From the sequence record SRR20825019_1848: a stretch of 34,072 nucleotides of DNA. One strand, given 5' to 3'. Under the pieces are notes generated by a model that did no database searches, was not told the DNA's origin, and saw only the letters and a list, made by a program, of their open reading frames with translations. The position numbers and the translations under genes are program-made. Positions 1 through 34,072 of this stretch are shown here, piece after piece (position 1 is the stretch's first letter; each line of letters starts with the position of its first letter).

Positions 1-828
1 CGCAACGATGATCTTGCTGTCCTTCATGCCGGCAAGGTGCTGGATCGCACCCGAAATACCAACGGCAATATAAAGCTCAGGCGCCACGATTTTACCGGTT
101 TGGCCAACCTGATAATCGTTTGGCACAAAGCCAGCATCCACAGCGGCGCGGGATGCACCAACGGCGGCGCCAAGCTTGTCAGCCACAGCTTCAATGATCT
201 TGAAGTTTTCGCCGGAGCCCATGCCGCGACCACCAGAGATGATGATTTTGGCGGAGGTCAGTTCAGGACGGTCAGATTTCGAAAGCTCGGAACCCACATA
301 TTCGGACACGCCTGCCTTGCCGGCTGCTGCGATATTTTCAACGGTGGCAGAACCACCTTCAGCGGCTGCCTTGTCAAACGCCGTGCCGCGCACGGTGATG
401 ACTTTTTTGGCGTCAGACGACTGCACGGTTGCGATGGCGTTGCCAGCGTAAATCGGGCGCTTGAAAGTGTCTTCAGACACGACTTCAATAATGTCCGAAA
501 TCTGGGCAACATCAAGAGATGCGGCTACGCGCGGCAGGAAGTTCTTGCCTGATGTCGTGGCTGGCGCGAGGATCGCGTCATAATCACCAGCGATAGACAG
601 CACCACGGCTGCCAGCTCTTCCGCCAGCGGATGCGCATAAGCGGCATCATCGGCCACCAGCACTTTGGACACACCGTCGATTTTCGCGGCAGCTTCAGCG
701 ACCCCGCCGCAGCCGGAGCCCGCAACAAGCGCGTGCACGTCACCAAAAGCTTTGGCCGCGGTTACGGTTGCGAGCGTTGCGTCTTTCACCGACGCGTTAT
801 CGTGTTCAACAATTACGAGAGCGGTCAT
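1..828 (-). CDS. etfA: Electron transfer flavoprotein alpha subunit (3'-truncated by window edge; absent from the ORF track)
   Basis: Manual translation from ATG at 828: [37 protein letters not shown]...RPELTSAKIIISGGRGMGS...GASRAAVDAGFVPNDYQVGQTGKIVAPELYIAVGISGAIQHLAGMKDSKIIVA. These are hallmark EtfA FAD-binding motifs. The start overlaps the etfB stop (TAATG). Confidence 0.97.
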   Translation of the reverse strand, partial: MTALVIVEHDNASVKDATLATVTAAKAFGDVHALVAGSGCGGVAEAAAKIDGVSKVLVADDAAYAHPLAEELAAVVLSIAGDYDAILAPATTSGKNFLPRVAASLDVAQISDIIEVVSEDTFKRPIYAGNAIATVQSSDAKKVITVRGTAFDKAAAEGGSATVENIAAAGKAGVSEYVGSELSKSDRPELTSAKIIISGGRGMGSGENFKIIEAVADKLGAAVGASRAAVDAGFVPNDYQVGQTGKIVAPELYIAVGISGAIQHLAGMKDSKIIVA

Positions 829-1574
829 TAGATTACTCCCTTTTCTTTAAGCTTGGCGACAAGGGCTTCAACGCTTTCAACTTTGATGCCGGCTTCGCGT
901 TTTGGCGGCTCTTCAACTTTCAGGGTTTTAAGGCGCGTTGCCATATCAACCCCGAAGTCTTCCGGCTTCTTCTCATCAATCGGCTTGCGTTTCGCTTTCA
1001 TGATGTTCGGCAGCGATGCATAGCGCGGCTCGTTAAGGCGAAGGTCGGTGGTGATCACGGCCGGAAGCTTCAGCTTCACGGTTTCAAGCCCGCCGTCAAC
1101 CTCACGGGTGACATTGACGCTGTCGCTATCGGCCACCACTTCGCTGGCGAAGGTGCCTTGCGGCCAGCCAAGCATTTGCGCGAGCATCTGGCCGGTCTGG
1201 TTACAGTCATCATCAATGGCCTGTTTGCCGAGAAGCACGATGCCGGGCTCTTCTTCTTCCACAATAGCCTTGAGGATTTTCGCAACCGCGAGCGGCTCGC
1301 TCTCGCCGTCATGCTCAACGAGGATGCCGCGATCTGCGCCCATGGCAAGGCCTGTGCGCAGGGTTTCCTGTGCGGCTTTGGGGCCGATGGAAACAACAAC
1401 AATTTCGTCTGCCTTACCGGCTTCCTTCAACCGGATTGCTTCTTCAACAGCAATCTCGTCAAAAGGGTTCATGGACATTTTAACATTGGCGAGTTCGACG
1501 CCGGTATTGTCCGATTTTACGCGAACTTTCACGTTGTAATCGACTACCCGTTTGACGGGGACCATGATCTTCAT
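828..1574 (-). CDS. etfB: Electron transfer flavoprotein beta subunit
   Basis: [66 protein letters not shown]: canonical EtfB. Confidence 0.98.
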
Positions 1575-1751
1575 GGGGTTCTCTCTCCCATTATTGTGCA
1601 GGGCAACAAAGCCCGGGGAACCTATGTTGACAAAGCCGAGGCGAAAATGGCCCCAGCCCTTGGAAAATTTAGGGGTACAAAGCGTTAAACCAGATAAAAA
1701 CCCGAGTCAATGCAGTGCAGCAAAAACCGGATTTTCGGTGCGGACAACACG

Positions 1752-2318
1752 TTACCGATTACCGCCTGGCACCCACAAAACGTCACCTGAACCTTTTTTG
1801 TTCAGATACCTTGAGAGGACAAATAGGTGGTCGGACAGCCGATTCAAATATTTTATCGCTGCCGGGTTGATTGGCATGGTGCGGCTTGCGGTGATTGTCT
1901 TCCGCTCCGCGCGCCGCACAAGGGTGCGCGCGAGGTGCAGGTGCGCCGCTGCGGGTGTGCCGCCGGGCAGTACAAAACTGGTGAGTGCTGAGAGGTCTGC
2001 ATTCAGCGCATCAATCTCTTCCTCAAGCCGGGTGACCTGCGCGTCTGTGATCCTGAGTGTCATCTCACTAGGCGTGAAATCCTCACCGGGAGTTGAGAGG
2101 TCAGCGCCCAGGTCGAACATATCGTTCTGGATACGCATGAGCATGGTATCCGGCACGCCTTCGGTGGTGAGGCGCACGATACCAATGGCGGCGTTGGCTT
2201 CATCCACGGTGCCGTAAGCCTCGATACGGGCGTCATCTTTCGCCACACGATCCCCGCCGGTGAGGGAGGTTTGTCCGCCGTCGCCGCCGCGCGTGTATAT
2301 TCTGGTGAGCTTGACCAT
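1752..2318 (-). CDS. pduO: PduO-type cob(I)alamin/cob(I)yrinate adenosyltransferase
   Basis: IYTRGGDGGQT, RIEAYGTVDEAN, FVLPGG, ARTLVRRAER and YLNRLSDHLFVLSR motifs; usual position upstream of etfB. Confidence 0.95.
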   Translation of the reverse strand: MVKLTRIYTRGGDGGQTSLTGGDRVAKDDARIEAYGTVDEANAAIGIVRLTTEGVPDTMLMRIQNDMFDLGADLSTPGEDFTPSEMTLRITDAQVTRLEEEIDALNADLSALTSFVLPGGTPAAAHLHLARTLVRRAERKTITASRTMPINPAAIKYLNRLSDHLFVLSRYLNKKGSGDVLWVPGGNR

Positions 2319-2507
2319 CTAGCTTGAGAAGGCCCACAGCACAAAACAAAGGATAGCGAGCGCCTGACACGCAACCCGCGCCTGCATCAGCTTGTTGCCG
2401 TATTTTTTGTTAAAATCGCCGCCCTTGGACATGCCACCAACACCCACAAAAAATACCGCGAGCGTGATGAACATAAAAAGGAGGCCGAGGAAAAACAGGA
2501 AGTTCAT
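2319..2507 (-). CDS. Twin-transmembrane small protein (HIG1-like)
   Basis: 62 aa with two hydrophobic helices and an NKLMQARVACQ motif; stop directly abuts the pduO start. Confidence 0.88.
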   Translation of the reverse strand: MNFLFFLGLLFMFITLAVFFVGVGGMSKGGDFNKKYGNKLMQARVACQALAILCFVLWAFSS

Positions 2508-2796
2508 GGGGAGACCTTTGCCAGTTATTTTCGCCCACTATAAACCTATGGAGCGTGACCACAAGCCCGGACAGATTGACGCAGGCCATGCCTGTTTTTG
2601 GTCGCTTCGGGTGTAGCGACATAACTTTTGGCATAAGTAATTAGATGTAAATTACAATCAACGATTACAAAGGTATATGCTTTACGTTTCATTTACGCTA
2701 TGGTGATCGTTCAAGTCGATTGGGGTGGCAGGCGGTAGAGTTTGTGTGCGAGTGGTGGCATGTCACATATGGCCCTTGGGGCAGATGGAGATGAAC

Positions 2797-3408
2797 ATGA
2801 CGAACAGAACCCGTAAGTCAACCATCGGGCGCACGCTGGCAACTGTGGCCACAAGTGTTGGCGCTATGGTGATAGCAAGCACAGCCACACAAGCAGCAGG
2901 CAAGCTGGACGTTGTGTGCGCGCAACCCCTTCAAACCGAGGAAGTACGTGACCTGTTGGCCATGCCCATCAGCGAAACCTCGGTGATGAATGATGATACG
3001 CTGCGCGGCTATCATATGTTTGTGCGCGAGCTACGGCACCATTCAAAAGACCGGGTTGAAGATATGGTTTTGGGCAACTGGGACTTCCGACTGGAGCTGA
3101 AGTCAAGCGATGTTGCTTTGATAACAGATGCCAATGCTGAGGTGATCGACAGCCTTGATTTCGATTCCCGGCGTCGTCGCCCTGTGACTATCGGGTATGA
3201 AGGCTCGCAGGGAGGTGCCATGTCGTTCCGCCCAAGCAAGTCTATCCCTACATATTATTTTGCCAGTGCGGATGTACCAGACCGCTACTATAAGTTTCAG
3301 GAAGGCGCAAAGGGCATGCCGTATCTTCTTTATGTGCGGGAGGCGACCTCAAAAGATCCGATCGCTTTTTCTACCAGAATTTACACCTGCGCAAAAACCG
3401 GCAGCTAG
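2797..3408 (+). CDS. Hypothetical exported protein
   Basis: GGAG at 2787-2790 precedes ATG 2797. N-terminus MTNRTRKSTIGRTLATVATSVGAMVIASTATQA looks like a signal peptide. Followed by a terminator. No family recognised. Confidence 0.7.
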   Translation: MTNRTRKSTIGRTLATVATSVGAMVIASTATQAAGKLDVVCAQPLQTEEVRDLLAMPISETSVMNDDTLRGYHMFVRELRHHSKDRVEDMVLGNWDFRLELKSSDVALITDANAEVIDSLDFDSRRRRPVTIGYEGSQGGAMSFRPSKSIPTYYFASADVPDRYYKFQEGAKGMPYLLYVREATSKDPIAFSTRIYTCAKTGS

Positions 3409-3446
3409 GTCCACAGGCTAAGCTGTCGAAATACCGAAAACAGATG

Positions 3447-3476
3447 AAGGCTCCGCTGCATAGCGGGGCCTTTTTT
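3447..3476 (+). terminator. Rho-independent terminator
   Basis: AAGGCTCCGCT-GCAT-AGCGGGGCCTT followed by a T run, between convergent genes. Confidence 0.8.
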
Positions 3477-4329
3477 ATGGTGTCAACGCTGCCATCAACG
3501 CGGTGGGGTCAACCCCCGCTGTTCTTAGGCTTTCAAGCGTGACGGACTTGTTGCGTTTTGCAAACCGCTGGCCGCCTTCATCCAGCATAAGCCCGTGATG
3601 AAGATAGACGGGTGTGGGGTAGCCAAAGAGACGTTGCAGTACCACATGAATATGGGTGGCGTGGAACAGGTCTTCCCCCCTGATGATATGGGTGATGGAT
3701 TGCAGCGCGTCGTCCACCACCACACTCAGATGATAGCTTGTTGGTGTATCCTTGCGGGCCAGTACCACATCGCCAAGCTCTTCCGGTGTGGCGCGGATCA
3801 CGCCCTTCACCTCATCCAGCCACTCTAGGGGCTCACCGATGAGTTTGAGAGCAGCCTCAAGGTCAAGCCGCCAGGCGTGGGGCGTGCCTGCGGCAGTCTT
3901 CGCCGTGCGTTCGGCCCCGCTCAAATGCCTGCATATGCCGGGGTAGATCGGCCCGTCCGGCCCATGGGGCGCGGAGGCTGATTTGGTGATCTCGGCCTCA
4001 ATATCCTTGCGGGTACAGAAACACGGGTAAGCAAGCCCTTTGGCCTTCAGTTCCTGAAGTGCGACCTGATAGTCGTCAAAATGTTGGCTCTGCTGGCGCA
4101 CAGGCTCTTCCCATGTGAGGCCAAGCCATTTGAGGTCTTCAAAAATACCGTCCGTAAACTCGGGTTTGCAGCGGGTGGTATCGATATCCTCGATACGCAG
4201 CAGGAAACGCCCGCCACGCGTCTTGGCATAGCGGTATGCCATCAGCGCCGAATAAGCATGGCCCTTGTGCAGCCTTCCCGTGGGGCTGGGCGCAAAGCGC
4301 GTGACGCATGTGGGGTCTGGCCTGTTCAT
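3475..4329 (-). CDS. gluQ: tRNA glutamyl-Q(34) synthetase (GluQ-RS)
   Basis: TRFAPSPTGRLHKGH (HIGH-like), LLRIEDID, Zn site CFC...Y...C, YHLSVVVDD, IIRGEDL, RFAKR (KMSKS-like). At 284 aa it lacks an anticodon-binding domain. Confidence 0.93.
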   Translation of the reverse strand: MNRPDPTCVTRFAPSPTGRLHKGHAYSALMAYRYAKTRGGRFLLRIEDIDTTRCKPEFTDGIFEDLKWLGLTWEEPVRQQSQHFDDYQVALQELKAKGLAYPCFCTRKDIEAEITKSASAPHGPDGPIYPGICRHLSGAERTAKTAAGTPHAWRLDLEAALKLIGEPLEWLDEVKGVIRATPEELGDVVLARKDTPTSYHLSVVVDDALQSITHIIRGEDLFHATHIHVVLQRLFGYPTPVYLHHGLMLDEGGQRFAKRNKSVTLESLRTAGVDPTALMAALTP

Positions 4330-4386
4330 GGGCGCAGCTTAGGAAAGCCGTGGCTGAAAGAAAACAAGAAACACGCGAGGCACCCT

Positions 4387-4998
4387 TTAGGGGCGCAGAA
4401 GCCCATGGAGGGCAGTGTCAAGCAGTCTGTCCATCGCGGCTTTATCAAGCGGTTTTTGTTCCATCAACAGGCGGTAAAACACCGCACCAAACATCATATC
4501 AAGCGCGAGCTGCATATCGGCACCATCGCGGAGCAGGCCATTTGCCTCCGCACGGCTCAGTTCAGCTGCGGCTTCGCTTCTGCGGGTGCGAATGAAATGG
4601 CTGCGGAAGGCTTTTGAAACCTCGCTGTCCTCATTGGCTGCGGCCAACATCATGGCTACATAACGGCCTGTGGTGCTGGCGAATGTTTCTGCAATGCGGT
4701 GTAGCACAGCCCGAAGCGCTTCAATCGGGTCGTCGGCCACCGGCGCTTCTGCCTCGTTGCTTGGAGCTGTTTCCATCAGCGCGGCCATCACCAGCTCATG
4801 CGCGTTGGCCCAGTAGCGGTAGATGGTGGGCTTGCCCACGCCCGCGCGCGTTGCCACGGCCTCAATCGTCACGCCGGGCACGCCGTTTTCGCGGGTTAGT
4901 TCTGCCGTGGCTTTGAGGATAGCCGACCGGGTCTTTTCGCTTCTCGGGCGGCCACGGGCCGGTTTCCCGGTGTCTTGATTTTTTGGGCTCTTTGCCAT
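4387..4998 (-). CDS. TetR/AcrR family transcriptional regulator
   Basis: RGRPRS...VTIEAVATRAGVGKPTIYRYW helix-turn-helix; divergent from the VOC gene. Confidence 0.93.
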   Translation of the reverse strand: MAKSPKNQDTGKPARGRPRSEKTRSAILKATAELTRENGVPGVTIEAVATRAGVGKPTIYRYWANAHELVMAALMETAPSNEAEAPVADDPIEALRAVLHRIAETFASTTGRYVAMMLAAANEDSEVSKAFRSHFIRTRRSEAAAELSRAEANGLLRDGADMQLALDMMFGAVFYRLLMEQKPLDKAAMDRLLDTALHGLLRP

Positions 4999-5020
4999 GC
5001 TGCTTGACTCGTTTTCTTAA

Positions 5021-5038
5021 TTACGTTACGTAACGTAA
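5021..5038. promoter_or_regulatory. Perfect 18-bp palindrome, probable TetR operator
   Basis: TTACGTTACGTAACGTAA between the divergent tetR and VOC genes, next to TTGACT (5004-5009). Confidence 0.75.
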
Positions 5039-5109
5039 CATAAATGATTCGCTCGATCAAGCGGAAGCGGGCGAAGAGCCAGAGCAATGACATTACAGAG
5101 GAGCAGGCC

Positions 5110-5586
5110 ATGAGTGACGACAGCAAAAATAAAGGCGGGGCGGTAAAACTCGTCAGTACTTATCTGACCGTGAAAGACGCGAAGAAGGCTTTGGCGTTCT
5201 ACGGGGAGGCTTTCGGTGCGCGGGAGGTTTTCCGCCTTGAGGGACCGGACGGTGTGATCGGCCACGCCGAATTCATGATCGGTGATACGCTCTTGCAAAT
5301 CGCCGATGAGTATCCCGATTTTGGCGCGCTCAGCCCCGTCACCATTGGCGGGTGTCCGGTGAAGTTCACCGTTGAGGTCGAGGATGCGCAAGCGGCGTTT
5401 GACCGTGCGGTGGCAGCAGGGTGCCAGTCCATGCGCGGTGTGGAGAAGCAGTTTTATGGCTATCTTTCCGGCCTTGTGGCGGACCCGTTTGGGTACAGCT
5501 GGTTCCTGCAGCAGAAGGTTGAAGACCTGAGTGCGGAGGAGATGCAGGTGCGCTGGAAAGCTGTGTTTGAAGAAGGTGGGGCATAA
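5110..5586 (+). CDS. VOC family (glyoxalase/bleomycin-resistance, PhnB-like) protein
   Basis: YLTVKDAKKALAFYGEAFGA, HAEFMIGD, QFYG...DPFGYSW. Start chosen at ATG 5110 after GAGGAG. Confidence 0.9.
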   Translation: MSDDSKNKGGAVKLVSTYLTVKDAKKALAFYGEAFGAREVFRLEGPDGVIGHAEFMIGDTLLQIADEYPDFGALSPVTIGGCPVKFTVEVEDAQAAFDRAVAAGCQSMRGVEKQFYGYLSGLVADPFGYSWFLQQKVEDLSAEEMQVRWKAVFEEGGA

Positions 5587-5820
5587 GCCCCCCTTCCACT
5601 ATCTGACGAAGGCAAAAATGAATCATTCCCCCAGCATTTTCCTGATTCTTTTACCTGATCCGGCACAAGATAAAGCTTTGTCATTAAGGCGTAACACTGT
5701 ATCTTGATTCTCGGACGTGTCGGAGTTGATGCCCATCAGGGCGGGACCGACGGTGGACGTCGGTTCCCAGTATGATCAGGTTGTGTATAAGTCACGACGA
5801 TCAGTTAGGGGGACAGGAAC

Positions 5821-6393
5821 ATGGGTGTTAATTTTGCACCCCATTTGCCTTCGCCGGATAGTTGCCCGGCCTTGGTGCTGAACGCCGATTACCGGCCGCT
5901 CAGCTATTTTCCGCTCAGCCTGTGGAACTGGCAAACGGCACTGAAGGCCGTTTTCCTCGACCGGGTAAACATTCTTTCACAATATGAACGTCAGGTGCAT
6001 TCACCTTCTACGGCAATCCATCTGCCGAGCGTGATTGCGCTCAAAAAATATGTGCGCCAGCCGCGCTATCCGGCTTTCACACGGTTTAACCTTTTCCTGC
6101 GTGATGAATTTACCTGCCAGTATTGCGGCGCAACGGAAGACCTGACCTTTGATCATGTGATCCCGCGCACTTATGGCGGCCGTACAAGCTGGACGAATAT
6201 TACCGCCGCCTGCGCGCCGTGCAATTTGAGGAAGGGTGGCCGCACGCCCGAAGAAGCCAGCATGTTTCCCATGCGCTGGCCCCATAGGCCCACCAATCAG
6301 GAGCTGCATGCAAGTGGTCGCCAATTCCCGCCAAATTATCTGCATGAAAGTTGGCGGGATTTTCTTTATTGGGATGCCGAGCTGGAGCAATAG
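5821..6393 (+). CDS. HNH endonuclease (McrA-like, Zn-binding)
   Basis: LVLNADYRPLS N-terminus, CQYCG, TFDHVIPR...NITAACAPCNLRKG. Confidence 0.93.
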   Translation: MGVNFAPHLPSPDSCPALVLNADYRPLSYFPLSLWNWQTALKAVFLDRVNILSQYERQVHSPSTAIHLPSVIALKKYVRQPRYPAFTRFNLFLRDEFTCQYCGATEDLTFDHVIPRTYGGRTSWTNITAACAPCNLRKGGRTPEEASMFPMRWPHRPTNQELHASGRQFPPNYLHESWRDFLYWDAELEQ

Positions 6394-6551
6394 GCCGGTT
6401 TAGCTGTCGCGATATGCGTGAGCGCTGGGCGCCGAACCTCATACAGGATGTGTGAGGTAATGGCTGTCGCGTCATCAAGCGGGTATCATGCTTGTATCAG
6501 TGTGCGCTGGGGGTATGGCGCACCTTCCTAGATTATGGGTTGGAGCAATAA

Positions 6552-7271
6552 ATGACAAATATATGGGGAAAGTTGTGGGCGCTTATGGCGGCTTGTTTTT
6601 TGTGTGCGGGCGGCAGTGTTGTGGTCAAGGCGCAGGACGGCTGTGATGGTGCCATTACCCTTGATCATGTGGTGTATGCGGTGCCAGATTTGGCGGCCTA
6701 TGCCTTGCGCTTTGAAGCCCTCACAGGTGTGAAGCCGGTATATGGCGGCGCGCACAGCAATGGTGTAACCGCCAACTATCTGGCGCAGCTCGGGCCCTGT
6801 ACTTATCTCGAAATCGCAGGGCCGAAAGAGGGCGTCACACCTGATATGATGGGCGAGCGTGCCGCCACTTATGCCCATGCACATATTGCGGGTTTTGCGC
6901 TTGGCATGCGAAGCGCTGATGAAGCACCCGCCCTGTTGCAGGCTCAAGGCCTAGAGCTGGGTGAGGTACGCGAAGGTGGCAGGCAGAAACCTGACGGCAC
7001 GAGCCTGAGCTGGCGCACAGTATCCCTCTCAGGCTTAAACTGGGGCGACAATACCTTCCAGTTCGCGATTGAGTGGATGACAGAGCCGCACCCTGCCATG
7101 ACATCACCGTCGGGCACGGAGATAGAGGCCCTTGTGCTAGGCGGGCCGTCTGCAAAAACGCTACATGGTCTTGCTGAGGCTTATGGGTTGCCGTTTGAGT
7201 TAGACAGCGCAGAAGCCCCTGAGCTCACGCTCATCCTGAACACCCCAAACGGCAGGGTTGAACTGCGCTGA
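6552..7271 (+). CDS. VOC/glyoxalase-like domain protein with putative signal peptide
   Basis: LDHVVYAVPDL, GVKPVYGGAH...GVTAN, YLEIAGP, GGRQKPDG.LSW, IEW...HPA (glyoxalase-like). Hydrophobic N-terminus ending VKA|Q. Confidence 0.85.
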   Translation: MTNIWGKLWALMAACFLCAGGSVVVKAQDGCDGAITLDHVVYAVPDLAAYALRFEALTGVKPVYGGAHSNGVTANYLAQLGPCTYLEIAGPKEGVTPDMMGERAATYAHAHIAGFALGMRSADEAPALLQAQGLELGEVREGGRQKPDGTSLSWRTVSLSGLNWGDNTFQFAIEWMTEPHPAMTSPSGTEIEALVLGGPSAKTLHGLAEAYGLPFELDSAEAPELTLILNTPNGRVELR

Positions 7272-7295
7272 TTGTACTTGTACGCGGCGGTTTGT

Positions 7296-7442
7296 TTATC
7301 CCGCAATAAAGCCCAGTAATATGCAAAGCCCGGCTGCGGCCAATATCCAGCGCCAGATATGCGCGGAATCTGCCGCCGGCTGTTCGTAAGCGGTCTTGAT
7401 CTCGGGTGAATTTACCTCGGTTGCTATCGTCTCGTGTCGCAT
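7296..7442 (-). CDS. Small (48 aa) C-terminally anchored membrane peptide
   Basis: MRHETIATEVNSPEIKTAYEQPAADSAHIWRWILAAAGLCILLGFIAG; GGGG upstream of the ATG; one C-terminal hydrophobic helix. Confidence 0.55.
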   Translation of the reverse strand: MRHETIATEVNSPEIKTAYEQPAADSAHIWRWILAAAGLCILLGFIAG

Positions 7443-7485
7443 GGTTGTTGCCCCGGTTTTATCGTGGGCAAGACTATACGATGGG

Positions 7486-7510
7486 ATAGCTGACAATAAT
7501 TGTCAGCTAT
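7486..7510. promoter_or_regulatory. Perfect inverted repeat (12-1-12), probable transcription-factor site
   Basis: ATAGCTGACAAT-A-ATTGTCAGCTAT, 43 bp upstream of the small-peptide ATG. Confidence 0.7.
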
Positions 7511-7539
7511 GATTTGGATTTGGGTTTTAAGAGACGGCG

Positions 7540-8145
7540 TTAAACCCGCTTGGAGATCCAGATCGCGGTACGGCACCCGGCCTTGATGAGGCCGGACAGC
7601 AGGGGGTAGCCGGTGGCGTCTTCGGCCCCGTGGGCTTTCGCGATTTCCATATGCTCCACCTCTTCCGCCTGGAAGGTCTCAATCACTTCTTCAAGCTCAT
7701 GGTCACGGTGGGCATCGTCGCGCGCGGCGAGGCTGTCGCGCTGGTGCTGGTAATGGTCGTCGATCACTTCTTCCACGGCGGCGGTGCAGGCCATGGCGGC
7801 TTTCTCACCCATTAGCGCCGTGGTGGCCCCAAGCGCAAACCCGGCCACATGCCAGAAAGGCGCCATAAGGGTCGGGCGCACGCCGCGCTCAGTGATCATT
7901 TTGTTGAAGCGGGCGAGGTGAACCTCTTCCTGCTCATACATATGCTTGAAAAGCCCGGCGCGCGGGTGGCCTTCACCCAGCACGGCGCGCTGGCCCGCAT
8001 AAATGCGCACGGCACCAAATTCGCCCGCGTGGTCCACCCGCAGCATGCGCTCTGTCTCCGCCGTATAACCACGGTCACCGGGCAGCGGGCGTGCCGGTGT
8101 CTGTCTCTCGGTAGTGGCTTTATGTGTTGGCTCGGTTTTGCTCAT
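7540..8145 (-). CDS. coq7: Demethoxyubiquinone hydroxylase (Coq7 di-iron family)
   Basis: MLRVDHAGEFGAVRIYAGQ, EEVH, AMACTAAVEEVIDDHY and EEVEH di-iron motifs. Confidence 0.95.
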   Translation of the reverse strand: MSKTEPTHKATTERQTPARPLPGDRGYTAETERMLRVDHAGEFGAVRIYAGQRAVLGEGHPRAGLFKHMYEQEEVHLARFNKMITERGVRPTLMAPFWHVAGFALGATTALMGEKAAMACTAAVEEVIDDHYQHQRDSLAARDDAHRDHELEEVIETFQAEEVEHMEIAKAHGAEDATGYPLLSGLIKAGCRTAIWISKRV

Positions 8146-8150
8146 CGGCT

Positions 8151-8636
8151 TCAGGCATCTTTGGCTTTTTTCAACATAAACAGGGTCATCCCTGTTGCGA
8201 TAAGGAAATTATAACCCGCCATTGATATACCAAACAAGGACCATGCTATTTCGTCGCACCTCACAACGGGCGCGTTCATGATGGCGTCAAGCGCGTCATC
8301 AACGCTGCCGCCCATATTCACATAACCTGAACAGGTGGCGAGACCTTCCCACCATTTCTGCTCCACCCCAAAATGGAAGGCAGCGATGCCTGCGTCTAAA
8401 GCGAACAGAAGCGCGAGCACTATGAGCACCAACCCCTGCGGCAACGCGCGCATGGCTTTGCCAACAAGGGCAACCGCAATCACACCCATATAGGGGTAAC
8501 GTTGCCACCAGCACAGCTCACACGGCGGATAGCCCGCATATTGGAAGGCAAACGCACTCAAGAGAAGCGCCGCCGCCACTAGGCCAGCAAAAAGCACGGG
8601 CTCACGGTTAGGCAGGGACATAAGGGATGACGCCAT
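8151..8636 (-). CDS. dsbB: Disulfide bond formation protein B family
   Basis: PCELCWWQRYPY, four TM helices, second Cys pair (TCSG, VRCD), SLFGISMAGYN. Confidence 0.92.
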   Translation of the reverse strand: MASSLMSLPNREPVLFAGLVAAALLLSAFAFQYAGYPPCELCWWQRYPYMGVIAVALVGKAMRALPQGLVLIVLALLFALDAGIAAFHFGVEQKWWEGLATCSGYVNMGGSVDDALDAIMNAPVVRCDEIAWSLFGISMAGYNFLIATGMTLFMLKKAKDA

Positions 8637-8654
8637 GAGTTCTCTCCTGAACGC

Positions 8655-9233
8655 TTACAAAAACTTTATCGCGGCGAAACCGGCAATGCCAAGGGCGACA
8701 AAGGCGGTTGTCACCAGCCCGAGGCGCTTTTCAATAAACTCCCGGATCGGGTCACCAAACTTCCACAAAAGCGCCGCCACCAGATAGAAGCGCGCACCCC
8801 GTGCCGGTATAGCGGTGAGGAAAAACACAAAAGGGTTCATGCTCACCACGCCGCTTGCGATGGTCACCACCTTGAAGGGGATGGGCGTAAACCCGGCCAC
8901 CAGAATAATCAGGATACCATATTCCGCATAGTTCTGCTGGAAGGTGGCGAAAGCCTCCTGGTAGCCATAAAGCTCAAGAATGGGCTGGCCGATGGCTTCA
9001 AAGAGCAGTGCGCCGATCATATAGCCGAACATGCCACCAAGCACGGAGGCAACCAGCGTGATGGTGGCAAGCCGAAACGCGCGCATGGGCCGGGCCAGAA
9101 TCATCGGGATCATCATGAGGTCGATGGGGATGGGGAAAAAGCTGCTCTCGGCAAAGGATATGCCCGCCAGCCACTTCTCACTCGCGGGGCTCTCAGCCTT
9201 CGCGATCGTCCAGTCATACAGCTTTTTCAGCAT
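8655..9233 (-). CDS. YqaA/DedA (VTT domain) membrane protein
   Basis: SFAESSFFPIPID, GFTPIPFKVVTIASG, RGARFY. Confidence 0.93.
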   Translation of the reverse strand: MLKKLYDWTIAKAESPASEKWLAGISFAESSFFPIPIDLMMIPMILARPMRAFRLATITLVASVLGGMFGYMIGALLFEAIGQPILELYGYQEAFATFQQNYAEYGILIILVAGFTPIPFKVVTIASGVVSMNPFVFFLTAIPARGARFYLVAALLWKFGDPIREFIEKRLGLVTTAFVALGIAGFAAIKFL

Positions 9234-9314
9234 TGGTGCTCCCCGCCACTACGCCAAATGATGGTTAGCAACGTGGGCGGGGAAATACAATCACACAATC
9301 TCACTTTTCCGCGC

Positions 9315-9342
9315 TTGACGTGTGTGCGGCGGTGTATATGAT
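9315..9342 (+). promoter_or_regulatory. Sigma70 promoter for the tRNA
   Basis: TTGACG-16 nt-TATGAT, about 30 bp upstream of the tRNA. Confidence 0.65.
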
Positions 9343-9373
9343 GCACGGCGCTCAACAAGAGCCCACCTCACAG

Positions 9374-9458
9374 GCCCCTGTGGCGGAACTGGTAGACGCG
9401 CCGGATTCAAAATCCGGTTCTTTCGGGAGTGTCGGTTCGAGTCCGACCGGGGGCACCA
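9374..9458 (+). tRNA. tRNA-Leu (anticodon CAA)
   Basis: Acceptor stem GCCCCTG/CGGGGGC, anticodon arm CCGGA-TTCAAAA-TCCGG, long variable arm, GGTTCGAGTCC T-arm, encoded CCA end. Confidence 0.98.
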
Positions 9459-9791
9459 CATTTTCTTTATATTTCAACATACTTAACCATACATGGCGTA
9501 AATTTGCGCGGTGTGTTCCGTCATTATGCTCGGTATTTGAGCGTATTCAAGTCATGAAAAATGGGTGGCCAAAACTATGACCACCCACTTCCGAAACACC
9601 ATTTTTTGAGTCTCACTTCTGGTGACGCTTGATATACGTCTTCACCTGATCTGGGCACCACAGCGGCTCGAGCTTGGCTGCGGCGCTTCTGTTGTCGTTG
9701 ATGACCTCGGTCTTTGGTTTGGCACGTTGGTGCGACGGAGGATGGTCCCGTCAATGTCGGTGGCATAAGTTCATTAATCAAAATATGATAA

Positions 9792-9834
9792 AAAATATGG
9801 CGGGTTTCTGAACCCTAACGCTCTCATTACATAG
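9792..9834 (+). promoter_or_regulatory. Putative ECF-sigma-dependent promoter motif, copy 1
   Basis: AAAATATGGCGGGTTTCT...CCC...GCTCTCATTACATAG; a closely similar motif lies at 11576-11619. Confidence 0.6.
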
Positions 9835-9866
9835 TGGCGGTGTATCAGGGCGATGGAAAGGGTGCG

Positions 9867-10466
9867 ATGTCGAAGCGTAAAAATAGGATACTGGGTACCT
9901 TTGCCGAATACCGGGATGTTCTGGTGCGCGGTCTGTTGAGGTTGTCTGTAAGGCCATCAGATGTTGATGACATATTACAAGAATCTTTGACACGTACATT
10001 GGAAGCAAATGAAACCCGCGAAATTGATCACCCCAAGAGCTATTTGTTCACGGTGTCTCGCAACATTGTTTTTCGGGACCAGGAACGCAGTGCCCGAGAA
10101 GTACAATGGGAAATTGATGAAGCTATTCTGGAATCGCATACAGCCCCAATTGACCGAGAGCTATATTATAAACAAATGTTAGAGGTGTTTTGGGAGGCTT
10201 TAGAAACGCTACCCCAATCGCACAGACGGGCGATTTTATTGCGCAGAGTATACGGTTTTTCGCACAAGCAAGTAGCCAAGAAAATGGGCTTGTCCGTTAA
10301 TACGGTCGAGAAATATTTCGCACGTGGCATTAAGCGCTGCCAGGATGTCATGGCAGGGCGCGGTTATGGTGTGGAATTTATGGGGCAGGTTTCGGCAAAA
10401 GAAATAAACAAGAAAACAGCGGCGGGTAAGCATGCCAGAAATGGTAAAGGCGACAGAAATGAATGA
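9867..10466 (+). CDS. FecI-like ECF sigma-70 factor
   Basis: Region 2 (DVDDILQE...PKSYLFTVSRN) and region 4 (ALETLPQSHRRAILLRRVYGFSHKQVAKKMGLSVNTVEKY). Start ATG 9867 after GGAAAGG; GTG 9834 is an alternative. Confidence 0.92.
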   Translation: MSKRKNRILGTFAEYRDVLVRGLLRLSVRPSDVDDILQESLTRTLEANETREIDHPKSYLFTVSRNIVFRDQERSAREVQWEIDEAILESHTAPIDRELYYKQMLEVFWEALETLPQSHRRAILLRRVYGFSHKQVAKKMGLSVNTVEKYFARGIKRCQDVMAGRGYGVEFMGQVSAKEINKKTAAGKHARNGKGDRNE

Positions 10467-11532
10467 TGATCCAAGCATCGTGCCCTTGCGGCAAGAAGAG
10501 AAACAAAAGTTACAGGCGGCGGATTGGCTCGCCAAGTTGGACCGCGGCGACTTAACAGCAGAAGAACGTGCAGATTTTACGGACTGGTTGGCGGAAGATC
10601 CGAAGAACAAGGATTCAATTCAGCAGGCGGCGGACCTTTGGTATGGCCTTAATGAACCTTTAAGCAGGCTTGCGCCGCTTATGGCAGGGGAAGGACAGGA
10701 GGAGGGGCGTGCGAATGGTCAGATGCCGCTGGGCCTATTCGGTCCGGCTTTGGCGCGCCTTAAGGTAACGGCTTTTGCAGTGGCTGTCCTGCTCATCGGC
10801 GTTGTTTCAGCGAGTATCTTTTTGTCATCTCCATCTGCAGATGTGGAAAATTATTATGCCACAGCTGTTGGTGAGACGCGGATCGTTGATTTGGTTGATG
10901 GGTCACAGGTTCATCTGAACACCGATAGTATTATTGAGCAGTCATATTCCGGGGAAGAACGCGTTGTTCGTTTGATTGCTGGTGAGGCAATCTTTGATGT
11001 TGCTCATGATAAGGAGAGGCCATTTCTGGTCTACGCAGCGGATGGTGTTATTCGTGCAGTGGGAACACGCTTTGCCGTACGTGTGGCTGAACACAAGGTA
11101 AGTGTGACTGTTACTGACGGCCGAGTTGCACTTGCCCGGCGGTTAGACAAAAGCATGGCTCAAAACAATGTAATGGATGCCTTGGTATATCAAGAAACAC
11201 CTATCATGGTAAGTAAAGGCGGGGCTGCCGACATAGGCAGGACCGAAACCAATGTCCAACAATCTGTTTCTGAGCGTGATCTGGCTAAACGCCTTTCGTG
11301 GACTACAGGTCAGTTGGTTTTCTACGATGAAGACCTGCAGTCTGTCATTGACGAAGTGGCGCGCTATACGACGGTAAAGATCAAGGTGATGGATGACGCC
11401 CTGAAGGATAAGAAAATTACAGGAATTCTTCAAATTGGCGATGTGGATTTGATGCTGGAGGGTGTTGAAGCTGCCTTAAATATCAAGGCAAATCGTATAG
11501 AACCCAACCTTGTGCATTTGACTGCGAGTTAG
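10459..11532 (+). CDS. FecR-like anti-sigma / transmembrane signal transducer
   Basis: AADWLAKL...FTDWLAEDPKN N-domain, TM helix, TAVGETRIVDLVDGSQVHLNTDS, GEAIFDVAHDKERPF, AVGTRFAV, WTTGQLVF. Start overlaps the sigma stop. Confidence 0.95.
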   Translation: MNDDPSIVPLRQEEKQKLQAADWLAKLDRGDLTAEERADFTDWLAEDPKNKDSIQQAADLWYGLNEPLSRLAPLMAGEGQEEGRANGQMPLGLFGPALARLKVTAFAVAVLLIGVVSASIFLSSPSADVENYYATAVGETRIVDLVDGSQVHLNTDSIIEQSYSGEERVVRLIAGEAIFDVAHDKERPFLVYAADGVIRAVGTRFAVRVAEHKVSVTVTDGRVALARRLDKSMAQNNVMDALVYQETPIMVSKGGAADIGRTETNVQQSVSERDLAKRLSWTTGQLVFYDEDLQSVIDEVARYTTVKIKVMDDALKDKKITGILQIGDVDLMLEGVEAALNIKANRIEPNLVHLTAS

Positions 11533-11575
11533 ATTGAAAAAAGTAGCCCAGAGACCTTAATGACAGAAAAAATAT

Positions 11576-11619
11576 AAAATATGTCCGGTTTTTTCACCCA
11601 CCCTGCTCTCATTATATAG
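11576..11619 (+). promoter_or_regulatory. Putative ECF-sigma-dependent promoter motif, copy 2
   Basis: AAAATATGTCCGGTTTTT...CCC...GCTCTCATTATATAG, ending 10 bp before the receptor start. Confidence 0.65.
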
Positions 11620-11629
11620 GTCGTTAGAG

Positions 11630-14278
11630 ATGACGGATTTGAAACAACGGCCGAGGGATAAATGGGGTGGACTACGCAGGTATATTGGGTTTGTTTTAAT
11701 CTTCGTTGGATTAAGCTGTGGAAATGCCGTCGCGGCAATCGCTGATGGTCCAGCACTAAAACACTATACTCTCGATATACCTTCCTCCCGAATTGATGTT
11801 GCTCTCTTTGCCTTGGCGCGAGAAACGGGGAAATCATTAATTATTCCTTCGGGTGATACAGCCACTGAACGCTCTCAGGCACTAAGTGGCACGTACACGT
11901 TGACCGAAGCACTCTCGATAATGCTCAGGGATACAACCCTTGCCGGCGGCCTAACCGAAAACGGGGTCATTGTGATCTCGTTCAATGAAGCCAAAGGGCG
12001 AGGTCAGGCCACAGAGCAGGGCCGGGAGGAAAACACAATGAATAATAGCAAGCTGAAAAAGAGCTTACTGGCAAGTGTTGCCAGTTTCCTGTTTGGTGCA
12101 GGGGGTGCGCATGCGCAGGACAATGCTACGAATAGTAGCGCCTTTGACCTGGACGAGATTGTGGTGACAGCTACTCGTCGAGAATCGAGCGTGCAGTCAA
12201 CAGCGTTGAGCATTAGTGCGTTTGGCGGCAAAAGCCTTGAAGAAAAAGGCTATAATAGTATTGGCCAGTTTATCGATACTGTGCCCGGCGTTACAGCTAA
12301 TGACGAAGGTGGCGGTTCAAACAGAATTATCATCCGTAATATCAATACTTCCACGCAAGAGTCAGGCAGTTCGTCGGTAGCCACATATTTTGATGACTTT
12401 GCCCTCACTACAACCAGCTTCTCGACAGCAGCGGATATCCGTCTGGTTGATGTGAGCCGTGTGGAGGTGTTGAAAGGCCCGCAGGGCACACTTTTTGGCC
12501 GTAGTGCCATGGGCGGCATAGTGCGTTATATTTCCAATAAGCCCGACACTGAGGCTTTTGCCGGCGGTCTCAATACTTATCTTTCTGATACTGCGGACGG
12601 CGGCTCCAATTATGGCGGGCATGGATATTTGAATATACCTGTTGCGGAGAACCTGGCTGTCCGCATGACAGGCTATTATTACGACAACGCAGGCTTCATC
12701 GATAATGTGGAGTTGGGCATTGACGATATTAACGAAGAAAAAACATGGGGTGGCAGACTTGCGGCACACTGGGACGTAACAGACACCTTCAGCGCTGATT
12801 TCACCTATCTCTATCAGAGCCAGAATGCAGGGCCTAACTCTGTCACCACAACTCGCACCCCTGGAGATTTGAACATAGCAGGTGACGAAGGGCCTGATGT
12901 TCCCTTTGATCTGAATGCGCGTACTGCAATTGGTGGTGTAGTTGAGGAACGCGACAATACGTATGAGTTTTTCAATCTAAAACTCGAAAAAGATTTTGAG
13001 GGTTTTACGACAACATTTTTGGCGACACGCAATAAGCTGAAGTTCGACTTTACGTTTGATCAGAGAGAGTTCGTTGGCTTTAGGAGTGGCTGTGCCTGTG
13101 ATATTCCAGCCGATGGCAACCCTTCTCAGGATACAGAAACGGATATCCTCGAGTTACGCTTTGTGTCTTCCAGCGATGGCTTTTTTGATTGGATATTCGG
13201 CCTTTATTATGAGGATGAAGAAACAGCCATTAAGCAGTTCAATATTTATAAAGGACCTGATCAGATACTGTTTGGTCTAATACCGTTCACCGACGGAGAT
13301 GTGGCCCTTGACTCTATCGATGCGATGAATGGTGAAGAACAAGCGGTGTACGGTGAACTGGGCCTGAACTTTACAGCCGCAACCAAGTTCACGGTTGGAT
13401 ATCGGCGCTCTCATGTTGAATTTGACAGGCTGGGCATCAAAGCGGATGGTATCTTTAATGCGTTTAACGGAGCAGGTGCCCTTGTCGGACTTCCTTTTGA
13501 TACCAGTGAAAATGTTAACACCTTCAAGTTTTCGCTAGAGCATCAGTTGAACGACGATGTATTTGCCTATGCTACGGCCACCTCAGGGTATCGTCGGGGC
13601 GGCTTCAATTTGCCAACAGCAATATCTGAATTTTCCACTTTTGATTCCGATACTCTCTGGAACTATGAGTTAGGTATCAAATCAACATGGTTGAATGGTC
13701 GTTTGATCGCCAACCTTTCAGCTTATTTGATTGACTATACAGACATCCAGCTAACTGTTCAGGACCCGATTACCTTTGGCAGAACGACACAAAACGTTGG
13801 TAAAGCGCAGGTGACAGGCCTTGAATTCAGCATGGTGTTCCAAGCCAGCGAAGCTCTCAACCTTTCTTTCAATGGTGCGCTCAGCAACCCTAAACTGAAA
13901 GAAGATGTGCCGGGTGGTGTGTCAGGTAAAAATGGTGATCGCCTTCCTGGTTCAGCGAAGGAAAGTTTTGCGATTACAGCTGATTGGGCTCGGCCGCTGA
14001 ACGATGAATTGTCGCTATATAGTATCGTGACATACAAATATGTTGGCGAGCGATTGAATGACTTTAACCTGGATCTTGATGTTGCTCTGCCATCTTATGG
14101 TCTCGTCGATGCCCGTATAGGGCTGCGCAGTGTCGATGGGTATAGTATCTCTTTGTTTGCAAACAACTTATTTGACGAAAAGGTACTGTACGGCATCGAC
14201 CGTCAAGGTCCGTTTTTTGAGGCAGCGAGTACAAATCGTCCGCGTACGATTGGCCTTAATCTCGCATATGATTTCTAA
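11630..14278 (+). CDS. TonB-dependent outer-membrane transducer (STN signalling domain + plug + beta-barrel)
   Basis: Signal peptide; STN-like YTLDIPSSRIDVALFALARETG...LSGTYTLTEALSIMLRDT; TonB box LDEIVVTA; plug motif RVEVLKGPQGTLFGRSAMGGIV; C-terminal ANNLFDE...PRTIGLNLAYDF ending in Phe. Confidence 0.96.
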   Translation: MTDLKQRPRDKWGGLRRYIGFVLIFVGLSCGNAVAAIADGPALKHYTLDIPSSRIDVALFALARETGKSLIIPSGDTATERSQALSGTYTLTEALSIMLRDTTLAGGLTENGVIVISFNEAKGRGQATEQGREENTMNNSKLKKSLLASVASFLFGAGGAHAQDNATNSSAFDLDEIVVTATRRESSVQSTALSISAFGGKSLEEKGYNSIGQFIDTVPGVTANDEGGGSNRIIIRNINTSTQESGSSSVATYFDDFALTTTSFSTAADIRLVDVSRVEVLKGPQGTLFGRSAMGGIVRYISNKPDTEAFAGGLNTYLSDTADGGSNYGGHGYLNIPVAENLAVRMTGYYYDNAGFIDNVELGIDDINEEKTWGGRLAAHWDVTDTFSADFTYLYQSQNAGPNSVTTTRTPGDLNIAGDEGPDVPFDLNARTAIGGVVEERDNTYEFFNLKLEKDFEGFTTTFLATRNKLKFDFTFDQREFVGFRSGCACDIPADGNPSQDTETDILELRFVSSSDGFFDWIFGLYYEDEETAIKQFNIYKGPDQILFGLIPFTDGDVALDSIDAMNGEEQAVYGELGLNFTAATKFTVGYRRSHVEFDRLGIKADGIFNAFNGAGALVGLPFDTSENVNTFKFSLEHQLNDDVFAYATATSGYRRGGFNLPTAISEFSTFDSDTLWNYELGIKSTWLNGRLIANLSAYLIDYTDIQLTVQDPITFGRTTQNVGKAQVTGLEFSMVFQASEALNLSFNGALSNPKLKEDVPGGVSGKNGDRLPGSAKESFAITADWARPLNDELSLYSIVTYKYVGERLNDFNLDLDVALPSYGLVDARIGLRSVDGYSISLFANNLFDEKVLYGIDRQGPFFEAASTNRPRTIGLNLAYDF
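12024..12115 (+). other. Internal in-frame Shine-Dalgarno, ATG and second signal peptide within the receptor gene
   Basis: GGGAGG (12024-12029), 8 nt, then ATG 12038 (Met137) starting MNNSKLKKSLLASVASFLFGAGGAHA|QD. Confidence 0.75.
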
Positions 14279-14312
14279 AGCCGACCTATTCCTCTTCTGA
14301 CAAAAATCACCG

Positions 14313-14344
14313 CTACAGAAGAGCCTGTCGAGGCTCTTCTGTAG
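14313..14344. other. Perfect 14-bp stem-loop between the receptor and hydrolase genes
   Basis: CTACAGAAGAGCCT-GTCG-AGGCTCTTCTGTAG, with no T tract on either side. Confidence 0.75.
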
Positions 14345-14421
14345 AAGAGACATAAGCAAATTCCTGTCCACAAGGCAGCAGGTGTTCCAGCCTGCTTCTA
14401 TTCGGCTACGTAAGGATTTAC

Positions 14422-15495
14422 ATGATGAAATACTGTCTTTTTCACCCAATTATAACATTGGCCTTGAGCTTGTTTGCCATTGGTGCGCAAGCAAACTCAC
14501 CACAAGATATTTTGCCAGATACCTCAGAGAACCGCGCTCGTGTAGCTGCAGCATATGAACAGTATTTGAATATTGATAGAGAGCATGGGCGTTTCATTGA
14601 GGTCAATGGCATCAAAATGCATTATCTGGAGTGGGGAGACGATAGCGGTGTGCCGCTTATTTGGTCACATGGATACAGTAGCACAGGATTTGAGTTGGTG
14701 AATGTCGCTGACCAGCTTGTTGAAGCCGGTTATCATGTCTATTCCATTTCATATCGCGGCCACGGTCACACTCAAGTTGACAACTATGAGTTTTCCCTCG
14801 CGCATATTGCCGATGATATTGCCGCGATGATGGATAAACTTGGCATTGAAAAAGCGGTTATTGGCGGCCTTTCTCTGGGGGGAGGTGTGACGACCACCTT
14901 TTATGAAAACTATCCAGAGCGCGTGCTCGGTATCGTTCTGGAAGATGGTGGCGCGGATGCTGTGCAGCTCCGGACAGAAATTATGTACGAGCAGATGAAA
15001 GCCATGTTGGAGCATATGCCTGCGATGCAAATGCCAGTGTTTCAAGACCGTTTTGCAGGAATAAAGTTTATGGCGAACTTATATGTTCCGGGATGGGGTG
15101 GTGAATTTCCCAAATTATCAATGGTTGCTCTTCATTCCTTTGTGGTTGAAAAAAAAGACGGTACGTTTGGCATGCATCATGATGATGCCAAAATGTTCGA
15201 TGCCTTTGGTGAGGCGGCAATTAATCCCGGCCTAACCCATAGGCTTCCCTTGCTGCACCAATCCTGGCGCCGTGTTCATCCTTATATCACATACCGTAAT
15301 CTGTCAGTTCCGATGGTCATTATTGACCCAACAGGGGACCTGTTTGACGCGACGGGGTCCTTTGAAAAACTGCGTGATATGCACCCCGACCTGATCACAC
15401 TTGTGGACTATCCAAACACCCCTCATGCGGCCCATCCCATGCGTCCAGAATGGTTTGTGCGGGATTTAGAAGCCTTACTTGAGAGGATTAAATAA
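14422..15495 (+). CDS. Secreted alpha/beta-fold hydrolase
   Basis: Signal peptide (…AIGAQA|N), MHYLEWG, WSHG oxyanion motif, RGHGHT, nucleophile elbow GLSLGG, C-terminal His (TPHAAH). Confidence 0.92.
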   Translation: MMKYCLFHPIITLALSLFAIGAQANSPQDILPDTSENRARVAAAYEQYLNIDREHGRFIEVNGIKMHYLEWGDDSGVPLIWSHGYSSTGFELVNVADQLVEAGYHVYSISYRGHGHTQVDNYEFSLAHIADDIAAMMDKLGIEKAVIGGLSLGGGVTTTFYENYPERVLGIVLEDGGADAVQLRTEIMYEQMKAMLEHMPAMQMPVFQDRFAGIKFMANLYVPGWGGEFPKLSMVALHSFVVEKKDGTFGMHHDDAKMFDAFGEAAINPGLTHRLPLLHQSWRRVHPYITYRNLSVPMVIIDPTGDLFDATGSFEKLRDMHPDLITLVDYPNTPHAAHPMRPEWFVRDLEALLERIK

Positions 15496-16919
15496 TGAAA
15501 TCGTATCTGTATCTCGCGGTATGTACCGCTGTTGGAACCATATCTTTGCAAGCTCAGGCAAACGAGCACCAGGACATGGCAACGATTACTAAGGAAATGG
15601 CGGCGGGTGCGGGTGCGAAACTGGCCTGTTCAGGTGTGTTCCTGCAAAACCGTACCCCTGAAAATGTGGTTCAACGTGATCTGAGGCCCATTGCATATCC
15701 CTTGTTAAAGGATGTTGAGTTTGGCTTTGATCAGAACACCAAGATAGCCACGGCAATTGCGGGCGATGTAAAGCGATCTGCCCTGTACCGCCCCGGGGTG
15801 GGGTGCACACTTATGTTGGATAACAGCACCCCGGACCAACTGCTTGAGCAAGCAAAAGAAATCGCTGATAATTTTAGGCCCCGACGTGCGCAGGAGTGGC
15901 CTTTAGGCGATGAAGTGTCTTTGGACAGGAACCGTAGAGGCGTTGACTGGAAAAAACTTGATGCTGCTGTAGATGCGGCTTTTGTTGATGCTTCTGAACA
16001 TCAGACCGTTGATACACGGGCTGTCCTCGTTGTCTACCAGGGGAAGATTGTTGCAGAGAAATATGCTGAAGGCTTTAATCAAGAAAGCCGGTTTTTAGCG
16101 TGGTCAGCCAGCAAAAGTGTTGCCAGTGCGCTGATTGGAACAATGGTAACCAGGAATAAGCTTGCGCTAGACGAAGCGGCACCGGTTTCAGAGTGGTCTG
16201 CAGAAGGTGATGCACGCGGTCAAATTACGCTTCGTAGTTTGCTGAATATGACAAGTGGGCTTGAGTTTACAGAGCCCTATATTCCAGGGAACGACAGCAC
16301 GAACATGTTGTTTCGTGAAGGATATATGGCGAAATACGCAGCGAATAAGCCTGCTGAAACAGCGCCTGATACAAAGTGGTATTATTCATCGGGAACGACA
16401 AACATATTGTCTCATATCCTGTTTGATGCAGTAGGGGGCACTCTGCAAGACGTACACACCTATGCCTGGGATCATTTCTTTAAGCCAGTGGGCATGACAA
16501 GTGCTGTGTTCGAGCCGGATGTGTCCGGTTCGCATGTTGGTAGTTCATACTTTTATGCCACAGCCCAGGATTGGGCACGTTTTGGTCTATTATTTTTGAA
16601 CGAAGGCATGGTTGGTGACAAGCAGGTCTTGTCTAGAGAGTGGGTGGCTTATACGCGATCAGTTACACCGCTGGCTCCAAAAGGTATGTATGGCGCACAG
16701 TTTTGGCATAATCGTGGCAGCCTGGATAATGAAGAGGACCGTATGTTAGTTGATGCACCCAAGGACCTGTTTATGGCCGCAGGGTATGCGGGGCAACATA
16801 TTGCGATTGTTCCCTCGAAAGATGCCGTTGTGATACGGTTTGGCTGGACGAACAGGGGAGAAAAGTTCGATGTCAATAAGCATTTCTCAGAAATACTGAA
16901 TGCGTTACCCGAGAAATAA
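15495..16919 (+). CDS. Secreted serine hydrolase, beta-lactamase/NylB-like family
   Basis: Signal peptide, WSASKS (SxxK), LLNMTSGL, YYSSG, DWARFG, AAGYAGQ. TAATG coupling to the upstream gene. Confidence 0.92.
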   Translation: MKSYLYLAVCTAVGTISLQAQANEHQDMATITKEMAAGAGAKLACSGVFLQNRTPENVVQRDLRPIAYPLLKDVEFGFDQNTKIATAIAGDVKRSALYRPGVGCTLMLDNSTPDQLLEQAKEIADNFRPRRAQEWPLGDEVSLDRNRRGVDWKKLDAAVDAAFVDASEHQTVDTRAVLVVYQGKIVAEKYAEGFNQESRFLAWSASKSVASALIGTMVTRNKLALDEAAPVSEWSAEGDARGQITLRSLLNMTSGLEFTEPYIPGNDSTNMLFREGYMAKYAANKPAETAPDTKWYYSSGTTNILSHILFDAVGGTLQDVHTYAWDHFFKPVGMTSAVFEPDVSGSHVGSSYFYATAQDWARFGLLFLNEGMVGDKQVLSREWVAYTRSVTPLAPKGMYGAQFWHNRGSLDNEEDRMLVDAPKDLFMAAGYAGQHIAIVPSKDAVVIRFGWTNRGEKFDVNKHFSEILNALPEK

Positions 16920-17194
16920 AGGGTGATGAGGAAGTATAGTGAGTTTGGCATTGTATTGTGCCCTCAGGTGTTTTTTTTTGGTTCGTGACGGTTATGCAAA
17001 AAATCCGAACCAAAAATCCTCCTTTAAGTAAACCCGCTAACCTGTCCCATAGGCGCTGACGGGGAACAGTAGGCATGCAAATTCTTGGGGGTGCTATCGA
17101 GGGATATAACTACTTGAGGAAGAAAGAAACGCCGGGGCACGTTATCTTCCGAGTTCCCTCTGCGATGACGAGCCTGGTCCTCTCAGGCCAGCTT

Positions 17195-17941
17195 CTAGAA
17201 TTGTTGAACCAGCTCCGCATATTTTCTGAGAAGGGGCGTTTTTTCAAACAGGCGGTCAACCCGTTTGGTATAGGCAAAGGCGTTTGCGACATAGGCCCTG
17301 TCTTGCGCGGTCAGGCCCACCTGTTGGTGTTTTGCCAGAAACCGCGGGTGAAGCAGGCTCAGCAGTGTCCACAACGATAGTGGTTCGTTGCTTTCATTAC
17401 CGGTAGCTTCGCCGCCGGTAGCCTCAGGTTTTGGGGCCTGCCACATCTTGAGGATGGTGTTGGCCGTTAGCGGCGTCTGTTTTGCGGGCGCAGGCGCGCG
17501 TTGTTTCAACATGCCCTGCGGCACGTTTGCCAGAAGCCATGCTCCCCTTGCTTTCATGTCTGCGACATGGCCGAGCGCGCTTTCAAGGTCATTGCTGCCG
17601 TTCAGAACACCGCGTGTTAGCGAGCATAAATAACTGCGGCACGCGCCGGGGCGCGTTTCATAAATGGAGCATGATGTGCCTGACAGCGCAGCACAGGGCT
17701 GGCTGAAGATGGTTTTGCCGTCTTTGTCTGCGCGGATTTTGATTGGTGTGCCCTTCAGGGCTTCAACGTCTTTTTCCTTCAGGGCAACAAAGGAAAACAG
17801 CGCGCCATTGCAGCACAAGCCGCAGGTTTGGCACAACACGGCAGATTGCTGCGCGGAAACTATCTCCGGATGCTGTGCCTCTATGCTGTTTTCCTCAACG
17901 TCCACAGTTGGTTCTGCCCGTTCGGTGTATTGCGTATACAC
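17195..17941 (-). CDS. YkgJ-family cysteine-cluster (Zn/Fe-chelating) protein
   Basis: LCQTCGLCCNG...QPCAAL...CSIYETRPGACRSYLC. Exact start uncertain. Confidence 0.85.
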   Translation of the reverse strand: MYTQYTERAEPTVDVEENSIEAQHPEIVSAQQSAVLCQTCGLCCNGALFSFVALKEKDVEALKGTPIKIRADKDGKTIFSQPCAALSGTSCSIYETRPGACRSYLCSLTRGVLNGSNDLESALGHVADMKARGAWLLANVPQGMLKQRAPAPAKQTPLTANTILKMWQAPKPEATGGEATGNESNEPLSLWTLLSLLHPRFLAKHQQVGLTAQDRAYVANAFAYTKRVDRLFEKTPLLRKYAELVQQF

Positions 17942-17950
17942 CAGTACATA

Positions 17951-18580
17951 TCACGCTTCACTTTTCCGCGCGATGATGAACACGGCCTTCTTGGGGCCGG
18001 GGCGCCAGTTGTGTTCAAGGGTAAAACCAGCACTTGTGATCATGCTTTCAAGCTCCTCCTCTTTCAGGAAACCCACATGTGGCGGTGCATACCCAACCAG
18101 GCGCGCGATAGGCAGGATGTATTTGAAGAATCCCAAGCCGTCCTGAAGGCATACGGTGCTGGAGACAAACAAACCGCCGGGTTTGAGCATTTTGTGCACA
18201 CTGGCAACTGTTGCTTCGGGTTCCGGCAACAGGTGCAGGATCGAATGCGCCATCACCATGTCAGTGCTGCCATCCGGCACGGTCAGCTCGTCAATCGGCG
18301 AGCATTCAAACGTCACATTTGTGATGCCTTGGGCTCCGGCCTTCTCCCGCGCGATGGCGAGCATGTTCTCAGAGATATCAGTGGCGAGGATATGTTTCAC
18401 GTGTGGCGCATGCAAAAGGGCTGTGCTGCCAGTGCCGCAGGCGATCTCAACCACCTCCATCTCAGGGGTGAAGTAACTGCGGGTAAGCTCTAATTTGTGT
18501 TCATAGGATGCCTGATCGGCAATGGATGACTTCGCATAACCTTTGGCCATACGGTTCCAGAATTTCGCTGTCGCGCTCAT
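17951..18580 (-). CDS. Class I SAM-dependent methyltransferase
   Basis: FWNRMAKGY, VVEIACGTG, TDISENML, ILHLL, LKPGGLFVS. Start set at ATG 18580. Confidence 0.92.
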   Translation of the reverse strand: MSATAKFWNRMAKGYAKSSIADQASYEHKLELTRSYFTPEMEVVEIACGTGSTALLHAPHVKHILATDISENMLAIAREKAGAQGITNVTFECSPIDELTVPDGSTDMVMAHSILHLLPEPEATVASVHKMLKPGGLFVSSTVCLQDGLGFFKYILPIARLVGYAPPHVGFLKEEELESMITSAGFTLEHNWRPGPKKAVFIIARKSEA

Positions 18581-18672
18581 GATGTTCCCCCATCTGTCGC
18601 TTGTTATATAAATCGATTGCAAGACTTATGTGGGGATTGGGGCGGGAATGTGTAGGGGCGCCGCATATCTTT

Positions 18673-19854
18673 CTATACTTGCCGGCTTGTTCGAGCCAGC
18701 ACGGTTATTGTCAGGGCACTCAGGAGTATGCACCCAGGCCATATGAAGCCAAGACCGCCGTGCGAGAGTGCTATACTCCCCGCCGAGGCGCCTATAGCGA
18801 TGCCGAGATTGCATACGGCGATATTAAGAGAAAGGGCGAACGCGCGCGCCTGAGGCGTGGCTTGCATTACCCTGATTTGGCACGCGAGGAAACTGCCAGA
18901 ATGGGCGGTACCCCATAAGGCGAATAACAAAAGGTTCAGCCATGCCCCGTTTGTTACGACGCTGAGCATGGCGGTGCAAAGCGCGACAGCAGTGGTAAGG
19001 ATGCCGGTAGTAAGCCTTGGGTGCTTTTCTACGTGGTGAGCTGCCAGGCTGTTGCCCCAAATGCCGGCAATGCCAAAAAGGAGTAAAACCAGCGATGCCA
19101 CGGTTTCGTTCGTTCCGAGAAATGCAGTACCAAACGCGTGGTTGATGAACAGCCGGATAAAGCTATAAGGCATAAAAAGAACAGCAAATGTGAGTGCCGA
19201 AGCAGCAAGGTGCCGCAATACCATCGGCTGTTTCAGAATACCCAGTTGGTTCGCGATGCTGCTGGTTTGTGATGCCGGTACAGGCGTGGAAGGCAGCAGA
19301 ACATGCGTGAGCAGGGAAGCTCCAGCAAGCAGGAGAAAGAGCACTGTAAGCCCAAGGTATGCTTCAAGCGCGATAAAGGCAGGCACGACAAACACAATAC
19401 CCATGATGGTGCCGAGATTAACACGAGCCACAGCGAGAATTTTGTCTTTAGGTGGCGCTAGTTCCGCCGCGAGTGCACTGGCGACGCTGATAAAAGGGGT
19501 AAGGAGAGCACCCTGCAATATACGGATGCCGCCATGGAGCCAGAGGTTTGGTACCATAGCCAATGCGAGATGGCTGAGCATAAGTGCCAGCATGCACCTC
19601 TTCAACACGACAGTCGGGCTATAATCAGACCAGACAAGTGTTAATAGAGGCCCCAGGATTGCGGCAGATAACGCAAAAAGCGAGATGAGTATGCTGGCGT
19701 GACTTTCTGTAATCTGTAGGGAGACTGCTATCGCGGGCAGCGCCCCCACAAACAGGAATTCCGTTGTGACAATGACCGCCGCACCAAGTGCGAGCGGAAA
19801 CACCGTCGGACGCGTTGTGGGGGAGACGCCAACTTTCATGCCAGGCCTGGCCAT
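18673..19854 (-). CDS. MFS transporter (DHA1/AraJ-like efflux)
   Basis: TTEFLFVGALPAIAVSL, about 12 hydrophobic segments, NIAVCNLGIAIGASAG. Start 4 nt after the SDR stop. Confidence 0.88.
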   Translation of the reverse strand: MARPGMKVGVSPTTRPTVFPLALGAAVIVTTEFLFVGALPAIAVSLQITESHASILISLFALSAAILGPLLTLVWSDYSPTVVLKRCMLALMLSHLALAMVPNLWLHGGIRILQGALLTPFISVASALAAELAPPKDKILAVARVNLGTIMGIVFVVPAFIALEAYLGLTVLFLLLAGASLLTHVLLPSTPVPASQTSSIANQLGILKQPMVLRHLAASALTFAVLFMPYSFIRLFINHAFGTAFLGTNETVASLVLLLFGIAGIWGNSLAAHHVEKHPRLTTGILTTAVALCTAMLSVVTNGAWLNLLLFALWGTAHSGSFLACQIRVMQATPQARAFALSLNIAVCNLGIAIGASAGSIALSHGGLGFIWPGCILLSALTITVLARTSRQV

Positions 19855-19858
19855 CAGA

Positions 19859-20599
19859 TTAGGCGTTGGCTCCGTGGTCGATCGTATATTCAGCCCCAGT
19901 GATAGCACGCGCCTCCGGGCTTGCGAGCCACGCGATCAGTGCTGCGACATCTTCCGGATCGCTGAAGCGGCGAATGGCCATCATATCGAGCTGGCTAGCG
20001 GCTGCTTCATCGTCTGCTGGGTTCATATCGGTGTTGGTTGATCCAGGATGCACAATGTTGACGGTAATGCCTCGGGGACCAAGGTCGCGGGCAAGTGCCT
20101 TGGTGAGGCCTGTAAGTGCGGCTTTGCTGAGCGAATATAAGGTAAGGCCTTCAAAAGGCGCGCGCACAGCCAACGTGCTGCCAATGTTGATGATGCGGCC
20201 GCTATCACTCATAAGGTGTGCAGCAGCGAGGCAGGCTTCATACACGGCACGAATGTTAACGTTCGCCGTTCGGTCATAATCAGCCATGGTAAAATCCAGA
20301 ACGGGTTTTACATCGAAGATGCCAGCGTTGTTCACCACAATGTCAAGCGCACCATAGGCCGCGTGCGCTGCCTCAACCGCTGACGTGACAGCGCCGTTCT
20401 CAGCGTTATCTGCCTGCAGGGCCAAAGCTTTCAGGCCATTTTCTTCAAGCTCGGCGACCAAGGCGTTTGCCTTCGTTTCGTTCGAGTTGAAGGTAAAGGC
20501 AACGCTTGCGCCCTGATGGGCAAGAGCCCGCACGGTGGCGGCTCCGATACCGCGGCTTCCACCGGTTACAAAGGCTACTTTACTGTCGAGAGTTTGCAT
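19859..20599 (-). CDS. Short-chain dehydrogenase/reductase (BdcA-like)
   Basis: TGGSRGIG, VNNAG, YSLSK, VNIVHPGSTNTDMNP. Confidence 0.93.
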   Translation of the reverse strand: MQTLDSKVAFVTGGSRGIGAATVRALAHQGASVAFTFNSNETKANALVAELEENGLKALALQADNAENGAVTSAVEAAHAAYGALDIVVNNAGIFDVKPVLDFTMADYDRTANVNIRAVYEACLAAAHLMSDSGRIINIGSTLAVRAPFEGLTLYSLSKAALTGLTKALARDLGPRGITVNIVHPGSTNTDMNPADDEAAASQLDMMAIRRFSDPEDVAALIAWLASPEARAITGAEYTIDHGANA

Positions 20600-20612
20600 G
20601 GGGGTATCCTCA

Positions 20613-20638
20613 ATTTATGTATTGATCGATACATAAAT
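20613..20638. promoter_or_regulatory. TetR operator 1
   Basis: Near-perfect palindrome ATTTATGTAT-TGATCG-ATACATAAAT. Confidence 0.8.
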
Positions 20639-20665
20639 GTACCGCTTGTCTCATACCGTCAAGTG

Positions 20666-20691
20666 ATTTATTTATTGATCGATACAAAATA
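20666..20691. promoter_or_regulatory. TetR operator 2
   Basis: ATTTATTTATTGATCGATACAAAATA, 22/26 identical to operator 1. Confidence 0.75.
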
Positions 20692-20702
20692 AGGAGAAGC
20701 CG

Positions 20703-21308
20703 ATGGCTATGAGAGGAAGGCCGCGCGCGTATGATCGCGAGGATGCGCTGAGAAAGGCGATGCACGTTTTCTGGGCCAAGGGCTTTGAAGGTGCTTCGTT
20801 GAGTGATCTGACTACCGCCATGGCATTAAAGCCGCCCAGCCTTTATGCAGCGTTTGGCAGCAAGGAAGGGCTTTTTGAAGAGGCGATTTCCCTTTATTCA
20901 AAGGAGGAGGGAAGCGGAATCTGGGATATGCTCTCGGTAGCTGAAACAGCTTTTGATGCGGTACGTCATGTACTTGTGGCGTCCGCGAATGCCTTCACCC
21001 AAAGTGACCATCCCAGAGGGTGCATGATTGTTTTGGCCGCGCCACAACCGAACGGAGCCAACCAGAAAGTGTGTGACGCGCTCAGGGCTCTGCGGGCACA
21101 AAACATAACACTTCTGGAAGAGCGTTTTGAGCAGGCAAAGGCAGCGGGTGAAATCTGTGAGGGAGCGGATACGCATGCTATTGCGGCATATTATGTGTCT
21201 GTACAGCACGGTATGACATTTACGGCGCGGGACGGTGCTTCACGAGAGACCCTTCTCGCGGTAGCGCACTGCGCCCTCGCGGCGTGGCCTGCTTTAACTC
21301 AGGCCTAA
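20703..21308 (+). CDS. TetR/AcrR family regulator (ComR/BdcR-like)
   Basis: RGRPRAYDRE.AL..AMHVFWAKGFEGASLSDLTTAM...PSLYAAFGSKEGLF, PRGCMIV; AAGGAG RBS. Confidence 0.93.
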   Translation: MAMRGRPRAYDREDALRKAMHVFWAKGFEGASLSDLTTAMALKPPSLYAAFGSKEGLFEEAISLYSKEEGSGIWDMLSVAETAFDAVRHVLVASANAFTQSDHPRGCMIVLAAPQPNGANQKVCDALRALRAQNITLLEERFEQAKAAGEICEGADTHAIAAYYVSVQHGMTFTARDGASRETLLAVAHCALAAWPALTQA

Positions 21309-21682
21309 GACGGCGAGCCCCCGCGTGTGCTTTTTTGCCTGCGTTCTTTCAGCCGGTGGCCGACGCTCACAATGGCGGCAATGGCGGGCTGAAGCTCAGC
21401 GCCCAGATCGGTCAGCGAATATTCCACCGTTGGTGGGGAGGTGGGCATCACCCTGCGCTTTACGACGCCATCCGCCTCAAGCTTTTTCAGCCGTGTGGTG
21501 AGCATTTTGGCAGAGACGCCGGGGATATCATCCTTCAGCTCGCTAAAGCGGCGCGGGCCTTCGCTCAGTTGCAAGATGATGTTGGGCGTCCAGGCACCGC
21601 CAATGATCGCGAGGCAGCTGTTGAGCGGGCATTCATGCGGTGGTGGGGCCACCTTGCTTTTGCGTCTTGTGAGCATATCCAT
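21305..21682 (-). CDS. HxlR/DUF24 winged-helix regulator
   Basis: CPLNSCLAIIGGAWT, RRFSELK..IPGVSAKMLTTRLKKLE, PPTVEYSLT..G.EL. Confidence 0.93.
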   Translation of the reverse strand: MDMLTRRKSKVAPPPHECPLNSCLAIIGGAWTPNIILQLSEGPRRFSELKDDIPGVSAKMLTTRLKKLEADGVVKRRVMPTSPPTVEYSLTDLGAELQPAIAAIVSVGHRLKERRQKSTRGGSPS

Positions 21683-21739
21683 CTCGCGGACATCAATAAA
21701 AATGTAATATTCATAGATAGTTACGGTCTGGTGACCTAC

Positions 21740-21753
21740 TTACCATATGGTAA
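21740..21753. promoter_or_regulatory. Perfect 14-bp palindrome, probable HxlR-family operator
   Basis: TTACCATATGGTAA in the divergent intergenic region. Confidence 0.65.
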
Positions 21754-21846
21754 CTTATAAATACCTGGTTACTTCTTGAAACTTAGTATGCCGTGGTTAT
21801 CTCAATCCGTAAAGCTTGCTCACTTTATGGAAGGAGAACACGCCCC

Positions 21847-22932
21847 ATGTGGCAGAAAACACGCTTTACCGAAGCTGTCGGCATTCAGTATCCCATCATC
21901 CAGGGGCCTTTTGGTGGTGGCTTTTCGTCGACCGAGCTTGTGGCGGCGGTTTCAAACGCAGGCGGGCTTGGGTCCTTTGGGGCGCATAACCTCTCGGCAG
22001 ATGAAATCCTCAGCGTTACACAGCAGATACGCGCAACAACAGATAAGCCGTTTGCGCTCAACCTCTGGGTTTCTGTGGTTGATGAGGGCGGTGAGGGGCT
22101 TGATGAGGCCGGTTATCAGAGCGCGGTAGAGTTTTTCCAGCCCTATTATGACGAGCTTGGCATGCAAGCACCGGGCATGCCCAAAGACCATGTGGAGCAA
22201 TATGAAGCACAGGTTGAGGCGCTGATTGCAGCCAGGCCAGCTGTGTTCAGTTTTGTGTTTGGTATTCCAAGCGCGGAGGTGCTGGCGCGGTGCCGGATAG
22301 CGGGCATTAAAACACTGGGTGCGGCCACAACCGTGGCGGAAGCGAAAGCGCTTGAGGCCGCAGGGGTTGATATGGTGCTGGCCACGGGCTTTGAAGCGGG
22401 TGGGCACCGGCCGTCTTTCATCAAACGAGCGGAAGAGAGCCTCGTCGGTACACTCCCTTTGGTGCCACAGGTGCGGGACGCCGTGGGCATTCCTGTGGTT
22501 GCTGCTGGCGGCATGGGTGATGCACGCGGTGTTGCGGCAGCGCTAACGCTTGGGGCTGACGCTGTGCAGCTTGGCACCGCCTTTCTCGCGTGTGCGGAAT
22601 CAAACACCACCGACCAGCACCGGGATTTGATTTTTGACACCGCCGCAGATGAGACCGTTCTTTCCCGCGCTTATACGGGCAGGCTTGCTCGCTTTTTGCC
22701 CAACCGCTTTGTGGCGGATGTAGAGAGGGTGAAAGCCTTCCTGCCGTTCCCGCTTCAGGCATGGTTCACCACCCCGCTTAAGAAAGCCGCCCTGAAGGCT
22801 GGTAAACCTGAGCTTGCTTCTTTTTACGCAGGGCAGGGCGCACCGCTCCTTAAATATCGCCGCGCAGCGGATGTCATGGGTGCGCTCACGGATGGCGTCA
22901 CACAGATTTTCAACAAACCCACAAACACTTAA
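21847..22932 (+). CDS. Nitronate monooxygenase family flavoprotein
   Basis: YPIIQGPFGG, VSNAGGLGS, GFEAGGHR, PVVAAGG, VQLGTAF, AGQG. AAGGAG RBS before ATG 21847. Confidence 0.92.
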   Translation: MWQKTRFTEAVGIQYPIIQGPFGGGFSSTELVAAVSNAGGLGSFGAHNLSADEILSVTQQIRATTDKPFALNLWVSVVDEGGEGLDEAGYQSAVEFFQPYYDELGMQAPGMPKDHVEQYEAQVEALIAARPAVFSFVFGIPSAEVLARCRIAGIKTLGAATTVAEAKALEAAGVDMVLATGFEAGGHRPSFIKRAEESLVGTLPLVPQVRDAVGIPVVAAGGMGDARGVAAALTLGADAVQLGTAFLACAESNTTDQHRDLIFDTAADETVLSRAYTGRLARFLPNRFVADVERVKAFLPFPLQAWFTTPLKKAALKAGKPELASFYAGQGAPLLKYRRAADVMGALTDGVTQIFNKPTNT

Positions 22933-22962
22933 ACCTAGTTAAAAATGAAAAAGGAGACAGAT

Positions 22963-23580
22963 ATGTATCAGCTTTATTATTCCCCCGGCGTCTGTTCGCT
23001 GGCGATCCACGCCCTGCTTATAGAACTGGGCCAGCCGTTTGAACTCATTAACAAAAGCGATGTTGAAGACTTTGCCACCATCAACCCGCTGGGGGCTGTG
23101 CCTGTGCTCAGGGACGGTGACATGCTGATCCGTGAAGGGGCTGCAATCGTGCTTCATCTTGTTGAGAAACACGGCAGTGACCTGTTGCCTGCGGCTGGCA
23201 CACCGGGGCGGGCAAACGCGCTGCAGTGGTTACTGTATGCTAACGCCACTGTGCACCCAGCCTACAGCAAGCTCTTTTTTGTGGCGCGGGCTCTGGACGG
23301 CGATGCGGCACAGGGTAAGGCGTTTGAGGCTGCGGCAGGTGCGGCTGCCAAGCTTTGGTCGTTGGTTGATAAACAACTCCAGGAAACCCGGTTCGTGACC
23401 GGTGACAAGGTCAGCATCGCCGATATCATGCTGACAGTTTACGCCAACTGGGGCGGCTATTTCCCTGTGGATATCCCACTTGGTGAAAATGTGCGCCGCA
23501 TGTTGGCAGAGGTATCTGCCCTACCGTCCTTCCAGCAAGCGTTGGGCGCTGAGGGGGTGGAGTATAAGGCTGCGGCCTAA
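22963..23580 (+). CDS. Glutathione S-transferase (beta-class-like)
   Basis: LYYSPGVCSL, INPLGAVPVL, SIADI. AAGGAG RBS before ATG 22963. Confidence 0.92.
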   Translation: MYQLYYSPGVCSLAIHALLIELGQPFELINKSDVEDFATINPLGAVPVLRDGDMLIREGAAIVLHLVEKHGSDLLPAAGTPGRANALQWLLYANATVHPAYSKLFFVARALDGDAAQGKAFEAAAGAAAKLWSLVDKQLQETRFVTGDKVSIADIMLTVYANWGGYFPVDIPLGENVRRMLAEVSALPSFQQALGAEGVEYKAAA

Positions 23581-23600
23581 AGCTCTGCGTTATTGAGTAT

Positions 23601-23638
23601 AAGCGCGCGCTGGCAAACGCTGGTGCGCGCTTCATTTT
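23601..23638 (+). terminator. Probable terminator hairpin after the GST gene
   Basis: AAGCGCGCGCTGGC-AAAC-GCTGGTGCGCGCTT followed by CATTTT. Confidence 0.5.
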
Positions 23639-23652
23639 AACGGCTGCTTAAC
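23637..23652 (+). promoter_or_regulatory. CtrA-binding consensus
   Basis: TTAA-CGGCTGC-TTAAC is an exact TTAA-N7-TTAAC, 35 bp upstream of the hybrid kinase start. Confidence 0.65.
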
Positions 23653-23687
23653 CGCTCTGACCTATAAGTGTTTGCGGGGTCAACGTA

Positions 23688-25694
23688 ATGGTGAGCATGC
23701 TAGAAAAATACAAAAAGCGTATCCTTGTTACCAGCGCCCTCTTCCTGATCGGGGGCGCAATCCTTTTCTATTTCCTTTTGCAGGCACAGGCGCAGGAACA
23801 TCATGCGCGGTCAACTGACCTTGTGTCGGAGTACCGAGCGGTTCTGGAAGAAAAACTCATCCAGAACCTGGCGCTGACGGCCAGCCTGAAGTCCTATATC
23901 TCCGTCGAACCCGAGATTGATCAGGCTCAATATGAGGCGTTCGCACGCGACCTTCTTACTCAGGAGAACCAGATCAGAAACATGGGTGCGGCCCGAGACC
24001 TGATTATCTCGCACATGTACCCCCTTGAGGGGAATGAAAAGGCTGTCGGGCTCAACTTCCGCACCAATATCAAGCAGTTTGAAATGGTTGAACGCGCGAT
24101 TGAAGAGAATACCACGGTCCTTGCTGGTCCTCTCACGCTTGTGCAAGGCGGGCAGGGTATTATCGCTCGACAGCCGGTTTTCCGGGCAAGTGACGGCACG
24201 CTGTGGGGTATGGTGTCTGTTGTGCTTGATGTGGACGCGTTGCTGACAGAGGTGCACGCGGTGTTGCCTGATGCCAAGCTCGCTATTCGCGGCAAGGATG
24301 CCCTTGGCAGTTCGGGGGACATGATCTTTGGCGACGAGACATTGTTTTCCAGTGATGCCGCGACGCTGTCGACACTGAAGCTGCCATCCGGTAGTTGGCA
24401 GCTTGCGGCGGAGGCCCCTTATGCACCAAGGCGGCACATTATCCGAGTGATCTTTTTGATGGGCGTTTGCCTTGCTTTTCTTTTTGCTGTCAGGTTTCTC
24501 AGGAAACAGGAAGCCTATGAGAATGAGCTTTTGCTTGCGAAGCGGGAAGCAGAAGCAGCCAGCTTGGAAAAATCCAAGTTCCTTGCGCATATGTCACACG
24601 AAATACGTACACCGATGAACGGCATGATTGGTGTGATTCAGCTTCTGGATCAGGAAAAATTATCTGCGGGACAGAGGGATTTGCTGGAGGCTGCCAAAAG
24701 CTCGGCCGATAACCTGATGCATGTGATTAGTGATATCCTTGATTTTTCCAAAATCGAGGCACGGCAATTGACCCTTGAGGAAGCCCCGTTTGTTCTGGAT
24801 AAGATCCTCAATTATATAGAACGCAATGCCCGCACCAGCCTTGGCGAGAAAGATGTGAAGTTTGAGCTGGTGCTTGAAGATGGCCTGCATCGTTTCTGGA
24901 TAGGGGACGAAACCCGCATCGGCCAGATATTGATGAACCTTGTCAGCAATGCGATTAAGTTTACCGATAAGGGCACGGTAAGTATCCGTGTTGCGTCACG
25001 CTATATGGACAACCAATCCATGCTCGAGTTTGTGGTGTCTGACACCGGTATTGGTATTAGTCAGGAGGAACAGAGCAAGATTTTCAGCTCATTTGTGCAG
25101 GCCGATGCGTCTATCAATCGGCGTTTTGGCGGTACCGGGTTGGGCCTTTCCATTGTGCGCAGTCTGATCGATCTGATGGGAGGTACGATCAAGCTTTATA
25201 GTAAAAAGGGGGAGGGTACGCTTTTCCGTATCAGTCTGCCGCTCAAGCAAGGTGAGCGGCGCCAGAAAGAACGTACACAGGACTCCGCCGCTGCCCCGGA
25301 CTTGCGGGGCCGCATGGTTCTGCACGCCGAGGACGTAGAGCTGAATTCTGTACTTTTCAGCAAGATGATGCGCCCCACGGGCTGCACCATCGTGCGCGCT
25401 ATCAACGGTGCGGACGCAATTGCGAAGATGCGCGAATGTGCGTTTGATATTGTTTTCATGGACATACAGATGCCGGAAATGGATGGCATTACGGCAACAC
25501 GGGAAATTCGCAAATTCAATGCAGATGTCCCTATTGTTGCGCTTACGGCAAACGTTACTCAGGGCGATGTGAAACTATACAATGAGTGTGGTTTTGCCGG
25601 GTTTCTCGCGAAACCCACGCGGCTCTCCGATCTATACAAGTTGCTGGCGTCACAGCCATTGCAGCCTCAGCCGGACCTGCCAGTCTCAATTTAG
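23688..25694 (+). CDS. Hybrid sensor histidine kinase/response regulator with CHASE-like periplasmic domain
   Basis: TM-periplasmic domain (YPLEGNEKAVGL...LAGPLTLVQGG)-TM; FLAHMSHEIRTPMNG; NLVSNAIKFT; DTGIG; GGTGLGL; receiver FMDIQMPEMDG...KP. Confidence 0.95.
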   Translation: MVSMLEKYKKRILVTSALFLIGGAILFYFLLQAQAQEHHARSTDLVSEYRAVLEEKLIQNLALTASLKSYISVEPEIDQAQYEAFARDLLTQENQIRNMGAARDLIISHMYPLEGNEKAVGLNFRTNIKQFEMVERAIEENTTVLAGPLTLVQGGQGIIARQPVFRASDGTLWGMVSVVLDVDALLTEVHAVLPDAKLAIRGKDALGSSGDMIFGDETLFSSDAATLSTLKLPSGSWQLAAEAPYAPRRHIIRVIFLMGVCLAFLFAVRFLRKQEAYENELLLAKREAEAASLEKSKFLAHMSHEIRTPMNGMIGVIQLLDQEKLSAGQRDLLEAAKSSADNLMHVISDILDFSKIEARQLTLEEAPFVLDKILNYIERNARTSLGEKDVKFELVLEDGLHRFWIGDETRIGQILMNLVSNAIKFTDKGTVSIRVASRYMDNQSMLEFVVSDTGIGISQEEQSKIFSSFVQADASINRRFGGTGLGLSIVRSLIDLMGGTIKLYSKKGEGTLFRISLPLKQGERRQKERTQDSAAAPDLRGRMVLHAEDVELNSVLFSKMMRPTGCTIVRAINGADAIAKMRECAFDIVFMDIQMPEMDGITATREIRKFNADVPIVALTANVTQGDVKLYNECGFAGFLAKPTRLSDLYKLLASQPLQPQPDLPVSI

Positions 25695-25715
25695 GCGATC
25701 AGCAGGGTCTATAGC

Positions 25716-27428
25716 TCAGATATAGTCGAAATCATCGTCTGATTTGTGAGTATCAAGGGGTTCTGGGTATTTGGGTAGTGTGAGATGTACCTTGGTGCCC
25801 TGGCCTTTTTCAGACTCGATCTTCATGTCGCCTTTCATAAGCAGCACAAAATGTTCAACCAGCGGAAGTCCAAGGCCGGTGCCTGAGCCCTCATCCTGCC
25901 GGATGTACATATGTCCGCTTACCTGGGCAAAGGGCTGCATGGCGACATCTATTTCCGCTTCGCTCATGCCAATGCCCGTATCGGCAATGGTGAGACAATA
26001 GTTGTCACCACATTCATAGGCATGAACGGAAACCTCACCGTCGGCCGGGGTGAATTTCACGGCGTTTGAAACAAGGTTGATGATAACCTGCTTGAGGATG
26101 CGCGTATCAGTCCTGACCTGAAGGCGAGGACAATCCAGGCTGAAGCGCAGGTTCTTGCGCTCAATGAATGGCTGGCTGAGTGCCGCGGCCGCCGTGACAA
26201 CCTCATCCAGCAGCGCGTCCCTGATTTGCAGTTCAAACCTGCCAGCCTCGAGCTTGGATAGGTCGAGAATATCATTGATGATATCAAGCAGGTGTTTGCC
26301 GCTATCGCAGATATAGGTGAGATATTCTTTTTCCTGCTCTGGCGTCACCGGGATATCGCCTTTCAGCATTTCGGAAAACCCAATCACAGCGTTCAGCGGT
26401 GTGCGTAGCTCGTGGCTCATGGAAGCGAGGAACTTGGATTTAGCGATATTGGCGGCCTCGGCCTCCTCCTTGGCGAAGGTCAGTTCCATCGTGCGTTCCA
26501 CCACCATCTGCTCCAACCGGTCCTTTTGCTCAGCCTGCAGAATATCGTGCTGTTTCATCTCTTCCAGCATGTCTAGGAAGGCGATTTGTAAGGTCGTTAA
26601 TTCGCTGGAATTGTGCTCTGAACTGGCGGATGCGATGGCAGAAAGGTCCTCGCTTTCCATCGCGTCATCAAGGCCGTTGGTGTAAATCTTCCGCGCGATG
26701 CGCGTGAGGGTGTCAAGTGGGGCAATCCATGCCCGAAGGAGGATGGATGCGACGGCAAGACCAAGAACGGCGAGGAAAGCGGCAACAAGCCCAGCACGGC
26801 TGATGAGCGTATCAATTTGTTCGTGCATTCGTTCGGTTGAAAGCCCGACCCGAACCATGCCAATGATATCCGAATGGGCCATGTTGCGGTCCATTTCTTC
26901 TGGCGTATCACTACCGGCAATGACATCGCGCAGCACGGGGGCGCCGATATGATAGCCGGGCATATCGGAAGAGCTGGCCGCTGCGTCGGAAAGCTTCTGA
27001 ATGACGATTTCTTTTGTAGCGAAGGTTTCCTCCAACAAGGTGTCGGCAACCTCCAGCGGTCTGATATCTTCAGGTAGACTGATGAGCATCACGCCGTCTG
27101 AGGCCACAACATCAATGTGTATGATGTCGGGGTCGAGCAGGTAGGGGGCCAGCGCTGTTTTAAGGAGCTCCCGGTCGGCTACCAGAAGCCCGAGTTTGAC
27201 GTTCTCTGCAATGCCAGCCGCAGCAACACGCCCGCGTTTTTCAAGATCAGCGGTCATGAGTTGGCTGGTGGTGCCGATAAATACCATCGCCATCATGCCG
27301 CCAACGGCGGCCACGAAAAGAACGAGAAAAGCGATAGCGCGTGTTCTGAGCGTAAAGCGGTCAACAAAGCTCCGCGCACTGGGGCGAGAGGAGGCCGGGA
27401 TCATGGGGGTATCGTCAGGTAAGCTCAT
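25716..27428 (-). CDS. Membrane sensor histidine kinase, PleC/DivJ-like
   Basis: Two TM helices, HAMP-like linker, [52 protein letters not shown]. Confidence 0.93.
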
Positions 27429-28369
27429 TTAAAAACCACCTCCCGGCCTTTAGGTGTTGTTGCGCCGGGTATATGACGCATTGTGCGCTCATTGACCTCA
27501 AGGATGAAAATGTCCGCTTCGGACGTGATGTCCGTCAGGGTGGCACCTGTTAGTCGCGCCTGAGACGCAGCGCCAATTCGCCCCCCAAGCTTCACCGGGT
27601 CTGCTTGCAATGTCGCTGTCATCCCCATATTCACAAGTGATGAGGAATAGACAAAGGTCGGGATCTGGTTTTCCAATGTCAGCCTCAGGATATAGCGCAC
27701 AGTATCACTGTTGAGCACCATTGGGTCACGCAGGAAAATAAGGCCGTCAGATTCCTTGATGGCCTGCCTGAGGCCTGCACCTACGTCCTGAGGGGCTTCC
27801 ACATAATAAACACGCAGGTTGATGTGTTGTGCCTGAGCGGCCTCAATGACGCTTTGGCGTACGGGCTCTAGCGTTTCCCGGCGGGCAATAATGCCAACGG
27901 TCTGGATGCCGGGTTTCAGTGTTGCCAGCGCTTCAAGCTGAAGCGGAAGAGGGGGGCGAGCATCAAAGAATGTTAGCTGGCGGTTGCTGATTAAATCCTC
28001 ATCCGGTTCATCATGCACGGTGAACAGGGTCGGTGTGTCTGGCAGACCGTGAGCAATAAGACTGGCAGCGCGTGGCCCCAGGGCGATAACCAGATCGAGA
28101 GTGCCGTCTGCTTTTCTCAGCCGCAGGTCTTTGATGATTTCACGACCAATGGAAGGCTCGCGCTGCATATCCATATATTTGATCGTGCCGCAGGCCGGGC
28201 AGTTTTTGCTGATACCGTGCGCTATCTGCATGCTGGTGTGGTGCTTGTACGAATCGACGATGATCACGTCTGCGCGCAGGGAAGGGCCCAGGGTTATAAC
28301 TGCCGCGCTCAACCATATAGCCCAGAGAGGCCATAGTAGAGGTTTGAGAGGCATGAGCATCCGGTTCAT
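27425..28369 (-). CDS. Periplasmic ABC-type substrate-binding-like protein
   Basis: Signal-like N-terminus, [33 protein letters not shown] near the C-terminus. ATGA overlap with the kinase gene. Confidence 0.75.
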
Positions 28370-28573
28370 AGAATTCCCAGTCTATGACCCCCATTGAGGC
28401 CAGTTTACGCCATATCCCCTTGGGGTTTCTAGAAATATTGTAACCAAACATGGTTAGGGCAAAGTAAACGCTAAAGGGCCACGCAGTTAGTGCGGGCCTT
28501 GCCGCCTTTTCTCGGGCCTTCTATTGCCTTGATCCGGGCTTGGGCTATCTTTTCACTGAGGGAGGATGTCACC

Positions 28574-29833
28574 ATGAAAAAATACATACTGTCGCTTGTG
28601 TTAGCCTGTCTGCTGCCGATGGGCGTTTTTGCCGCTGAGCTGCCGGAAGCTGACCCCGCCGAAGTGGGTCTTTCTGCAGAAAAACTGGCGGAGATGAGCG
28701 CGCATTTTCAGGCTTATGTAGACGACGGCAAGTTGGCTGGCTTGACGACGCTTGTTGCGCGCAAGGGCAAGGTTGCGCATTTCAAAACCTATGGCGCGCT
28801 TGATATGGAAAGTGGCCGTACGCTGGCGGAGGATGCCATCTTCCGCATCTATTCCATGACCAAGCCTGTCACCGGTGTGGCGCTTATGATGCTCTATGAA
28901 GAAGGCAAGTTTGAACTGGACGACCCGGTTTCAAAATATATTCCAGAATTTGCTGACGCCCGCGTTTTCAAGGCTGAAGCGGAAGACGGCACGCTTGAGA
29001 CAGAGCCCGCAGCGCGCGATATCACTGTGCGTGACCTGATGCGGCATACTTCTGGCCTTACCTACGGTGTTTTTGGTGATACGCCGGTTGATAAAAGTTA
29101 CCTCAAGAACCAGTTGATTGGCGTGGACCAGCCGATGGCCGAGTGGGTGCCAAGGCTTGCCGAACAACCGCTTCTCTATCAGCCAGGCGCAGCGTGGGTT
29201 TACTCTCTTTCAGTTGAAGTGCAGGGCTATCTGATTGAAGTGCTTTCGGGCCAGCCGTTTGACGAATTTCTGAAAGAGCGGATATTTGACCCGCTGGAGA
29301 TGAGCGACACAGATTTCTATGTGCCTGCGGATAAGCTTGATCGTTTTGTTGGCATCTATGAGCTGGACGAAGAGAAGAAGCTTATTGCTGCCCGCAACAA
29401 ACTCCTGCAGGACTATTCAATCAACCCCCAGTTCAAGTCTGGTGGTGGTGGTCTTGTTTCCACAACGGCTGACTATTGGAAGTTTGCGCAAATGGTCGCA
29501 AACGGTGGCACCATGAACGGTGTGACATACCTTAAGCCTGAAACGGTTGCCATGATGTCCAAGAACCAATTGCCGGAAGCACTGCCGGGCATCGCCGGTG
29601 GCAAACGCGGGCTTGGTTTCGGGCTTGATTTTGCCGTTGTGCTTGACCCGGCGAAGTTTGGCAATACGGGTGAAGTTGGAGAGTTTTTCTGGGGCGGCAT
29701 GGCCAATACGGTATTCTGGATCGACCCCACCCACGATATCGTGGCGATCCTGATGACAAACATCCTACCCACCGGTGTTTATGATGTCAGAGGCGAGATG
29801 CGCACTTACGTGAACGACGCCATCGTCGACTAG
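28574..29833 (+). CDS. Secreted serine hydrolase (beta-lactamase family, EstB/LovD-like)
   Basis: GGAGG RBS, signal peptide MKKYILSLVLACLLPMGVFA, FRIYSMTKP (SxxK), LMRHTSGL, WVYS, SGGGGLVST, WGGMANT. Confidence 0.93.
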   Translation: MKKYILSLVLACLLPMGVFAAELPEADPAEVGLSAEKLAEMSAHFQAYVDDGKLAGLTTLVARKGKVAHFKTYGALDMESGRTLAEDAIFRIYSMTKPVTGVALMMLYEEGKFELDDPVSKYIPEFADARVFKAEAEDGTLETEPAARDITVRDLMRHTSGLTYGVFGDTPVDKSYLKNQLIGVDQPMAEWVPRLAEQPLLYQPGAAWVYSLSVEVQGYLIEVLSGQPFDEFLKERIFDPLEMSDTDFYVPADKLDRFVGIYELDEEKKLIAARNKLLQDYSINPQFKSGGGGLVSTTADYWKFAQMVANGGTMNGVTYLKPETVAMMSKNQLPEALPGIAGGKRGLGFGLDFAVVLDPAKFGNTGEVGEFFWGGMANTVFWIDPTHDIVAILMTNILPTGVYDVRGEMRTYVNDAIVD

Positions 29834-29835
29834 GT

Positions 29836-29873
29836 AAAAGAAAAAAAGGGGTGGCAAACCTTCGCCACCCCTT
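29836..29873 (-). terminator. Rho-independent terminator for tonB-exbD (possibly bidirectional)
   Basis: GGGGTGGC/GCCACCCC stem with an A7 run on its left (T tract on the minus strand). Confidence 0.8.
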
Positions 29874-29898
29874 CCCCGCGGTTCCGTCGTAACGCCCA

Positions 29899-30297
29899 TT
29901 ACTCAATCAGAACCGCAATCCTCTCGTTCGGCATGCCTGCTTTTCGCGCTTCGTCATGTAGGCGAACAAAGGCTCCTGTATGCGCCCCGGGGTTTATGGA
30001 GATCACGACCGGTGCTTTGGGGCGCAACACGCTCTCTCCTTTGATGATGGGTTCTACGAGCCATGGGTCGATCAACCGTCCTGCATAAAAGATGCGATTT
30101 TCCGCGTCTATCTGAAATGCGATCGGTTCAAGCGGTGACTTGGGGCTCGAGCCTTGCGGCATATTGGGCCTAATGCCCGTTTCCCGCATAAAGGTTGCGG
30201 TGACAATGAAGAAGATGAGCATGATAAATACGATGTCGAGCATGGGCGTCATATCGGCTTTTGCCTGAGCGCCCGTTTTGGTGCGTATTGGTCTCAT
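29899..30297 (-). CDS. exbD: Biopolymer transport protein ExbD/TolR family
   Basis: DMTPMLDIVFIMLIFFIVTATF. AGGAGG RBS before ATG 30297. Confidence 0.92.
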   Translation of the reverse strand: MRPIRTKTGAQAKADMTPMLDIVFIMLIFFIVTATFMRETGIRPNMPQGSSPKSPLEPIAFQIDAENRIFYAGRLIDPWLVEPIIKGESVLRPKAPVVISINPGAHTGAFVRLHDEARKAGMPNERIAVLIE

Positions 30298-30307
30298 GAA
30301 ATGCCTC

Positions 30308-30925
30308 CTATTCGCCAGCCAGTTCAAACGCCATACGGAAGCGCACACCTTTGGAGGCATAGGCCTTGCCGTCAACCACAGTGGGTTTGTACTTGAACTT
30401 CGAGATCGCTGCTAAGGCTGCACGCTCGAAATACCCCGCAGGGTTGGCTTCTATGACTTGGGCGTCCTCAACGGTACCGTCCTCGGTGACAGTGAACTCA
30501 ACAACAACTGAGCCTTCTGTGCCGCGTTCGAGCGCGCGGCGCGGGTACTGTGGCTGTACACGCACAAGCGGCAGGCGTTCACCGTCGGAAAAACCAAGTT
30601 GGATTTTGGTGTCGTTGCCTACCGACACCGGCCTTTGTGGGCGGGCGGGCAGGCCAATTTGGGGGCCGCCGGTAGTTGGCGGGCGATCAATCTCTATTGG
30701 CTCAAGTTCTATAGGTTTGGGCGGGGGAGTTAGACGTTCAATTTTGCGAACCGGTTCGGGAATGGGGCTCTCGATAACGCCATCGAATTGGAGAACAGAG
30801 ACATCATCAAGCAGCTCAAGCCCGTCATTGCGTACGAGGTTTTGCATCAGAAAGAACAACATGAAGGTGGTGAGCGCTGCGCCCGACATGATGGGAAGCG
30901 CCCTTGCATATGGTGTGATGGTCAT
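30308..30925 (-). CDS. tonB: Energy transducer TonB (paralog 2)
   Basis: N-terminal TM, Pro-rich linker, PLVRVQPQYPRRALERGTEGSVVVEFTV, FERAALAAISKFKYKP. Confidence 0.93.
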   Translation of the reverse strand: MTITPYARALPIMSGAALTTFMLFFLMQNLVRNDGLELLDDVSVLQFDGVIESPIPEPVRKIERLTPPPKPIELEPIEIDRPPTTGGPQIGLPARPQRPVSVGNDTKIQLGFSDGERLPLVRVQPQYPRRALERGTEGSVVVEFTVTEDGTVEDAQVIEANPAGYFERAALAAISKFKYKPTVVDGKAYASKGVRFRMAFELAGE

Positions 30926-30994
30926 AATACCCTCCTGAATCGTTACTATGTAACATTATCATGAAAAGGCATTAACAAAAAGTTATAATATAAC

Positions 30995-31578
30995 TTAAGT
31001 AGCGTTTGCGCCCAGCTTTCTCATTCGGGCGAATAGTCGCTCTAGGTCACGATCTGTTTTTTCTCTACCATGCCAACCACCGTTGTTCGGATCGGCGCGA
31101 CGCCTGAGAACGCCAGTATGTTGCGGCATAAGACCTTGAGGCCCTGCGATAGGTAGAATACCCGATATGCAATGCCGGGCATTCCCATAGTGACAATGAC
31201 GCGGGCCGAGCATCCTTTAAGGAGCGAGCGCCATTTGGTTGGGGAGGCGGCTCTGGCTGTAAGCGAGGGCCGCAATGCCTGCTCTAGAAACCCCTTTAGT
31301 TTCGCCGGCATGGAGCCGAGCCATAAAGGGTAGATGATCACCAAATGTTTGGCCTGCAGGATGGCGTCCTGAGCAGCAAGAAGCGTTGCGGGTGTATCGC
31401 CTGTTTCCCATTCAACCTTGCTTGTCAGGAGTGGGAAATCGAGCGCGCCAACATCGACACAGGTTTCCTGATGCCCTGTCGCTTCCGCTGCTTCCCTATA
31501 GTGCGTTGCGAGCGTATGGCACAGGTGCTGTTCCTTGTGGTCCGGGTGTCCCTGCAGGATGACGATGGTCTTGGTGAT
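30995..31578 (-). pseudogene. Flavodoxin-fold NAD(P)H-dependent oxidoreductase with ATC at the start position and a frameshift near the 3' end
   Basis: AGGAGG-6 nt-ATC opens xTKTIVILQGHPD...HLVIIYPLWLGSMPAKLKGFLEQ...LKGCSARVIVTMGMP. The frame stops at TAG 31042. The family-like tail (RLFARMRKLG) continues in another frame after an A6 run (31057-31062). Confidence 0.8.
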
Positions 31579-31604
31579 GATAGACCTCCTTTAACTATGG
31601 AGAC

Positions 31605-31646
31605 AGTGTACCGCGATTGTGGCGGGATTGGTTTGACGCGCATCAA
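31605..31646 (-). promoter_or_regulatory. FNR/FixK-type class II promoter
   Basis: TTGAT-GCGC-GTCAA on the minus strand (31633-31646) plus -10 TACACT (31610-31605). Spacing places the box centre at -41.5. Confidence 0.72.
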
Positions 31647-31687
31647 GCAGATGGCAGCCGTGCGCCGATAGGCATGTAGGGCCCCAC

Positions 31688-31714
31688 AAAAAAACGGCGC
31701 CCCAAGGAGCGCCG
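31688..31714 (-). terminator. Rho-independent terminator of the exbD-tonB-TPR operon
   Basis: Minus strand CGGCGCTC-CTTG-GGGCGCCG followed by T7. Confidence 0.85.
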
Positions 31715-31742
31715 CTTGTAATCTGCCTTTTGTCTGGAAGCT

Positions 31743-33101
31743 TTAGCCTTCGAGCATTTCCTCGCGGGCTTGTTCGGCTCTCAGATAGTTGCGCCACTGA
31801 GTGATCATGCGCTTGTCTTTGCGGTCTTTCGCCATGCGGTTGGCCGTATCAAAAGCTGCATGTGCTTCTTTGAAGCGCTTCAACTCTGTGAGGGCCTGCC
31901 CCTTCTGCATCACAGATGTAAGGCGCTTGTCAGCGTCTTTTTCATCTTTGGTGCCATCGAAGGATTCAACCACATTGTCAAAGCTTTTGACGGCGTCTGT
32001 ATAGTGGGTCAACTGCATCTGCACCTGTGCAATCTGGAACCACAGGTCACCGTCTGCCTCGCTTTTCGCAGCAGCAGTCAATGGCTTGAGCGCACGCTCA
32101 TACTCGGTGGCCATCAAGTAACATTGGCCAAGAGTTCTGTAGTTCTGTGCGGTTTTCTCGATACGGTCTTCTTTGAAGGCTTTCTCAAGAACCCATGCAC
32201 ATTTGATTGGTGCACCGCGTGCAAGCTGGATCTGAGCAACGTTTACCAGCTGAAGCGGCTTGTCATCAAGGAACCCTTGTTTGTAAGCCGCTTCTGTCAG
32301 CGAGTAAGACGTCTTTTCGTCACCAAGTTCCTGATAAACACCAGCCAGCTGAATCCAGTATTGTGGCTTCGGCCAGTTGATCAGCAGGATCTCAAGCACA
32401 TCGCGAACCTTGGTGTATTGACCAAGTTCCCAGTGTGCGGAAAGAGCCATGCCGTACCAGGTTTCCTTCACTTCGACTGTGTCCACAGCCTGAGCGTCGG
32501 AAATAGCGCGGTAGATGTAAGCCAGTGAGTTGTCGAAATCGGTCAGGGTGTAATAAACCTGCGCGATAAACACGAGGTGGTTTACACTGATGACCTCAGC
32601 CCGAGGTTCCCATTTCTTCACATACTCGATGGCCTTCTGGTAGTTTTCTTCGCTGTAATACAGCTGAGCTAGGCCATAGATGATGTTCAGTTCAAGCGCT
32701 TCCGGGATGCTTTCCGCATATTGAAGGATTTGTTCGTAGGCACGGATCGTGCCTGCGGTGTCGTCCTCTTCATAAGAAATCATCGCGCGAAGTTGCCAGG
32801 CAACGGCACGTTCATAGTCGTTGATGCGTTTGCTTTCGAGAGTATCCGTAAGGATCTCCTTGGCTTCCACATACTCCTTGAGGTCCATTGCCTCCTGAGC
32901 TTTTTGGATCTTCTTGTGGATATCCACGCTCATGGCAGGAACTTTACGGGTTTTTGCCCGTGAAGCGTATGATGACTCTTCCTTCTCTTGCGCGAACGCT
33001 TTACTCCCCAGAGGGGTGCCCTCAGGCATTGGCAGAGCGGCGAGGATCGCAGCGGTTGCCAAAGCCATAGGAAGAGACTTGATGGTTTCAATCATGTTCA
33101 T
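31743..33101 (-). CDS. Exported tetratricopeptide-repeat protein of a TonB operon
   Basis: Signal-like N-terminus (…KAFA|Q), repeated helical TPR-like units (LAQLYYSEENYQKA, YWIQLAGVY, AYKQG). Lies directly downstream of tonB. Confidence 0.88.
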   Translation of the reverse strand: MNMIETIKSLPMALATAAILAALPMPEGTPLGSKAFAQEKEESSYASRAKTRKVPAMSVDIHKKIQKAQEAMDLKEYVEAKEILTDTLESKRINDYERAVAWQLRAMISYEEDDTAGTIRAYEQILQYAESIPEALELNIIYGLAQLYYSEENYQKAIEYVKKWEPRAEVISVNHLVFIAQVYYTLTDFDNSLAYIYRAISDAQAVDTVEVKETWYGMALSAHWELGQYTKVRDVLEILLINWPKPQYWIQLAGVYQELGDEKTSYSLTEAAYKQGFLDDKPLQLVNVAQIQLARGAPIKCAWVLEKAFKEDRIEKTAQNYRTLGQCYLMATEYERALKPLTAAAKSEADGDLWFQIAQVQMQLTHYTDAVKSFDNVVESFDGTKDEKDADKRLTSVMQKGQALTELKRFKEAHAAFDTANRMAKDRKDKRMITQWRNYLRAEQAREEMLEG

Positions 33102-33121
33102 GACGGTCTCCTGTCCCCCAA

Positions 33122-33739
33122 TTAGTCTGCAAGATCGAAGGAGAAGCGGTATTTCACGCCGGTCACCTTCTGCGGTTGGCCATTAACGACCTTAGGCTTG
33201 TACTTGAACTTCTCTGCAGCTTTTGTTGCAGCACGTTCAAAATACCCCTTCGGGTCAGCTTCAAGTATGAGGATGCTCTCAGGCGGTACAGTACCGTCTT
33301 CGTTCACCGTCAACTCAACGATCACATAACCCTCAATGCCGCGCTCCTGCGCACGACGTGGATATTGAGGCTGAACCCGTACCAGTGGCAGATAGTCACC
33401 ATCCTGGCTTGGGCCGAGGTCGATGGAACCGAGATCCACACCAGAGCCAGAATTGGCGCGGCTGATGGAAAGGTTCATCTTGTTAGGACCGTCAACTTCA
33501 ACCTGAGGCGTTTCCATCTCAGGCGGAGGTGCTTCCACCTCTGGCGGCTTTTCCACTTTACGCTCCATGCGCTGTGGTGGTTGGTCATCAATGTCTTCTA
33601 CAACATCGATGAAACGCAACTGCTTGTCCTCATTCAGGTCTACTTCATCATTGAAGGAAACCAGGCTTTGCATCAGGAAAAACAAGCCAAAGGTTACGCC
33701 GGATGCGGCAATGAGCGACGAAATTACACGTGTAATCAT
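33122..33739 (-). CDS. tonB: Energy transducer TonB (paralog 1)
   Basis: TM helix, EKPPEVEAPPPE linker, DGDYLPLVRVQPQYPRRAQERGIEGYV, KFKYKP. Confidence 0.95.
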   Translation of the reverse strand: MITRVISSLIAASGVTFGLFFLMQSLVSFNDEVDLNEDKQLRFIDVVEDIDDQPPQRMERKVEKPPEVEAPPPEMETPQVEVDGPNKMNLSISRANSGSGVDLGSIDLGPSQDGDYLPLVRVQPQYPRRAQERGIEGYVIVELTVNEDGTVPPESILILEADPKGYFERAATKAAEKFKYKPKVVNGQPQKVTGVKYRFSFDLAD

Positions 33740-34072
33740 TATTGTCTCTCCGCTGCTATGGCAATTTTTTCAACGCCTGCGTCGCGTATGGCGTCGTATA
33801 CTTTCATCACCAAACCAGCCTTCGATTCGATATCGGCCTGAATAGCAACAGTCCCTTTCGGGTTTTCTGCATGAAGCTTCTCGATCGTCGTACGGACACT
33901 GTCGAGAGCGACTTCATTTCTGTTGATATGGATCTGGTCGTTTGGTGTTACCGCGACGAGAATGCTGACTTGCTTTTGGGCAAGGGCTGTCTCGGCGTTC
34001 GGTTTCACGACCTCGATCCCGGCTTCCTTCACGAAGACCGCGGTGACGATGAAGAAGATCAGCATGATGAAC
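33739..34072 (-). CDS. exbD: ExbD/TolR family protein (5'-truncated by window edge)
   Basis: FIMLIFFIVTAVFVKEAG...IQAD...KVYDAIRDAGV. TAATG overlap with tonB. Confidence 0.92.
   Translation of the reverse strand, partial: FIMLIFFIVTAVFVKEAGIEVVKPNAETALAQKQVSILVAVTPNDQIHINRNEVALDSVRTTIEKLHAENPKGTVAIQADIESKAGLVMKVYDAIRDAGVEKIAIAAERQ

Follow-up and report, generated by a model that had tools for sequence, protein, structure and literature searches.

Can a single gene for a TonB-dependent transducer give rise to two exported receptors, one with and one without a signalling domain? This question was raised by a long open reading frame in a stretch of DNA of 34,072 nucleotides (sequence record SRR20825019_1848; referred to below as the window). 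A sequence-only reading of this frame had noticed a second start codon and a second signal peptide downstream of the signalling (STN) domain, and had offered three options for their presence: internal initiation that sets the ratio of uptake to signalling, processing of the long form by a cut after the second signal peptide, and recent fusion of an STN cassette to an intact receptor gene.

Organization of the locus and of the transducer gene

Genes for an ECF sigma factor, a FecR-like regulator and the TonB-dependent transducer were found in this order (Table 1). From its N- to its C-terminus, the transducer comprised signal peptide 1, an STN fold, the sequence GGGAGG, an ATG, a second leader of putative Sec type, a TonB box, a plug and a barrel. 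Every sequence element of the earlier description (signal peptide 1, an STN-like domain, Met137, the second leader and the TonB box in one reading frame) was confirmed. For the ECF sigma gene, an ATG at 9867 may be the true start. The 24-nt motif that precedes both the sigma and the receptor gene occurred twice in the window and in none of 100 shuffled versions (DNA motif search), and could represent a common promoter of these two genes. A scan for promoters of the sigma-70 type detected no internal one on the + strand from 11630 to 12037; the region scanned gave 7 sites, a number at chance level (6.9 expected).

Table 1. Positions in the window of the genes, protein domains and DNA elements discussed in the text (aa, residues of the 882-aa precursor).
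Feature	Coordinates	Strand	Basis
24-nt motif, 5' of sigma gene (second copy)	9811-9834		DNA motif search
ECF sigma factor gene	9834-10466	+	Pfam Sigma70_r4_2, Sigma70_r2, Sigma70_ECF; ORF list
FecR-like sigma regulator (anti-sigma factor) gene	10432-11532	+	Pfam DUF4880, FecR, FecR_C
24-nt motif, 5' of receptor gene	11596-11619	+	Second copy at 9811-9834
Full-length TonB-dependent transducer precursor (long ORF, 882 aa)	11630-14278	+	ORF list; Pfam Plug and barrel
Signal peptide 1, aa 1-38 (approximate)	11630-11743	+	Sequence; hydrophobic stretch before STN in relatives
STN-fold signalling domain, aa 44-119	11759-11986	+	AlphaFold2, Foldseek, NCBIfam
Internal Shine-Dalgarno GGGAGG, within Arg-Glu-Glu codons	12024-12029	+	Sequence; duplex energy; consensus of relatives
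Internal start ATG, Met137	12038-12040	+	8 nt after GGGAGG; start-capable codon here in 35/35 relatives
Second signal peptide, putative Sec type, aa 137-162 (cleavage predicted between AHA and QD)	12038-12115	+	Sequence; likeness to own-genome leaders
TonB box LDEIVVTA, aa 174-181	12149-12172	+	Sequence; homolog alignment
Plug domain, aa 188-297	12191-12520	+	Pfam PF07715, E 1e-17, above cut-off
Beta-barrel, aa 388-882	12791-14275	+	Pfam PF00593, E 1e-31, aa 388-847, above cut-off

Signal peptide 1 consisted of a basic N-terminus followed by a hydrophobic stretch (aa 19-36). Interpretation of this leader as that of a lipoprotein, with Cys at aa 30, was rejected, the cysteine being variable among close homologs. 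The Pfam STN model (PF07660) matched weakly and below cut-off (E = 0.017). An AlphaFold2 model of aa 44-119 showed block-mean pLDDT values of 86-98, and Foldseek matched it to the signalling domains of FpvA, FoxA, FecA, PupA, and PupB (E 2.5e-6 to 6e-4), with an rmsd of 1.3-1.8 Å over 71-75 residues. In addition, the N-terminal part of the NCBIfam FecA model aligned with aa 22-111 (E 3.7e-8). The modelled fold confirmed aa 44-119 as an STN-fold domain; an STN domain and the C-terminal domain of FecR constitute a textbook pair. The motif LDEIVVTA, which we take to be the TonB box from its consensus, aligned with xEIVVTA in most of 92 homologs.

The internal ATG opened a short ORF (12038-14278) that corresponds to a precursor of 746 aa. 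Duplex energies with the anti-Shine-Dalgarno (anti-SD) sequence were -10.3 kcal/mol for Met137 and -3.7 kcal/mol for Met1, also when calculated with the genome's own 16S tail, in agreement with the earlier claim of a much better SD at Met137. Tentative identification of the sequence that follows, MNNSKLKKSLLASVASFLFGAGGAHA (aa 137-162, with QD from aa 163), as a signal peptide was based on its layout, on NCBIfam alignment and on likeness to leaders of the same genome. The layout, read from the sequence, comprised three Lys, a 15-residue h-region and A-H-A. An 11-residue Kyte-Doolittle mean of 2.07 placed the h-region among those of the genome's own receptor leaders (1.68-2.47), and the first positions of NCBIfam full-length receptor models aligned with aa 143-160. 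Among STN-less receptor genes of the same genome, 5 of 7 showed SD pairing of -10.3 to -14.3, as exemplified by AGGAGGAAAAC ahead of the ATG in L002. By its sequence, the internal site looks like the real receptor gene starts of this genome.

Conservation of the internal start among relatives

To compare relatives, 72 STN-bearing loci from other genomes were sorted by hydrophobicity alone, which yielded 35 loci with a second hydrophobic segment and 37 with a plain linker. All 35 second-leader loci carried an in-frame ATG, GTG or TTG 7-21 codons ahead of the second hydrophobic segment, a frame that was open across STN and barrel, and a hydrophobic stretch (leader 1) before the STN domain, while a FecR-like gene was located directly upstream in 31. 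Anti-SD pairing at the internal start (median -8.3) was -7 or better in 26 of these loci, 15 of which reached -10 or better. As background, the fraction of 15-codon windows in the same ORFs that combined a start-capable codon with such pairing was 0.020 and 0.004, respectively, with a median of -2.6. The outcome did not change when this genome's own 16S tail was used. Two of the 37 plain-linker loci reached -7, among them L071, in which a second leader that had been missed by the threshold was visible by eye. The SD consensus of the 35 relatives was GGGAGGA at positions -11 to -5; in L084, a TTG start followed AGGGAGGA. In 24 of 34 loci the internal SD was stronger than the best SD candidate of the first start, even though that candidate had been chosen for its strength. 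Six loci of another class (L072-L076, L081) retained the ATG and leader and showed weak SD pairing (-2.7 to -5.8).

Codon choice was biased at precisely these positions. Where the internal start read as Val, the codon was GTG in 12 out of 12 cases (background 27.3%). Arg at codon -4 was encoded by CGG or AGG (16/16; background 20.0%) and Glu at codon -3 by GAG (22/24; background 36.5%); owing to kinship among the loci, the P-values of these tests overstate independence. Which residue stood at codon -4 varied (R, K, G, E, and others), with retention of the G's. Since it is synonymous codons that are biased, selection at the SD and start acts on the DNA rather than on the protein. On these comparative grounds, the analysis demonstrated nucleotide-level selection on the SD, start codon and leader across many diverged relatives. 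The homolog comparison proposed with the sequence-only reading thereby bore out conservation of all three at the level of nucleotides.

The relatives' STN domains shared a mean pairwise identity of 38%, and the 34 loci compared for kinship (L044 left out) formed 23 clusters at 60% STN identity. The module, which was joined to very different barrels, also occurred in loci outside the class of the window and in proteins labelled as alpha- or gammaproteobacterial. Its second-leader consensus, KxSLLASISAxxFGA, was more conserved than signal peptides usually are, and the leader may, to judge from this sequence, also have a protein-level role in the long form. Two loci (L043 and L047) matched the entire module profile and lacked a clear hydrophobic segment. 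A search of a library of 1.84 billion proteins with this profile returned at least 100 cluster representatives at E<=1e-30; a hydrophobic segment was present in 142 of the best 150 matches, and 102 of those 142 had a Met in the expected window. A frequency of 100 cluster representatives suggests that the nested design is a class rather than a curiosity. A split form, with a separate STN gene before the receptor gene, was not found among the three short STN frames examined, which were a free-standing 130-aa leader-plus-STN protein with no receptor after it (L086) and two frames that stopped at contig ends (L087, L088).

Probable synthesis of two products from one gene, and alternative explanations

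Internal initiation probably allows the gene to yield a receptor for transport alone in addition to the full-length transducer. Translation from Met1, with its weak SD, would give the full-length precursor (leader 1, STN domain, linker, TonB box, plug and barrel), in which a linker of about 55-60 residues would carry the second leader as a passenger and which could contact the FecR-like protein. Initiation at 12038 would give an ordinary receptor precursor whose own leader would direct it to Sec and be removed between AHA and QD, leaving a transport-only receptor that begins at Gln163. Both products would be made, presumably with the short one in larger amounts, and the benefit would be extra transport capacity without added signalling domains. 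Such a transport-only form would be useful because excess of signalling domains is reported to inhibit signalling. Of the corresponding option in the sequence-only reading, internal initiation was strongly supported by the comparative DNA, and the ratio of uptake to signalling may be set in this way. For the relatives, the balance tips slightly towards a large, mostly marine proteobacterial group of receptors being encoded by nested genes, in which few receptors with a signalling domain would come from a weak outer start and many transport-only ones from a strong inner start that has an export leader of its own. The ratio of sensing to uptake would then be hard-wired in the mRNA, and the FecR-like regulator would be spared a flood of inhibitory domains when receptor synthesis is induced.

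Both forms might instead arise by processing, with the long form as the only or main translation product and the second leader as a site of cleavage, by signal peptidase I between AHA and QD or by another periplasmic protease. The products would be an STN-less receptor and a free STN domain able to bind the FecR-like protein. Many homologs indeed carried a cleavage-type c-region (small, x, small, then Q-D/E) after the hydrophobic segment. This c-region is, however, also needed by the short form, so that its conservation does not discriminate. P. aeruginosa FoxA is reported to occur in two forms, one of which lacks the signalling domain (PMC11637429), and this lends some plausibility to cleavage at the second AHA site, for or against which the sequence itself does not decide. 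Processing as the main explanation nevertheless appears unlikely: it does not account for the invariable ATG, GTG or TTG, for Val always being GTG, or for an SD held by synonymous choice. Moreover, we infer from Sec topology that the second leader of the long form would cross the translocon with the N-terminus already outside, an orientation on which signal peptidase I does not normally act. Processing and internal initiation can both hold. A role restricted to the protein, in which the long form uses the hydrophobic segment, along with the basic residues that flank it, as a functional linker (for example membrane-binding, FecR-contacting, or a longer periplasmic tether) and the internal start is not meaningfully used, would be consistent with the conservation of the segment, unusual for a leader, with its presence next to such different barrels, and with a linker longer than those in plain-type sequences. 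Synonymous-site bias at the SD and start codon is not predicted by such a role, the AlphaFold2 model left the second leader unstructured (pLDDT below 50) and without contacts, and its position and hydrophobicity resemble those of the leaders of ordinary receptors; we regard this explanation as quite unlikely.

That the inner start is a functionless relic, left to decay when an STN cassette was fused before a complete receptor gene, is very improbable, because unselected start codons and SDs would have been lost over the divergence observed. Start, SD and leader persisted in 35/35 loci, although the SD was weak in some, and the module extended to another class, to proteins named as alpha- or gammaproteobacterial and to the many clusters of the protein library. 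Near-identical DNA, as would be left by a recent, horizontally spread cassette, was not seen among the close relatives that bear the module. Persistence at such low STN identity, in another class and with varied barrels contradicted the earlier option of a recent fusion. The embedded unit does have exactly the appearance of the 5' end that ordinary receptor genes show in the same genome, which fits an origin by fusion, and the segment-less L043 and L047 may be instances of decay. An ancient fusion is, from these sequence comparisons, a reasonable origin of the module.

Relation to known transducers and to internal initiation

In Gram-negative bacteria, the sensing of imported substances relies to a large extent on cell-surface signalling. 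As in the systems of FecA (E. coli), FpvA and FoxA (P. aeruginosa), PupB (P. capeferrum), and HasR (S. marcescens), the genes for ECF sigma factor, FecR-like protein and receptor stood in a row, with the STN-fold domain N-terminal to TonB box, plug and barrel. Unlike in those transducers, the Pfam STN match was below cut-off, and the genes 3' of the receptor encoded secreted hydrolases instead of iron functions. Known transducers connect signalling domain and TonB box by a plain linker (PMC9249621), whereas the linker in the present gene holds a full SD, a start codon and a putative Sec leader.

The closest parallel is FoxA, of which full-size and signalling-domain-less forms were seen in a P. 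aeruginosa prc mutant by Wettstadt et al. (2024; PMC11637429). The same study proposes that the released signalling domain protects FoxR, describes FoxA transport as independent of the signalling domain, and places the stoichiometry of receptor, signalling domain and anti-sigma factor under active debate. The short form of FoxA is attributed there to periplasmic proteolysis (CtpA), with importance of the released domain; in the present gene, a second translation start would generate the short form and no free domain would result. The nested start would then achieve at translation what proteolysis is proposed to achieve in FoxA, a receptor freed of its signalling domain. Should the inner start be in use, signalling and transport forms would be separable at translation, and SD and start-codon mutants would offer a genetic handle on signalling-domain excess.

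In-frame internal initiation that gives two isoforms is known from infB, clpB, and cheA. Like these genes, the transducer gene has a second in-frame start with its own ribosome-binding site within a longer ORF. Unlike in these genes, the internal start heads an export leader of its own, by which both isoforms are predicted to be exported through separate leaders. Internal starts have been mapped in E. coli by Ribo-RET (bioRxiv 10.1101/520783), and Caulobacter CCNA_02448 is a case of internal in-frame initiation (PMC4117421). Searches of the open full-text literature, PMC1790865 and PMC9249621 included, brought up no TonB-dependent receptor described as having a second leader or an internal start. 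Gene callers give a single product for such a gene, and the second leader would be overlooked or taken for a transmembrane helix. SD-like sequences within genes can also have other causes, which leave a start-codon bias unexplained.

Organisation of the receptor locus

The sequence-only reading had placed, within one receptor ORF, a signal peptide, an STN-like domain, an internal Met codon with its own Shine-Dalgarno sequence (SD), a second signal peptide, and a TonB box, and inspection of the ORF and the DNA matched this order exactly. Its claim that the SD of Met137 is much better than that of Met1 was confirmed by anti-SD duplex energies with the 16S tail of -10.3 and -3.7 kcal/mol, respectively, a calculation that was repeated with the 3' end of this genome's own 16S.

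Genes and sequence elements of the receptor locus
Feature	Position	Strand	Remark
ECF sigma gene	9834-10466	+	First of three consecutive genes
FecR-like gene	10432-11532	+	DUF4880, FecR, FecR_C; second of three
TonB-dependent receptor gene, 882 aa	11630-14278	+	Plug aa 188-297, barrel aa 388-847; third of three
Leader 1	Receptor N-terminus	+	Basic residues, then hydrophobic stretch
Signalling domain	~aa 44-119	+	After leader 1
Inner SD GGGAGG	12024-12029	+	Within linker codons Arg-Glu-Glu
Inner start ATG (Met137)	12038	+	8 nt 3' of GGGAGG
Second leader MNNSKLKKSLLASVASFLFGAGGAHA|QD	From Met137	+	Putative; read from sequence
LDEIVVTA	aa 174-181	+	After second leader

Although Pfam STN scored under its cut-off (E = 0.017 only), the predicted fold bore out the STN-like domain. 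The NCBIfam FecA model aligned at its N-terminus to aa 22-111 (E = 3.7e-8). AlphaFold2, run on aa 44-187 with an alignment of 22 relatives, gave block-mean pLDDT values of 86-98 across the first ~80 residues; over the second leader, pLDDT was below 50 and secondary structure was absent. In a Foldseek search against the PDB, ranks 1-11 were signalling domains of PupB (from PupR complex entries), FpvA, FoxA, FecA, and PupA (E = 2.5e-6 to 6e-4), with an rmsd of 1.3-1.8 Å over 71-75 residues in 10 of the 11 chains, those aligned over the signalling domain alone. These structural matches indicate that the modelled domain is a genuine signalling domain and the locus a cell-surface signalling unit. 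A free-standing 130-aa protein consisting of a leader and an STN, with no receptor gene after it, was encoded at 2882-3274 (-) in locus L086 (G139:C10).

The window contains two copies of a 24-nt motif, ACCC..C.GCTCTCATTAYATAG (9811-9834 and 11596-11619, +), which appeared in none of 100 shuffles. One copy lies just 5' of the ECF sigma gene and the other 11 nt 5' of the receptor's first ATG; the motif may be a promoter common to both genes, possibly used by the ECF sigma factor itself. If transcription begins right after it, the mRNA leader of the long form, the signalling transducer translated from Met1, would be very short. As listed, the sigma ORF begins with a GTG at 9834 that shares 1 base with the motif and lacks an SD (pairing +1.9 kcal/mol); ATG at 9867 (MSKRKN...) is the more likely start. 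Directly 3' of the receptor gene (14422-16919, +), an alpha/beta hydrolase and a beta-lactamase-family serine hydrolase are encoded, both with leader-like N-termini, and the receptor substrate is therefore probably something other than an iron chelate. A perfect 8-bp hairpin, ACTGGCAA GTG TTGCCAGT, lies within the leader coding region at 12067-12085 (+), 27 nt past the inner ATG.

Distribution of the two-leader arrangement

A protein search with aa 1-260 yielded 92 proteins. Many STN-bearing homologs carried, between STN and TonB box, Met or Val, a Lys/Arg-rich run, a hydrophobic stretch, and A-x-A-Q-D/E, at identities from 76% down to ~29%; these included proteins of Parahaliea mediterranea and Chromatocurvus sp., and the second leader also occurred in proteins of a Kordiimonadaceae bacterium and Robiginitomaculum sp. 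In other homologs the STN was followed by a plain acidic linker, and in still others the STN was absent and an ordinary leader lay equally far from the TonB box. Loci were sorted by a rule blind to start codons, which required a mean Kyte-Doolittle value ≥1.8 over 11 residues, ≤48 residues after the STN. A profile of A1, a 22-row alignment of the module (the STN with the inner start), matched 11431 of 1.84 billion cluster representatives at E ≤ 1e-3, 1318 at 1e-10, and 100 at 1e-30. Among the best 150 matches, 142 had the hydrophobic segment by the same hydrophobicity rule, 7 were just below threshold, and 1 was too short; the expected window of those 142 contained Met in 102, only Val in 35, only Leu in 4, and none of these in 1.

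DNA was collected by genome searches, initially with the N-terminal 187 aa of the query and afterwards with A1. Matches were found in 15 of 41 relatives and in 33 of 401 genomes of the class (at 1e-8, mostly STN alone). Across the phylum, 10 of 401 genomes matched at 1e-14, and another class was represented there by matches to the full module. Within its own genome, the module was present in this gene only. Two loci, L013 and L079, shared 50% STN identity, yet their barrels were alignable over just 37 residues, and among L011-L085 the STN with inner start was attached to barrels of very different subfamilies. This distribution suggests that the module has been shuffled as one unit or is very old.

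Conservation of the inner start region

An STN match was present in 72 loci of L001-L085; L040 and L080 were removed as duplicates of L001 and L003, and L034 because a stop codon splits its STN. By the hydrophobicity rule, 35 of the 72 had a second segment and 37 were plain; L044 (passing but not leader-like) and L071 (narrowly failing but leader-like) were kept as assigned.

Conservation of the inner SD, ATG, and leader at the nucleotide level, proposed as a check by the sequence-only reading, was observed in these relatives. All 35 second-segment loci had an in-frame ATG, GTG, or TTG 7-21 codons 5' of the hydrophobic stretch. Pairing reached ≤-7 kcal/mol in 26 and ≤-10 in 15, against 0.020 and 0.004 per 15-codon window in downstream parts of the same ORFs, and the median was -8.3 versus -2.6. 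With the 16S tail of the genome under study, both counts were the same and the median was -8.2; only 2 of the 37 plain loci attained -7, one being L071. Upstream of the aligned start codons (n = 35), the prevalent bases were G at -11 (22), -10 (31), and -9 (30), A at -8 (28), G at -7 (24) and -6 (20), and A at -5 (25). Six loci from another class (L072-L076, L081) kept ATG and leader with an A-rich upstream region and weak pairing (-2.7 to -5.8); initiation there may use something besides an SD.

Since they separate DNA from protein, synonymous sites provide the strongest evidence. Val at the inner start position was encoded by GTG in 12/12 cases (27.3% of 1077 Val codons in the same ORFs), Arg at codon -4 by CGG or AGG in 16/16 (background 20.0%), and Glu at codon -3 by GAG in 22/24 (background 36.5%). 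The residue at codon -4 varied (R 16, E 7, G 5, K 2, others) while its G bases were retained, and in L084 Leu was encoded by TTG, preceded by AGGGAGGA. As the sampled loci are interrelated (at 60% STN identity, the 34 compared without L044 fall into 23 clusters), nominal probabilities are too small, but saturation of synonymous sites is expected at the mean STN identity of 38% among these loci.

The inner site resembles the starts of genuine receptor genes. Five of seven STN-less receptor genes in the same genome had SD pairing of -10.3 to -14.3 kcal/mol ahead of ATG and leader, leader hydrophobicity was 1.68-2.47 in these receptors versus 2.07 in the inner leader, and AGGAGGAAAAC upstream of the ATG in L002 is close to GGGAGGAAAACACA at the inner start. 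The long form is maintained as well: in 35/35 second-segment loci the frame ran uninterrupted between leader 1 and the end of the barrel and a hydrophobic leader 1 preceded the STN, with a FecR-like gene directly upstream in 31/35. The inner SD was stronger than the best outer-start candidate, itself picked for strength, in 24 of 34.

Interpretation of the second leader

Transducers are known, and so are internal starts. Full-text searches covering the main text of openly accessible papers found no description of the two combined with a second export leader. Internal initiation is the best-supported reading of these sequence comparisons, and we regard it as probable. One mRNA would then give two precursors, each with its own leader, of which the long one would signal and the short one, starting at Met137, would only transport; induction could thereby increase the capacity for uptake while sparing the FecR-like protein an excess of signalling domains.

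Cleavage of the long form at the second leader gains interest from FoxA, of which a prc mutant contained full-size and domain-less forms, with CtpA proposed as the cleaving protease (PMC11637429). Such processing leaves the codon bias unexplained and we consider it unlikely as an alternative, although it is compatible with internal initiation and both could coexist. From Sec topology, the inner leader inside the long form would be translocated as a passenger, not oriented as signal peptidase I requires. A purely protein-level role of the hydrophobic segment seems quite unlikely beside the synonymous-site evidence, and an unselected relic very improbable.

In L034 (G022:C92), a TGA lies within the STN, and SD, ATG, leader, and receptor are intact over the 590 codons of available sequence. 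This single case is consistent with use of the inner start and may represent a naturally STN-defective gene expressed from that start, or the TGA may be an error of sequencing.
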